Of a stretch of DNA of 55,227 nucleotides, positions 1-55,227 are shown piece after piece. Under the pieces are notes generated by a model, which worked only from the letters and a program-made list of their open reading frames with translations, searched no databases and had not been told where the DNA came from. This DNA comes from an uncultured Rikenella sp. Its GTDB lineage: Bacteria > Bacteroidota > Bacteroidia > Bacteroidales > VadinHA17. The position numbers and the translations under genes were made by a program. Numbering within the stretch: position 1 is the first letter of the stretch; every line of letters starts with the position of its first letter. The DNA lies in the NCBI GenBank assembly GCA_964579645.1, contig CAZOHL010000005.1:1-55227 (forward strand), read 5' to 3'.

Positions 1-53
1 AACACGTCTGACTCTGGATCAGAAAAGTTCAGGTTCGAGCCCTGACGGAGCAA
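1..53 (+). tRNA. tRNA-Gln (anticodon CTG), 3' portion only; the 5' part lies outside the window
   Basis: Anticodon stem tctga(7-11)/tcaga(19-23) with 7-nt loop ctCTGga. 5-nt variable loop. T stem tcagg(29-33)/cctga(41-45) with loop ttcgagc. 7-nt acceptor 3' strand cggagca plus discriminator a53. CCA is not encoded. Confidence 0.6.
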
Positions 54-58
54 CAGGA

Positions 59-83
59 AGCCGCACAACAATGCGGCTTTTTT
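59..83 (+). terminator. Rho-independent terminator between the convergent tRNA and permease gene (usable in both directions)
   Basis: Hairpin agccgca-caacaa-tgcggct followed by a T run. The same 25 nt recur at 16618-16642. Confidence 0.7.
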
Positions 84-119
84 GTTTATATGGAAGGGCT
101 GACCTGGTATGCCCTGTGA

Positions 120-1121
120 TTATTGACCGGCATAAATGATTGAAAAAATACCCAGCAGGAAAAGGATAAACATTACCGCGAGCTTTGAATTTGTCCCTTT
201 AGGAGAATTTTTGAATTCCTTCCAGATAAATACGCCCCACAGAGCAGCGACAAGAGTAGCTCCCTGCCCCAGTCCATAGGATATGGCAGCTCCGGCTTTA
301 CCGGCAGCAACAAGATTGAAGGAATTTCCGATACCCCATATAATCCCTCCCAGTATACCAACAAGGTGGATGGAAAACTTCCCGCTGAAATAAGCCTTAT
401 AATTGGTCGGTTCACCACTTATCGGCTTCTTCATCGCAATTGTATTGAAAATAAAATTGCTTAAGAAAACACCTATTGCAAAGATTACAGCGGCAGTATA
501 AGGCGTCATCATCCCCACGGCCGGCGACTCAAAATTTTCGAGATCCATGGAAGCGGCAACAAACCGGTAGAAAAATGACATTAATAATCCTGCCAGGATT
601 GAAATTATAATGCCTTTACTCGTTACTTTCTGATCTCCGGATGCTGTTTTCTTATATGCAAGAGCATTTACTATTATAGCCAGTGTAACCAGCCCTACAC
701 CCAAAAACAGGAATAGAGGATCGCCCTTTTGCGAACCGATGTAATTAATAATTACACCCAGCACCAGGGCTAATCCAATCCCGACAGGGAAAGCCACTGA
801 CATTCCGGCAACTGCAATTGCAGCAGATAACAGGATATTGGCAAGATTAAATATTACACCACCAAGAAATGCACTCCCGATATTTGAGATGTCAGCCTGC
901 ATAAGATCAGGTATGAAGCTCCTGCCTGCTGCTCCAATACTTCCCAGTGTAAATGCATTTATCAGTGAGAACAGTAATACCCCGATTACATAATCCCAAT
1001 AGAACAACTCATATCGCCAGGTCTTTCCGGCCAGTTTCTGTGTATTTCCCCATGAGCCCCAGCAGAGCATTGTAATGAAACACAGAAGAATCGCAAAAGG
1101 ATAACTAGATACTATGTACAT
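120..1121 (-). CDS. Polytopic sugar permease, DMT/GRP-like (candidate ribose or nucleoside-sugar transporter)
   Basis: 333 aa, about 10 hydrophobic segments, N-terminus LCWGSWGNTQK. Last gene of the PUL operon, directly downstream of ribokinase. Family assignment is from memory only. Confidence 0.55.
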   Translation of the reverse strand: MYIVSSYPFAILLCFITMLCWGSWGNTQKLAGKTWRYELFYWDYVIGVLLFSLINAFTLGSIGAAGRSFIPDLMQADISNIGSAFLGGVIFNLANILLSAAIAVAGMSVAFPVGIGLALVLGVIINYIGSQKGDPLFLFLGVGLVTLAIIVNALAYKKTASGDQKVTSKGIIISILAGLLMSFFYRFVAASMDLENFESPAVGMMTPYTAAVIFAIGVFLSNFIFNTIAMKKPISGEPTNYKAYFSGKFSIHLVGILGGIIWGIGNSFNLVAAGKAGAAISYGLGQGATLVAALWGVFIWKEFKNSPKGTNSKLAVMFILFLLGIFSIIYAGQ

Positions 1122-1167
1122 GTCTTTTCAATTTTGTAAAAGATTGCTTTATATTTTGTTACATAAT

Positions 1168-2109
1168 TTATCGTGCAAAGTTCTTCATGGCATGATGTCT
1201 TTCCTGCAAAAACTCATTGACCTCTTTTTCGGTTGGTATTGAAGGCTGTGCTCCCAATCTTGTAACACAGATTGCAGAAGCAGCCGTGGCAAAAATCAAT
1301 GATTGCTCCCAACTGTTACCACGGCCAAGCTGAGCTGCCAGAGCACCGCAGAATGTGTCTCCGGCACCAGTAGTATCAACCGTATTTACTTCAAAGGATT
1401 GTATGACAAAATGATGATTTTGGTCTTTCATTATGCACCCTCTCTTGCCTAAAGTCAGCACAACAGATTTTACCCCAAGCCCCAGCAACCTTGAAATTAT
1501 TGCATCCTCACCCAGTTTGTCAATCTTTTCTCCTGCTATGAATTCGGCCTCTGTTTCGTTTACAACCAATATATCTACAAAGTTAAGGATATCCGCCTCC
1601 AATCTGCAGGCAGGAGCTGCATTCAGTATTACCGTCTTACCTGCACCGGAAGCCACCTGACATAAGGTTCTTACTGTTTCATACGGAATTTCCATCTGCA
1701 TAAGGACGATATCTGAACTGACAATCTCCTCCTTCCTTTTAATCAGGTTGTCAGGAGTGAGTTTTTTGTTGGCGCCAGCTATTATAACTATGCAGTTCTC
1801 CCCGTTATCATCAACCCAGATCTGGGCAGTACCAGAGGGACTGTCGTCAATAATGAATGAGGAATCTGCATTCAAACCCTGTTTTTGATAGTATTTCAAA
1901 GTGTTTTCACCATTTGCATCATTCCCGAGGCAGGTAATGAATTTGACGTCTCCTCCCAGCTTGTGAGCGGCCAATGCCTGGTTTGCACCTTTGCCTCCCA
2001 TTGCCTGTAAAAAACTTTTCCCCTCAACTGTTTCACCTGCCACCGGAAACCGATCCAACCTTACGACCAGATCTGTATTTGAACTTCCTACTATCAGAAT
2101 TTTATTCAT
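1168..2109 (-). CDS. rbsK: Ribokinase (PfkB family)
   Basis: MNKILIVGSSNTDLV...FPVAGETV...GGKGANQALAA... and C-terminal DTTGAGDTFCGALA anion-hole motif typical of RbsK. Confidence 0.9.
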   Translation of the reverse strand: MNKILIVGSSNTDLVVRLDRFPVAGETVEGKSFLQAMGGKGANQALAAHKLGGDVKFITCLGNDANGENTLKYYQKQGLNADSSFIIDDSPSGTAQIWVDDNGENCIVIIAGANKKLTPDNLIKRKEEIVSSDIVLMQMEIPYETVRTLCQVASGAGKTVILNAAPACRLEADILNFVDILVVNETEAEFIAGEKIDKLGEDAIISRLLGLGVKSVVLTLGKRGCIMKDQNHHFVIQSFEVNTVDTTGAGDTFCGALAAQLGRGNSWEQSLIFATAASAICVTRLGAQPSIPTEKEVNEFLQERHHAMKNFAR

Positions 2110-2151
2110 GTTAATACTTTTATCAATAATATTCGTCTCAACGTATCTGTT

Positions 2152-4086
2152 TCACTCAATAATTGCGGCAAATCCACCACCCTTTGCCATTTTTATGGTT
2201 AATGTGCCGTCTTTATCTGCAGTCTCATCATAAAGCCTGAAATCCTTGCCCTCTTTAAAGGCATTTTCGCCATCAGCATGGATTATAATGGATTTATGAT
2301 CATTTATTGCAGGTGGTAGCTTAACCTTCAGTTCGCGAGGCTCATCTCCGTTAAGCCCTCCCACATACCAGGTTTTGCCTGACCTGCGGGCCACCACAAG
2401 GTATTCTCCTATTTTCCCCTCCAGTGGTATGGTTTCGTCCCATGTGGTCGGAATCCTGTTTATAAATTCAAAACTTGGTGTATTCTCCTCATATTTAGTC
2501 GGACTGTCAGACAGCATCTGAAGCGGACTTTCATAAACTATATACATTGCAACCTGATGGCTGCGGGTTCCCTGGCTACCAGGCTCTTTATGGTTTGCAT
2601 GAAAGGTTTCAGCCTGGGCATTTAACATGGCTCCCGGCGTATAATCCATTGGCCCTGCCCACATCCTGAGATAGGGAATAATAAGATCGTGCGTGACAGT
2701 TGCACGAGTGCTCCACTTATTATATTCCAATCCTATGACTCCTTCATAAGTCATTACATTGGGATATCTCCTTGTAATTCCGAGACATGGATACACTCCG
2801 TGGAAGTCAACAAGCAGATGATGTTCAGCCGATTTTTGAGCCACCTGGTGCAGGAAATTGACCATCCGGGCATCGTTCCGATCCATGAAGTCAATTTTTA
2901 CACCTTTTACACCCCATTTCCCAAAAGTGTCAAAAGCCTGTTCCATCTGCCTGTCGACATTTATCCACTTCGCCCATAAAATTACCCCTACTCCCTTCTC
3001 CTGAGCGTGTTTACAGATCGCCGGGATGTCAACTTCCGGATTTAATTCGAGCAGATTATCCCGTGCCGACCAGCCTTCATCAATAAGTATATATTCAATT
3101 CCGTACCGGGCGGCATAATCAATTAAATAATCATATGTTTCGGTGTTGATTCCTGAAACAAAGCTGACATTATATATGTTGCGATCGTTCCACCAGTCCC
3201 ACAATACTTTACCGGGTTTTACCCAGGAAAAATCAACGCCCGGAGATTTCTCATCAGACAATACGTAAAGCAGGTCGCTTGACAGAATGTCTGAGTCTTT
3301 CTCAAAAATCCCCATCACTCTCCAGGGGAAACTCCTGTTCAGGTTTGTTTCCACCAGGAAGTTTTCCCTCTCGGCAGCATATAATTTATTGCCATCTTCC
3401 AGGAGTTCTTCATTTAAGGGATAATATGCAAAGAGACCCTTAAATGATTTACCTGCCGGTTGCAGATACATACCCGGATAATTAACAAGGTCGGCCTCAG
3501 CCAATAATATCTTACATGACCCGGCACGAACCATTACCGGTGTGATGGAAAGCCTGTCATCAGGTAATTCTTCAATTGTTTTGATTGTGTAATCTTCTTC
3601 AAACCAGTTCTGCAGCTTATCAGTAAGTAAAGTATATGTTTCATAATTCTCCGGAAAGTTATAACAGACAGTTTCCCTGTAAACCGGTTTGACCAGGTTC
3701 TTCCTTCCTGAAAAGCGATATGCAATTCCATCATTATAGGCTCTGAATTCCACCCGGAAATCTTTATATGTCAGGATCAACTTATTATATTGATCTGATG
3801 CCGTTTTATACTTTCGGGGAACAGTGTATACAATTGTGTCATTTATGAACTGTCTGTCAACCCTCAGAACTTTTGAACTTATTCCCCAGTTTGCTTCCCC
3901 CACTTTCATCGATAAAGGGGATCTTTCAAGAATTGTCACGTCATTGTGCTTTACTGAGTAGGATAAATCTCCATCAGTAAAAATCCCGACTGTGTTTTTA
4001 CCATCCGGAGAAACCAGGACCTGATTTTGTGAGTAACCAGGAAGAACCGTTATGCACAGTATAAGGATTTCTAAAAAGTATTTCAT
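2152..4086 (-). CDS. Glycoside hydrolase family 97 (SusB-like alpha-glycosidase), secreted
   Basis: 644 aa with signal peptide. GH97-like blocks YILIDEGW, GVKGVKIDFMDRNDARMVNF, and N-terminal VSPDGKN...SYSV. Confidence 0.8.
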   Translation of the reverse strand: MKYFLEILILCITVLPGYSQNQVLVSPDGKNTVGIFTDGDLSYSVKHNDVTILERSPLSMKVGEANWGISSKVLRVDRQFINDTIVYTVPRKYKTASDQYNKLILTYKDFRVEFRAYNDGIAYRFSGRKNLVKPVYRETVCYNFPENYETYTLLTDKLQNWFEEDYTIKTIEELPDDRLSITPVMVRAGSCKILLAEADLVNYPGMYLQPAGKSFKGLFAYYPLNEELLEDGNKLYAAERENFLVETNLNRSFPWRVMGIFEKDSDILSSDLLYVLSDEKSPGVDFSWVKPGKVLWDWWNDRNIYNVSFVSGINTETYDYLIDYAARYGIEYILIDEGWSARDNLLELNPEVDIPAICKHAQEKGVGVILWAKWINVDRQMEQAFDTFGKWGVKGVKIDFMDRNDARMVNFLHQVAQKSAEHHLLVDFHGVYPCLGITRRYPNVMTYEGVIGLEYNKWSTRATVTHDLIIPYLRMWAGPMDYTPGAMLNAQAETFHANHKEPGSQGTRSHQVAMYIVYESPLQMLSDSPTKYEENTPSFEFINRIPTTWDETIPLEGKIGEYLVVARRSGKTWYVGGLNGDEPRELKVKLPPAINDHKSIIIHADGENAFKEGKDFRLYDETADKDGTLTIKMAKGGGFAAIIE

Positions 4087-4101
4087 GATACCAACCTCAG
4101 T

Positions 4102-5295
4102 CTAGTCTTTTAATATTTTGTTTGTCAGTTCAATGTAAAATTGTGGCAATGCCTTATTCATCCACACTTCGTATTTTTCCGCATCCTCTCTTTCATAGAG
4201 ATGGAAGTTTCCTTTTTCACAAAATTCATAAGTAAACAACCCGGACTCCTTCACCTTCAAAGTACAAGGGCGCAGATTCTCTTTCAAAATGACATCATCA
4301 CTGTTTACCTGCCATCCGGGCATTATTGAATACTCTCCATTACTTCGTTCAGTCAGCTTAAGCCCTGCAACCTGCATCCATATCGCAGTCTCCCACGTGC
4401 GATGTGGCCGGTCGAAGATTGATTTGTCTGCAGCGAATGCACTGTCAAGAATTGCCAGATATCCGGCCTTTATCTCCCTGTCCAGAGCATATTGTATGTA
4501 GTTCTTCAGTTTGTCAGGGTATGAATTGACAAAACTCAGGCTTGACAGAAGGTAAAAGGTATTACTGTTATCTTTTACAAAGGCATTGAACTTCGATTCA
4601 TCTTCCTTTTTTACCTCCCCTGCTGCGCAAGGATATATATTAACCGGCAGGTCTGACTCCATCACCGATACAAATGCGATTGTATCAAGGGCCACATTCC
4701 ATTCAAGAAAACCGTGATGATTATTACTTGTACCTGCCGAAATATGTATCTCTTTAACTTTGCTTTTCAACAGATCATGGTATCTGTTGTTAGCCACCGC
4801 GAGAATCCTTAAAGAACCGAATGAAACCAGTGTAACAGGCTCCGGTGATTGCTCAAGGATTTCTTTCAGGAGGTCGAGTCCCTTGGTTTCATAGTCTGAA
4901 ATGTATTCCATTTTATCATTTTTACATTTCATAGGAGAGAAAGGGCCCACTCCGTAAGGAACATTACGTTTGAAAATATAATTAAGCTGTTCAATTGCAG
5001 AGTAACCAGGGTCACGGGGGCCGTCTTCATCCCTGTATAATCCCTTGCCGGCGTTCGTTGCAATCTTCTTCCTGAATTCATTATGGCAATCCAGCAGAAC
5101 AGCCTTTAATTCTATCCCCGGCAGTATGTAGGCGTTAATCAGATCCAGATTGTCTCCCACGTCCTGGGCAGGGGAGTATAAATCAGTAATGACTATCACA
5201 GGCTTTTTGCCATCGATAGAAGAACCCTGTGCAAAGGCAAAAGGCAAAAGGCATAAAACCAGCAACCCCAATTTTGACTTATAATCCCCTGGCAT
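4102..5295 (-). CDS. Secreted protein with a nucleoside-hydrolase-like fold but a degenerate catalytic motif (tentative)
   Basis: Signal peptide MPGDYKSKLGLLVLCLLPFAFAQG (ATG at 5295; the ORF track starts at GTG 5322). VIVITDLYSPAQDVGDNLD and VTLVSFGSLRILA parallel the DTD..DD and VGPETN blocks of the neighbouring IUNH. Confidence 0.4.
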   Translation of the reverse strand: MPGDYKSKLGLLVLCLLPFAFAQGSSIDGKKPVIVITDLYSPAQDVGDNLDLINAYILPGIELKAVLLDCHNEFRKKIATNAGKGLYRDEDGPRDPGYSAIEQLNYIFKRNVPYGVGPFSPMKCKNDKMEYISDYETKGLDLLKEILEQSPEPVTLVSFGSLRILAVANNRYHDLLKSKVKEIHISAGTSNNHHGFLEWNVALDTIAFVSVMESDLPVNIYPCAAGEVKKEDESKFNAFVKDNSNTFYLLSSLSFVNSYPDKLKNYIQYALDREIKAGYLAILDSAFAADKSIFDRPHRTWETAIWMQVAGLKLTERSNGEYSIMPGWQVNSDDVILKENLRPCTLKVKESGLFTYEFCEKGNFHLYEREDAEKYEVWMNKALPQFYIELTNKILKD

Positions 5296-5328
5296 TGAAT
5301 AAATACTTCTAACCTTCGTCACGGCTGT

Positions 5329-6366
5329 CTATCTGTCAGTGACAGCGTTAACAAGTGAGGATGTAATTAATTCCTTATTTGAGTCATCGAGAACCAGGAA
5401 GTGATGCATTCCACTCTCATCCGGAGAAAATATGCTGTTTCCTTTTTCATCAATAGAAATTTTTCCCTTAGGTGATAGCCGGAAGTACTCCTTTTCAGGT
5501 TCAGCCACAATAAGTACTGAGGTCAGGTCCCAGGTAGGTCTGTCATATGGCATTTCTCCCCATTTTGAATAGGAAATACACAATGGATTCTTTACCTTAT
5601 CGGGAAAGTCTTCCTCTATACTTTTGTTTGGATATGGCACTGCAATTCCTATTTCGAAACCACTGGCAATTACCGGAACCGGGCACTGGGAGAACATAAC
5701 CTGTGCTGATTTCAGGTCTGTTATAATGTTCCATTCAGGGAACGGCTCGTTGCCGTAATTGCCCCCCATGACAGAAACGAGTTTTACCTTTTGCTTCATC
5801 AGATCGATTCCGCTTAACATGCTGTATTCGTCAGCTTCAGATTCAATCAGCCGGCAAATATTGGTTTCAGGTCCGACAACAACCAACACAACGGAACTAT
5901 CAGGTTGTTCCGACAGAATCTTTCTGATCATCTTAAATGCAACCGTTATGCTGTCAGCCAGGGACCGCTTCGGATTGAGGACTTTTTCACCGGCATATGT
6001 TGCATCCAGTGTCGGCCTCAGGTAATTTCCCTCTTCCGGGGTGGCCCCGTTATATACATACCCTAAATTTATATCCGGCAAAGAGTTAAAGTTGCAGAAA
6101 CCGTCGATATATTCTATTGCAAGAGGATGTGCCTTGCTGATGCTTATCCCCAGTAAATTCATTTCACCTCTCCTGTGATAATTCAGAATCATCTGCAAAG
6201 CGAGGACATCATCAATATCATTCCCGAGATCGGTGTCAAAAATGACCCTGACGGGTTCTGTTACTGACTGAGGTGCAGCAGATTTCTCTGACGACTTGCC
6301 CTGCCTGCCACAGAAAGTAAAAAGCACAACACAGGCTACTGACAGGACTATTGTTCTAAACGTCAT
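5329..6366 (-). CDS. Inosine/uridine-preferring nucleoside hydrolase family lipoprotein
   Basis: Lipobox LFTFCG. IUNH fingerprint VIFDTDLGNDIDDVLAL, then VLVVVGPETNICRL. Confidence 0.8.
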   Translation of the reverse strand: MTFRTIVLSVACVVLFTFCGRQGKSSEKSAAPQSVTEPVRVIFDTDLGNDIDDVLALQMILNYHRRGEMNLLGISISKAHPLAIEYIDGFCNFNSLPDINLGYVYNGATPEEGNYLRPTLDATYAGEKVLNPKRSLADSITVAFKMIRKILSEQPDSSVVLVVVGPETNICRLIESEADEYSMLSGIDLMKQKVKLVSVMGGNYGNEPFPEWNIITDLKSAQVMFSQCPVPVIASGFEIGIAVPYPNKSIEEDFPDKVKNPLCISYSKWGEMPYDRPTWDLTSVLIVAEPEKEYFRLSPKGKISIDEKGNSIFSPDESGMHHFLVLDDSNKELITSSLVNAVTDR

Positions 6367-6369
6367 GTC

Positions 6370-8007
6370 TTATTTTTTAATTGAATACTTCAGAGACTTG
6401 TCACTTTGGATGTCATAGAACATGGAGGGATCAAGCGTAAAGTTTTTTATCCTGCGTCCTACGCCGATAAACCCTACAGGATGGACGCCTCCTTCAAAAT
6501 AGTTTGTATTGGCAAAGCGCAGTGAGGGAGCCATACCGGCAGGATCCAGGATGGAAACAGCTATAATATATTTCCCTGGTTTAACGTTTGCGCTGATCTC
6601 CAGGGATTCACTAATGTTATAAACAGGAGGCCCCTCCAGATACCGGTTTTCAGTTACGCTCCAATTCTCACCGGGCATCCATTGTGAGATTTTGACCTTC
6701 TCCAGGACTTTACCCCAGACCTTTTCGTGGGTTTTGCTGTCAAGCAGACTTATTTCCACAGGCCAGTCATAATAAAATGGCGATGAACCCTGATTGGTCA
6801 GCTGAAAACCAATATTAAAAGACTCACCACAATCAACCTGCCCCGGATAGTCAAAGGATGATAAAACAAACCTGTACCCCAATGATCTCTGAAGCAAATC
6901 AGCATGAGGAATAAAACCGGGGTCATTGAAATCAGCCCATGTTATTCCTCCCAGGTGGTTACAGTGCAAATTCCTGATTTGCTCAATAACCAATTGTCTT
7001 GTGGAATCATCCTTAACACAATCCTCAAAGCTTTTGAATCCTTTGAGACCCAGGCTTCCCCAGTTCCACGTAATCTCACCTCCGATCGGCTGTGTTTTCC
7101 ACCTGTCGGCAAGCTTGAGCATTTCATTATATCCCCTGTCGATCTCCTGGTCTATTGACCATGAATCCCAATATATGCCGAATTGATAGTCCCTGAACTC
7201 ATATGCATAGCGGACCATGACCTTCTTGTTTTTAAATGCTTCCGTAAATGCATCTCCAAGAACTTTTTCGATGCCGGGCAGCCATGTCCTGCCGGCAACA
7301 TGAACCGGTTCATCATGAGGAGGCCAGTAGGTTGAAATATCGGGATCATGATGCTCGCCCCATTCACCTATTATTCCCATTTCGACATACGCAACCCGCG
7401 GGTCATTGTCCCATGCCTCTCCAATTTTTCTGACCAGGTTACTTACCCTTTCGGGGAACTCAGGAGCAAAATACCCGCCTTTGATTGGTGTTGAAATATC
7501 TTCAGGATCAACCATTGCTCCCACTGACCCGGGAATTTGTTTGTATGGCGAGTCATATTCAGGAAGCATATCCGAAGGCCAGTGAGATCCGTTCATATCG
7601 TCAGGATTATCCGGATCTTTGTCTCTTCCCCCATGCCATGGTTCAACCCAGACGACATACACCCTTGGAATAACCTTCATATTGACGTCTTCAACTCCTT
7701 CCCAGCGGTGGTTGCTGTAATCAACTATCTTTTCAACCCCATCCGAAGCGGTGTTTTCAAGCATATTCCATTGCATGTATTCCTTTACCATGGTTCCGTA
7801 GGGAAATGGATATTCCTCCCGCATTTTATCCACTCCGGGACTGAAAAACTCCCTGAAACCTTTCATCGGATTTCGAAAGGCGCTATTATACTCTTCAAGT
7901 GAAACGGACACGCCTTCCTTTGAAACAGAAACGCTGTACTGCCCCAGAACACCTGGTTCGGGAATAAGAGCAAGTACCAGGATCCATAAAATAAACGGAT
8001 TCTTCAT
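6370..8007 (-). CDS. Uncharacterised secreted hydrolase-like protein, paralog 1 (recalls DUF4832-type putative glycoside hydrolases)
   Basis: 545 aa with signal peptide. Blocks NPMKGFREF, GEWGEHHDP, GGEITW, HLGGITWADF, SSPFYYDWPVEISLLD. ATGA start/stop overlap with the upstream paralog. Confidence 0.5.
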   Translation of the reverse strand: MKNPFILWILVLALIPEPGVLGQYSVSVSKEGVSVSLEEYNSAFRNPMKGFREFFSPGVDKMREEYPFPYGTMVKEYMQWNMLENTASDGVEKIVDYSNHRWEGVEDVNMKVIPRVYVVWVEPWHGGRDKDPDNPDDMNGSHWPSDMLPEYDSPYKQIPGSVGAMVDPEDISTPIKGGYFAPEFPERVSNLVRKIGEAWDNDPRVAYVEMGIIGEWGEHHDPDISTYWPPHDEPVHVAGRTWLPGIEKVLGDAFTEAFKNKKVMVRYAYEFRDYQFGIYWDSWSIDQEIDRGYNEMLKLADRWKTQPIGGEITWNWGSLGLKGFKSFEDCVKDDSTRQLVIEQIRNLHCNHLGGITWADFNDPGFIPHADLLQRSLGYRFVLSSFDYPGQVDCGESFNIGFQLTNQGSSPFYYDWPVEISLLDSKTHEKVWGKVLEKVKISQWMPGENWSVTENRYLEGPPVYNISESLEISANVKPGKYIIAVSILDPAGMAPSLRFANTNYFEGGVHPVGFIGVGRRIKNFTLDPSMFYDIQSDKSLKYSIKK

Positions 8008-9635
8008 TTACTGGAAATCACGTATTTAAGTGTTACGTCGTTTACGATATCATCAAACAGCTTTGAGTCGAGGCGATATTCATCCAATTCCTGTCCGACG
8101 CCTATGTAACCCATAGGATGCCTTCCTCCCTGGAAATAATTCCTGGTGGCAAAACGAATTGAAGGAAGCATTCCCGCCGGGTCAAGAATAGCGATGGAGA
8201 CAATATATTTTCCATTACCAATACCGGAATCAACTGTTAACTTCCTTGTAACTGTAAAGGTCTCTGCCTCTTCCTCATAAGCTTTCAGAGAGGGATTCCA
8301 TTTATCGCCGGGCATCCAACCGGTTATATTCACATCAGAAAGGATTGTTGACCAGACCGGCTTATGGGTTGTGGCATCAAGAAGTGAAATCTCGACAGGC
8401 CAGTTATAATAAAACGGAGACGACCCTGTATTGACGACGCTGAACGAAACCTCGAACGGGACACCCGGGACTATTTTCTTTTCATAATTGAATGATTTAA
8501 GAACAAAATGATACCCAAGGATTTTCTGAATCTGAGAAACGTTGTTTATAAATTCCTTTTTGGAAAAATCGGCCCAGGTAATCCCGCCAAGATGGTTGGT
8601 ATGCAGTGTCCTGATCTGGTTTATTATAAGATTTCTTGTCCCTTCATTTGCAACACAATCTTCAAAGCTTCTGTATCCAGCGCTGTACAGGCTTCCCCAT
8701 CCCCAGGTAATCTCACCTCCCATCGGTTGCGTTTTCCATCTGTCGGGATTATACCTGAGTATTGAATTATAACCCCTTTCCGTTTCCTCGTCAATAGCAA
8801 AAGAGTCCCAATAGTTACCAAACTGATAATCCTGAAAATCATAAGCATAGCGAACCATGACCTTTTTATTTTTGAAAGCTTCCTTAAAAGCATCACCCAG
8901 GACTTTTTCGATACCCGGGACCCAGGTTCTGTTATCAACGTGATATGGTTGATAAATTGGTTTCCAGAATGTTGAAATGCAGGGATCGTGGTGTTCCCCC
9001 CATTCGCCGATCAGCCCCATTTCCACATAAGCAACCCGTGGGTCATTATCCCATGCCTCACCAAGCTTCTTTACAAGCTTTTGCATACGCTCTGCAAAAT
9101 TGGGATCAAAATAACCCCCGGTGCTCGGGGTGTCATTGTTATCAGAGCGCACCTCGGCAGGAAAATCACTGGGCCAATGCCATCCGTTCAAATCATCAGG
9201 ATTATCAGTATAGGTGTTTTTCGGATACCCGCCCTCATACTCTTCCATCCAGACGATAAAAGGCCTGGGAATAACTTTCATATTTATGTCTTCGACTCCC
9301 TCCCAGCGGTGGTTGCTATATTGAATTACCTTATCAACGCCATCAGTTTCAATATTTTCCATCATATTCCACTGCATGTACTCTTTAATGATTGATCCAT
9401 ATGGCAGCGGATATCCGGAACGCTTTGTATCATACCCCGGGCCAAAGTATTCCCGCAATCCCTTCATGGGATTGCGGAAAGCTTTGACATATTCGAACGG
9501 AGTGACATAAACCACATCGCCCTTCACCTCTGTGTCCAAAACAACCGGGATGGGTTCCTCACCCCTCTCTGTACATCCGGTGAGAAAAAATGCACTTAAG
9601 ACACCAACAATTATTATTCTCAGTAAACAGTTCAT
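8004..9635 (-). CDS. Uncharacterised hydrolase-like lipoprotein, paralog 2 of 6370..8007
   Basis: 543 aa, lipobox LTGC. Shares long identical runs with paralog 1: GEAWDNDPRVAYVEMG, PGIEKVLGDAF, EAFKNKKVMVRYAY, HLGGITWADF. Confidence 0.5.
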   Translation of the reverse strand: MNCLLRIIIVGVLSAFFLTGCTERGEEPIPVVLDTEVKGDVVYVTPFEYVKAFRNPMKGLREYFGPGYDTKRSGYPLPYGSIIKEYMQWNMMENIETDGVDKVIQYSNHRWEGVEDINMKVIPRPFIVWMEEYEGGYPKNTYTDNPDDLNGWHWPSDFPAEVRSDNNDTPSTGGYFDPNFAERMQKLVKKLGEAWDNDPRVAYVEMGLIGEWGEHHDPCISTFWKPIYQPYHVDNRTWVPGIEKVLGDAFKEAFKNKKVMVRYAYDFQDYQFGNYWDSFAIDEETERGYNSILRYNPDRWKTQPMGGEITWGWGSLYSAGYRSFEDCVANEGTRNLIINQIRTLHTNHLGGITWADFSKKEFINNVSQIQKILGYHFVLKSFNYEKKIVPGVPFEVSFSVVNTGSSPFYYNWPVEISLLDATTHKPVWSTILSDVNITGWMPGDKWNPSLKAYEEEAETFTVTRKLTVDSGIGNGKYIVSIAILDPAGMLPSIRFATRNYFQGGRHPMGYIGVGQELDEYRLDSKLFDDIVNDVTLKYVISSK

Positions 9636-9642
9636 CTGTATT

Positions 9643-11097
9643 TCAATAACCGCTGTTCTGATCTCCTTTCATCGCATCATTGGCATCTATCGCGACCTGC
9701 GGAATCGGATAGACTGTAGCCTGATTGGGGCCGATAGTGATACCCAATCCGGGGTACGCTGCCTGGACCTGATCATTGAGTTTCCCAAAACGAATTAGGT
9801 CAAAGCGGCGATGACGTTCACAGCAAAGCTCATGTAGCCTTTCTTTCAGCAACACATCGGAGAAGGCGCTGACAGAAAGCCCGTCATTTGCAGTAATATC
9901 TGCCAATCCGGCCCTGCTGCGGACTTCATTCAGATAGTCATACTTTTTACCTGAAGCATCGTTAAGATTGTTCAGGGCTTCGGAAGCCATAAGGAGAACA
10001 TCAGCATACCGGATATATATATAATTCAAATCATCGTCTTCAATCTGATTTCCATAATTTGCATCATAATACTTCTTTATAGCCGGAGGATTCTGAACTA
10101 TCCCCTTGTATTCTGTCCAGAAGAATTCAGTTTTGCGTTTGTCATTATTCTCATATGAATCGTAAAGATACCGGGTAGCTCCAAAGCCGCCCCAGCCGAA
10201 TCCGCCTGCGGTCGGGCCGCCACCGCCCCGCGGACCCCAATATGAAGATTGCAGGCTGCCCTCAAGACCCCAGTGGCCAGAATGGCTCCATTGAACTTCA
10301 AAAATGTTTTCATAGTATTCATTTTTGTGCTCGGGAGAGAAAATATCGGCATAGTTGCTATAGAGATGGAATTTGCCGATTACCTTGTTTAATGCATTTA
10401 TCGCCTCTGATGATTTACCCCACTGCAGGTAAATTCTTCCTAACAGGGCATTGGCTGCATAGCTTGTTGCCCGACCCTTATCCTCATTTGCAGTCCATGT
10501 TTCAGGCAGATTATCAGCTGCAAATTGCATGTCACCTGTAATCAGGTCATACACTTCATCAACAGACTCACTGCGCGGTTTTGAGATTTCATTTTTATCG
10601 ATTGAGGATGATGTCCATAATGGTACTCTGCCATACATGCGGACCAGTTCAAAATAGAATGTACCACGCAAGAATCTGGCCTGGGCAATCAATGAGGTTC
10701 TTTCTTCACTTGTAACCGAAGCATCTTCAGGCATATCTAAGATTATATTGGCACACTTTATCCCTTCATAACAAAACACATAATGGTTATAAAGAAATGG
10801 ATGCTCTGCCGTATAAGTATAATACATAAGTTCAACATAGGCTGCCCAACTCAGGTCAAACGGCTGTGCCTCATCAGTGCCAAACTCACCCAATACAATC
10901 GGGAACTTTTCTCCTGTCACCTCCTGCAGTTTTGCATAGGCTGCAATGAGTGCTGCATCCCAATCATCTGCTGACTGGAATGAGTTTTCCGGCGTTATGG
11001 AGCTTTTAGCATTCTCCTGAAGAAAGTCTTCACATGATGTCACTATGAAAACCAGGGCCATGCTAATTATGACATATATTAATTTTTTCATAATCAT
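9643..11097 (-). CDS. SusD/RagB-family nutrient-binding outer-membrane lipoprotein
   Basis: 484 aa, lipobox VTSCEDFLQE immediately after the signal peptide, directly downstream of SusC. Start may be the MKKL ATG at 11091. Confidence 0.9.
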   Translation of the reverse strand: MIMKKLIYVIISMALVFIVTSCEDFLQENAKSSITPENSFQSADDWDAALIAAYAKLQEVTGEKFPIVLGEFGTDEAQPFDLSWAAYVELMYYTYTAEHPFLYNHYVFCYEGIKCANIILDMPEDASVTSEERTSLIAQARFLRGTFYFELVRMYGRVPLWTSSSIDKNEISKPRSESVDEVYDLITGDMQFAADNLPETWTANEDKGRATSYAANALLGRIYLQWGKSSEAINALNKVIGKFHLYSNYADIFSPEHKNEYYENIFEVQWSHSGHWGLEGSLQSSYWGPRGGGGPTAGGFGWGGFGATRYLYDSYENNDKRKTEFFWTEYKGIVQNPPAIKKYYDANYGNQIEDDDLNYIYIRYADVLLMASEALNNLNDASGKKYDYLNEVRSRAGLADITANDGLSVSAFSDVLLKERLHELCCERHRRFDLIRFGKLNDQVQAAYPGLGITIGPNQATVYPIPQVAIDANDAMKGDQNSGY

Positions 11098-11121
11098 ATT
11101 TTTAGCTGTTTGAAATCACAT

Positions 11122-14055
11122 TCAAAAGTTAACTGAAATTCCTCCAAGGGTTGCCCTTGATCCGGGGTAAGCATTGGATTGCTGAGAAGCCTCAACATCG
11201 TAACCAGTATACCTGGTAAAGGTGTACAGATTCTGAACTGAGATAAAGCCACGGATACTGGATGCTTTAAGACTGTTTGACCATCTCTGCGGAAGCGTAT
11301 ACCCTAATTCAATATTCTTAATCCTTATGTATGCTCCATTCTCAAGGTTGGCATCAGTCCCATCACCATTTGAATAGGAACTTCCAATTCTCGGAGCCGG
11401 GTATTTATTGGTTGGACGGTCCTCCATCCAGTAATTATTATAATAATCAACACTCGCATTACCCCAGGTATTGTATGAATTAAGGAAGCGGAGCAGGGAG
11501 TTGTTTATGTAATAACCACCGGCATAATTAATGAAAACGATAAGGTCAATATTTTTGTATTTAAAGGTATTCGTCAAACCACCAAAATAGGCAGGAGTAC
11601 TTCTTCCACAGAATTCTCTGTCATCACTGTTGATCTGATTATCCTCTTTGAGATCCGATATTTTCCTGTCACCAGGTTCTGCATTGTATACAGAGGCTTC
11701 GGAAGCTTCACTAACCTGCCAGATACCATCGGCTTTCAACAGATAGAATTCTCCCAATGAATGTCCTACAAAAATGCTTTTATTAATATCGGTCTTACCG
11801 TCATAAAGCTCGACTACATTGTTTTTATTATGTGTGATGTTAAATGAGGTAATCCATTGAAAATTATTGGAATTGACATTTACTGAGTTGATTGTAAATT
11901 CAATGCCCCTGTTATCAAGAACCCCCACATTGGTAAGAGATGACTGATAGCCGGATTCAAGAGGCAATGTCACCGACCAGAGTAAATCCGTTGAACGTTT
12001 GAAGTAATATTCAACAGTACCTGCAATCCGATTCCCGAAGAACCCGTAATCAAGTGCCACATCAAGCTGTTTGGATTTCTCCCAGGTCAGGTTTGGATTG
12101 CTGATGGAGGTGTAGGTTGCTCCGGTATAAAGGTTACCATCAAATACATAGTTGTTATTCTCACCTCCTCTTGAAACCAACGCTGAGTAAAGATATTCAC
12201 CTATGTTCTGGTTACCTAGCATCCCAAGGCTGACCCTCAACTTAAGGTTGTTAATCTTTCTGAGATCAGACATGAAATCCTCCTCCGAAATCCTCCAGGC
12301 AGCGGCTAAAGAAGGGAAATATCCCCACCTGTGATTGGGTGCAAATTTTGAAGAACCATCGGCCCTCATTGTAAACGTCAAAAGGTAACGTTCTCCATAG
12401 TTATAATTTGCACGGGCATAGAATGACGCAAGAGTAGAAGCTGTGGCATGAGATGCGTCCGGGCCGAAATCACTTCCTCCTCCGAGATTGTAGTATCTTG
12501 TTATCGGATCAACACCTTTTGCCTGGGCGAAAGAATACTGATAATCATTTTTCGAAGCTGAGAACCCACCCATTACATTTATTCTATGTTCATTGAATTT
12601 ATTGTCATAGGTTATGGTATTCTCAGTCTGCCAGTAACGGTTCTTTGCGTTTGATATTTTTGCCACTCCCTCCTGGGAATAGTGTTGTCCCATACGAGGA
12701 TCCTCATACTCATCCGTCAGTGAGTATACCAACTGGCCGGAATTATTCGATTTGATTTTCAAGTGTTTGACAGGTTCAAATTCCAGGAAAAATGAACCAT
12801 TGAAATTAGACCTCTGTGTAGTGCGATCCAACAGGTCAACTATAGCCACAGGGTTTGCCTTTGTATTAAGGAATCCGTCAAAATAATCCCCATCCGTATC
12901 ATAAATCGGTGCTGTGGGTTGGGAAGATACAGCACTGTACATTGTTCCATAGAGCTCATCTGACTCCTCGTTTATATTCTTAATCTTGGATTCCATAAAG
13001 TTGAACCTGACTCCAAGAGTTATCCAATCATTGAGTTTGCTGTCATTATTATAACGCGCTGTCAGCCTGTTGTACCACGAGTTCTTCACAACACCTTCAT
13101 GGTCATAATAATCAATCCCAAGGAAATGGGTTGACTTCTCGCTTCCACCTGAAAAGGATGCGTTATAATTCTGGAAATTGCCCGGCTGGGTAACTGCGTT
13201 TTGCCAGTCTGTCGTTTCTCCACGCGATAATTGCTGTAATTCAGCTGTGGTCCATGTATAGCTTTGCCCGGACAAATTAACAAGATCATAATATTGTTGT
13301 GAATTCATCAGGTCCATCTTATTCATCATACTGATAAGGCCTCCCTGGGCATTAAATGACACCCTTGTTTTTCCAAGGGAGCCGCTTTTTGTGGTAATAA
13401 GGATAACTCCATTGGAACCTCTGTTGCCATAAATAGAGGCCGAAGAAGCATCTTTCAGGATTTCAATTGATTCGATGTCACCTGCAGCAATATCACCCAA
13501 GGAAGCAGGAATTCCGTCAACTATTACAAGTGGAGCATTGCCAGCATTTACCGATCCTCTTCCCCGTATTACAATTGAGGCATCAGCACCAGGTTTTGAA
13601 CTGGGTTGAGTAACCTGTACCCCTGCAGCCATCCCCTGAAGTGCATTGCCGACCAGTCCGACTTTTGTATTCTTAAGGTCATCAGACTTTACAGAGGCTA
13701 TTGAACCGGTCAGATCACTCTTCCTTGTGGTACCATAACCAACCACGACTACAGCGTCAAGTTCATAGTCATCCGGAATCATCTTTATATCAAGTGTGCT
13801 TTGACCATTATATTGTAACTCCCTGGAGATCATTCCTATGAATGAATAGACCAATACATCCTTATCAGCCACAGATATTGAATATCTGCCATTCGCATCT
13901 GAAGCAACGCCATTCTGGGTTCCTTTTACAATAATTGTAACCCCAGGCAGAGGATTGGATTCAAAATCAGTTATTGTACCGGAAACTTTATTCTGGGCAA
14001 GGCTGACAGATAAGCTTCCTATAAATAACAAAAGTGTTAAAATATATCTTTTCAT
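11122..14055 (-). CDS. SusC-type TonB-dependent outer-membrane transporter
   Basis: 977 aa. Carboxypeptidase-regulatory-like N-terminus (VSGTITD..PLPGVTIIVKGT..G..SD.NGRYSI), plug region, and C-terminal ...GGISVNF. Confidence 0.9.
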   Translation of the reverse strand: MKRYILTLLLFIGSLSVSLAQNKVSGTITDFESNPLPGVTIIVKGTQNGVASDANGRYSISVADKDVLVYSFIGMISRELQYNGQSTLDIKMIPDDYELDAVVVVGYGTTRKSDLTGSIASVKSDDLKNTKVGLVGNALQGMAAGVQVTQPSSKPGADASIVIRGRGSVNAGNAPLVIVDGIPASLGDIAAGDIESIEILKDASSASIYGNRGSNGVILITTKSGSLGKTRVSFNAQGGLISMMNKMDLMNSQQYYDLVNLSGQSYTWTTAELQQLSRGETTDWQNAVTQPGNFQNYNASFSGGSEKSTHFLGIDYYDHEGVVKNSWYNRLTARYNNDSKLNDWITLGVRFNFMESKIKNINEESDELYGTMYSAVSSQPTAPIYDTDGDYFDGFLNTKANPVAIVDLLDRTTQRSNFNGSFFLEFEPVKHLKIKSNNSGQLVYSLTDEYEDPRMGQHYSQEGVAKISNAKNRYWQTENTITYDNKFNEHRINVMGGFSASKNDYQYSFAQAKGVDPITRYYNLGGGSDFGPDASHATASTLASFYARANYNYGERYLLTFTMRADGSSKFAPNHRWGYFPSLAAAWRISEEDFMSDLRKINNLKLRVSLGMLGNQNIGEYLYSALVSRGGENNNYVFDGNLYTGATYTSISNPNLTWEKSKQLDVALDYGFFGNRIAGTVEYYFKRSTDLLWSVTLPLESGYQSSLTNVGVLDNRGIEFTINSVNVNSNNFQWITSFNITHNKNNVVELYDGKTDINKSIFVGHSLGEFYLLKADGIWQVSEASEASVYNAEPGDRKISDLKEDNQINSDDREFCGRSTPAYFGGLTNTFKYKNIDLIVFINYAGGYYINNSLLRFLNSYNTWGNASVDYYNNYWMEDRPTNKYPAPRIGSSYSNGDGTDANLENGAYIRIKNIELGYTLPQRWSNSLKASSIRGFISVQNLYTFTRYTGYDVEASQQSNAYPGSRATLGGISVNF

Positions 14056-14087
14056 AACTATATTATATTGAAGTTTAACAAATTAGA

Positions 14088-15251
14088 CTAAAACCGGCGG
14101 ATTGGCCTTGCTGCTATTACCCAAACATCGCAGGGGGCTGCGCCAGTCACCAAATTTGTGGACTCCCAGAAATTCACGTAATAGTAAGCCCATGCCCAGT
14201 TTGAACCAGGAAAGACAGAAGAAGTCCAATAATTTTCTGCGGATACAAATGCATAGGGACCTGGTAAAGAAGACCTGTAAAGGAACAACTCTTTCATCTC
14301 ATCAAATGAGCCTAGGAACCAGTCATCATATACTATTCCGCCAACCTCAATGCTATAGTTATCACAAAGTTCTGCCGTGGTCGGAGGGGTTGAATTTCCA
14401 GCACCACGCCATGCGGCAATACCCTTGACAAGAATGTTTGTATTCTCCTTACCGGCATAGATTGCTTCAGAGGTACCGGTAGCATATGGTACCACCTGTA
14501 TGCTGGGGCCAAAGGTCTGTGTATTTCCGGCATTTGCAGGCGCCACTATCAGACCATGAGCCCCTCCGTCAGAAACGTAGAATACAACACCGCCCCCAGC
14601 CTGACTGCCAAGCGTAAGCGGAACTATCATATTTCCAACAGAGCATGTCTTTCTGCCCCGGATAACAGTAAGGTTGTTTATTCCATAACAACCACCGGGT
14701 ACTGTAACAGTAATTCCGGTTGCGGATAAAATGGCATTTGCATTGAAAACAACCCCCGTGGGATAGTAGCCGGATCCAAATCTTACTATGTCTCCTGTCT
14801 CGAATCCTTCACCTGCGATAGTTATTTCTTCCCCTGGTGATGCAGACGGAGGTACAACAACGTTACCCAGGGTAAATACAAATGCGACAAATAGATGCTG
14901 GTTGATCACAGTTGTTAAACCTGACCGTGTAACAGATACTTCATATTCACCTCCTGCATTTGCAGGGATTTCAATTTTAATCCCAAAGTTATCAGCCGAA
15001 ACAACAGAAGCTGTAAAATCTGCTTCACCTTCAAGTGATCTGCATGCCACAATGTCTTCACCAGAAAAACCTGCGCCCTCTATAAAAACGATGTTACCAG
15101 GGATAGTTTCATCCTGCAAGGGCATTTTAATATATTTCAGAATTGGAGCCTTAACCTCTCCTGTAACAATTGTAGCTTCGTATTCCTTACAACCTGATAA
15201 GGCCAGCAGGAATATAAACGAAGCAAACAAGCATTTAAGAAAATGTTTCAT
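14088..15251 (-). CDS. Surface lipoprotein: IPT/TIG-like repeats plus a C-terminal DUF1566-like module; first gene of the PUL operon
   Basis: Lipobox LSGC. Repeated Ig-like segments (GNIVFIEGAGF, GEEITIAGEGF). C-terminal GGVVFYV...DDWFLGSFDEMKEL...ARPIRRF. Domain names are from memory. Confidence 0.5.
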   Translation of the reverse strand: MKHFLKCLFASFIFLLALSGCKEYEATIVTGEVKAPILKYIKMPLQDETIPGNIVFIEGAGFSGEDIVACRSLEGEADFTASVVSADNFGIKIEIPANAGGEYEVSVTRSGLTTVINQHLFVAFVFTLGNVVVPPSASPGEEITIAGEGFETGDIVRFGSGYYPTGVVFNANAILSATGITVTVPGGCYGINNLTVIRGRKTCSVGNMIVPLTLGSQAGGGVVFYVSDGGAHGLIVAPANAGNTQTFGPSIQVVPYATGTSEAIYAGKENTNILVKGIAAWRGAGNSTPPTTAELCDNYSIEVGGIVYDDWFLGSFDEMKELFLYRSSLPGPYAFVSAENYWTSSVFPGSNWAWAYYYVNFWESTNLVTGAAPCDVWVIAARPIRRF

Positions 15252-15335
15252 AGGTTTCGTTTTAATGGTTCATAATCCGGGTTATATACTTTTTTTTGAA
15301 TTTCATGTACCAATTTTTTCTACTTTCATTCCCTA

Positions 15336-15343
15336 CAAACGTA
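15336..15343 (-). promoter_or_regulatory. Candidate Bacteroidota -7 box (TAcgTTTG on the minus strand) for the PUL operon
   Basis: Plus-strand caaacgta is minus-strand TACGTTTG, about 85 nt upstream of the 15251 start, with the LacI-type palindrome just upstream. Confidence 0.4.
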
Positions 15344-15358
15344 AACAAAAAATAATCT

Positions 15359-15376
15359 TGTACAAACGTTTGTTCA
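15359..15376. promoter_or_regulatory. LacI-family operator candidate O1 (tgtacaaacgtttgtTca)
   Basis: One mismatch from the perfect 18-bp palindrome TGTACAAACGTTTGTACA. Core acaaacgtttgt is a perfect palindrome. Confidence 0.65.
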
Positions 15377-15478
15377 TTTTTTTTTACGTTGAACACAATT
15401 TAGTTCTTCGCTAACCATTTTTTAAGGTTTCACAGGCAAAACGTTTTAATAACTGCTAAAATATTGAATTGTACTCCT

Positions 15479-15486
15479 TATATTTG
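15479..15486 (+). promoter_or_regulatory. Candidate -7 box (TAtaTTTG) for the LacI-family regulator gene
   Basis: tatatttg lies 30 nt upstream of the ATG at 15516 and overlaps operator O2. Confidence 0.5.
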
Positions 15487-15502
15487 TACAAACGTTTATA
15501 CA
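15485..15502. promoter_or_regulatory. LacI-family operator candidate O2 (tgtacaaacgtttAtaca)
   Basis: Second copy of the same 18-bp palindrome with one mismatch. Weaker AAACGTTT-core sites at 15438-15447 and a half-site at 15334-15347. Confidence 0.65.
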
Positions 15503-15515
15503 GAAATTAAATCTG

Positions 15516-16529
15516 ATGCAGAAAGCTAACATCACAGACATTGCTGAGATGGCAGGCCTCTCAATCACAACCGTATCAAGGGTTCTGAACGGCAAGGCCG
15601 AGCAATACAGAATTGGAAAAAAATCTCAGCAAAAAGTAAGGGAGGCGGCAAAAAAACTTAACTATGTACCAAACCACTTTGCTTCAAATCTGAGAACAGG
15701 GAAAAGCGGAACCATCGCATTAATAATCCCTTCGCTGAACAACCCATTCTTTGCCGGAATTGCAAGTGAAATAAATACTGCCGTCAGAAAATTCAACTAT
15801 ATCACTATTATCAGTGACAGTGATGAGAATGTAGATACCGAAAAAATGGAACTCCTTCAGCTTGCAGCCAGAAATATTGAAGGACTTATAATTGTTCCGT
15901 GCGGTGATCAATGGGAACATATGAAAGAGATTCAGGACCAGGGAATCCCGGTAATTTGTATTGACCGGTATTTTGAAGATATAGATATACCTTTCATTTC
16001 CACTGATAATTATGAAGGAGCATTTAATGCAACCAAATACCTGCTTGAAAGAGGTCATTCAAGAATAACCTGCATTCAGGGAGTCCAGGGTTCTACCCCA
16101 AACAGGCTAAGGGTTAAAGGATTTATGGATGCAATGAAGGAGGCGGGACAAGGAAATTACCTTATTACCGGAGATGATTTCACTTTTCAGAATGGTTACC
16201 TCGAGACTAAAATTCTTCTTCAACTTAAAGAACGTCCAACTGCAATATTCGCACTAAGTAACACTATTGCCATGGGCTGCATGAAAGCTCTTAAAGAAAA
16301 GAACTTACAGATACCCAAAGACATTTCATTGATAACATTCGATGACCATCCATATCTGGATTATTTGTCTACTCCACTAACCTGTGTAGAACAACCCGTT
16401 AAGGATATCAGTATAATGGCGGTAAAATTTCTTTTGTCATTAATTCAGGGAAAAAATATCGCCCAGAGCCAGGTTCTGCTTAAACCAAATTTGATTGTTA
16501 GAGATTCCGTTGGCCTACCTGGCACGTGA
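15516..16529 (+). CDS. LacI/GalR-family transcriptional regulator (RusR-like position)
   Basis: N-terminal HTH ITDIAEMAGLSITTVSRVLNG, followed by a periplasmic-binding-protein-like sugar-binding domain. Confidence 0.9.
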   Translation: MQKANITDIAEMAGLSITTVSRVLNGKAEQYRIGKKSQQKVREAAKKLNYVPNHFASNLRTGKSGTIALIIPSLNNPFFAGIASEINTAVRKFNYITIISDSDENVDTEKMELLQLAARNIEGLIIVPCGDQWEHMKEIQDQGIPVICIDRYFEDIDIPFISTDNYEGAFNATKYLLERGHSRITCIQGVQGSTPNRLRVKGFMDAMKEAGQGNYLITGDDFTFQNGYLETKILLQLKERPTAIFALSNTIAMGCMKALKEKNLQIPKDISLITFDDHPYLDYLSTPLTCVEQPVKDISIMAVKFLLSLIQGKNIAQSQVLLKPNLIVRDSVGLPGT

Positions 16530-16617
16530 TCATAGAAGCCCTTGGTTGTCAACCAAAAGTTGCTCTCCGGTTTTTCAATCACAGCCTGTGACGTTGCAAA
16601 ATCAGGGGGTCTCAAAG

Positions 16618-16645
16618 AGCCGCACAACAATGCGGCTTTTTTTTT
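16618..16645 (+). terminator. Bidirectional rho-independent terminator between the convergent lacI-family gene and yitT-like gene
   Basis: Same hairpin agccgca-caacaa-tgcggct as at 59-78, followed by T9. Flanked by the palindrome cagggcgccctg (16652-16663). Confidence 0.7.
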
Positions 16646-16669
16646 GCACCCGCAGGGCGCCCTGAGACC

Positions 16670-17548
16670 TTACCTCTTCAGCTCCTCGAACCCTTTCCCG
16701 TACACGCCCATGACATTTGCCACCGTGATGAACGCCTTGTCATCAATGCTCCTGATGATACGGTAAAGGTCACTTGCCTCATTCTTCCTCACAAGAGTGA
16801 TTATTACCTTCTGGTTCTCCTTGCTGTACCACCCCGTGCCGTCAATGACAGTCACACCGCGGTGAAGCCTGCCGGTAATTTGATCTGCTATCAGGTCAAA
16901 CTGCCTTGAAAAGATAAACACCTGCACCGACTGCCTGTTACCGGAAAGGATCGTGTCAAGGGTATATGCCTGCACAGCCATAGTCACAAAACCGTAAACC
17001 ATCGTTTCAACCCTCTGCACCGGCTCCATGTCAGTAAGTATCAGGTAAGATGAACCTATTATGACCACATCACAGTAAAGGATAACCCTTCCCAGGCTTA
17101 TATTCCGGTATTTGGTCACTACCATTGCAATAATATCCGTTCCTCCGGTACTGCCTCCCTGGGTAAAGATTATGGCCAGCCCCACCCCGCACAGGCCTCC
17201 GCCAATCAGGGCTGACATAAACTTCTCCTGAACCACCGGGCCGGGAATAAGGGGCTGCAGCACTGACAGCATCGCTGCGCCCAGGAGAATGCCATATATG
17301 GTTTTGATGCCGAAGCCTGCTCCAAGTATCTTCAGTCCTATTAAAATCAGTACAACGTTTATGGCGAAGTACGTGTAACCCATCGGTATGCCGGTAGCAT
17401 AAAAGATTATTGCAGCAAGGCCGGATACACCGCTTCCGGAGATCTGGTGAGGCAGCAGGAAAGCGGTCCATGCAATCGAAAATATCAGCAGGCCAAAAGC
17501 CATAAGAACATAAGTCCTTACATTGTCAACAATTGTACGCATTACCAT
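16670..17548 (-). CDS. YitT-family membrane protein (with DUF2179-type C-terminal domain)
   Basis: 292 aa, several TM segments. GSGVSGLAAIIFYATGIPMGYTYFAINVVLILIG and C-terminal ...ITVANVMGVYGKGF. Confidence 0.75.
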   Translation of the reverse strand: MVMRTIVDNVRTYVLMAFGLLIFSIAWTAFLLPHQISGSGVSGLAAIIFYATGIPMGYTYFAINVVLILIGLKILGAGFGIKTIYGILLGAAMLSVLQPLIPGPVVQEKFMSALIGGGLCGVGLAIIFTQGGSTGGTDIIAMVVTKYRNISLGRVILYCDVVIIGSSYLILTDMEPVQRVETMVYGFVTMAVQAYTLDTILSGNRQSVQVFIFSRQFDLIADQITGRLHRGVTVIDGTGWYSKENQKVIITLVRKNEASDLYRIIRSIDDKAFITVANVMGVYGKGFEELKR

Positions 17549-17756
17549 CTGAAGAGCATATTAGACTCCTCAAAGGTACACTGCGCACAAGTCACAACCA
17601 AAAGCAACAAAAATCCCGAAATGTTCACTTGTTTTTGGGACAGCACCAACACAGCATAGAAATGGATACAAAATCACCTCCCCTAAAAACTGCTTTTACA
17701 CTTCCAGACAGGGAGCGGGCAGTTTGCAAAAGCCTCCTGAGACAACCGGACGACGG

Positions 17757-18611
17757 TTATTGAATTGTTATTACCTGATTAATTTTAATCCCTCCAAGCC
17801 ATACCCTTGCCCCGTCCTGGAAGAGCTCGTCGCGCGACACCTGGAAAGAAAGCCCGGGATATCCAAATGAGGCTCTGTACTCACCAGGCTGCAAGGGTGT
17901 TTGGATTGTATATGAAAAAGTGAATACCTTCGATTCCCCCGACCCGAGCAGGGTTAACCAGTCCATGCTCCAGCTGTTCCATGGGTCAGGGGCCGAATGC
18001 TGAATATTGTCTGCAAAAACCTCATTATTGCTGTCAGGGCCATACAAATAAAGTCCGTTTGTATAAAACCTGAACAGACCCGGACCGGTTTTCTCCGGAT
18101 CAAGTATGAGCAGGTCAGTCTCATCCATGTTTGTAAGTGTAAAGCTGAAGATCAGCTCGGGTCCTGCGACGGAAGCCGATACTGCAGATACTGCCAGCCC
18201 GGAATGCAAAAGATTGTGGCGCTCAAGAAGGTTTGTCAGCCTGCTGTTGTTAAGTGTCGAGTTCTGGTCATCAAACCATGATTCTATTTTCAGTGCATAC
18301 CGCTGAAGTGACATTGGAAAAGTCATGATAACAGGCCCCGAAGGACTTGAACTGAGATAACCGGGCCAGAATTCACCCGAGAAGACAGGCTCTCCCCTGT
18401 CATAAAAGGCAAAAGTTCCCCTTTCAATATTATCAAGCTCACTGTGGTTTCGCGTCAAATAAAGGATGTGTGCCGAGGTATCGTAAAGGCTGATGTCATC
18501 AGCCGTAAACTCAATTTTTTCGTTTATAACGAAAATGGCATCCCTTCCAACTTTTTCACATGAGGTCAGGATGGCAAAAGCCATCATACAGGAAATAATG
18601 CAGTTCTTCAT
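17757..18611 (-). CDS. Hypothetical lipoprotein
   Basis: Best start is MKNCIISCMMAFAILTSC (ATG at 18611), a lipobox signal. The ORF-track start at 18752 gives an implausible N-terminus. No recognisable domain. Confidence 0.45.
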   Translation of the reverse strand: MKNCIISCMMAFAILTSCEKVGRDAIFVINEKIEFTADDISLYDTSAHILYLTRNHSELDNIERGTFAFYDRGEPVFSGEFWPGYLSSSPSGPVIMTFPMSLQRYALKIESWFDDQNSTLNNSRLTNLLERHNLLHSGLAVSAVSASVAGPELIFSFTLTNMDETDLLILDPEKTGPGLFRFYTNGLYLYGPDSNNEVFADNIQHSAPDPWNSWSMDWLTLLGSGESKVFTFSYTIQTPLQPGEYRASFGYPGLSFQVSRDELFQDGARVWLGGIKINQVITIQ

Positions 18612-18829
18612 GGCCAGGCTGGGTTTGATTAGATGGTAAATTTCGCACAAATACCATGCCAGCAGGTCAGTTCTGGCCATGAAGATGATCAATCTGCTTC
18701 GGGGGGAATCCATCAGTTTCATGGCACAATCAGGGTCAAAAAAATTATTCAATTTAACTTCAAATTAACTTATGCTGAAATACCTTTGACTGGTAAACAG
18801 CCGGATTTGTTCCGCAAACAAGCACAATT

Positions 18830-19387
18830 ATGAAAATAAATTCAATCAGGATTCAGGTCATGTCGCTGCTGGTACTTGCAGCACTTCTCATCCCCACGGC
18901 ATTGATGGCCCAGGGTTCAAAGACAAATTTCACAGGCAGCTGGACATACAATGCCGCAAAGAGCGTCAGCAGCCAACCGCAGGGCCAGCCCCAGGGCCAG
19001 GGACAGCGTCCCGGAGGACCTGACCGCGGCGGTTTCGGCGGCGGAGACTTTACCGCTACCCAGGAGGGCAATCTCCTTACTGTTGAAAGGACAATGACCG
19101 GTCCCGACGGTACGGCAAGAACAACAACATCCAAATATACCCTTGACGGCAAGGAAAGCATCAATACCGCCCGCATGGGCGAAAGCAAATCTGTCGCCAC
19201 ATGGTCATCCGACGGAAAAAAGCTTACGATCAAAACCACCCGGACCATGAGCAGGAACGGAGAATCGACTACAATGACCTCAACCGAGGTATGGAGCCTT
19301 ACCGACAGCAAAACCCTTCAGATAGAATCGACTACATCAACTCCGGGCGGTGAAAGGAAACAGACTTCGGTATACAACAAGAAATAG
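18830..19387 (+). CDS. Hypothetical secreted protein with a Gln/Pro/Gly-rich linker
   Basis: Signal peptide ...LIPTALMAQG, low-complexity QPQGQPQGQGQRPGGPDRGGFGGGD, then a Thr/Ser-rich beta-type domain. Confidence 0.45.
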   Translation: MKINSIRIQVMSLLVLAALLIPTALMAQGSKTNFTGSWTYNAAKSVSSQPQGQPQGQGQRPGGPDRGGFGGGDFTATQEGNLLTVERTMTGPDGTARTTTSKYTLDGKESINTARMGESKSVATWSSDGKKLTIKTTRTMSRNGESTTMTSTEVWSLTDSKTLQIESTTSTPGGERKQTSVYNKK

Positions 19388-19450
19388 TTCCTGACCGGTG
19401 TACCCGGATTCCGGAACCAGAGTAAAAAGTGAACATTACCACTTGACCAG

Positions 19451-19479
19451 CAGGGGGATTCTGACAATCCCCCTGTTTT
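19451..19479 (+). terminator. Rho-independent terminator
   Basis: cagggggatt-ctgac-aatccccctg followed by tttt. Confidence 0.75.
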
Positions 19480-19541
19480 GTCTGTGTGTCTGACCATGCA
19501 GTTTGATATTTATGCCCCGTGATGTATCCGGGAGTTACAAT

Positions 19542-19549
19542 TATATTTG
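19542..19549 (+). promoter_or_regulatory. Candidate -7 box TAtaTTTG
   Basis: tatatttg lies 44 nt upstream of the ATG at 19593. Confidence 0.4.
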
Positions 19550-19592
19550 CTTTCTGATCTGTATGAGAATCATTTCTTAAGACAACCCGGAA

Positions 19593-21647
19593 ATGAAAAA
19601 GAAATTTGAAGTTGAAGACCCCGACCTGAATCTGAGCCCCTTCACGGGGATGACAAGAAAACATTATATTGAACTGGCAACGTATCTTCTGGAAAGAGCT
19701 TTCACACACGTAAAGTCGATGGATGATCCTCTTTCATTTCCCCTGGTGCCCGGGAAGAGCTACCCCCAGGAGGGATCGCCCGCCTGGCGCTTCCGCTCCC
19801 TGGAGTTCGAGGCGCTGGAGAGAACATTCACACTTGCCGGTCCGCTCATTCACATCAACCCTGACATGGAAATAAATGGCATCAGGCTGCGCGACTACTA
19901 TAAGCTTCACCTGTACAATGCCCTGACGCCTGGTCACCCCAATTCACTGCCGCTGCCGGAGGAGTTGCCAGACGCCACCTACCAGTTCACCTGCGAGTTC
20001 GGGGGCCTTTTCAAGACCCTTCTGCTGATGCCTGACACCCTGTGGTCAGCATTCTCACAAAAAGAGAAGGATGAGATGGCGGTTACAATATCAAAATGGG
20101 GACATCACCGGACCACACAGAATAACTGGCGCATCTTCAACATCATAACCCTCTCTTTTCTTAAGAAATATGGCTACACGATCGATGATGACCTGCTTAA
20201 GAGCCATATCCTGTGGGTGGCATCATACCACTCCGGAAACGGCTGGTACCTCGAGCAGACATACAACTATTATTCGATAAGCCTTTTCATAGTTTATACA
20301 ACCATCTGGAACAGGGCCTTCGGCGATGAGTACTACCCCGAACTGGCTTCAGTCATAGAACGGTCGGCGCAGAAGCTGATGGAATCAATCACCTCGTTCT
20401 TCGGACGCGATGGTTATGTAAACATGTGGTCAAGGAGCATCTGCTACAGGACATGGGTCTCAGGCGCTTTCCCTGTGGCCCTTATGCTGAATGACACCGG
20501 CCTCATCGATCCCGGATTTGCGCGCCGTCTATGCTCCGGTTCACTGCTGCAGTTCACCGGACGTGAGGATTTTTATTACAATGACATACCCAGCCTGGGT
20601 TTCTACGGCCGCAGGGAATATATGGTCCAGAACTACAGTTGCCCTGCCAGCCCTTTTTTGATGTTTCTTCCCTTCATCTGCCTTGCACTGCCTGAAGACT
20701 CGCCATTCTGGACCGCCCGGGAGAATGAGGGTTTCTGGCCGGATCTGAAGGAGCAGCCCAAAGTGACCGTACTTGAGAACCCCGGCCTGGTGCTTGTCAA
20801 TCACGGTAAGACAGGGGCTTCGGAGATTTTGCCCGGAAAGGTCTTTTATGATGATCCCAACTACTCGAAACTGGTATATAACACCCACTTCCCGTGGGAG
20901 GATCATGACCGGCAGGGGGGCACTTCTATGGAGTACAGCTTCAGGAGCCTTGATCCGCGTGACGTAAGGGGTGAGGATGTCAACTTTTACCTCACTGGCG
21001 CCACACTTAGCAACACCGCCGAGCAAAGCAGATACTTCTCGACCTCTCAGAGCATGGTATTTAACGGTGTCCGCGAAGGCGTCATCTACCGCCAGGCCCT
21101 GATGAGGAGGCCTCCGAACAACGGTGTTGGCTACATTATTGACCTTGCAGACATAATTATCCCCGGAGGGGTGATTCGGGTTGACCGTTCAAGGATGGCT
21201 TTCGAACATGAGCTGACGCTGGGCCACTTCGGTCTGCCTCATACCGGCGGCAGACCGGCAGAAGTAAAAAGCTTCACCGAAGGCCGCAGGATGGTCATCA
21301 CGGGATCAATAAAAGGAAGACGCGTTGCCCTGATAACCTATTCAGGCTGGGACAGCATCAACAGCCTCACGCACACTAATTGCAATGCCGAGGCTGATGA
21401 CAGCACGGTGATTTACGCCAGAAGGAAGCGTATCGGGAAGAACCCTGCGATGGAGCTTATGATATCTGTCCTTCTGCACCGCACCGATGATGGTATGTGG
21501 AGGCCCGAAGAACTTGATCCGGTAAAAGAAATCAGGATAATGGATGTCACTCCGGCATTCTCGCCGCTCGGGGCCGAAATAACCCTGCGCGACGGGACGC
21601 TTTACAAAGTGTATTTTGAAGAGATAGACGGCAACCGCCGGTGGTGA
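19593..21647 (+). CDS. DUF2264-domain protein (uncharacterised, cytoplasmic)
   Basis: 684 aa. N-terminus LNLSPFTGMTRKHYIELATYLLERAF... matches my memory of DUF2264 proteins. No signal peptide. Confidence 0.6.
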   Translation: MKKKFEVEDPDLNLSPFTGMTRKHYIELATYLLERAFTHVKSMDDPLSFPLVPGKSYPQEGSPAWRFRSLEFEALERTFTLAGPLIHINPDMEINGIRLRDYYKLHLYNALTPGHPNSLPLPEELPDATYQFTCEFGGLFKTLLLMPDTLWSAFSQKEKDEMAVTISKWGHHRTTQNNWRIFNIITLSFLKKYGYTIDDDLLKSHILWVASYHSGNGWYLEQTYNYYSISLFIVYTTIWNRAFGDEYYPELASVIERSAQKLMESITSFFGRDGYVNMWSRSICYRTWVSGAFPVALMLNDTGLIDPGFARRLCSGSLLQFTGREDFYYNDIPSLGFYGRREYMVQNYSCPASPFLMFLPFICLALPEDSPFWTARENEGFWPDLKEQPKVTVLENPGLVLVNHGKTGASEILPGKVFYDDPNYSKLVYNTHFPWEDHDRQGGTSMEYSFRSLDPRDVRGEDVNFYLTGATLSNTAEQSRYFSTSQSMVFNGVREGVIYRQALMRRPPNNGVGYIIDLADIIIPGGVIRVDRSRMAFEHELTLGHFGLPHTGGRPAEVKSFTEGRRMVITGSIKGRRVALITYSGWDSINSLTHTNCNAEADDSTVIYARRKRIGKNPAMELMISVLLHRTDDGMWRPEELDPVKEIRIMDVTPAFSPLGAEITLRDGTLYKVYFEEIDGNRRW

Positions 21648-21649
21648 TA

Positions 21650-21734
21650 CTGCCCGCCGCAAGTCGGACACCTGACGATGAAGTTCGCAATCTGCCCGCC
21701 GCAAGTCAGACACCCGGCGATGCAGGTCAGACAC
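21650..21734. repeat. Intergenic tandem repeat: 42-nt unit x2, with an internal ~21-nt sub-period
   Basis: ctgcccgccgcaagtcGgacac... (21650) recurs as ctgcccgccgcaagtcAgacac... (21692). gcaRgtcRgacac occurs three times. Confidence 0.8.
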
Positions 21735-21762
21735 TTCCCAACTATGCCAATGACAGCATCCG

Positions 21763-22716
21763 CTAGCCGAACAGGCTCAGGCTCAGCAGTATGAGCGGCA
21801 GTGTCAATACGCTGAAAATGGTTGACACAAAGACATTTGACGTTGCAGTGCCATCATCTTCGCCGAGTATGTTCACCATTATAACCACATTGACCATACA
21901 GGGCATGGCTGCCTGCATCAGCATCACCGAGACCACCTCCTTGCGCAGAATACCCGGAAACAACAGGTTGAAAAGAATAAACAGTCCCAGGAGTATGAAA
22001 GGCACCAGCAGAAGCCTGTTGAACGACAGAAGGTAGGCATTCCTGTTACGGTGCATCTTCCTGCCATCAGCGAAGTACATCACTGAGGCGATGAAAATCA
22101 TAGAGAGGTAAGTATTGCTCTTCCCAAGTGTGCCCACAGTTTCAAGGACAAACTGCGGCAGTTTCACTGAAAACAGGAACAGGAGGAACCCGGAAATAAT
22201 TGCTATCGTATTGATATTAAAAATCCTCCGTAATCCCGATTTCAGGCTGAATGATCCCGCCGGGGTAATGATAGCAACTCCGAGCGTCCACATGAGTATG
22301 TTTGAAACCAGCACGAAAATGCTTCCGTAAAGCAGTCCCTCCTGCCCGAACTGGGCCGAGATCACTGGCAACCCCAGGTAAATGATGTTTCCAAGCATAC
22401 TGTGGAGCCTGAAAATTGATGCATGCCCTCCCTTTATGCCGGAGATAAGTGTTGTCAGCCATCCGGCGAAAAGCATGAACAGCATTATCAGAACTGCGAG
22501 GAGCAATGCCTGAAGGCTGTTGGCCAGGAGCCGCGGAGTGACCTCTATTGCGCTGAAGCTTGTAAAAAGCATGGCTGGCAGCGTCACATAGAATATAAGT
22601 TTCGCAAGGAAATCCTTTGTAATGGCAGTGATCACCCCGGCACGGCAGGCAATGAGCCCGATAACCACTATGGTTGCAAGCATTGCTATCTGACGGAGTA
22701 TGATGGCGGAGGTCAT
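21763..22716 (-). CDS. AEC (auxin efflux carrier)-family transporter
   Basis: 317 aa, about 10 TM segments. N-terminus ...IVVIGLIACRAGVITAITKDFLAKLIFYVTLPAMLF is typical of the AEC family. Confidence 0.75.
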   Translation of the reverse strand: MTSAIILRQIAMLATIVVIGLIACRAGVITAITKDFLAKLIFYVTLPAMLFTSFSAIEVTPRLLANSLQALLLAVLIMLFMLFAGWLTTLISGIKGGHASIFRLHSMLGNIIYLGLPVISAQFGQEGLLYGSIFVLVSNILMWTLGVAIITPAGSFSLKSGLRRIFNINTIAIISGFLLFLFSVKLPQFVLETVGTLGKSNTYLSMIFIASVMYFADGRKMHRNRNAYLLSFNRLLLVPFILLGLFILFNLLFPGILRKEVVSVMLMQAAMPCMVNVVIMVNILGEDDGTATSNVFVSTIFSVLTLPLILLSLSLFG

Positions 22717-22906
22717 TAAGGTACTTTATCAGTTTGGTTTCAGAGCCGGCTTTTTTCAAAACCACCGCAAAGATAACTCCGGAAAGAAAACGGAAGAGCC
22801 CACCTCATACTTTCTCCATGAAATAGTTTTACTAATTTTGAGCTTCAGGATTGCATAAATAAAAAACCAGGCTGAGCAAGCCAGAGACCAAAATCACAGG
22901 TGCCTC

Positions 22907-23584
22907 ATGAAGATACTCATAGTTGAAGACGAACCCAGGGTCGCCTCTTTCATAAAGGAAGGTCTCGAGGAGAAGGAGTATGAAACGGTTGTGGCCTACG
23001 ACGGGATAACGGGAGAGGAAGCTGCGCTGAGAGAAGAAATCGGTCTTGTCATACTTGACCTTATAATTCCGGGCAAGAGCGGCATGGATGTCTGCCGGAC
23101 GGTCAAGGCAGCCAGACCTGACCTTCCCGTACTTATGCTCACAGCCCTCAGCACCACAGTCGACAAAGTCAGAGGTTTTGACGCAGGAGCCGATGATTAC
23201 CTTGTCAAACCATTCGATTTCCCGGAACTCCTGGCACGGATCAAGTCGCTGCTCAAGAGAAGCAGGGCTGCAACCCACCAGCCGGAGTCGCTCCGCGTGG
23301 CTGACCTCGAGCTCGACCTCATGAGGAAGGTGGCTATCCGCGGAGGAAATGTAATCGAGCTTACTGCCAAGGAATTTGCACTGCTTGAATATTTTATGCG
23401 CAACAGCGGAAGGGTGCTGTCTCGCTCCGACATCTCGGAAAAGGTATGGGACATAACCTATGACACGGGAACCAATATCGTTGAGGTCTATGTGAACATC
23501 CTCAGGAAGAAAATAGACAGGGACTTCGAGCCGAAGCTCATCCACACCAGGATAGGTCTGGGATACATTTTCACCGACGCATAG
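22907..23584 (+). CDS. OmpR/PhoB-type response regulator
   Basis: MKILIVEDE...VILDLIIPGKSG (receiver Asp)...LTA... plus a winged-helix C-terminus LTAKEFALLEYFMRN...IHTRIGLGYIF. Confidence 0.9.
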   Translation: MKILIVEDEPRVASFIKEGLEEKEYETVVAYDGITGEEAALREEIGLVILDLIIPGKSGMDVCRTVKAARPDLPVLMLTALSTTVDKVRGFDAGADDYLVKPFDFPELLARIKSLLKRSRAATHQPESLRVADLELDLMRKVAIRGGNVIELTAKEFALLEYFMRNSGRVLSRSDISEKVWDITYDTGTNIVEVYVNILRKKIDRDFEPKLIHTRIGLGYIFTDA

Positions 23585-24967
23585 ATGAAGATACGGCAGA
23601 AACTTACCCTTCAGTTTTTCCTGTTGACCAGCGTCATACTGCTGCTCTTCTCGCTGACAGTATATCTAGCCTCAGCCAAATACCGCCGTGACGATTTCTA
23701 CCAGCGGCTCGAGAGCAGGGCCTACAGTACGGCAAGGCTGCTGATTGAGGTTGACGAAATTGATACTGACCTGCTGAATAAGATAGAAGAGGATAACCCG
23801 GTATCACTGCCTGATGAGAAGATTATTATCTTCAATTACAAGAATGAAATTGTCTACTCAACTGATACAAGGAACGTCATTCTGTACGATGACGACCTGC
23901 TGACGCGGATCAGGACATCAGGTCAGATAAAGACGCAGAGCGGCAGGTACGAGCTGATGGGAATCCTTTTCCCGGAGGAGTTCAACCGGTTTGTGGTGCT
24001 GAGTGCGGCCCGTGACATATACGGATTTGACAAGATGAAGAACCTCAGGACGATCCTGATCCTGCTGACAGGCATTTTCCTTCTGCTGTTTTACCCTGCA
24101 GGATGGCTTTTCGCAGCAAGGTCACTCTCTCCGATTTCCAAAGTTGTTGACCGGGTCGAGGAGATATCAATCGCCAGTCTTGACGTGAGGGTTGACGAGG
24201 GTAACGGAAAAGATGAGCTGGCACACCTCGCACACACATTCAACCGTATGCTCGAAAGGCTGCAGACGGCTTTCGAGATGCAGAAGGATTTTATTTCAAA
24301 TGCCTCCCATGAACTGAGGACGCCGCTGACAGCCATCAGGGGACAGCTTGAAGTGCTGCTGATGAAGGACCGTACTGATAAGGAGTACAGGGAGTCTACT
24401 GCTGCCGTCCTCGATGATATCAGCAAGCTGAACAGGCTGCTTGACCGGCTTCTGCTTATGGCCCACGCCAGCTCCGAAGGCGCCAGGGAAGGTTTCAGCG
24501 AGGTAAGAATTGATGAGATACTGTGGCAGGCACGCGAGGAACTGCTGAAACACGAAAAGGAATATACGGTAACAGTTGCCCTTGACGAGAACATCTCAGA
24601 CATTGAAAACCTTACTATGAGAGGCGACGAGCAACTGCTGCTCTCGGCTGTCACCAACATCATGGAAAACGGCTGCAAGTATTCCCCCGACAGGTCAGTA
24701 AGGATCCTCCTTTCGCATGACACTCATAACATACTTGTAAGCTTCACCGACAACGGTCCCGGCATTGCTGAGGATGAGATTGAGCGGATTTTCGAGTCTT
24801 TCTACCGCAGCAAATCAACTGCATCGGTAAGGGGCCACGGGATAGGACTCTCCCTGGCCAGTAAAATAATAGATATCCACAACGGAAAGATAACCGTCAC
24901 ATCACGCCAGGGTGAGGGAACCACAATCAGACTCATTTTTCCTGCCGAACGTTTTATAACGGTTTAG
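23585..24967 (+). CDS. Sensor histidine kinase (2 TM segments, HAMP, HisKA, HATPase_c)
   Basis: H-box FISNASHELRTPLTAI, N-box NIMENGCKYS, G-boxes DNGPGI and GHGIGLSLA. Starts immediately after the regulator stop codon. Confidence 0.9.
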   Translation: MKIRQKLTLQFFLLTSVILLLFSLTVYLASAKYRRDDFYQRLESRAYSTARLLIEVDEIDTDLLNKIEEDNPVSLPDEKIIIFNYKNEIVYSTDTRNVILYDDDLLTRIRTSGQIKTQSGRYELMGILFPEEFNRFVVLSAARDIYGFDKMKNLRTILILLTGIFLLLFYPAGWLFAARSLSPISKVVDRVEEISIASLDVRVDEGNGKDELAHLAHTFNRMLERLQTAFEMQKDFISNASHELRTPLTAIRGQLEVLLMKDRTDKEYRESTAAVLDDISKLNRLLDRLLLMAHASSEGAREGFSEVRIDEILWQAREELLKHEKEYTVTVALDENISDIENLTMRGDEQLLLSAVTNIMENGCKYSPDRSVRILLSHDTHNILVSFTDNGPGIAEDEIERIFESFYRSKSTASVRGHGIGLSLASKIIDIHNGKITVTSRQGEGTTIRLIFPAERFITV

Positions 24968-25050
24968 CCAGGAATTTATCCGGAACTTTATTAACTTTGG
25001 TATCGGATGCCATGCATCAGACGGTCTGCATTCCGCTAAATATCTGCAAT

Positions 25051-25962
25051 ATGAAGAGATGCCTGCTCATCATCCTGATCTTTGCCGGGCTCAGCGCCGG
25101 GCTGGCAGGACAGGACAGGATCATTACCCTCCGTAATGACACAATTGTCTGCAAGATTACAAAAATCACACGCAATGAAATTCAATTTGATATTGTCAAT
25201 CAGGGGGTTAATGTATCGGCGAGATTGCCGGTTTCAGAGATTTATAGCTACGCCTTTGCCACACTTCAAATTTGGGAAGAGGGAAAAACTTACCCGTCTG
25301 TCAGAACTGTTCCTGCAGGTAGCCTGCGCATTGGCCTTAACGGAGGATTGGGCTATATCGTAAGCAACACGGATGTTGCAGAGGAGGCAATGACAGGTTT
25401 CGGTATACCACTGGAGAAGGTCCGCGAATACTACGATAATCTTAAATCAGGATGGTATGGAAGCGCTGATGCCGAATGGATCTTCAATAAGAGATTCGGG
25501 GCAGGCCTGAAATACAAATTCTTCAATACCGGTGCCCTTACAGAGGGATATTTCAATCCGGGCGACCCGTTTTACCTTTACTATACCACCTACCGGGAAA
25601 ACATTTACGTTAACTATGGGGGACTGTTATTGTTTTACCGTGAACCCCTCGGCAGGAATGATCTGTTTAGTCTTTATTCAGCCTGTTCAATTGGCCTTAC
25701 CCTCTACCGCAATGAGTCAGAGGCTTTCTCACAGGCTGTGCTGATCACCGGAGAAGCTCTGGGCATGGACGGAACCATTGGTTTGGAATATAAGATAACC
25801 CCTTCTGTCTCAGCCGGGTTGGAAGTCTCCGCTTTTAATTCAAAACTCAGGAAGATTGATTTTACCGATGGTGAGACGGAACAGACACAGGAACTCGAAA
25901 AGGATAGCTATGAGAACCTCTCAAGGATTGAGTTTTCACTTGGATTAAGATTTTATTTGTGA
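25051..25962 (+). CDS. Hypothetical outer-membrane beta-barrel protein
   Basis: Signal peptide MKRCLLIILIFAGLSAGLAGQ (ATG at 25051), alternating amphipathic strands, and an OMP-type C-terminus FSLGLRFYL. Confidence 0.5.
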   Translation: MKRCLLIILIFAGLSAGLAGQDRIITLRNDTIVCKITKITRNEIQFDIVNQGVNVSARLPVSEIYSYAFATLQIWEEGKTYPSVRTVPAGSLRIGLNGGLGYIVSNTDVAEEAMTGFGIPLEKVREYYDNLKSGWYGSADAEWIFNKRFGAGLKYKFFNTGALTEGYFNPGDPFYLYYTTYRENIYVNYGGLLLFYREPLGRNDLFSLYSACSIGLTLYRNESEAFSQAVLITGEALGMDGTIGLEYKITPSVSAGLEVSAFNSKLRKIDFTDGETEQTQELEKDSYENLSRIEFSLGLRFYL

Positions 25963-25967
25963 AACAG

Positions 25968-27638
25968 ATGAAAAGGATAACTAAAATTCCGGGAATTATC
26001 CTGCTGATTCTTGCAGGCGTTTCCTGCAGTGACGACTTCCTTGAGAAGAACAATGCCGAATTATATGCCCTCCCTGACACACTGATAATGGACAGGCAGA
26101 ATTATGAAGCCATTGTCATGTTTGAGCTACCGGAAAAGATCAACGGAGACTTTACTGTCTTCATGCGCCCAAACTGGATAAATGTGGATGACCCTACCGG
26201 CGCTGTAAGGGCAGGGAGGATTGAGTTTTCACTTAGCCTTGACGGCAGCAGACTCCCCGAAGGCTATTACAGCCACACCGGTTTGGTGGTGCTGAAAATA
26301 GAGAATTTTGGCTTCGTAAGTTTTACAGTCCTCTTTACCGAATACGGGTCTCCGACTATTCAATGCACTCCGCCGGAGCTTGTGTTTGACGGTACCCTCA
26401 CTCAGAATTTTGCTCTGAAGACCCCTAGTACGGGTCTGCTTGACTGGACGATTACGAATATACCTGACTGGGTTGCCTTTTCAGTTGAATCAGGCATCCT
26501 GTATCAGGGCCAGGAGGAATTGATTACAGTTACTCTTGATCCCGGGAAGATTACTCCGGGAACAGAAATGAATGCAACAGTTACAATTAGCAGTCCCCAT
26601 GTGCAATACCCTTATCTGCTCAAGATAACTGTCACATCTGAACCTGTTCCTCCACCGCCGGGATTCAGCCTTGGCACTATCCTCGCTGATGCTGAATATC
26701 ATTACGAATCGGGTATTCTGGCTGTATGTACCCGGGCTCCTGACCAGCTTATCCTAATTAACACCTATACAGGCGTTCAGAATACAATACCGCTTAACAA
26801 AACACCCATGTGTATAAGTCTTGCGGAAGACGGACATAAGGCAATTCTGGGGTATACCGTTGCCTCGGTTAGTTACGTCGATTTAGATGAGATGAAGATT
26901 ATTGACGATTATGAAATTGACTGTATCCCATATGACATCGTTATGGGAGACAACGGACTCTGCTATTTTACGCCATTTAAGGACCAATGGGTGACCATGC
27001 GATGCTTCGACCTGAACTCCGGACAGCTGACATCCGGATCAAACCCTCCGACTGTTTATGAGAAAACTCAGATAAAGAAAGTGCCGGGAAAATCCGTGAT
27101 TGTTGGTTCAAGCCTCCCTCTAAGCCCCTCTGGATTAAGGTTGTATGATCTTACTCCAGGTCCTCCCAGGGAGGAAGTGACCCATTACCATGAATCAATT
27201 GGTCATTTCTGGATATCAAAGGATGGTGAGAGGGTCTATTCTGCTTACGGAAACATTTACAATATACCAGAATATGACGGTCAGGATCATAGTACATCAC
27301 CTCCGTTTTACGGCACTTTGAATATTGAGCCTGCTTACATCACTGCCCTGGACGATTGCCCTTCATTAAACAGTGTATTTTTCAGCACAGCACCATCATG
27401 GCATGAGGAGGGGAGATTTTCGCTAATTACACAATACAATTCAACGAGCCTTAATCAGACTAAAAAATACAATCTATCTGATGTGCGGATTAACATCAAC
27501 GGTAATCTCATTACCTGTGAAACAACCCCCAGGTATATTTTCGTCAACAAGCAGGGTACATCCATGCATGTCCTTAAAGTACTCAGCCCTCAATACAATA
27601 CAAATGGCTGGCTGCTGGAGACAATTTCCCTGCAATAA
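25968..27638 (+). CDS. Hypothetical large lipoprotein (BACON-like Ig modules plus a probable beta-propeller)
   Basis: Lipobox LAGVSCSDDFLEKNN (ATG at 25968; the ORF track uses GTG 25959). LDWTITNIPDWVAFSVESG...ITVTLDP resembles BACON domains. Domain calls are tentative. Confidence 0.45.
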   Translation: MKRITKIPGIILLILAGVSCSDDFLEKNNAELYALPDTLIMDRQNYEAIVMFELPEKINGDFTVFMRPNWINVDDPTGAVRAGRIEFSLSLDGSRLPEGYYSHTGLVVLKIENFGFVSFTVLFTEYGSPTIQCTPPELVFDGTLTQNFALKTPSTGLLDWTITNIPDWVAFSVESGILYQGQEELITVTLDPGKITPGTEMNATVTISSPHVQYPYLLKITVTSEPVPPPPGFSLGTILADAEYHYESGILAVCTRAPDQLILINTYTGVQNTIPLNKTPMCISLAEDGHKAILGYTVASVSYVDLDEMKIIDDYEIDCIPYDIVMGDNGLCYFTPFKDQWVTMRCFDLNSGQLTSGSNPPTVYEKTQIKKVPGKSVIVGSSLPLSPSGLRLYDLTPGPPREEVTHYHESIGHFWISKDGERVYSAYGNIYNIPEYDGQDHSTSPPFYGTLNIEPAYITALDDCPSLNSVFFSTAPSWHEEGRFSLITQYNSTSLNQTKKYNLSDVRININGNLITCETTPRYIFVNKQGTSMHVLKVLSPQYNTNGWLLETISLQ

Positions 27639-27676
27639 GTTTCCCGGATTTTTTGCTGTGCAGCTGCCTGTGACCC

Positions 27677-28303
27677 CTAGGCTGCCGGATTGCTTTTGCG
27701 CGCGTGAAAATAAGTGAAGCCGTTGATATCGGTCATGCTTACAAGCTCAAGCCCTGACTCCTTCAGAAGGTTCGTAACAGCCCTCCTGGTCAGGTACCTG
27801 TTGGTCCTGAAGTCAATGATGCTGTACATCCTGTTTATAAATGGAATCCTCGACTCTATTCCGTTCTCATAGGCTTCGGTCTTGTCAGATACCTGCCCTG
27901 AAGAATTGTTGTTTTTTTCAGAACCGGTGCCCTGTGCCCTGTTGTCAATAAAACACCCTATAAAATTGCTTTTGGCAGGAAGAAGACCGGTTATCTGCTT
28001 CAGGAAGTCACGCACCTCCCTTATATAGTTAAGCTGCCTGAGGGTGATGACGGTCCTGATTCCCTTCATGTCTTCAGCATCATAGAAATAGTGACGTGAT
28101 GAAGGAATGACAAGCATACCTGATTCCTTCACAAGGCCCAAGCGGTCAAGGTAGTCTATCAGGGCCTGACGAACTTCAATATCAAGCTCGTTGAAGAGGT
28201 GCGTCAGCCCGCTGTCCCTTAGTGACAGCTTGCGCGGACTCAACCTTACTACGGCCTGATCCCTGATAGTTTCCTTGTTCAACCCGATGGTTCCTTTATC
28301 CAT
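27677..28303 (-). CDS. Hypothetical protein, methyltransferase-fold-like but lacking a Gly-rich SAM motif I
   Basis: LRQLNYIREVRDFLKQITGLL...FIGCF and C-terminal LLKESGLELVSMTDINGFTYFHARK resemble class I methyltransferase post-I regions. No GxGxG motif. Confidence 0.35.
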   Translation of the reverse strand: MDKGTIGLNKETIRDQAVVRLSPRKLSLRDSGLTHLFNELDIEVRQALIDYLDRLGLVKESGMLVIPSSRHYFYDAEDMKGIRTVITLRQLNYIREVRDFLKQITGLLPAKSNFIGCFIDNRAQGTGSEKNNNSSGQVSDKTEAYENGIESRIPFINRMYSIIDFRTNRYLTRRAVTNLLKESGLELVSMTDINGFTYFHARKSNPAA

Positions 28304-28649
28304 GTCTACGTCAGATGCCCTCTTTCAAACAATTTCTATGCCATTAAGTTTTGACAGTACCCTGTGAGCAGGATTTTCACACCGAAGATATTCACTATAC
28401 CCTATTCGAACCAAACTATTTTGATGTTCGAACCCAACCCTTTGACCAACGGAACCAAACAGGGGACTATCATCAATGAGCGGATACGGAAAGGTCATGC
28501 TGTCATTGTATTAAATATGGTGTAATTAATTCTTTATCAGATAGTTTAGTATGTTTTCGGGCTCCAATGAGGCCGTTCCGGGCATTGCTCCAGGCCTTGC
28601 GGACCGTGCTGCCGATAATTGCCCTGATCCCGTTCGGCTCATTTATTGT

Positions 28650-28928
28650 TCAGTGTTCAATCCTGAACTCACTGAAGCCCTTTGGCGGCCCTTCGGTCAC
28701 CTCGGCACTGTCAACGAACCCTGTTCCGGGTCCCCGCCTGCACCATGCCGTAAACTCTGCCAGCTGTTCCAGCGTTCCTTCCGCCTCGATAAATACGCTA
28801 CCGTCAGCCATGTTTTTCACATATCCGGTAACTCCCCGTTTCCACGCCTCACGGGCGGCGCTCCAACGGAACCCAACTCCCTGCACCATGCCGGTGACAT
28901 GTATCCTGTAATGAACCTTCATTCCCAT
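28650..28928 (-). CDS. acyP: Acylphosphatase
   Basis: 92 aa. VTGMVQGVGFRWSA...GVTGYVKNMADGSVFIEAEG fingerprint. Confidence 0.85.
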   Translation of the reverse strand: MGMKVHYRIHVTGMVQGVGFRWSAAREAWKRGVTGYVKNMADGSVFIEAEGTLEQLAEFTAWCRRGPGTGFVDSAEVTEGPPKGFSEFRIEH

Positions 28929-29046
28929 TCTTTACTGGATTCTGAACTGAAGCGAATACACCAGATTTCTGTTTTTACCTGTAATTTAAGTTAATTTTAC
29001 ACATTTGTCAAATGATTTGTTAGCAGGAAGGAGGCTGATTCCTCTG

Positions 29047-31158
29047 ATGAAAAAGGGATTGAAAATAACTCTTGTGGTACTCGGGGTAATTATATTCATC
29101 CCGGTATTTTTCATCAGCTCTGTTCAGGCCGGTATCTTCGGCCGTCTGCCCGGGAAGAAGGAACTCAGCAATTTCCGCAACGCCACGGCTTCAGTAGTGC
29201 TGTCGCTCGAAGGAGAGACAATAGGCAGGTTTTTTTCAGAGAACCGGATCGCCATACCCTTTGACCAGATGCCGCCTCATCTGATCAACGCACTTGTAGC
29301 CACCGAGGATGCCCGTTTTTATGAGCATTCCGGGGTCGACTCAAGGAGTCTAATCAGGGTAATATTCAAAACCATCCTGTTCAACGACCGCAGTTCCGGA
29401 GGAGGGAGCACAATCACCCAGCAGCTGGCAAAGAACATGTACGGCCGGAAGGATTACCGGGTATTCTCCGTCATCCTGAACAAGACCAGGGAAGTCATCC
29501 TTGCGAAGCGCATTGAAAAGGTTTTCTCAAAGGAGGAGATTCTGACGCTCTACCTGAACACTGTCTCGTTCGGCGAAAACATTTATGGCATTGAGGCAGC
29601 TTCGCAACGCTATTTCAGCAAAAAGACAGCTGACCTGAAGGTAGAGGAGGCGGCCCTGCTCACCGGTATGCTGAAGGCCAACACAGCCTTCAATCCGCGT
29701 CTGTATCCTCATAACGCCGTCAGAAGGCGCAATGTGGTCCTGGGACAAATGGAGAAATACGGCTACCTGGCCGGCAGGGCCGCCGATTCGCTCAGCGCGC
29801 TGCCTCTCAGGCTCGATTACAGTAAGACTGATCTCTCCGGGCCCGCTGATTACTTCATGGTCAGGGTAAGGATGGAGGCAGAGCGGATACTGAAGGATAT
29901 TTCAGCCTACCGCGGGAAAGACTGGGACATCGAGCGTGACGGACTGATCATTACAACAACACTCAGGATGCCACTTCAGAAGGCTGCCGGCGAGGCATTC
30001 GCCGCTCATATGCCCAGGATGCAGAAGAAGCTTGATGAACAATATAATACATCATCTGGGCGCAGAGCCCTGAAAGAGATTCCTGACAGCCTGAAGAAGA
30101 TGATGACAACCCTACAGGCAGGACTCCTTGCAATGGACCCGGCCTCCGGGGCTGTAATGGCCTGGACCGGGGGAATTGATTTCAAAACCCAGCCATATGA
30201 CCAGATAATGGCAAGAAGGCAGCTGGCATCAGTCTTCAAACCATTCATTTACGCGGCTGCGCTTGAAGACGGGGTGGAACCATGCAGGTATCTCGACAAC
30301 GACTCAGTAACACTGTCGGGATTCAACGACTGGAGTCCTGAAAACTACAACCACTCATACGGCGGCAAGTACTCTCTTGCAGGAGCACTGGCACAGAGCA
30401 TGAATATACCCACCTTCAGCCTCTTCCTGATGATCGGGTTCGATAAGGTTGACAGACTGTGGCAGAATATGGGCTTCTCCTTTCCACTTGTGAATACCCC
30501 TTCGCTTGCTATGGGCACTGCTGAAGCAAGCATACTGGAAGTTGCAAGGGCATATGCCGCCTTCGCCAACGGCGGGATGATTGTCAATCCTTACCTTATT
30601 GAATCGGTGAAGGCGCCTGATGGCAGGGTGCTTTGGCAGTACGCACCGCCACGCGGATTGGACAGGGTTCTTTCCGAGCGTTCCGCCACACTCATGGCTG
30701 CCATGCTTGAGAAGGCAATCAGGGAAGGAACAGGCGCCTCTGCTCACAGTGTTTACGGTGTGAAGGTACCTCTTGCAGGAAAGACAGGCACCTCGCAGAA
30801 TTATGCCGATGCCTGGTTCGCAGCCTTCAACCCGGGAATAGTCATTGTAAGCCGGGTGGGGGCTTCCTCACCCTCGATCCATTTCAACAGCGGCTCGTAT
30901 GGTTCGGGTAGCGCCCTGGCTCTGCCCCTTGTGGCGATGACCCTGAAAAAGGTTGAGAAAAACAAAGAAATAATGAGTGTGATAAACACCCCCTTCGCTC
31001 CATTGCCTCCGGAACTGGCGATGGCGCTTGACTGTCCTGACTTCAGGGAAAAGAGCTTTTTCGACAGGCTGATAGACATCTTCAGGGATAACAATATAGA
31101 CTACCAGAAGGAAACCCGGCGCAGAAGAATCATCCGTGGCCGGATTTTTAAGATCTGA
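29047..31158 (+). CDS. Bifunctional class A penicillin-binding protein (GT51 transglycosylase plus transpeptidase)
   Basis: ATEDARFYEHSGVD and GGSTITQQLAKN (GT51). SVFKPFIY (SxxK) and KTGTS (transpeptidase). ATG at 29047 is preferred over TTG at 29005. Confidence 0.85.
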   Translation: MKKGLKITLVVLGVIIFIPVFFISSVQAGIFGRLPGKKELSNFRNATASVVLSLEGETIGRFFSENRIAIPFDQMPPHLINALVATEDARFYEHSGVDSRSLIRVIFKTILFNDRSSGGGSTITQQLAKNMYGRKDYRVFSVILNKTREVILAKRIEKVFSKEEILTLYLNTVSFGENIYGIEAASQRYFSKKTADLKVEEAALLTGMLKANTAFNPRLYPHNAVRRRNVVLGQMEKYGYLAGRAADSLSALPLRLDYSKTDLSGPADYFMVRVRMEAERILKDISAYRGKDWDIERDGLIITTTLRMPLQKAAGEAFAAHMPRMQKKLDEQYNTSSGRRALKEIPDSLKKMMTTLQAGLLAMDPASGAVMAWTGGIDFKTQPYDQIMARRQLASVFKPFIYAAALEDGVEPCRYLDNDSVTLSGFNDWSPENYNHSYGGKYSLAGALAQSMNIPTFSLFLMIGFDKVDRLWQNMGFSFPLVNTPSLAMGTAEASILEVARAYAAFANGGMIVNPYLIESVKAPDGRVLWQYAPPRGLDRVLSERSATLMAAMLEKAIREGTGASAHSVYGVKVPLAGKTGTSQNYADAWFAAFNPGIVIVSRVGASSPSIHFNSGSYGSGSALALPLVAMTLKKVEKNKEIMSVINTPFAPLPPELAMALDCPDFREKSFFDRLIDIFRDNNIDYQKETRRRRIIRGRIFKI

Positions 31159-31228
31159 AATTCATCATTCCTTCATCTGGCACATCATACTTTTGCCCGG
31201 GTAGCACAAACCGTAAAACGAAAGCAAG

Positions 31229-32053
31229 ATGAAAAAGAAAGCGATCCTGTTGTTAACCGCGGCATTGATCTTTGTCGCAGGAGCATGCAACGAAATAAGG
31301 AACGGGAATGATTCCGGAAGAGTTATTATTAAGGTGACTGACGCACCGTTTGACATAAGCAACATTGAATCCGCCCTTGTAACAATCACAAAGGTAGAGC
31401 TGAAAAAAGAGGGTGATGGCATCAGTGACGGATATCAGTTCATCACTCTTTCGGAAGACACAGTGACTCTTGACCTGATTAACCTCAGGAACGGTGTTGC
31501 CGAGACACTTCTTGACATGGAGATCCCGTCGGGGACTTATGACATGATTCGCCTTTACATAGACGAAGCAGGACTCAAGCTGAAAGACTCTGATGAGATA
31601 CACAGGGTTAAAGTCCCCAGCGGCAGTCAGACAGGGATAAAGATTTTCCTGCGCCCGGCTCTGGAAGTCAGTGAGGGAAACCTGGAGGAGGTGCTTCTTG
31701 ACATCGATCTCTCCAGGTCATTCATTCTCAGGGGCAATCCCGCACACAATAACGGCTTCATCTTCAAGCCTGTTGTCAGGGCGGCCAATATGGCGAAGGC
31801 AGGCTGCATAAGAGGGCTGGTAACTGACACCGCCGGGATGAAAATCGGCGAGGCCACAGTTTGGGTGCATCAGGATACTGTTCTTGCCACTGCATTCACT
31901 GACACCCTGGGTTACTATGCAATTATGGGTGTGCCTGCGGGTTCGTGGTCAGTGTCAGCCACCAAAGAAGGCTATGATACTGTCCGTTTTGACGGGGTAA
32001 ATATCATTGCAGGAAATAAAACAGTTCAGAATTTCGAACTCACCAAAAAGTAA
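31229..32053 (+). CDS. DUF4382-type lipoprotein with a C-terminal carboxypeptidase-regulatory-like domain
   Basis: Lipobox VAGACN. IKVTDAPFD...ITKVELKK. C-terminus GLVTD..G..IGEATVWV....T..GYYAI.GVPAGSW. Confidence 0.6.
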   Translation: MKKKAILLLTAALIFVAGACNEIRNGNDSGRVIIKVTDAPFDISNIESALVTITKVELKKEGDGISDGYQFITLSEDTVTLDLINLRNGVAETLLDMEIPSGTYDMIRLYIDEAGLKLKDSDEIHRVKVPSGSQTGIKIFLRPALEVSEGNLEEVLLDIDLSRSFILRGNPAHNNGFIFKPVVRAANMAKAGCIRGLVTDTAGMKIGEATVWVHQDTVLATAFTDTLGYYAIMGVPAGSWSVSATKEGYDTVRFDGVNIIAGNKTVQNFELTKK

Positions 32054-32086
32054 CAGGCTGAAATAGTATAATATGGCTTAATTCCA

Positions 32087-32114
32087 AGCCGTGCCCCTCA
32101 GGCACGGCTTTTGT
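32087..32114 (+). terminator. Rho-independent terminator
   Basis: agccgtgcc-cctca-ggcacggct followed by tttgttttt. Confidence 0.8.
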
Positions 32115-32132
32115 TTTTGAATAATTATTTCC

Positions 32133-32140
32133 TAAATTTG
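32133..32140 (+). promoter_or_regulatory. Candidate -7 box TAaaTTTG for the M48 peptidase gene
   Basis: taaatttg lies 67 nt upstream of the ATG at 32207. Confidence 0.4.
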
Positions 32141-32206
32141 GAAGATTGCCGCCATTTTTATGGGGATGACCTAAATCCATTAAAAGGAAATCATTTACAC
32201 AATACA

Positions 32207-33673
32207 ATGAAAAAAAGAAGAACACTTATCTATGCAGCGCTGATAACCGCAGCATTGGTTACTGTGATATCCTGCGCTGTGAACCCGGTTACCGGAAGAA
32301 AACAGATAATGCTCATGTCAGAGGCGCAGGAAGTACAGCTGGGTTTATCCTATGACCCTCAGGTACTCGCCAGTTTCGGCGAATACAACAGCCCGGCTCT
32401 CCAGTCATGGGTCCAGGCAAAGGGAACCGAGATGGGCAAGCTGTCACACCGGCCGAACCTGGAATATCATGTAAAGGTGGTAGACTCACCTGTTGTAAAC
32501 GCCTTTGCTGTTCCGGGCGGTTACATCTACCTGACGAGAGGCATAATGGCCAATCTCAATAATGAAGCTGAATTCATCGGCGTTCTGGGTCATGAGATGG
32601 GGCATATAGCCGCCCGCCACTCTGTGAGCCAGCAGACCAAGCAGCAACTGGGTACCCTTCTTCTGATAGGCGGAATGATAGCCTCTCCGAAGTTCGCCAA
32701 CTATGCCGAACAGGCTATGCAGGGACTTGAACTGCTTTTCCTCAGTTTCAGCCGCGAGGATGAACGGGAAGCTGACGCCCTCGGATCAGAATATGCCACG
32801 AAAATGGCATACGACGGAACCAGAATGGCCGATTTCTACAAGGTGCTGATAAGAATGAACCTCGCTCAATCCGAAGGGGGAGTACCCACCTTTCTCTCCA
32901 CCCACCCCGATCCGGGTGACCGTTACAATGCCGTGCTGAGGAACACAAAGGCATGGCAGGACAGCCTGAAGCTTCCCTCCTACAAGGTAAATGCAGATTC
33001 ATATCTACAGATGATTGACGGGATGATATACGGCGAGGATCCGAAACAGGGATATACAATGGACAACACCTTCTATCATCCCGAGCTCAGATTCAAGTTC
33101 TCCTACCCTCTCGGATGGCAACTGACAAATGCACCTACACAGGTGACCGTTCAGCCTTCTGACGGCAAAGCGCTGATGCTCTTCACCCTCTCCGGCCAGA
33201 AAACCCTTCAGTCAGCTGTTGACACCACAATGGCAATGTACGGTCTTCAGCTGCAACGCTCCGAGAAAAAGACAGTAAACGGCCTGCAGGCAATAGCCAC
33301 TCTTTCAAAGCAGCAGGTGCAGGACCAGTCAACGGGTACCACAGGTGCCAATGCCGTCATCTCATATTTCGTTCAGTACGGATCAATGATCTACGTATTC
33401 CACGGTGTCTCCACAGAAGCTGACTTTGCAGGTTATGCTCCCACCATGGAGGCATCAATGAAGACTTTCGCTCAGCTAACTGATCAATCGAGGATCAACG
33501 TCAAACCCAAAAGGGTTTTTGTCAGAAAGGCTCCAAAGACAGGTACTCTTGCCAGCACACTCAGCTATTTCAATATGCCCCAGGCAATGATGGAAGAACT
33601 CTCCCTGCTCAACAACATGGAGCTTAATGAAACAGTGCCTGCCGGGAAATACATCAAGATTGTTTCCGAATAA
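32207..33673 (+). CDS. M48-family zinc metallopeptidase lipoprotein
   Basis: MKKRRTLIYAALITAALVTVISC lipobox (ATG at 32207). Zinc motif VLGHEMGHIAARH. Confidence 0.8.
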   Translation: MKKRRTLIYAALITAALVTVISCAVNPVTGRKQIMLMSEAQEVQLGLSYDPQVLASFGEYNSPALQSWVQAKGTEMGKLSHRPNLEYHVKVVDSPVVNAFAVPGGYIYLTRGIMANLNNEAEFIGVLGHEMGHIAARHSVSQQTKQQLGTLLLIGGMIASPKFANYAEQAMQGLELLFLSFSREDEREADALGSEYATKMAYDGTRMADFYKVLIRMNLAQSEGGVPTFLSTHPDPGDRYNAVLRNTKAWQDSLKLPSYKVNADSYLQMIDGMIYGEDPKQGYTMDNTFYHPELRFKFSYPLGWQLTNAPTQVTVQPSDGKALMLFTLSGQKTLQSAVDTTMAMYGLQLQRSEKKTVNGLQAIATLSKQQVQDQSTGTTGANAVISYFVQYGSMIYVFHGVSTEADFAGYAPTMEASMKTFAQLTDQSRINVKPKRVFVRKAPKTGTLASTLSYFNMPQAMMEELSLLNNMELNETVPAGKYIKIVSE

Positions 33674-33764
33674 GCCGGATTGAACTGACCACTGACTCCA
33701 CTACCCTAAAAACTGACTGACATTGACTGACCAGACATACCGGAAATCAGGCTACAGGGCCTGG

Positions 33765-34700
33765 ATGGACAAAAACGGGCTCTATCTGAAATATGGTTCT
33801 GTTGCCCTGCTTGTACTCATACTGTTTGCCACCACCCTCTTTCAGATTCAGCCTGAAGAGGTGGGAGTAATAACAAGGTTCGGGAAATATGTCCGAAAGG
33901 TTGAGCCGGGGCTCAATCTCAAGTTCCCCGTAATCGAGAAACTTTACAAGGTTGCCGTCGAAAGGCAGCAGAAGGAGGAATTCGGTTTCCGGACAACAGC
34001 TCCCGGCGTCCGTTCTGAATATACAAAGGAAGGGACAGCGGACGAGTCGCTGATGCTTACCGGTGATCTCAACCTTGCCGATGTTGAATGGGTGGTGCAA
34101 TACCGCATTGAGGATCCTTACAGCTTCCTTTTCAGGGTCAGGGAACCGGTGGTGGCCCTTCGTGATATCTCAGAGGCTTCGATGCGCGAGATAGTGGGTG
34201 ACCGCACAGTTAACGAAGTGCTTACCGTGGGAAGAGCCGAAATTGCATCCACTGTTCAGCAAAAGATTCAGGAGCTCTGCTCCGAGTACTCTCTGGGCAT
34301 CAGGATTGAACAGGTGGTTTTGCAGGATGTCAACCCGCCTGACCCAGTCAAGGATGCCTTCAACGATGTAAACCAGGCCCAGCAGGAGAGGGAAACGCTC
34401 ATTAACCAGGCCCGCTCGGAATACAACAAGGTTATTCCCAAGGCGAAGGGCCAGGCTGAGGAAACAGTTCAGCGGGCCGAAGGATACGCCACTGAAAGGG
34501 TGAATAACGCACTGGGTGAAGCCTTTCGCTTCAATGCACTTTACACTGAATATGTAAAGGCTCCTGAAGTGACCAGGAGGAGATTATACCTCGAGACAAT
34601 GACTGATATAATCCCCAGGGCGGGCAACAAGGTCATTACAGATGAAAGCGGCAACAACCTGTTGCCTCTGTTGCAGATGCAGCTAACCTCAAAGAAGTAG
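33765..34700 (+). CDS. hflK: FtsH protease modulator HflK (SPFH/band-7)
   Basis: TM segment, then QPEEVGVITRFGKY.R...PGLN.KFP and a coiled-coil C-terminus. The start could instead be TTG at 33723. Confidence 0.8.
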   Translation: MDKNGLYLKYGSVALLVLILFATTLFQIQPEEVGVITRFGKYVRKVEPGLNLKFPVIEKLYKVAVERQQKEEFGFRTTAPGVRSEYTKEGTADESLMLTGDLNLADVEWVVQYRIEDPYSFLFRVREPVVALRDISEASMREIVGDRTVNEVLTVGRAEIASTVQQKIQELCSEYSLGIRIEQVVLQDVNPPDPVKDAFNDVNQAQQERETLINQARSEYNKVIPKAKGQAEETVQRAEGYATERVNNALGEAFRFNALYTEYVKAPEVTRRRLYLETMTDIIPRAGNKVITDESGNNLLPLLQMQLTSKK

Positions 34701-34703
34701 ACC

Positions 34704-35654
34704 ATGCGCACAAATACAACAAGACTTGTTTTGACTATCTCGGTGCTGCTGGCATCATTGATTGTAATTCTGGAGTGCGTCTACAAGGTAAAGGAGACCG
34801 AACAGGTAGTCGTTACACAATTCGGTAAACCGGTCGGTGAACCCAAAACCACCCCGGGACTAAAGATTAAAATGCCTTTCATTCAGCGTGCCAACTATTT
34901 CGAGAAGAGGTATATGGAGTGGGATGGCGATCCGAACCAGGTGCCCACAAAGGACAAGAAGTTCATCTTCGTTGATACCTATGCCCGGTGGCAGATAACT
35001 GACCCTCTTCAGTTCTTCAAGAGGCTGACGGACGAGCGTGGTGCACAGTCAAGGCTGGCTGATATTCTTGATGGTGAAACCCGTGACCATATTGCCGGCC
35101 ACAACCTTGAGGAGGTGGTCAGGTCAGTCAACAGAACCCCTGTTTCATCAGGGCTGATCGGTGAGGAGACCGGAGACACCCTCAACACAATCATAACAGG
35201 GAGGCAGAAGATTGAGGATATGATCCTGATCTCGGCGAATGACAAGGCTAAAGACCTTGGAATCATCATTCTTGACGTCAGGATTAAGCGCCTCAATTAT
35301 GTCGAGGAAGTGAGGACCCAGATATATGAGCGGATGAAGAGCGAACGTTACCGTATTGCCGAGCGCTTCAGGTCAGAAGGTCAGGGGGAAGCTTCAAAGA
35401 TTAACGGAGAGAAAGAGCGTGACCTGAAGACAATCCAGTCTGAGGCATACCGGAAGGCGGAGGAGATACGTGGTCGTGCTGATGCAAGAGCAGCAGCAAT
35501 TTATGCCGGTGCCTATGACCAGTCTGCAGCCGCCCGTAACCTTTACGGATTCATGAAATCGCTTGAAACATTCCGGCTGACGTTCGACTCCACAACCACA
35601 ATCATACTGTCAACTGACAGTGAGCTTTACAAATACCTGAACGGTTTCAATTAA
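34704..35654 (+). CDS. hflC: FtsH protease modulator HflC (SPFH/band-7)
   Basis: TM segment, then KETEQVVVTQFGKP...PGLKIKMPFIQ. Adjacent to hflK. Confidence 0.85.
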   Translation: MRTNTTRLVLTISVLLASLIVILECVYKVKETEQVVVTQFGKPVGEPKTTPGLKIKMPFIQRANYFEKRYMEWDGDPNQVPTKDKKFIFVDTYARWQITDPLQFFKRLTDERGAQSRLADILDGETRDHIAGHNLEEVVRSVNRTPVSSGLIGEETGDTLNTIITGRQKIEDMILISANDKAKDLGIIILDVRIKRLNYVEEVRTQIYERMKSERYRIAERFRSEGQGEASKINGEKERDLKTIQSEAYRKAEEIRGRADARAAAIYAGAYDQSAAARNLYGFMKSLETFRLTFDSTTTIILSTDSELYKYLNGFN

Positions 35655-35991
35655 TCAGTTCTGTTTCCTCCTACGGACAGGCACAAACCCTCAGTGACGT
35701 TGTCACAGCCGTGTCACCGTTGGTCACTGGTTGATTGGTGTCTGTCAAAAGAGACTGGCTGAAAGCTCCTTTCATCCGTATATTAGTGTGGAATTCATTA
35801 CTCTGGCAGATGAAAACTTACTATCAGATAACAGCCGAAGGAATAGGTATTGTACTGCTCCGGAAAAGAAAGATTGCCAAAGCACTTCGCAGGTGGTTGC
35901 GTGAAAAGGGATTGTCCTACGAATACGTTTTTTACATCCAATAATCTTTCAGGAAAAGGTTCTGTTTAATGATTTTTCCGGAGCCATGGAG

Positions 35992-36019
35992 ACCGGTCCG
36001 TCAGGGCCGGTTTTCTTTT
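35992..36019 (+). terminator. Rho-independent terminator inside the long hflC-mscL spacer
   Basis: accggtcc-gtca-gggccggt followed by tttctttt. Confidence 0.6.
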
Positions 36020-36303
36020 ACAATTCTGTAACCGCTACGCGGTAATCAGATGTATCCCATATCCAAATATCCAATTCCCGATGGCAATGGTTCCGCGTAG
36101 CGGATAAAGCATTGTATTGCTACAACTGCACAAAAGGCCGCACTCTTGCGAGTGCAGCCTCTTTTCTATGTTTGTTGCGGCCTGCCGTTCTAGCCCCTGT
36201 CAGGGAAGAACCTGCGCCACCAGTAATATTTCCTTATTCTTGCCATAGTAAAATCGTTTGCAAATATGCAAACAAATTTCGGCAGGAATTATTGTATGAT
36301 GAA

Positions 36304-36735
36304 CTATTTTTTCAGCAGATCACGAATTTCCTTCAGCAGGGTAACCTCTTCACTGGGAGGAGGAGGAGTAGCAGGAGCAGCTTCTTCCTTCTTCTTAAGG
36401 CTGTTCATCGCCTTGATAACGAAGAAAATACAGAGCGCAACAATCAGGAAATCAATAATATTCTGAATGAAGTTGCCGTATTTGATTGCTACCTCGCTTA
36501 CGGCAGGCTGAACAACCGCAGCCCCGTCCATAACTGCATCGCTTCCTTTCTGCAGGACAGCCTTCAGGTTGGTGAAGTCAACCTTGCCGAGAAGCATGCC
36601 AAGCGGTGGCATGAGAACGTCATTCACCAGTGAGGTGATAATCTTTCCGAATGCTCCGCCGATGATGATACCAACGGCCATGTCAAGCATGTTTCCCTTA
36701 ACGGCAAACTCCTTGAATTCCTTTACTATTCCCAT
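36304..36735 (-). CDS. mscL: Large-conductance mechanosensitive channel
   Basis: [46 protein letters not shown] is a near-canonical MscL N-terminus. Confidence 0.95.
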
Positions 36736-36782
36736 AATTGATCAGGTTTTTGGTTTGTTTATACAAACAGGTTAACTGATAT

Positions 36783-36790
36783 CAAATATA
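36783..36790 (-). promoter_or_regulatory. Candidate -7 box (TATATTTG on the minus strand) for mscL
   Basis: Plus-strand caaatata lies 48 nt upstream of the mscL start. Confidence 0.4.
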
Positions 36791-36939
36791 CAAAAAGGTA
36801 TGACATATTCATTTTTAGCGTCTGATTTTAGTTTTCACGGCCGTCATTGATAGAACCCGATTTTTTTGATTAACTTACGGTGTTTCCAGGCACATAAAAA
36901 AAGAGTGACAACACGTTTAATAATAACCTTTTAAAATGA

Positions 36940-37146
36940 ATGATTATGGCAGTACTAAAAGTTATCGAGATTCTTGCATCATCGCCGGTTAGCTGGGAAG
37001 ATGCAACAGCCTCTGCCGTGAAGATGGCAGCAAAGACAGTCAAGGAAATACGTTCTGTGTATGTGCAGGACCAGAGTGCTGTGGTGGTCAAAAACAAGAT
37101 CACCGAATACCGTGTTAATGTTAAAATAACCTTTGAAGTAATCTGA
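36940..37146 (+). CDS. Dodecin-family flavin-binding protein
   Basis: 68 aa. VLKVIEILASSPVSWEDA...AVKMAAKTVKEIRSVYV...YRVNVKITFEV. Confidence 0.75.
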   Translation: MIMAVLKVIEILASSPVSWEDATASAVKMAAKTVKEIRSVYVQDQSAVVVKNKITEYRVNVKITFEVI

Positions 37147-37159
37147 TAAAAAGAAAACT

Positions 37160-37621
37160 ATGGGACTTATTTCATTTATCAAGAATGCAGGTGCGAAGAT
37201 CTTCAAGTCAGAAGAGAAACGTGAAGAGGAAAAGGCACTCATGATTACCGAGCACATCAAAAAGTTCGGCTTTGACGTGAGCAAGGTGAGAGTTGCCGTC
37301 GATGGCGAAAAGGTGGTTCTTACCGGATCAGTCGACACCCTGTCAAACAAGAACAAGATAATCGTTACGGCAGGCAACATCGAAGGCATCTCGGTTGTCG
37401 AAGATCATCTCCTTGTCACAACGCCGGAACCTGTGGCACCTCCGGCACCTGAGAAGCAGTTTTACACGGTAAAGAAGGGTGATTACCTCTCGAAGATAGC
37501 CAAGGAGGTTTACGGTGACGCCAAGAAATACCCGATTATCTTTGAAGCCAACAAACCGATGCTCAAGGATCCGGATCTCATCTATCCCGGTCAGGTCCTT
37601 GTTATTCCTCCAATCAAATAA
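37160..37621 (+). CDS. kbp: BON-LysM protein, homolog of the E. coli potassium-binding protein Kbp (YgaU)
   Basis: MGLISFIKNAGAKIF...; C-terminus FYTVKKGDYLSKIAKEVYGDAKKYPIIFEANKPMLKDPDLIYPGQVLVIP closely parallels YgaU. Confidence 0.85.
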   Translation: MGLISFIKNAGAKIFKSEEKREEEKALMITEHIKKFGFDVSKVRVAVDGEKVVLTGSVDTLSNKNKIIVTAGNIEGISVVEDHLLVTTPEPVAPPAPEKQFYTVKKGDYLSKIAKEVYGDAKKYPIIFEANKPMLKDPDLIYPGQVLVIPPIK

Positions 37622-37645
37622 CAACATAATTTTCATGTATGTGGT

Positions 37646-37674
37646 GTAGAGACGGATCTGAGATCCGTCTCTAC
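37646..37674 (+). terminator. Strong hairpin terminator after the kbp-like gene
   Basis: 13-bp stem gtagagacggatc-tga-gatccgtctctac, followed by tgttta. Confidence 0.7.
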
Positions 37675-37707
37675 TGTTTATGCACAACATTTGATCAATA
37701 TTGTTGT

Positions 37708-37715
37708 TATATTTG
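37708..37715 (+). promoter_or_regulatory. Candidate -7 box TAtaTTTG for the Cys/His-rich gene
   Basis: tatatttg lies 5 nt before the GTG at 37721, which implies a very short or leaderless mRNA. Confidence 0.35.
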
Positions 37716-37720
37716 CAGCG

Positions 37721-38203
37721 GTGAAAAAGATACGCATCATATCGCCAATCATTTCTGTATTCCTGATAACTCTCATTTTATCAGGCAGCTTCGGATTTAC
37801 CCTCATTCATCATACCTGCATTCACTGCGGAACCGATGAAACGATAGCCTCTCTTACAGGTGATACTGTTGAAAATACTTGCATCAGCCATCACGGCAGT
37901 GCCTGCTGCGGCAACCCGGGGGCGACCTGCTGCAGCCATGGAGATGGTGAAATGCAGCACCGGCACAGCACCTGCGAACCCGTCTTATCCGATGACTGCT
38001 GCACACACGAGACCGAACGGGTTATAACTGACGAGCTTGTCCGTACAGAGGTGCAAAATGAGATTCTTCCTTACTTCCTTGCAGCTACCGTAATTGCTGT
38101 AATTGAAGATGATCAAAATAACAATTTCAGCCATTTTTCAGCAGAGCAGCCGTTCCATTGCGGACGTGACCTGACCACAATACTCTGCCGTATCCGCTCC
38201 TGA
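37721..38203 (+). CDS. Small N-terminally anchored Cys/His-rich protein (architecture recalls the uncharacterised Bacteroidota HYC_CC_PP family)
   Basis: TM helix IISPIISVFLITLILSG, then LIHHTCIHCG, SACCG, ATCCSHGDGEMQHRH, DDCCTHE. The GTG 37721 start is inferred; the ORF is open from 37691. Confidence 0.5.
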   Translation: MKKIRIISPIISVFLITLILSGSFGFTLIHHTCIHCGTDETIASLTGDTVENTCISHHGSACCGNPGATCCSHGDGEMQHRHSTCEPVLSDDCCTHETERVITDELVRTEVQNEILPYFLAATVIAVIEDDQNNNFSHFSAEQPFHCGRDLTTILCRIRS

Positions 38204-38327
38204 TACTCTCATAGGGAAACAACTGACCGTGGAAAGGATAACTGACCTGCCCGGTTGCAGTTGTCTGCATAAGGTTTCCAATAACCGCTGCAGTAATTCT
38301 ATTTAATTAATTTTCAACATTTTCCCT

Positions 38328-40586
38328 ATGAAACATCTAATAACACTAATATCAATTCTATTCATACCTGCCTTAATGGTGGCACAGGGCCGCCTGGAGG
38401 GCAAGGTTGTTGTCGCCAGTGGTGACGGTGCCACTGACGGAGAAGGTCTGCCCGGCGCAAACGTTGTCTGGGCCGGAACAACCGTCGGAGCCTCCGCCAA
38501 CGCAGCAGGCTATTTCACAATCAGGAAAGTAAAGGATCACAACCTCCTTGTAGCCAGTTTTGTCGGTTATACGCCTGACACAGTCTCTGTTGACCCCGGC
38601 GAGGATTACATAGAGATCACCCTGGATGAAAACAGCATGATGAGTGAGATCACTGTAATAGGTCGGGCAACCGGAACTCACATCGACCGTGAGGCCACAA
38701 TCGCTACCGTAAACATCACTGCCGCTGAGCTTTGCAAAGCAGCGTGCTGCAACCTTTCGGAAAGTTTTGTTACAAACGCTTCAGTAGATGTCAACTACGC
38801 TGATGCCGCCACCGGCGCAAAACAGATCCAGCTTCTCGGCCTTGCCGGCTCATACGTACAGATACTGACTGAAAACATCCCGGCTATGTACGGTCTGGGA
38901 GCTGCATACGGACTGAGCTATATCCCCGGCCCTTGGATGGAGTCGATACAGGTCTCCAAGGGCACCTCCTCGGTGCGAAACGGAAATGAGTCGATCACCG
39001 GGCAGATTAATGTCGAGTACAAGAAGCCTGCAACTAGTGAGATCGCATTTGTAAATGGCTTCGTGAGTGATGCAGGCAAAATCGAGACCAATGCAAATGC
39101 TTCGGTTAAACTGAATCCGTACTGGAGCACCATGCTGCTTGGACACGGAGAAACACAGTCAGGCGCCAGTGACCACAACAAGGACGGATTCCGGGATGAA
39201 CCGGATGTCAGACAGTACAGTTTCATGAACCGGTGGGACTACCTCAGCAATAACCTGACCTTCCGTGCAGGCATCAAGTATATGAACGAGGAGAGGATAG
39301 GCGGCCAGTTCGATTACAGCCGCAATGACCCAAACACATGGGACAGCGGATACGGGATAAACATGGCCACGGAGAGGGCTGAGGCCTTCACCAAACTGGG
39401 CGGCATGTTCGGACCTTCGGATAATATGTCGCTGGGTTGGATACAAAGCGCCACCTTCCATCAGATCGACTCCTGGCTGGGATACAACCAGTATGATGCA
39501 ACGCAAAAAAGCTATTACACAAACATTCTTTACCAGTACTTCCCGGCCGAGAAGCACACTGTTGACGCCGGCGCCAGCTACCGGTTTGACCATTATGACG
39601 AATTGCATGGCATTTTCGGACCCGTTACCGGACAGGTCCTGACCGCCTTAAATGCTGAAACGATCGAATCAGTGCCTGGAGTCTTCGTTCAGTACACCTA
39701 CACTGATTCCGCGAAAGTGACCCTGCTGGCCGGAGCCAGGTATGATTTCTACCGTCATCACGGTGCACAGTTCACACCGCGCCTCCACCTGCGCTATGAG
39801 ATCACGCCCCATCTGACTCTCAGGGCTTCAGCAGGAAAAGGCTACCGGACAGTCCACGTACTGGCTGAAAATATGTACTTCCTTTCAAGCAGCAGGCAAA
39901 TGGTGATTGAAGATAACCTCGACATTGAAGAAGCATGGAACGCAGGAATCAACCTTACAGGGTATGTCCACATCGGTAGCCGGGAGCTGAGGCTGACCGG
40001 TGAAGCTTACCGGACAAGTTTCGTCAGGCAGATTGTAACCGACCTTGACTCTGACGTTGACAGGGTGTCGTTTTACAACCTCGACGGAAAATCATACTCC
40101 AATGTCTTCCAGCTTGAGGCACAGATGCAGCCTGTGACAGGACTGGACATCACCGCTGCCTGGCGCTGGAATGACGTTCGGCAGACTATAGGCGGTGAGC
40201 TTCGCGAGAAACCGCTGTCATCACGCTACAAGGGACTTCTCACAGCTTCATACACAACACGGATGAGGAAGTGGCAGGCAGACTACACCCTTCAGTACAA
40301 CGGCCCCGGCAGAATGCCCTCAACAATGGCAAACCCCGAACCTTACAGGAGGCATGAATCCTTCAGCGCCTACCCTGTAATGAATGCCCAGGTGACCAGG
40401 TATTTCAGGAAATGGAGCGTCTATATCGGCGCCGAGAACATTACCGGTTCAAGGCAACATGATGCAATTATTGCAGCCGATGATCCTTTTGGCCCGTATT
40501 TTGACGGATCAATGATATATGGCCCGGTTCACGGCAGGAAGCTTTACGCCGGTTTCAGGTTCGCACTCGACAGAATTCAGAATTGA
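38328..40586 (+). CDS. TonB-dependent outer-membrane receptor (non-SusC type)
   Basis: 752 aa. Signal peptide, carboxypeptidase-regulatory-like N-domain (GRLEGKVV...LPGANVVW...GYFTI), plug, barrel, and C-terminus YAGFRFAL. Confidence 0.85.
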   Translation: MKHLITLISILFIPALMVAQGRLEGKVVVASGDGATDGEGLPGANVVWAGTTVGASANAAGYFTIRKVKDHNLLVASFVGYTPDTVSVDPGEDYIEITLDENSMMSEITVIGRATGTHIDREATIATVNITAAELCKAACCNLSESFVTNASVDVNYADAATGAKQIQLLGLAGSYVQILTENIPAMYGLGAAYGLSYIPGPWMESIQVSKGTSSVRNGNESITGQINVEYKKPATSEIAFVNGFVSDAGKIETNANASVKLNPYWSTMLLGHGETQSGASDHNKDGFRDEPDVRQYSFMNRWDYLSNNLTFRAGIKYMNEERIGGQFDYSRNDPNTWDSGYGINMATERAEAFTKLGGMFGPSDNMSLGWIQSATFHQIDSWLGYNQYDATQKSYYTNILYQYFPAEKHTVDAGASYRFDHYDELHGIFGPVTGQVLTALNAETIESVPGVFVQYTYTDSAKVTLLAGARYDFYRHHGAQFTPRLHLRYEITPHLTLRASAGKGYRTVHVLAENMYFLSSSRQMVIEDNLDIEEAWNAGINLTGYVHIGSRELRLTGEAYRTSFVRQIVTDLDSDVDRVSFYNLDGKSYSNVFQLEAQMQPVTGLDITAAWRWNDVRQTIGGELREKPLSSRYKGLLTASYTTRMRKWQADYTLQYNGPGRMPSTMANPEPYRRHESFSAYPVMNAQVTRYFRKWSVYIGAENITGSRQHDAIIAADDPFGPYFDGSMIYGPVHGRKLYAGFRFALDRIQN

Positions 40587-40612
40587 TAACATTATTACAA
40601 AATTTCAGCACA

Positions 40613-40954
40613 ATGAAAAGCAATCTTATAATCACAGCGGTTCTTCTCTTCCTCTTCTCCTCAATCACACTCAGCGCCCAGGAGAAAAACAAGAAAGATC
40701 TCTCCACGGTACGGTTTGAGACAAGCATTGACTGCCAGAACTGCGTCAACACAATAATGAAGAATGTCCCTTTTGAAAAGGGCGTAAAGGATGTGAAATG
40801 CGATCTCGCAACCAAAGAAGTCACCGTGCAGTACCAGAAGGACAAGATCTCCCCTGAAACACTGAAGAGGTCAATTGAAAAGCTTGGCTTCACCGCCAGG
40901 GAAGTGACTGAAAAGAAAAAGGAAGAAGGAACTCCGCAGGGGAGCAGGCAGTAA
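40613..40954 (+). CDS. Secreted heavy-metal-associated (HMA) domain protein
   Basis: Signal peptide MKSNLIITAVLLFLFSSITLSAQ. ferredoxin-like HMA fold with metal motif DCQNC. ...KEVTVQYQKDKISPETLKRSIEKLGF. Confidence 0.7.
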   Translation: MKSNLIITAVLLFLFSSITLSAQEKNKKDLSTVRFETSIDCQNCVNTIMKNVPFEKGVKDVKCDLATKEVTVQYQKDKISPETLKRSIEKLGFTAREVTEKKKEEGTPQGSRQ

Positions 40955-41235
40955 TGCCCGGGTAACCGGGGCTAAGTGAAAAGTCACGGTTCAGTTAAAT
41001 ATTATGACGGACCCGTAGTGGTCCGTCTGGCCGGGGACATATTATCCGGAGGGGAAACGTGGAAATATAGAACCGGCAGGCCTGTCATGTCATCGACACC
41101 GGGGGGAGTCATGCATGGCAGGCTGTTTTATCCCGGGAGATAAACCCTTATTATGAGGTGTATCCCGGGCGCAGATGATCAGGATAATTCCTTATTTTTA
41201 TAGTTGAAATTAATTCTGAATTTAAATCAATCCCG

Positions 41236-42789
41236 ATGAAGTTTTCCCGGATCACCCTGTGCATTTCAATCTGCATCATCTTTGCACTTGCCGCCTCATG
41301 CAAAAGCCGGAAGCAGTTTGACGCGTCGCTTCCCCGCAGCACCCCTGAGGCTGAGGGAGTATCATCAGCAGGCCTCCTTACTTTCCTCGACTCTGCGGCT
41401 GCCGACAGGCATGAGTTTCACAGTATTATGGTCATCCGCCACGGGAAGGTGGTTGCGGAGGGGTGGTGGGCCCCTTACAGGCCGGATCTCAGGCACACGC
41501 TCTACTCCACAAGCAAGAGTTTCACTTCCACTGCAGTCGGGTTTGCAGTTGCTGAAAAACTGCTGAGTGTCGAAGATACCGTGATATCTTTCTTTCCGGA
41601 CCAGTTGCCTGACACTGTCTCTCCCTTGCTCTCCATGATGACGGTAAAGGACCTGCTGACAATGTCTGCAGGGCAGGCCCCGGATCCTACAGGCAGAATC
41701 ACCTCTTCTTCCGGAAGTTGGGTAAAAGATTTCCTTGCCACGCCAGTGCTCAAAGAGCCAGGGACAGAGTTCCTGTATAACTCAATGGCCACATTCATGC
41801 TCTCGGCAATTGTACAGAAGGTCACCGGTGAAAGAATTGCCGACTACCTGCAGCCACGCCTTTTTGAACCGCTGGGCATTGAGGGTTATGACTGGGAGGA
41901 GAGTCCTGAAGGTATCAACACCGGCGGATGGGGATTGCGGGTAAAGACTGAAGACATGGCTAAGTTCGGCCTCCTTTACCTGCAGAAAGGGATGTGGAAC
42001 GGAAAGCAGGTACTCCCTGCAGCATGGGTTGAGGAAGCCACCACCTTCAAGATAGACCAGGCGCCGGGCGCATCGCCCGGGGAAAAAGCAGAGAGCGACT
42101 GGAAACAGGGATACTGCTATCAGTTCTGGCGCAGCCGTAACAACTCATTTAGAGCCGACGGTGCCTACGGGCAATACATCATTGTACTGCCTGAAAAGGA
42201 TGCCGTAGTGGCCATCACCGCCGAATCACCTGACATGCAGGATGAGATTAACCTGGTATGGGATCATATTCTTCCTGCCCTGAAAGAGGGCCCGCTGCCT
42301 GAGGATAAGGAGACACTTGCTATTCTTCAGGAACGGCTCGCTAACCTTACGCTGCCGCTTCCGTCAGAAAAACCTGATTCGCAAATTGCTTCCGCGATAT
42401 CCGGAAAGAAATTCATGCCCGAAGATACTCAGCCTGGTATGAAATCCTTCTCAGTACTGTTTGCAGGCGACACATGCAGGCTGTCGCTGGAGATGAACGG
42501 AGAGAATTATGACATACCCTCAGGCAGGGGCAGATGGATTGAATCTGAGACCCGCCTTGCCGGACCGAACCTGATAAGCCAGCCGGGCGGATCCGCTTCG
42601 CATCGTATTGCTGCAGCCTACGAATGGAAAGACGACGGCACCCTTGAGATGACTCTCAGGCACATTGAGAGTCCGCACCATACGAGAATCAATTGTACTT
42701 TTAAAGGTGACACGGTTGTAATTAAGACGAGACTGAGTCCTCCCCCGGGATTCGACATCCCTCCGGTGAAAGCAGTCATCGGGAATTAA
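41236..42789 (+). CDS. Serine hydrolase of the beta-lactamase/PBP4* (class C-related) family, lipoprotein
   Basis: Lipobox LAASC. SxxK motif YSTSKSFTS, YxN motif LYNSMA. Extra C-terminal beta domain. Confidence 0.75.
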   Translation: MKFSRITLCISICIIFALAASCKSRKQFDASLPRSTPEAEGVSSAGLLTFLDSAAADRHEFHSIMVIRHGKVVAEGWWAPYRPDLRHTLYSTSKSFTSTAVGFAVAEKLLSVEDTVISFFPDQLPDTVSPLLSMMTVKDLLTMSAGQAPDPTGRITSSSGSWVKDFLATPVLKEPGTEFLYNSMATFMLSAIVQKVTGERIADYLQPRLFEPLGIEGYDWEESPEGINTGGWGLRVKTEDMAKFGLLYLQKGMWNGKQVLPAAWVEEATTFKIDQAPGASPGEKAESDWKQGYCYQFWRSRNNSFRADGAYGQYIIVLPEKDAVVAITAESPDMQDEINLVWDHILPALKEGPLPEDKETLAILQERLANLTLPLPSEKPDSQIASAISGKKFMPEDTQPGMKSFSVLFAGDTCRLSLEMNGENYDIPSGRGRWIESETRLAGPNLISQPGGSASHRIAAAYEWKDDGTLEMTLRHIESPHHTRINCTFKGDTVVIKTRLSPPPGFDIPPVKAVIGN

Positions 42790-42790
42790 G

Positions 42791-43525
42791 TCAGACAGCC
42801 GGGGTAATTCCGGCCAGTTCCCTGATTACAACCGAAGCGCATGCAATGCCGAACGCGGCAGGCATATATGACATCGTTCCGACGCTCGATGCCTTATTGC
42901 TTTCACCGGAGCCCCGGATAATCAGGTTCTTGTCAACAACTTCCGGGCTGTAAACGGCAGTGAATCCCTCGTGAACCCCCAGCTTGTGCAGCTTTTTGCG
43001 CAGCATCCGGGCGAGATTGCAGAAATTAGTCTCAGAGATGTCTGTCACCCTGATGGCGGTAGGATCATACTTGCCACCGGCACCCATCGAGCTTACCACC
43101 CTCATGTTCAGCCTGAGAGAGTGATAGACCAGGAAAACCTTCGGTGAGAGTGTGTCGATTGCATCAACCACATAATCATATTTCTCCTCTTCGAGGATAT
43201 CGATCATCCTCTGGTCACGTATGAATTCCGGAATGATCCTGAGCCGGAGGTCAGGGTTGATATCAATCAGTCTCTCTCCCATCACTTCTGCTTTCTTCCG
43301 GCCCGTGGTTGAAGTCAGCGCCGGAAGCTGCCTGTTCCTGTTTGCAGCCGTAATCACATCACCGTCAATGATTGTCATGACTCCGACTCCGGCCCTGCAT
43401 ATCATCTCCGCTGCCCATGATCCTACGCCTCCCAGCCCTGCCACCAGGACGTGCGACTCCTTCAGCGTCTGCAGTGTCTCAGGTCCCAGCAGCATCTCGG
43501 TGCGTGACAACCATCCCTCCATCAC
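42791..43525 (-). CDS. tcdA: tRNA threonylcarbamoyladenosine dehydratase (ThiF/E1-like)
   Basis: VLVAGLGGVGSWAAEMICRAGVG..IDGD Rossmann motif, about 240 aa. Confidence 0.75.
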   Translation of the reverse strand: MMEGWLSRTEMLLGPETLQTLKESHVLVAGLGGVGSWAAEMICRAGVGVMTIIDGDVITAANRNRQLPALTSTTGRKKAEVMGERLIDINPDLRLRIIPEFIRDQRMIDILEEEKYDYVVDAIDTLSPKVFLVYHSLRLNMRVVSSMGAGGKYDPTAIRVTDISETNFCNLARMLRKKLHKLGVHEGFTAVYSPEVVDKNLIIRGSGESNKASSVGTMSYMPAAFGIACASVVIRELAGITPAV

Positions 43526-44193
43526 AGGCTGAAGTTCAGTAATGTGTTGAAATTATTCCGCACAAGGCTTTCCGCCCTTTGTTCATCATACCCCGCGGCT
43601 GCCCCGAAGAGGCGGTAGACTTCGGATATCTGCGTGCCGGAATCATCAGTCTCGAGAAGAAGCTTCTCATGGTATATGGAATCAAGCACTTCGGTGGTCA
43701 GTCCTTTTGCGCCAAGGGAGAACCAGAATCCTTCTTCGGCCAGTGAGGCAGCAAGGCTGCCGCTGCCCCTGAATCCATGGATGACCCATGGGCGGCCGGG
43801 TTTGACCTCCCTGCGCACACGCCTCAGTTCATCCCAGCCTTTGACGCAATGGATTACTACAGGCTTCCCCATTTCCGCGGCAATATGCGCCTGGAATAGA
43901 AAGGCCCGGTACTGTACCTCCCCCTGTGCCCCGCGAAGCCGGTCAAACCCGGCCTCTCCTATCACCACCACATGAGGGTGCGCTGCTGTTAAAAGCAATT
44001 CAGTCTGCATCTGTCCGAGGTTGTCATCTGTAAGCTGCCATGGATGAATGCCTGCCGAAAAGAGGGTGTTTGCTGAGAAATCAGCAGGCGCCTCATCACC
44101 TGCCATCAGGTTCCTGACGGCAACTGTGTCAGAACTGCCACCCGCTGAATGGGTGTGAAAGTCAATATATCTTATCTCCCCGGAGAGTTTCAT
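43522..44193 (-). CDS. TatD-family metal-dependent hydrolase
   Basis: IDFHTHS, IGEAGFD, VVIHCV and LLETD blocks. 4-nt overlap with tcdA. Confidence 0.75.
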   Translation of the reverse strand: MKLSGEIRYIDFHTHSAGGSSDTVAVRNLMAGDEAPADFSANTLFSAGIHPWQLTDDNLGQMQTELLLTAAHPHVVVIGEAGFDRLRGAQGEVQYRAFLFQAHIAAEMGKPVVIHCVKGWDELRRVRREVKPGRPWVIHGFRGSGSLAASLAEEGFWFSLGAKGLTTEVLDSIYHEKLLLETDDSGTQISEVYRLFGAAAGYDEQRAESLVRNNFNTLLNFSL

Positions 44194-44198
44194 CAGGG

Positions 44199-45713
44199 TT
44201 ATGATGAGAGCCGTCTGATGCCTTCATCAAGCCGGCGCAGCGTCTCCTCCCGGCCAATGAGTGCTGCTATGTCAAAGAGGTGCGGACCCCTCGAAGCACC
44301 CACAAGCAGCAGCCTGAACAGGTTCAGTATTGCACCGGTGTTGTATCCGGACGAGACAATCCACTCCTTCACGCTCTGCTCAAGCACCTCCGGTGCGAAG
44401 GGCTGCACACTGGCAACCTTCCCGCGAAGCTCGCCCATCTGCCGCGGTGAGTCGGCACTCCAGCGCTTCCTGACAACGTCAGGATCATAGCTCTCCGGAG
44501 CCACGAAGAAGAAGTCGGCCTCATGCCAGAGATCCTTTACAAAACCGGCTCTCTCCTTCACCAGTGAGATTATTCTCACCAGCGTGGCCCTGTCGGGAGT
44601 GAATCCTTTTTCCTTCACCAGGGGCATGAAGAGGTCTGCCAGTTCCTCGTCGTTTTTCATATGGAAATACCTGGCATTAAACCACTTCGCCTTATCAGGA
44701 TCAAATCGGGAGCCTGATTTGCCGACCCGGTCTATTGTAAAGGCTGCAATCAGTTCGTCCATTGTGAATATTTCCTGTTCCGTACCCGGGTTCCATCCCA
44801 GGAGGGCCAGCATGTTGACGAACGCTTCGGGGAAGTAGCCTTCTTCGCGGTAACCGGAAGCCGTTTCGCCGTATGGCCAATAGAGCGGAAACACCGGGAA
44901 CCCCATCTTGTCGCCGTCGCGCTTGCTCAGTTTGCCTTTGCCAGTAGGCTTGAGCAGCAGCGGCAGGTGGGCAAACAGTGGCGCCTCCCAGCCGAAACTT
45001 CGGTAGAGCATGACATGCAGTGGCAGTGACGGAAGCCATTCCTCTCCCCGTATCACGTGCGATATCTCCATCAGGTGATCATCAACGATGTTGGCAAGGT
45101 GGTAGGTTGGCATGCCGTCAGACTTGTAAAGCACCTTGTCATCGAGGGTTGAAGTATTCACAACAATGTCACCCCTTATCAGGTCATTGAAATGAATGTC
45201 TTCATTTTCAGGCATGCGGTATCTTACCACAAAATGCTCCCCCGAGGCAATGCGCCGCTCAACATCCCCTGCCGGGAGGGTAAGTGAGTTGCACATGCTC
45301 ATCCTTGTGGTGCAGCCGTAGTTGAAGGTCTCGCCACGAGATTCATATTCCTGTCTGAGCTTTTCGAGTTCTTCAGGCGTATCGAAGGCATAATAAGCAT
45401 CACCGCGGCGGAGGAGTTCATCAGCATAACGATGATATATTTCCTTCCTGTCGCTCTGACGGTAAGGGGCAAAAGGTCCTCCCTCACGGACACCCTCGTC
45501 TACCTTTATTCCGGCCCATTCAAGGGAGTCCATTATATAATCTTCCGCTCCGTCAACGTAGCGCGTCTGGTCTGTGTCCTCGATCCGGAGTATGAAAGTC
45601 CCGCCATGGTGACGTGCAAATAAAAAGTTATACAGTGCCGTGCGTACGCCGCCGATGTGAAGAGGGCCTGTGGGGCTCGGGGCAAAGCGCACCCTGATTT
45701 TTCTGTCTGTCAT
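44199..45713 (-). CDS. gltX: Glutamate--tRNA ligase
   Basis: [23 protein letters not shown] (HIGH) and KLSKRDG (KMSKS variant). Confidence 0.95.
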
Positions 45714-45785
45714 ATTTTTATTGTTGCCTGAACTGATGATGGCCGCATCGCCCTATCATGTTATGGTACCGGCGGCAGCGCCTGA

Positions 45786-45793
45786 CAAAGATA
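45786..45793 (-). promoter_or_regulatory. Candidate -7 box (TATCTTTG on the minus strand) for gltX
   Basis: Plus-strand caaagata lies 73 nt upstream of the gltX start. Confidence 0.35.
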
Positions 45794-45903
45794 AATATTA
45801 TGTGGCGAAGGGCAATTTGCCCTTGCCGGCAACATTAAAAATCATATTTTGTGACCTCTATTTGTATTATTTTTACGTCATAACGAATTAATGAGTACTC
45901 CCG

Positions 45904-46938
45904 ATGAAAAAGATGAAAGCACTTGTCAAGGCACAGGCTGCCAAAGGATTATGGATGCAGGAAGTGCCTGTTCCGGAACCGGGTTACAATGATGTGATAA
46001 TAAAGGTCAGGAAATCAGCCATCTGCGGCACTGACCTTCATATATACGAATGGAATGAATGGGCACAGAAGACGATAAAGGTACCCATGACAATAGGACA
46101 CGAGTATATGGGATATGTTGAAAATGCGGGCCCGGGTGTCACAAACGTAAAGGTGGGCGACAGGGTAACCGGTGAGGGGCACCTGTTCTGCGGCACATGC
46201 CGTAACTGCCGTCGCGGCCGCGAACATGTCTGCGAGAATACAGTCGGGATAGGAGTTCACATCGACGGCTCCTTCGCAGAGTATGTCAAGGTGCCGGCAC
46301 GCAATGTCGTGCTTCTTGATCCGAGGATACCAGACGACTGGGCAGCCATCATGGATCCCTTCGGTAACGCGACACACACGGCGCTTGCCTTTCCCCTGCT
46401 GGGTGAGGATGTGCTTATCACAGGATCAGGGTTGATAGGGAGCATGGCAGTCGCCATCGCCAGGTTCGCAGGTGCGCGCAATGTTGTGGCAACCGACCTG
46501 AGCGACTACCGCCTCGAGCTGGCAAAAAAGATGGGAGCCACAATGGTTGTCAATCCGAAAAAGGGAGAGAAAATCAAGGATGTCCTTGAACCACTTCATA
46601 TGAAAGGCTTCGACGTGGGACTTGAGATGTCAGGCTCCCCTGCAGCCTTCCGTGAGATGATCGCAAACATGTACAACGGTTCCAACATCGCCCTGCTGGG
46701 CATTCTCCCCTCGAACTTCGAGGTGCCATGGAGTGACATCATTTTCAAGGCACTGACGCTTAAGGGCATCTATGGCCGCGAGATGTGGGAGACCTGGTAT
46801 AAAATGCAGATGATGATAATCGGCGGCATTAACCTTGACCCGATAATCACCCACCGGTTCCATATCGATGAGTTTCAGAAGGGTTTTGATATAATGGAGG
46901 AAGGCAACTGCGGCAAGGTTATACTGAGCTGGGACTGA
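45904..46938 (+). CDS. tdh: L-threonine 3-dehydrogenase (zinc MDR family)
   Basis: [53 protein letters not shown], and C-terminus [11 protein letters not shown]. Confidence 0.95.
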
Positions 46939-47020
46939 CCGGAAACATGAGAAAAGTCAGTTTTGCAGCTTGGCAGTATCGAAAATAATTCTATCTTACA
47001 TGTCATTGTTACGATAACAT

Positions 47021-48733
47021 ATGGCATTGAACCCTGAACACAAATCCTATGAAGAGCTGTCGGCCAACTTCACCTGGGCCGTAGCTGAAAAAGAGCTTGA
47101 ATATAAGAACGGTGATGTAATCAACATCGGGTGGTACTGCAGCGACAGGATCTGCCTGAAAGGCAATGGATCAAAGGTTGCACTCATCTACGAAGGGTTC
47201 GGGGGAATAAGCAGGCGGTTCACCTATAATGACATCCGTATTGCAGGCAACACAATCGGTTCCTTCCTCAGGGGTATTGGCATTACAGAGGGCGACAGGG
47301 TATGCCTCTTCATGGACAGGATCCCCGAACTGTATCTCTCATTCCTTGGCATTCTTAAAATGGGGGCCATTGTCCAGCCTCTCTTTTCCGCCTTCGGCGA
47401 AGAATCCCTGTTTGTAAGACTTGAAAACGCGGGAACCAGGGCTATCATTACCCAGAAGAAACATCTCGGTAAAGTCAGGAAGATACGCCAGCAACTGCCT
47501 GACCTTGAGTTTGTGATAATCGTCGATGAAATGAAGCAGGCAGACCTCGCCCCCGGCGAAGTGCTGTTCAGCCTTGACAGGGCGGAGCCGGTGGAACAGT
47601 TTGATATCTGCCCTACCCATGCCGAGACCCCTTCTGTGCTGCATTATACTTCAGGAACCACAGGGCAGCCCAAGGGAGTAAAACATGTCCACTATTCGCT
47701 TATATCACAATACCTTACAACAAAGTGGGTCCTTGACCTGCGTGATGATGACATTTACTGGTGTACGGCAGACCCGGGATGGGTTACCGGCACATCGTAC
47801 GGTATCATAGGTCCGTGGAGCCTCGGGGTGACACAATGCGTTCTTGACATCGGTTTCTCGGCTCAGGCATGGTACCGCTTTGCCGAAAAGAACAGGATTA
47901 CAGTATGGTACTCCGCTCCCACCGCAATAAGGTCACTTATGAAGGCCGGAGATGAGATAGTGAAGTCATTTGATCTTTCATCGCTGCGCCACCTGGCAAG
48001 CGTGGGCGAACCCCTCAACTCCGAAGCCGTGATATGGTCTGAGAAAGTGTTCGGTAAACCGTTCCATGACACCTTCTGGCAGACAGAGACCGGATCAATA
48101 ATGATAACCAACTTCCCCGGGATGAAGATCAAGCCAGGGTCAATGGGCAGAACCTTTCCCGGGATAACCGGAACGGTTCTTGATCCGGTCACATACCAGC
48201 CTTATCCGGAACACGGAAGGGCCGGTCTCATAGCTTTCAGACCCGGATGGCCGGCATTGATGCGTGCCTACTGGAACAATGAGGAAAAATACAGGGAAAA
48301 ATTTGTCAACGGATGGTACCTTTCGGGCGACAGGGCAAGCATTGACAGTGAGGGCTATTACTGGTTCATCGGGCGGGATGATGATGTAATAAATACAGGC
48401 GGACATCTCGTGAGCCCGTTTGAGGTGGAATCCGCACTCCTTGAACATCCTGCCGTGGCCGAATCTGCTGTTACATCCAAACCTGATGAGATAAATATGG
48501 AGGTGGTCAAGGCATTCATTACCCTGAAGCCGGGCCATACACCCAACCCTGACCTTGAACTTGAGATCATGAACTTCATCAGGAAACGTCTTTCACCACT
48601 TGCCATGCCGCAGGCTGTGGAATTCATGGACAGGTTGCCGAAAACACGCAGCGGCAAGATAATGAGACGCGTCCTCCACGCCCGGGAATGGGGAGAGGAG
48701 ACAGGGGACCTCTCGACACTTGAAAACGACTGA
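47021..48733 (+). CDS. AMP-forming short-chain acyl ligase, Bacillus AcsA-type acetyl-CoA-synthetase homolog
   Basis: LHYTSGTTGQPKGVKH, DIYWCTADPGWVTGTSYG, WQTETG, LPKTRSGKIMRRVL. The C-terminus GDLSTLEND parallels B. subtilis AcsA end to end as I recall it. Confidence 0.85.
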   Translation: MALNPEHKSYEELSANFTWAVAEKELEYKNGDVINIGWYCSDRICLKGNGSKVALIYEGFGGISRRFTYNDIRIAGNTIGSFLRGIGITEGDRVCLFMDRIPELYLSFLGILKMGAIVQPLFSAFGEESLFVRLENAGTRAIITQKKHLGKVRKIRQQLPDLEFVIIVDEMKQADLAPGEVLFSLDRAEPVEQFDICPTHAETPSVLHYTSGTTGQPKGVKHVHYSLISQYLTTKWVLDLRDDDIYWCTADPGWVTGTSYGIIGPWSLGVTQCVLDIGFSAQAWYRFAEKNRITVWYSAPTAIRSLMKAGDEIVKSFDLSSLRHLASVGEPLNSEAVIWSEKVFGKPFHDTFWQTETGSIMITNFPGMKIKPGSMGRTFPGITGTVLDPVTYQPYPEHGRAGLIAFRPGWPALMRAYWNNEEKYREKFVNGWYLSGDRASIDSEGYYWFIGRDDDVINTGGHLVSPFEVESALLEHPAVAESAVTSKPDEINMEVVKAFITLKPGHTPNPDLELEIMNFIRKRLSPLAMPQAVEFMDRLPKTRSGKIMRRVLHAREWGEETGDLSTLEND

Positions 48734-48774
48734 TAATTAACTATATAAAAACACTAATTTTTAATACACTTTTT

Positions 48775-49038
48775 ATGGAAGAAATGAATATCAATGAAAT
48801 GAAGGAGCTGGTGCTGAAGTATGTCGTCAAAGAATACATTGATGATGACGATGTAAAGATCACCTATGAAACTCCTCTCATTTCAAGCGGTTATGTAGAC
48901 TCTTTTTCTATGGTCTCTCTTCTTGTATTTCTTGAGAACAGATTCAAGATCAAGATTCCCCCTTCAAAGGCCACACCGGAGGCTTTTGACAGTGTGAACA
49001 GCATCGTTGCACTGGTCAACCAGTACCTGAAACAGTAA
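48775..49038 (+). CDS. Stand-alone acyl/aminoacyl carrier protein, DltC-like
   Basis: 87 aa. SGYVDSFSMVSLLVFLENRFKIKIP parallels DltC LLDSFGTVELLLAIENRFDILVP, where the DS serine is the phosphopantetheine attachment site. Confidence 0.7.
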   Translation: MEEMNINEMKELVLKYVVKEYIDDDDVKITYETPLISSGYVDSFSMVSLLVFLENRFKIKIPPSKATPEAFDSVNSIVALVNQYLKQ

Positions 49039-49049
49039 ACAAAAACCCA

Positions 49050-50297
49050 ATGAGTTTCCCCGAGAGTATCAGAAGTATCTATCAGGCACAGCTTGCAGAG
49101 ATACACAATGCCGGCATTTTCAAGGAGGAAAGATTCATTCACAGCGCACAGTCGGCCGACATAGAAGTTGAGTTCCCTGCAGGTTCGGACCTGAAGAAGG
49201 TAATTAATATGTGTGCCAACAATTACCTTGGCCTCTCCAGCCATCCGGAGGTGATAAAAGCTGCTCACGACGGACTTGAGTCGAGGGGTTACGGCATGTC
49301 ATCCGTAAGATTTATCTGCGGCACACAGGACATCCACCGTGAGCTTGAAAACAGGGTTACTGATTTCCTTGGCACCGAGGACACGATACTGTTTCCGTCA
49401 TGCATGGATGCCAATGCCGGCGTATTTGAAGCCATACTCACCAGTGAGGATATTATGATTTCAGACCGTCTTGTCCATGCTTCAATAATAGACGGTATGA
49501 GGCTCTGCAGTGCACAGCATGACACCTTCAAGCATTCGAGCATGGAGCACCTGGAGGAGAAGCTGCAGCTGCATGCAGATAAGAGGCTGAAGCTGGTGAT
49601 CACTGACGGTGTCTTCTCAATGGACGGTGATACGGCAATGCTTGACAGAATGGTGGATCTGTGTGACAAATACGGAGCCATGCTGCTGGTCGACGACTCC
49701 CACGCCACAGGTTTCATAGGGAAAACAGGAAGGGGAACTCATGAATACTGCGGAGTTTTTGGGAAGATTGACATAATCACCACAACTTTCGGTAAAGCTC
49801 TCGGAGGTGCCTCCGGCGGTTGTGTTTCAGGGCGAAAGGAAATTGTGGATATGTGCAGGCAGAAGGCACGTCCCTACCTCTTCTCAAACACAATTGCCCC
49901 GGTGATAGTCTCGGGGGTCCTGAAGGTATTTGACATTCTCTCCGGCAGCACCGAAAGGCGCGATAAGCTCGAAAAGAATGCAGCATACTGGCGGAAGGGA
50001 CTGACAGAGGCCGGGTTCATTCTTAAGGAGGGTAATACCCCCATCGTGCCTGTGATGCTTTTCAACGCGAAGCTTTCTCAGGATTTCTCGAAAGACCTTT
50101 ACCGCGAGGGGATCTATGCAATCGGCTTCTTCTTCCCGGTTGTGCCAAACGGCCAGGCACGGATACGCACACAGATTTCTGCCGGCCACGAAATACATCA
50201 CCTTGACCGTGCACTTGAAGCATTCATAAGGGTGGGAAAGAAACACGGTATTCTGGGCCTCACCCACGACCAGATTGTTGAGAAATACGGGCTGTGA
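49050..50297 (+). CDS. PLP-dependent alpha-oxoamine synthase, divergent Kbl paralog
   Basis: MCANNYLGL, GMSSVRFICGTQDIHRELE, VHASIIDG, VDDSHATGF and FGKALGGASGG (catalytic Lys present). Has a short C-terminal extension relative to Kbl. Confidence 0.85.
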   Translation: MSFPESIRSIYQAQLAEIHNAGIFKEERFIHSAQSADIEVEFPAGSDLKKVINMCANNYLGLSSHPEVIKAAHDGLESRGYGMSSVRFICGTQDIHRELENRVTDFLGTEDTILFPSCMDANAGVFEAILTSEDIMISDRLVHASIIDGMRLCSAQHDTFKHSSMEHLEEKLQLHADKRLKLVITDGVFSMDGDTAMLDRMVDLCDKYGAMLLVDDSHATGFIGKTGRGTHEYCGVFGKIDIITTTFGKALGGASGGCVSGRKEIVDMCRQKARPYLFSNTIAPVIVSGVLKVFDILSGSTERRDKLEKNAAYWRKGLTEAGFILKEGNTPIVPVMLFNAKLSQDFSKDLYREGIYAIGFFFPVVPNGQARIRTQISAGHEIHHLDRALEAFIRVGKKHGILGLTHDQIVEKYGL

Positions 50298-50437
50298 CTC
50301 CCGCAGAACCGACACCCGGCTCCGGCAGTCCGTTTTGGTTTTTATTTCATTGTTCCCTGTAATTGATGATTATCATCATTGGATAATGACGGTAAAAGCC
50401 CATCTTTGCAGTCGTTTTACCTAATTATTTCCTTAAA

Positions 50438-51628
50438 ATGTACGACAGTTACAGGGATCATCTTGTGGTCCAGCTTGAGGAGATCAGGGAGGCTGGTCTC
50501 TATAAGAACGAGCGTGTCATTGTTTCGCCCCAGGGGGCAGAGATAACCCTGAATACAGGGCAGAAGGTGCTTAACTTCTGTGCCAATAACTACCTGGGCC
50601 TCTCGGCGAACAAAAAGCTTGTTGAAGCGGCAAAGGAAGCGCTTGATACTCACGGCTACGGCATGTCTTCGGTCCGTTTCATATGCGGAACGGGTGACCT
50701 TCACAAGGAGCTGGAGAAAAAGATAGCCGGTTTCTTCGGTACCGAAGACACAATCCTTTACGCTGCATGTTTCGATGCCAACGGCGGCGTGTTTGAACCC
50801 CTGCTCACGAGTGATGATGCAATCATCAGTGACTCACTGAACCATGCCTCAATAATTGATGGGGTAAGGCTGTGCAAGGCGAACCGATACAGGTACGAAA
50901 ACGCTGACATGGAAGACCTTGAGGCGCAGCTACAGCAGGCACAGGAACACCGTTTCAGGCTTATAGTGACTGACGGTGTCTTCTCAATGGACGGCAATGT
51001 TGCTCCGCTCGGCAAAATTTACGAGCTGGCAAACAGGTACAATGCAATGGTGATGGTCGATGAATCGCACTCCGCAGGTGTGGTGGGAGAGACCGGCCGC
51101 GGCGTCACCGAGCTTTACGATCTCCGGGGAAAAATAGAGATCATTACCGGCACACTCGGGAAAGCCTTCGGCGGCGCCATCGGTGGCTTCACAACAGGAA
51201 AGAAGGAGATAATCGAGATGCTGCGCCAGCGTTCGAGGCCATACCTATTCTCCAACTCCATCCCTCCCCTTGTGGCCGCGGCCGGCCTGAAGATGGTGGA
51301 AATGATGACCGAAACCAACGAACTCCAGGACAAACTCCATCACAACACCAGGTATTTCATGGAGAGAATGCTGAAGGCAGGTTTTGACATCAAGCCTACA
51401 CAGTCAGCCATATGCGCCGTGATGCTCTATGATGCCAAACTCTCGCAGGAAATGGCCGCAAGGCTCCTGAAGGAAGGCATCTACGTGATCGGGTTTTACT
51501 ATCCTGTGGTTCCAAAAGGTCAGGCCCGCATCAGGGTCCAGCTCTCGGCTGCCCACGAAACAGAACATCTTGACAAGGCTATTGCTGCATTTACAAAGGT
51601 CGGAAAAGACCTTGGTGTATTGAAATAA
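50438..51628 (+). CDS. kbl: Glycine C-acetyltransferase (2-amino-3-ketobutyrate CoA ligase)
   Basis: Collinear with E. coli Kbl: FCANNYLGL, SVRFICGTGDLHKELE, CFDANGGVFE, NHASIIDGVRLCKA, TLGKAFGG, YPVVPKGQARIRVQ. Confidence 0.9.
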   Translation: MYDSYRDHLVVQLEEIREAGLYKNERVIVSPQGAEITLNTGQKVLNFCANNYLGLSANKKLVEAAKEALDTHGYGMSSVRFICGTGDLHKELEKKIAGFFGTEDTILYAACFDANGGVFEPLLTSDDAIISDSLNHASIIDGVRLCKANRYRYENADMEDLEAQLQQAQEHRFRLIVTDGVFSMDGNVAPLGKIYELANRYNAMVMVDESHSAGVVGETGRGVTELYDLRGKIEIITGTLGKAFGGAIGGFTTGKKEIIEMLRQRSRPYLFSNSIPPLVAAAGLKMVEMMTETNELQDKLHHNTRYFMERMLKAGFDIKPTQSAICAVMLYDAKLSQEMAARLLKEGIYVIGFYYPVVPKGQARIRVQLSAAHETEHLDKAIAAFTKVGKDLGVLK

Positions 51629-51724
51629 TTTATTTTTTAATTCCTGTCATTTATTAATAGGTATAGATCAGGTTTAAAAAATTAAAATAATTTCCGCTTT
51701 CTCTTGTATTCTTAAATTTATGGT

Positions 51725-51732
51725 TATTTTTG
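51725..51732 (+). promoter_or_regulatory. Candidate -7 box TAttTTTG for the ilv leader transcript
   Basis: tatttttg lies 19 nt upstream of the leader ATG at 51751. Confidence 0.45.
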
Positions 51733-51750
51733 CCAACCATAAGTAGGACT

Positions 51751-51807
51751 ATGTACCACACATCACTATTTATTGCCCTGTTTATTATCATCGCCATAAG
51801 CGGATGA
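51751..51807 (+). CDS. Ile-rich leader peptide MYHTSLFIALFIIIAISG (ilv attenuation leader candidate)
   Basis: 18 codons, 5 Ile including the run ATT ATC ATC .. ATA. The stop TGA abuts the first arm of the alternative hairpins. Confidence 0.6.
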   Translation: MYHTSLFIALFIIIAISG

Positions 51808-51875
51808 CCGGGGAGTAGTATATAGTGAGGATAATATTATATAAAAGCTTCCCGGAAAACCGGGGAGCTTTTTTT
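51808..51875 (+). promoter_or_regulatory. Attenuator: alternative antiterminator/terminator structure upstream of ilvD
   Basis: ccggggag (51808-15) and ccggggag (51860-67) can each pair with cttcccgg (51848-55). The distal pairing extends to aaagcttcccgg-aaaa-ccggggagcttt plus a T run. Confidence 0.6.
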
Positions 51876-51892
51876 GTTTCAATAACGCTGTA

Positions 51893-53719
51893 ATGAAAAA
51901 AGAACTGAGAAGCCTGCAGACGATGAGCGGAAGGACGATGGCCGGTGCCAGGAGCCTATGGCGTGCAAATGGAATGAAGGAGGAACATTTTGGCAGGCCT
52001 GTGATAGCTGTTGTCAACTCATTCTCGCAGTTCGTGCCGGGCCACGTGCACCTGCAGCAGGCTGGCATCGTAATCAGGGAAGAGCTTGCCCGCAGGGGGC
52101 TTTTTGCAGCCGAGTTTAACTCAATTGCAATTGATGACGGTATAGCCATGGGGCACGGTGGAATGCTCTACTCACTCCCCTCACGTGACCTTATTGCTGA
52201 CAGCGTGGAGTATGTCTGCAATGCACACCGTGCTGACGCGATGATCTGCATCAGCAATTGCGACAAGATTACTCCCGGTATGCTGATGGCCGCCATGCGG
52301 CTGAATATTCCCGCACTGTTCGTTTCGGGCGGACCGATGGAAGCGGGTCTCTCGGCCGGAAAAGCTGTTGACCTGATCGATACAATGGTGGCCGCCGCCG
52401 ATGACTCGGTCTCCGCTGAAAAGCTCGGTGACCTTGAGAGATCATCATGTCCCTCCTGCGGATCCTGCTCGGGGATGTTCACAGCCAACTCCATGAACTG
52501 CCTGGCCGAGGCGCTCGGTCTTGCATTGCCCGGCAACGGCACCGTGCTGGCAACACACTCTGACAGGATGAAGATATTCCGGAGGGGAGCACACCTGATA
52601 GCTGATCTTGCTGAAAGGTACTACAATGACGGCGATGAAACAGCATTGCCACGCTCCATAGCCACCAGGGAAGCATTCATGAATGCAATGACTGTTGATA
52701 TCGCCATGGGGGGCTCAACCAACACCGTTCTGCACCTGCTTGCCATAGCGCATGAGGCCGGGGTGAATTTTTCCATGAAAGACATAGATCAGCTCTCACG
52801 CAATGTTCCGAACTTATGCAAGGTCTCCCCTGCTTCGGCATATCATGTTGAAGATGTCAACCGCGCCGGAGGTGTCTTTGCAATCATGGGTGAGCTTTAC
52901 AGGGCGGGGTTGATTGATGCTTCTGCCCGCAGGATTGACTATCCGTCAGTTGAAGAGGCGCTGGCCGGATGGGATATTTTGAGTCCGGCCGTGTTGCCGG
53001 AAGCACCTGATCTCTTTCTCTCTGCCCCTGACAGGTCAGCCGGGTCCGAACCCTTCGCCTCCCGGGCAAGGTACACTTCACATGACACTGACAGGGTTAC
53101 CGGGGCAATAAGGGATAGAAGTCATGCATACAGCAATGACGGAGGGCTGGCGGTACTTTATGGAAACCTTGCTCCTGGCGGATGCATTGTGAAGACGGCA
53201 GCCATTGACAGCTCAATGCTGCGGTTCAGCGGACCGGCAGTGGTCTTTGACTCCCAGGAGGATGCCGTGGCCGGCATTCTCGGAGGCATGGTCAGGGAGG
53301 GTGATGTTGTGGTGATCCGTTATGAGGGGCCCCGCGGCGGCCCGGGGATGCAGGAGATGCTGTACCCCACATCATATCTCAGGTCAAAAGATCTTGACCG
53401 CCGGTGCGCCCTCATCACTGACGGCCGCTTCTCGGGAGGATCTGCCGGTCTCTCGGCAGGGCACCTCTCCCCAGAGGCCGCCGCCGGGGGAACAATAGCC
53501 CTGGTGGGCAACGGCGACAGGATAATGATTGACATTCCTGCCAGAACCATCAGGCTGGAAGTGGATGAGACTGTCCTGGAGACAAGACGCAGAGCAGAGG
53601 AAGCCAGGGGAACCGCGGCATTCACACCGAAGAACAGGGTCCGCAGGGTTTCAGATGCACTGAAGGTTTATGCAGCTCATGTCAGCTCTGCAGACCGGGG
53701 TGCAATAAGAGAGATTTGA
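51893..53719 (+). CDS. ilvD: Dihydroxy-acid dehydratase
   Basis: [50 protein letters not shown] and [10 protein letters not shown]. Confidence 0.95.
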
Positions 53720-53734
53720 AAAATAATCAGGCGA

Positions 53735-55227
53735 ATGAAAAAGAATATCAGTCATAAATTGCCGGGCCGGGCAGAATCATCCCTGCCTGCGGACAGGCTG
53801 ACTGAAACAACAGCAGCAGAGAATGTTCCTGCAACGGATTCTTTGGTCAGTACGGTACAAGGTAATGTAATTACCGGAGCCGAAGCGCTCCTGAAATCAC
53901 TTGTCGAGGAGGACGTTGACACAATCTTTGGTTACCCCGGCGGTGCCATCATGCCTGTATATGACAAGCTGCTCGACTACAGCAGTAGTCTCAGGCATAT
54001 ACTCACAAGGCACGAGCAGGGTGCCGCACATGCAGCACAGGCCTATGCCATGGTAACGGGTAAACCGGGAGTCTGCTTCGCCACATCCGGTCCTGGAGCC
54101 ACCAACCTCGTGACCGGAATCGCCAATGCTTATCTTGACTCGGTGCCCGTGGTCTTCATAACGGCACAGGTGACATCTGCACTCATTGGTACGGATGCAT
54201 TCCAGGAGACTGATATCCTGGGCATTTCGATGCCTGTAACCAAATGGAATGCGCAGGTGAAGAAAGCCGCTGAAATACCGGACACAATTTCCAGGGCATT
54301 CTATATAGCGCGTACCGGGCGGCCCGGCCCTGTACTGGTTGACATATCAAAGGATGCCCAGAATGAGATCATGACTTTCCGTTACAGCAAGTGCACATAT
54401 ATACGCAGCTACAATCCGGTGAACCCACTTGTCAGCAGGGATATTGAATCAGCCGCAGTGATGATCAACCATGCGGAAAGGCCCCTGGTCCTGGCCGGCC
54501 ACGGGGTTATCATCTCCGGTGCCGTGGCTGAGCTGAAGACCTTTGCCGAAAAGGGAGGTATACCCGTAGCCGTCACCCTGCTTGGGATACCGGCATTCAG
54601 TCATGATCACAGGCTCTTCGCCGGTATGCTGGGCATGCATGGCAACTACGCCCCCAATGTGCTGACAAACAAAGCTGACCTGATCATTGCCGCCGGAATG
54701 CGATTTGATGACCGGGTGACAGGTAACCTTAAGAAGTATGCACCACAGGCAAGGGTAATACACATTGAGATAGACAGGTCTGAGATAGACAAGAATGTCA
54801 GGGCTGATCTTGGCATCAACGGAGATGTGAAAGAAATCCTGACAGCCATGCTTCCGAATATAAGGGAAAGAAAAAGGGAGGAATGGATACGCGAGTTCAG
54901 GATCCTTGACTCCAGGGAGCACGAAAAGGTCATCAGGCCTGAGACGGAGCCGGACCAGGGCGAACTGAAAATGGGTGAAGTGGTGAAGGTAATCTCGGAA
55001 CTTGCCCCTCGGAACGCAGTGGTGGTGACCGATGTCGGTCAGCACCAGATGGCGGTTGCACGATATTACAGATTCTCTGACACCAATACCCTTGTTACCT
55101 CGGGAGGTATGGGAACGATGGGCTTCGGCCTGCCGGCAGCATTGGGAGCTGCCTCGGGAACCACTGATAATGCGGTTATAGCTTTCATCGGCGACGGCGG
55201 ATTCCAGATGACAGTCCAGGAACTTGG
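53735..55227 (+). CDS. ilvB: Acetolactate synthase large subunit (biosynthetic, ThDP-dependent), 3'-truncated by the window end
   Basis: Not in the ORF track because there is no stop in the window. My translation from ATG 53735 gives ...ITGAEALLKSLVEEDVDTIFGYPGGAIMPVYDKL...TSGPGATNLVTGIANA...GGMGTMGFGLPAALGA and stays open to 55227. Confidence 0.9.
   Translation, partial: MKKNISHKLPGRAESSLPADRLTETTAAENVPATDSLVSTVQGNVITGAEALLKSLVEEDVDTIFGYPGGAIMPVYDKLLDYSSSLRHILTRHEQGAAHAAQAYAMVTGKPGVCFATSGPGATNLVTGIANAYLDSVPVVFITAQVTSALIGTDAFQETDILGISMPVTKWNAQVKKAAEIPDTISRAFYIARTGRPGPVLVDISKDAQNEIMTFRYSKCTYIRSYNPVNPLVSRDIESAAVMINHAERPLVLAGHGVIISGAVAELKTFAEKGGIPVAVTLLGIPAFSHDHRLFAGMLGMHGNYAPNVLTNKADLIIAAGMRFDDRVTGNLKKYAPQARVIHIEIDRSEIDKNVRADLGINGDVKEILTAMLPNIRERKREEWIREFRILDSREHEKVIRPETEPDQGELKMGEVVKVISELAPRNAVVVTDVGQHQMAVARYYRFSDTNTLVTSGGMGTMGFGLPAALGAASGTTDNAVIAFIGDGGFQMTVQEL

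Follow-up and report, generated by a model that had tools for sequence, protein, structure and literature searches.

A probable carrier-protein-dependent variant of the Kbl reaction encoded between tdh and kbl in uncultured Bacteroidales

The ceramide genes of Caulobacter encode an acyl-ACP synthetase, a dedicated ACP, the synthase Spt, and the reductase CerR. Saxitoxin biosynthesis employs SxtA, a fused, PKS-like multidomain protein whose AONS-type domain joins a short acyl group, borne by a carrier domain, to an amino acid. SxtA takes arginine as the amino acid, decarboxylates, and has been named as a homologue of the alpha-oxoamine synthases (AOS) (PMC11906848). Within Bacteroidota, the precedent for an acyl-ACP-dependent alpha-oxoamine synthase is SulA, the cysteate acyl-ACP transferase of Alistipes finegoldii, which prefers acyl-ACP over acyl-CoA (PMC9304779; the Caulobacter ceramide pathway is mentioned in the same paper). 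We found no description in the literature of a carrier-dependent variant of Kbl, the glycine C-acetyltransferase of the Tdh-Kbl threonine cleavage pathway. Here, we analyzed a locus in which three genes separate tdh from kbl; these encode an adenylate-forming ligase, a carrier protein, and a second Kbl-type enzyme (AOS2), a triad that, judging from sequence and gene context, probably runs Kbl chemistry on the dedicated carrier instead of coenzyme A (CoA).

Gene content of the tdh-kbl locus

The locus occupies positions 45904 to 51628 of the window (the whole 55,227-nt stretch of DNA that was analyzed). The open reading frame list gives five plus-strand genes with intergenic gaps of 82, 41, 11, and 140 nt, the same frames, strand, and gaps as in the original prediction, which was made from the letters alone.

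45904..46938, + strand: tdh, Zn-dependent L-threonine 3-dehydrogenase, 344 aa
47021..48733, + strand: AcsA-type adenylate-forming ligase, putative acetate:carrier-protein ligase, 570 aa
48775..49038, + strand: DltC-like/type II peptidyl-carrier-like carrier protein, 87 aa, presumed phosphopantetheine site Ser43
49050..50297, + strand: AOS2, Kbl-type alpha-oxoamine synthase paralog, putative user of a carrier thiol instead of CoA, 415 aa
50438..51628, + strand: canonical kbl, glycine C-acetyltransferase/2-amino-3-ketobutyrate CoA ligase, 396 aa

The product of tdh has the Pfam domains ADH_N and ADH_zinc_N and exceeds the cut-offs of NF003808 (537 bits; cut-off, 380) and TIGR00692 (479 bits; cut-off, 458). 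The canonical Kbl scores 679 bits on TIGR01822 (cut-off, 493), contains the Kbl-wide motif LNHASIIDGVRLCKANRYRY, and is 55% identical to Cupriavidus necator Kbl (7bxp).

Every motif quoted earlier for the three intervening genes was found: the ligase contains YTSGTTGQPKG, WCTADPGWVTG, and GDLSTLEND, the carrier contains VDSFSMVSLLVFLENRF, and AOS2 contains FGKALGG. The ligase is 47% identical over its full length to Bacillus subtilis AcsA (PDB 9g79) and passes the equivalog cut-off of the acetate--CoA ligase model PRK04319 (746 bits; cut-off, 729), and its sequence does not rule out transfer to CoA. The acetate-pocket motifs CTADPGWVTG, SVGEPLN, and DT[FY]WQTETG (DTFWQTETG in the window) are present in 66 to 72 of the 72 carrier-linked ligases, in keeping with the short acyl group that had been proposed; the pocket is small and hydrophobic (V, T, V, W), without an acidic residue for an ammonium group. 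PKTRSGKIMRR, which includes the catalytic Lys, is likewise conserved in these ligases, and the carrier gene always lies directly downstream of the ligase gene, in every context class.

The carrier exceeds the cut-off of PF00550 (23.8 bits; cut-off, 20.8), and its best NCBIfam matches, ACP_for_OlsHI (51 bits) and DltC (44 bits), both fall under theirs. In an alignment with DltC (4bpg), Ser43 occupies the position of the phosphopantetheine Ser, and the DS motif aligns with DltC, PltL, PigG, and aminoacyl carrier proteins, so the 87-aa protein does match carrier proteins at the Ser site, a point on which the original prediction hinged. Residues 33 to 81 are almost invariant among 80 homologues. 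A holo-ACP synthase (AcpS) gene adjoins the cassette in several lineages of other phyla, which makes it very likely that the carrier is phosphopantetheinylated.

AOS2 scores as a Kbl (575 bits on TIGR01822) and falls under the cut-offs of the BioF, Spt, ALAS, and CqsA-type models (on Spt models, 305, 277, and 233 bits versus cut-offs of 640, 500, and 670), in line with the Kbl-like assignment of the original prediction. It is 51% identical to the neighboring Kbl and retains all Kbl catalytic residues, including those of the PLP and glycine sites. Its signature reads LVHAS..DGMRLCSAQHDTFKH where Kbl has LNHAS..DGVRLCKA.RYRY, and further parts are SCMDANAG and a C-terminal tail, GILGLTHDQIVEKYGL; two of the changes from Kbl, SC[F to M]DAN[G to A]G and N to V before the catalytic His, lie near the active site. 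Thirty-four positions are fixed in AOS2 and differ from both Bacteroidales and Cupriavidus Kbl; the 19-residue stretch that follows the catalytic His holds 7 of them (Fisher p = 5e-4, for a segment picked after seeing the data). In Rhodobacter capsulatus ALAS, Ile149 and Lys156 are residues of the succinyl-CoA adenosyl pocket (PMC4615937); by ungapped homology transfer from ALAS, these correspond to His+7 and His+14, which are V and R in Kbl and M and H or Q in AOS2. By this homology, AOS2 appears to differ from Kbl in the segment that forms the CoA adenosine pocket. The difference tracks gene context: in 80 metagenomic loci, a carrier gene lies upstream of all 17 genes in the AOS2 identity range and of none of the 59 Kbl-signature genes. 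Public sources label AOS2 plainly as glycine C-acetyltransferase.

Conservation and neighborhoods of the triad

About 50 Bacteroidales MAG species, among 80 genome loci found by searching with the carrier protein, share the order gltX / tdh-lig-acp-aos2-kbl, a recurrence that argues against a chance arrangement; tdh opens the conserved gene block in class A loci. Acidobacteriota-type contigs (L084-L089) carry AcpS-lig-ACP-AOS2-p101, where p101 is an unknown 101-aa protein, and tdh, kbl, and MBOAT genes are all absent within 8 kb of the cassette. Two other loci (L090, L091) have DcuC-lig-ACP-AOS2. The distant cassettes are 64 to 66% (ligase), 47 to 51% (carrier), and 72% (AOS2) identical to the window proteins, and the triad genes overlap or abut in the cross-phylum cassettes. 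Elsewhere (L074, L094, L096, L098, L104), the triad sits beside an SDR-type threonine dehydrogenase (E values of 1e-101 to 1e-128 against solved SDR-TDHs), and a canonical Kbl is often present as well. This dehydrogenase is not homologous to the Zn-type enzyme of the Bacteroidales loci, and such flanking by unrelated threonine dehydrogenases ties the triad to 2-amino-3-ketobutyrate. The hosts of the cassette are all uncultured.

The triad is thus an invariant unit that stays constant while its neighbors vary, and it is syntenic both within and across phyla. This comparative evidence backs much of the original prediction, namely, that the inserted genes function together around a carrier of their own and that this carrier's partner enzyme is the Kbl paralog. 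Two loci (L002, L068) keep the ligase and carrier without AOS2, which is therefore dispensable there.

In sister genomes, the ligase-carrier pair also heads a Dlt-like acylation system of the MBOAT/SGNH type, a use that was missed earlier. The pair is followed there by a DltB-like MBOAT, which ends in FIYFQF and scores 150 bits on the NCBIfam DltB model (under cut-off), and by a DltD-like SGNH protein. An MBOAT gene adjoins the pair in L032 (lig-acp-aos2-MBOAT), L052, and L068, in the last two of which an SGNH-like gene is also present; the acetyl-carrier may therefore serve another main client. Where the pair feeds an MBOAT, the ligase is required to run forward. Two MAGs carry separate tdh-type and MBOAT-type modules (L042 with L049 and L061 with L034), so the MBOAT does not need the AOS2-linked copy. 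Neither an MBOAT nor DltD was found in the 55,227-nt window, and the stand-alone cassette encodes no consumer of charged carrier besides AOS2 and the ligase.

A candidate mechanism and its alternatives

We put the probability of a carrier-protein-dependent Kbl reaction, with the condensing direction favored, at roughly 0.55. The AcsA-type ligase would adenylate acetate and load it on the carrier's phosphopantetheine thiol rather than on CoA, giving acetyl-S-carrier. AOS2, with its glycine and PLP site intact and its CoA-nucleotide pocket apparently remodeled, would interconvert acetyl-S-carrier plus glycine and 2-amino-3-ketobutyrate plus free carrier. Tdh, assigned to its family above, would interconvert 2-amino-3-ketobutyrate and L-threonine, and the canonical Kbl would perform the CoA-dependent version. 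Regardless of direction, these three steps are fairly likely. The condensing direction specifically is the least secure part and is offered tentatively: an ATP-charged private carrier pool could push the otherwise unfavorable condensation of glycine and acetyl, and Tdh with NADH could pull the product to threonine. Condensation by AOS2 and cleavage by a co-transcribed Kbl would amount to net conversion of acetate to acetyl-CoA, so either regulation or the other direction would be needed.

Reverse flux is the CoA-independent branch of threonine catabolism that the original prediction offered as a possible alternative. Tdh would oxidize threonine and AOS2 would cleave 2-amino-3-ketobutyrate with the carrier thiol to glycine and acetyl-S-carrier, which would go to a carrier-dependent acyltransferase (the sister-locus MBOAT/SGNH) or be turned by the reversed ligase, with AMP and PPi, into ATP and acetate. 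Cleavage is the thermodynamically favored direction of the Kbl reaction, the cassette sits within the classical catabolic tdh-kbl pair or adjoins an SDR-type TDH and canonical Kbl, and MBOAT and SGNH-like genes flank the pair in sister loci. We nevertheless regard it as rather unlikely: stand-alone AcpS-lig-ACP-AOS2 cassettes have no acetyl-carrier consumer other than the ligase, in vivo reversal of ANL ligases is rare, the route duplicates Kbl plus the usual steps from acetyl-CoA to acetate, and the MBOAT is independent of the AOS2-linked copy. Less probable still is loading of another short acid (propionate or glycolate), from which AOS2 would make a nonstandard 2-amino-3-keto acid or aminoketone as a signal precursor, such as a pyrazine, or, after Tdh reduction, an unusual beta-hydroxy amino acid. 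A private carrier would be most sensible for an acid with no CoA-thioester pool, the AOS2 changes near the active site could fit, and in Vibrio, Tdh-derived aminoacetone feeds pyrazinone signals (PMC12930378). However, the acetate-pocket residues match those of bona fide AcsA, linkage to two unrelated threonine dehydrogenases and canonical Kbl points to 2-amino-3-ketobutyrate itself, and the cassette has no conserved tailoring, export, or receptor genes nearby in the loci compared. The original prediction is supported for the carrier-based unit, the coupled Kbl paralog, and the short acyl group; nothing indicates the pyrazine or aminoketone signal that it suggested, and the dehydrogenase linkage points to ordinary Kbl substrates rather than to an amino acid other than glycine.

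The relatedness of the carrier to DltC, PltL, PigG, and aminoacyl carrier proteins, its closest solved relatives, also suggests an aminoacyl-carrying role like that of DltC or AlmF, with Tdh, Kbl, and AOS2 merely supplying glycine for the ligase to load and an MBOAT/SGNH pair encoded elsewhere transferring it to an envelope polymer. Tdh plus Kbl is indeed a glycine-producing route, and sister loci encode the DltB-like MBOAT and DltD-like protein, but the hydrophobic pocket of an AcsA-type ligase offers no acidic partner for glycine's ammonium group, and both the tracking of the AOS2 signature with carrier linkage and the stand-alone cassettes without MBOAT are left unexplained, which makes this improbable. 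Already disfavored, and the least probable of all, is the absence of functional coupling, in which case shared ancestry would have placed an ordinary acetyl-CoA synthetase next to a small, unrelated ACP and a redundant copy of Kbl. The ligase and AOS2 do pass NCBI equivalog cut-offs for standard names, and vertical inheritance within Bacteroidales could partly account for gene order; against this stand retention of the triad across phylum-level distances and varied neighborhoods, its overlapping or abutting genes, its own AcpS, and the correlation of the AOS2 signature with context.

Comparison with known systems

The locus shares its chemistry and two flanking enzymes with Tdh-Kbl threonine cleavage (E. 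coli kbl-tdh; C. necator Kbl, PDB 7bxp), to which it adds a second Kbl-type enzyme tied to a private carrier and an ATP-dependent loader. Unlike Kbl, AOS2 lacks the N..K..RYRY segment after the catalytic His and has gained a C-terminal tail of 15 to 20 residues. The ligase shares the acetate pocket and catalytic Lys motif of B. subtilis AcsA, an AMP-forming acetyl-CoA synthetase, from which it differs in the carrier gene always directly downstream, the AcpS gene sometimes upstream, and an acceptor that would be the carrier and not CoA.

The logic resembles that of Caulobacter ceramide synthesis, in which a carrier reserved for the pathway is loaded by an ANL ligase, an oxoamine synthase joins the acyl group to an amino acid, and the 3-keto group is the target of a dehydrogenase; at the window locus, however, the acyl group would be C2 rather than long chain, the synthase is Kbl-type, the ligase AcsA-type, and the carrier DltC-like, and the carboxylate would be retained in the product. 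SulA, like AOS2, is a carrier-linked alpha-oxoamine synthase in Bacteroidota, but it belongs to the Spt arm, takes long chains from the ACP of fatty acid synthesis, and lacks a ligase or carrier of its own. DltABCD D-alanylation and bacterial MBOAT-SGNH acyltransferases (PMC12148441) have a DltC-like carrier in common with the locus, and sister loci add the MBOAT and SGNH proteins; in the window, these partners are lacking, the adenylase is AcsA-type and not DltA-type, and the carrier is under cut-off on DltC equivalog models. SxtA offers a parallel in its condensation of a short carrier-held acyl group with an amino acid, whereas the window proteins are free-standing and the synthase is Kbl-type.

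The five-gene block and its flanks

The block consists of five plus-strand open reading frames separated by 82, 41, 11 and 140 nt, with the coordinates and sequence motifs that the original prediction had assigned to them. Profile searches placed each gene in a family.

Genes of the block, with profile scores (cut-offs in parentheses)
45904-46938, plus strand: tdh, 344 aa; NF003808 537 bits (380), TIGR00692 479 bits (458)
47021-48733, plus strand: AcsA-type ligase, 570 aa; PRK04319/NF003313 746 bits (729)
48775-49038, plus strand: carrier protein, 87 aa; PF00550 23.8 bits (20.8, gathering)
49050-50297, plus strand: second Kbl-type alpha-oxoamine synthase (AOS2), 415 aa; TIGR01822 575 bits (493)
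50438-51628, plus strand: canonical kbl, 396 aa; TIGR01822 679 bits (493)

The first gene exceeds both equivalog cut-offs for L-threonine 3-dehydrogenase. The ligase exceeds that for Bacillus AcsA-type acetate--CoA ligases, retains WVTG, SVGEP and FWQTETG, and shares 47% identity with B. subtilis AcsA (PDB 9g79); its best long-chain acyl model falls under the cut-off. Across all clades, each of the motifs CTADPGWVTG, SVGEPLN and DT[FY]WQTETG, which we take from Salmonella and Methanothermobacter Acs studies to form the acetate pocket, is present in 66 to 72 of the 72 ligases linked to a carrier, which makes acetate the most likely acid to be loaded. The acyl acceptor would be the carrier rather than CoA, judging by the gene neighborhood: the carrier gene lies 3' of the ligase wherever the contig reaches, and AcpS is encoded upstream in several lineages.

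The carrier has a serine in a DS motif where helix II begins and, as predicted, aligns with carrier proteins at that site (Ser43, VDSFS versus LDSFG of DltC, and also PltL and PigG). Its nearest solved relatives are the 77-aa carrier 6cxt, DltC, PltL, PigG and aminoacyl carrier proteins, and among named families it scores best against the ornithine-lipid OlsHI ACP (51 bits) and DltC (44 bits), both under cut-off. We rejected its assignment as DltC itself, given scores of 44 bits for NF003464 (cut-off 68) and 34 bits for TIGR01688 (cut-off 52) and a window that contains no DltA-type ligase and, anywhere in its 55 kb, no MBOAT or DltD-like gene. Nor does the window encode a phosphopantetheinyl transferase.

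The block is flanked by housekeeping genes, minus-strand gltX and an ilv operon. Upstream of tdh, Rfam matched no riboswitch or leader, whether at the gathering threshold or with E ≤ 1, and scans for sigma-70 and Bacteroidetes-type (TAnnTTTG) promoters gave match numbers at chance level. Ahead of ilvD, positions 51725-51872 form a likely leader-peptide attenuator, comprising a promoter-like motif (TATTTTTG at 51725), a short open reading frame (51751-51807) encoding the Ile-, Leu- and Phe-rich peptide MYHTSLFIALFIIIAISG, and a 13-bp GC-rich hairpin with a T-run (51843-51872); weak Rfam matches to Phe_leader and Thr_leader span it (E 0.013 to 0.4). The hairpin may also serve as the terminator of the kbl transcript. 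Positions 1-53 are what remains, at the 3' side, of a tRNA gene truncated by the window start (Rfam RF00005, 32.8 bits).

The AOS2 signature and carrier linkage

The original prediction had called AOS2 Kbl-like, and profile-HMM placement bears this out. Its score for the Kbl model TIGR01822 is above those of all rival models, which are BioF at 358 bits (cut-off 426), Spt-CFB at 306 (640), ALAS at 255 (339) and the CqsA type at 184 (428); identity as any of these enzymes is ruled out by scores under each cut-off. In pairwise alignment with the neighboring kbl product and C. necator Kbl, AOS2 retains the PLP lysine, the catalytic and PLP-binding residues (NNYLG, HAS, SMDG, DxSH, TxxK, RIR) and every glycine-site residue of Kbl. 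AOS2 is 51% identical to the neighboring Kbl, and each is ~55% identical to the C. necator enzyme; thus, AOS2 is an old, separate Kbl lineage and no recent duplicate.

AOS2 departs from Kbl in the segment after the catalytic histidine, where it has LVHASIIDGMRLCSAQHDTFKH, not LNHASIIDG[VI]RLCKA.R[YF]RY. The latter is near-universal in 59 metagenomic Kbl loci and among the 50%-cluster Kbl representatives that served as our broad test set for the motif. A motif scan found an AOS2-like LVHAS...DT[FY]KH in a minority of the representatives; by identity, the representative search could not tell AOS2 and Kbl apart. AOS2 has 34 fixed positions at which it differs from the Kbl of Bacteroidales as well as that of Cupriavidus; 7 of them fall within the 19 residues past the catalytic histidine (Fisher p = 5e-4, for a segment picked after the data were seen).

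In R. capsulatus ALAS, with catalytic residue His142, the adenosyl-binding site for succinyl-CoA includes positions 149 and 156, and Lys156 bonds the ribose of succinyl-CoA (PMC4615937). These positions correspond to His+7 and His+14 in an ungapped alignment, which are V and R in Kbl and M and H or Q in AOS2. By homology to ALAS, the segment would be the CoA adenosine-pocket region, and the two changes fit loss of the CoA nucleotide pocket. In the ThAOS paper, a term search located neither "CoA binding" nor "adenosine" nor "binding pocket" (PMC11906848). Together, the gene context and the remodeled pocket suggest a carrier protein, not CoA, as the thioester partner of AOS2.

The signature of AOS2 (V before the catalytic histidine, a non-basic His+14 and a C-terminal tail) predicts carrier linkage. 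A metagenome scan with an AOS2 alignment yielded 80 loci across the identity gap from AOS2-type to generic Kbl. Excluding L106 and L107, two loci with a Kbl-type motif, a carrier gene lies upstream in 17/17 loci of the AOS2 identity range, as does a ligase wherever the contig reaches. A strict motif (V or I before the catalytic histidine plus a non-basic His+14) recovers 14 of the 17; the carrier is directly upstream in 13 of these 14 and ~1.1 kb upstream in the other (L103). Of the loci that show the Kbl signature (N preceding the histidine, R or K at His+14) and extend far enough upstream, 0/59 have a carrier gene there. The L106 synthase (4283-5524) is 67% identical to Acidobacteriota-type AOS2 and has the AOS2 C-terminal tail together with a Kbl-type LNHAS...KAKRYIY motif; neither ligase nor carrier occurs in the 4.3 kb upstream of it. 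It may represent an evolutionary step between Kbl and AOS2.

Distribution of the cassette and of the ligase-carrier pair

A scan of species-representative genomes detected carrier homologues in at least 444 species, of which we kept the best 80 loci, nearly all from uncultured Bacteroidales or Rikenellaceae MAGs. Approximately 50 of these best 80 show gltX / tdh-ligase-carrier-AOS2-kbl, often with ilvD next, at gltX identities down to ~65%; ~20 of the best 80 have the ligase-carrier pair without tdh, AOS2 or kbl. Two loci have tdh and ligase-carrier-kbl with kbl directly 3' of the carrier (L002, 8001-9546; L068, 8001-9453). The L002 proteins are otherwise 91-96% identical to those of the window, and the absence of AOS2 from the two loci reflects either recent loss or an assembly artefact.

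[quoted passage not shown] The former (~490 aa, PF03062) scores 150 bits against the NCBIfam DltB model, under its cut-off, and ends in FIYFQF; the latter is a ~300-aa membrane-anchored protein assigned by its GDS-like and DxxH blocks. In DltX and PatA, this C-terminal hexapeptide is described as the Tyr motif that accepts the acyl group, and MBOAT-SGNH pathways besides Dlt are stated to operate without a carrier protein (PMC12148441). The four-gene system would be a carrier-dependent, probably acetyl-transferring MBOAT-SGNH pathway.

Arrangements of the ligase-carrier pair with MBOAT and SGNH/DltD-like genes
L035 6252-10759; also L041, L045, L056, L057, L059, L067, L080: four-gene Dlt-like system of ligase, carrier, MBOAT and SGNH/DltD-like protein
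L038, L044, L047, L053: MBOAT on the opposite strand
L052 3450-10878: mixed locus, first tdh, next the SGNH-like and MBOAT genes (these two on the opposite strand), last ligase-carrier-AOS2-kbl
L068: mixed locus in the same order as L052, AOS2 missing
L032: mixed locus, ligase-carrier-AOS2-MBOAT

In two cases (L042 with L049, L061 with L034), one MAG carries both a tdh-type and an MBOAT-type module. Comparison of carriers from tdh-type and MBOAT-type loci revealed no partner-specific surface; the core (residues 33-81) is near-invariant in both, so one carrier surface serves both clients.

The original prediction turned in part on whether the ligase-carrier-AOS2 triad is syntenic in relatives, and its synteny is kept within Bacteroidales and across phyla. 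Using as query P0257, a minority-motif sequence found among the 50%-cluster representatives, we recovered a second AOS2 clade of 415-418 aa with the same C-terminal tail, 70-72% identical to the window AOS2 and 53-55% to kbl. Its hosts, where the source names an organism, are Acidobacteriota or Thermoanaerobaculia. The fragments P0254 and P0360 were too short for their contexts to be included. Distant cassettes share 64-66% (ligase), 47-51% (carrier) and 72% (AOS2) identity with the window proteins.

AcpS and two unrelated threonine dehydrogenases are recurrently linked to the triad. In six loci (L084-L089), AcpS-ligase-carrier-AOS2 and the gene for a conserved 101-aa protein abut or overlap, and tdh, kbl and MBOAT are all absent within 8 kb. 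In L074, genes for AcpS and for an L-threonine dehydrogenase of the SDR type (E 1e-101 to 1e-128 versus solved SDR-TDHs) precede the triad. Four metagenomic loci (L094, L096, L098, L104) combine SDR-TDH, ligase, carrier and AOS2 in gene orders unlike that of the window, and so reproduce its set of functions around a dehydrogenase that is not homologous. All four encode AcpS (in L094, ~2 kb downstream of AOS2), and L094, L098 and L104 encode a canonical Kbl. A further locus, L171, reads Kbl-AcpS-ligase up to its edge, and L090 and L091 read DcuC-ligase-carrier-AOS2.

The 101-aa protein is always 3' of AOS2 in Acidobacteriota-type cassettes, with 46-67% identity between copies; it has no Pfam domain and occurs neither in the window nor in any Bacteroidales locus.

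Positions of the 101-aa protein
L084: 9279-9584
L085: 9282-9587
L086: 9271-9576
L081: 9293-9595
L092: from ~2970

In one lineage (L090 and L091, 9554-14046), genes for a C69 peptidase and the DcuC-type transporter precede the triad, and the genes after it encode domains of the lysine-ketoglutarate reductase-like, saccharopine dehydrogenase and aldehyde dehydrogenase types.

Proposed reaction and relation to known systems

In the proposed mechanism, the ligase would make acetyl-S-carrier, AOS2 would run the Kbl reaction with the carrier thiol replacing CoA, and Tdh would join the keto acid to threonine. We lean toward condensation (glycine plus acetyl-carrier) as the direction of AOS2, because the ligase has to run forward in MBOAT loci, because the stand-alone cassette encodes no other user of the charged carrier, and because an ATP-charged private carrier pool would plausibly push an unfavorable Claisen reaction while Tdh and NADH pull toward threonine. 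Cleavage, i.e., threonine breakdown, is a live alternative, favored by the catabolic site of the cassette between tdh and kbl and by the mixed MBOAT loci. The pyrazine or aminoketone signal originally proposed as product found no evidence in its favor. An Spt-type, ACP-dependent sphingolipid module was rejected on Spt model scores of 305, 277 and 233 bits (cut-offs 640, 500 and 670) and the under-cut-off long-chain model of the ligase.

A further-reaching interpretation, to which we give about one chance in four, is that a dedicated acetyl-carrier, charged from free acetate by the AcsA-type ligase, serves Bacteroidota, Acidobacteriota and other uncultured lineages as an acetyl currency independent of CoA, with at least two clients. 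One would be a Kbl-type enzyme running the reverse Tdh/Kbl route from glycine and acetate to threonine, driven because the private pool is kept almost fully acetylated at ATP cost; the other would be MBOAT/SGNH proteins acetylating an envelope polymer from the carrier, not from acetyl-CoA.

To our knowledge, strict dependence on CoA is assumed for Kbl-type enzymes, and AcsA-type ligases are regarded as CoA ligases. Public sources, where they name AOS2 homologues, use "glycine C-acetyltransferase," and NCBI models would name the ligase acetate--CoA ligase. If the proposed mechanism is correct, such names are incomplete for many metagenomic genes, a cross-phylum cassette gives both families a new substrate class, and mutating the AOS2 signature opens a direct way to alter the CoA-versus-carrier specificity of alpha-oxoamine synthases. 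These C-C bond-forming enzymes are biocatalysts of interest limited by their acyl-CoA requirement (PMC11906848). With five small soluble proteins, reconstitution in vitro is feasible. The MBOAT/SGNH arrangement would likewise join Dlt as a second bacterial MBOAT pathway that depends on a carrier.

We found no published description of this gene set in the literature. Ceramide synthesis in Caulobacter employs a dedicated ACP, an acyl-ACP synthetase, Spt and a reductase, and SxtA condenses a short acyl group held on a carrier. SulA of Alistipes is an acyl-ACP-dependent synthase (PMC9304779). The logic of each, including the acyl-carrier-dependent synthase of SulA and the carrier-bound short acyl condensation of SxtA, is like that of the cassette, but none of the three has the Kbl-type synthase, AcsA-type loader or DltC-like carrier of the cassette.
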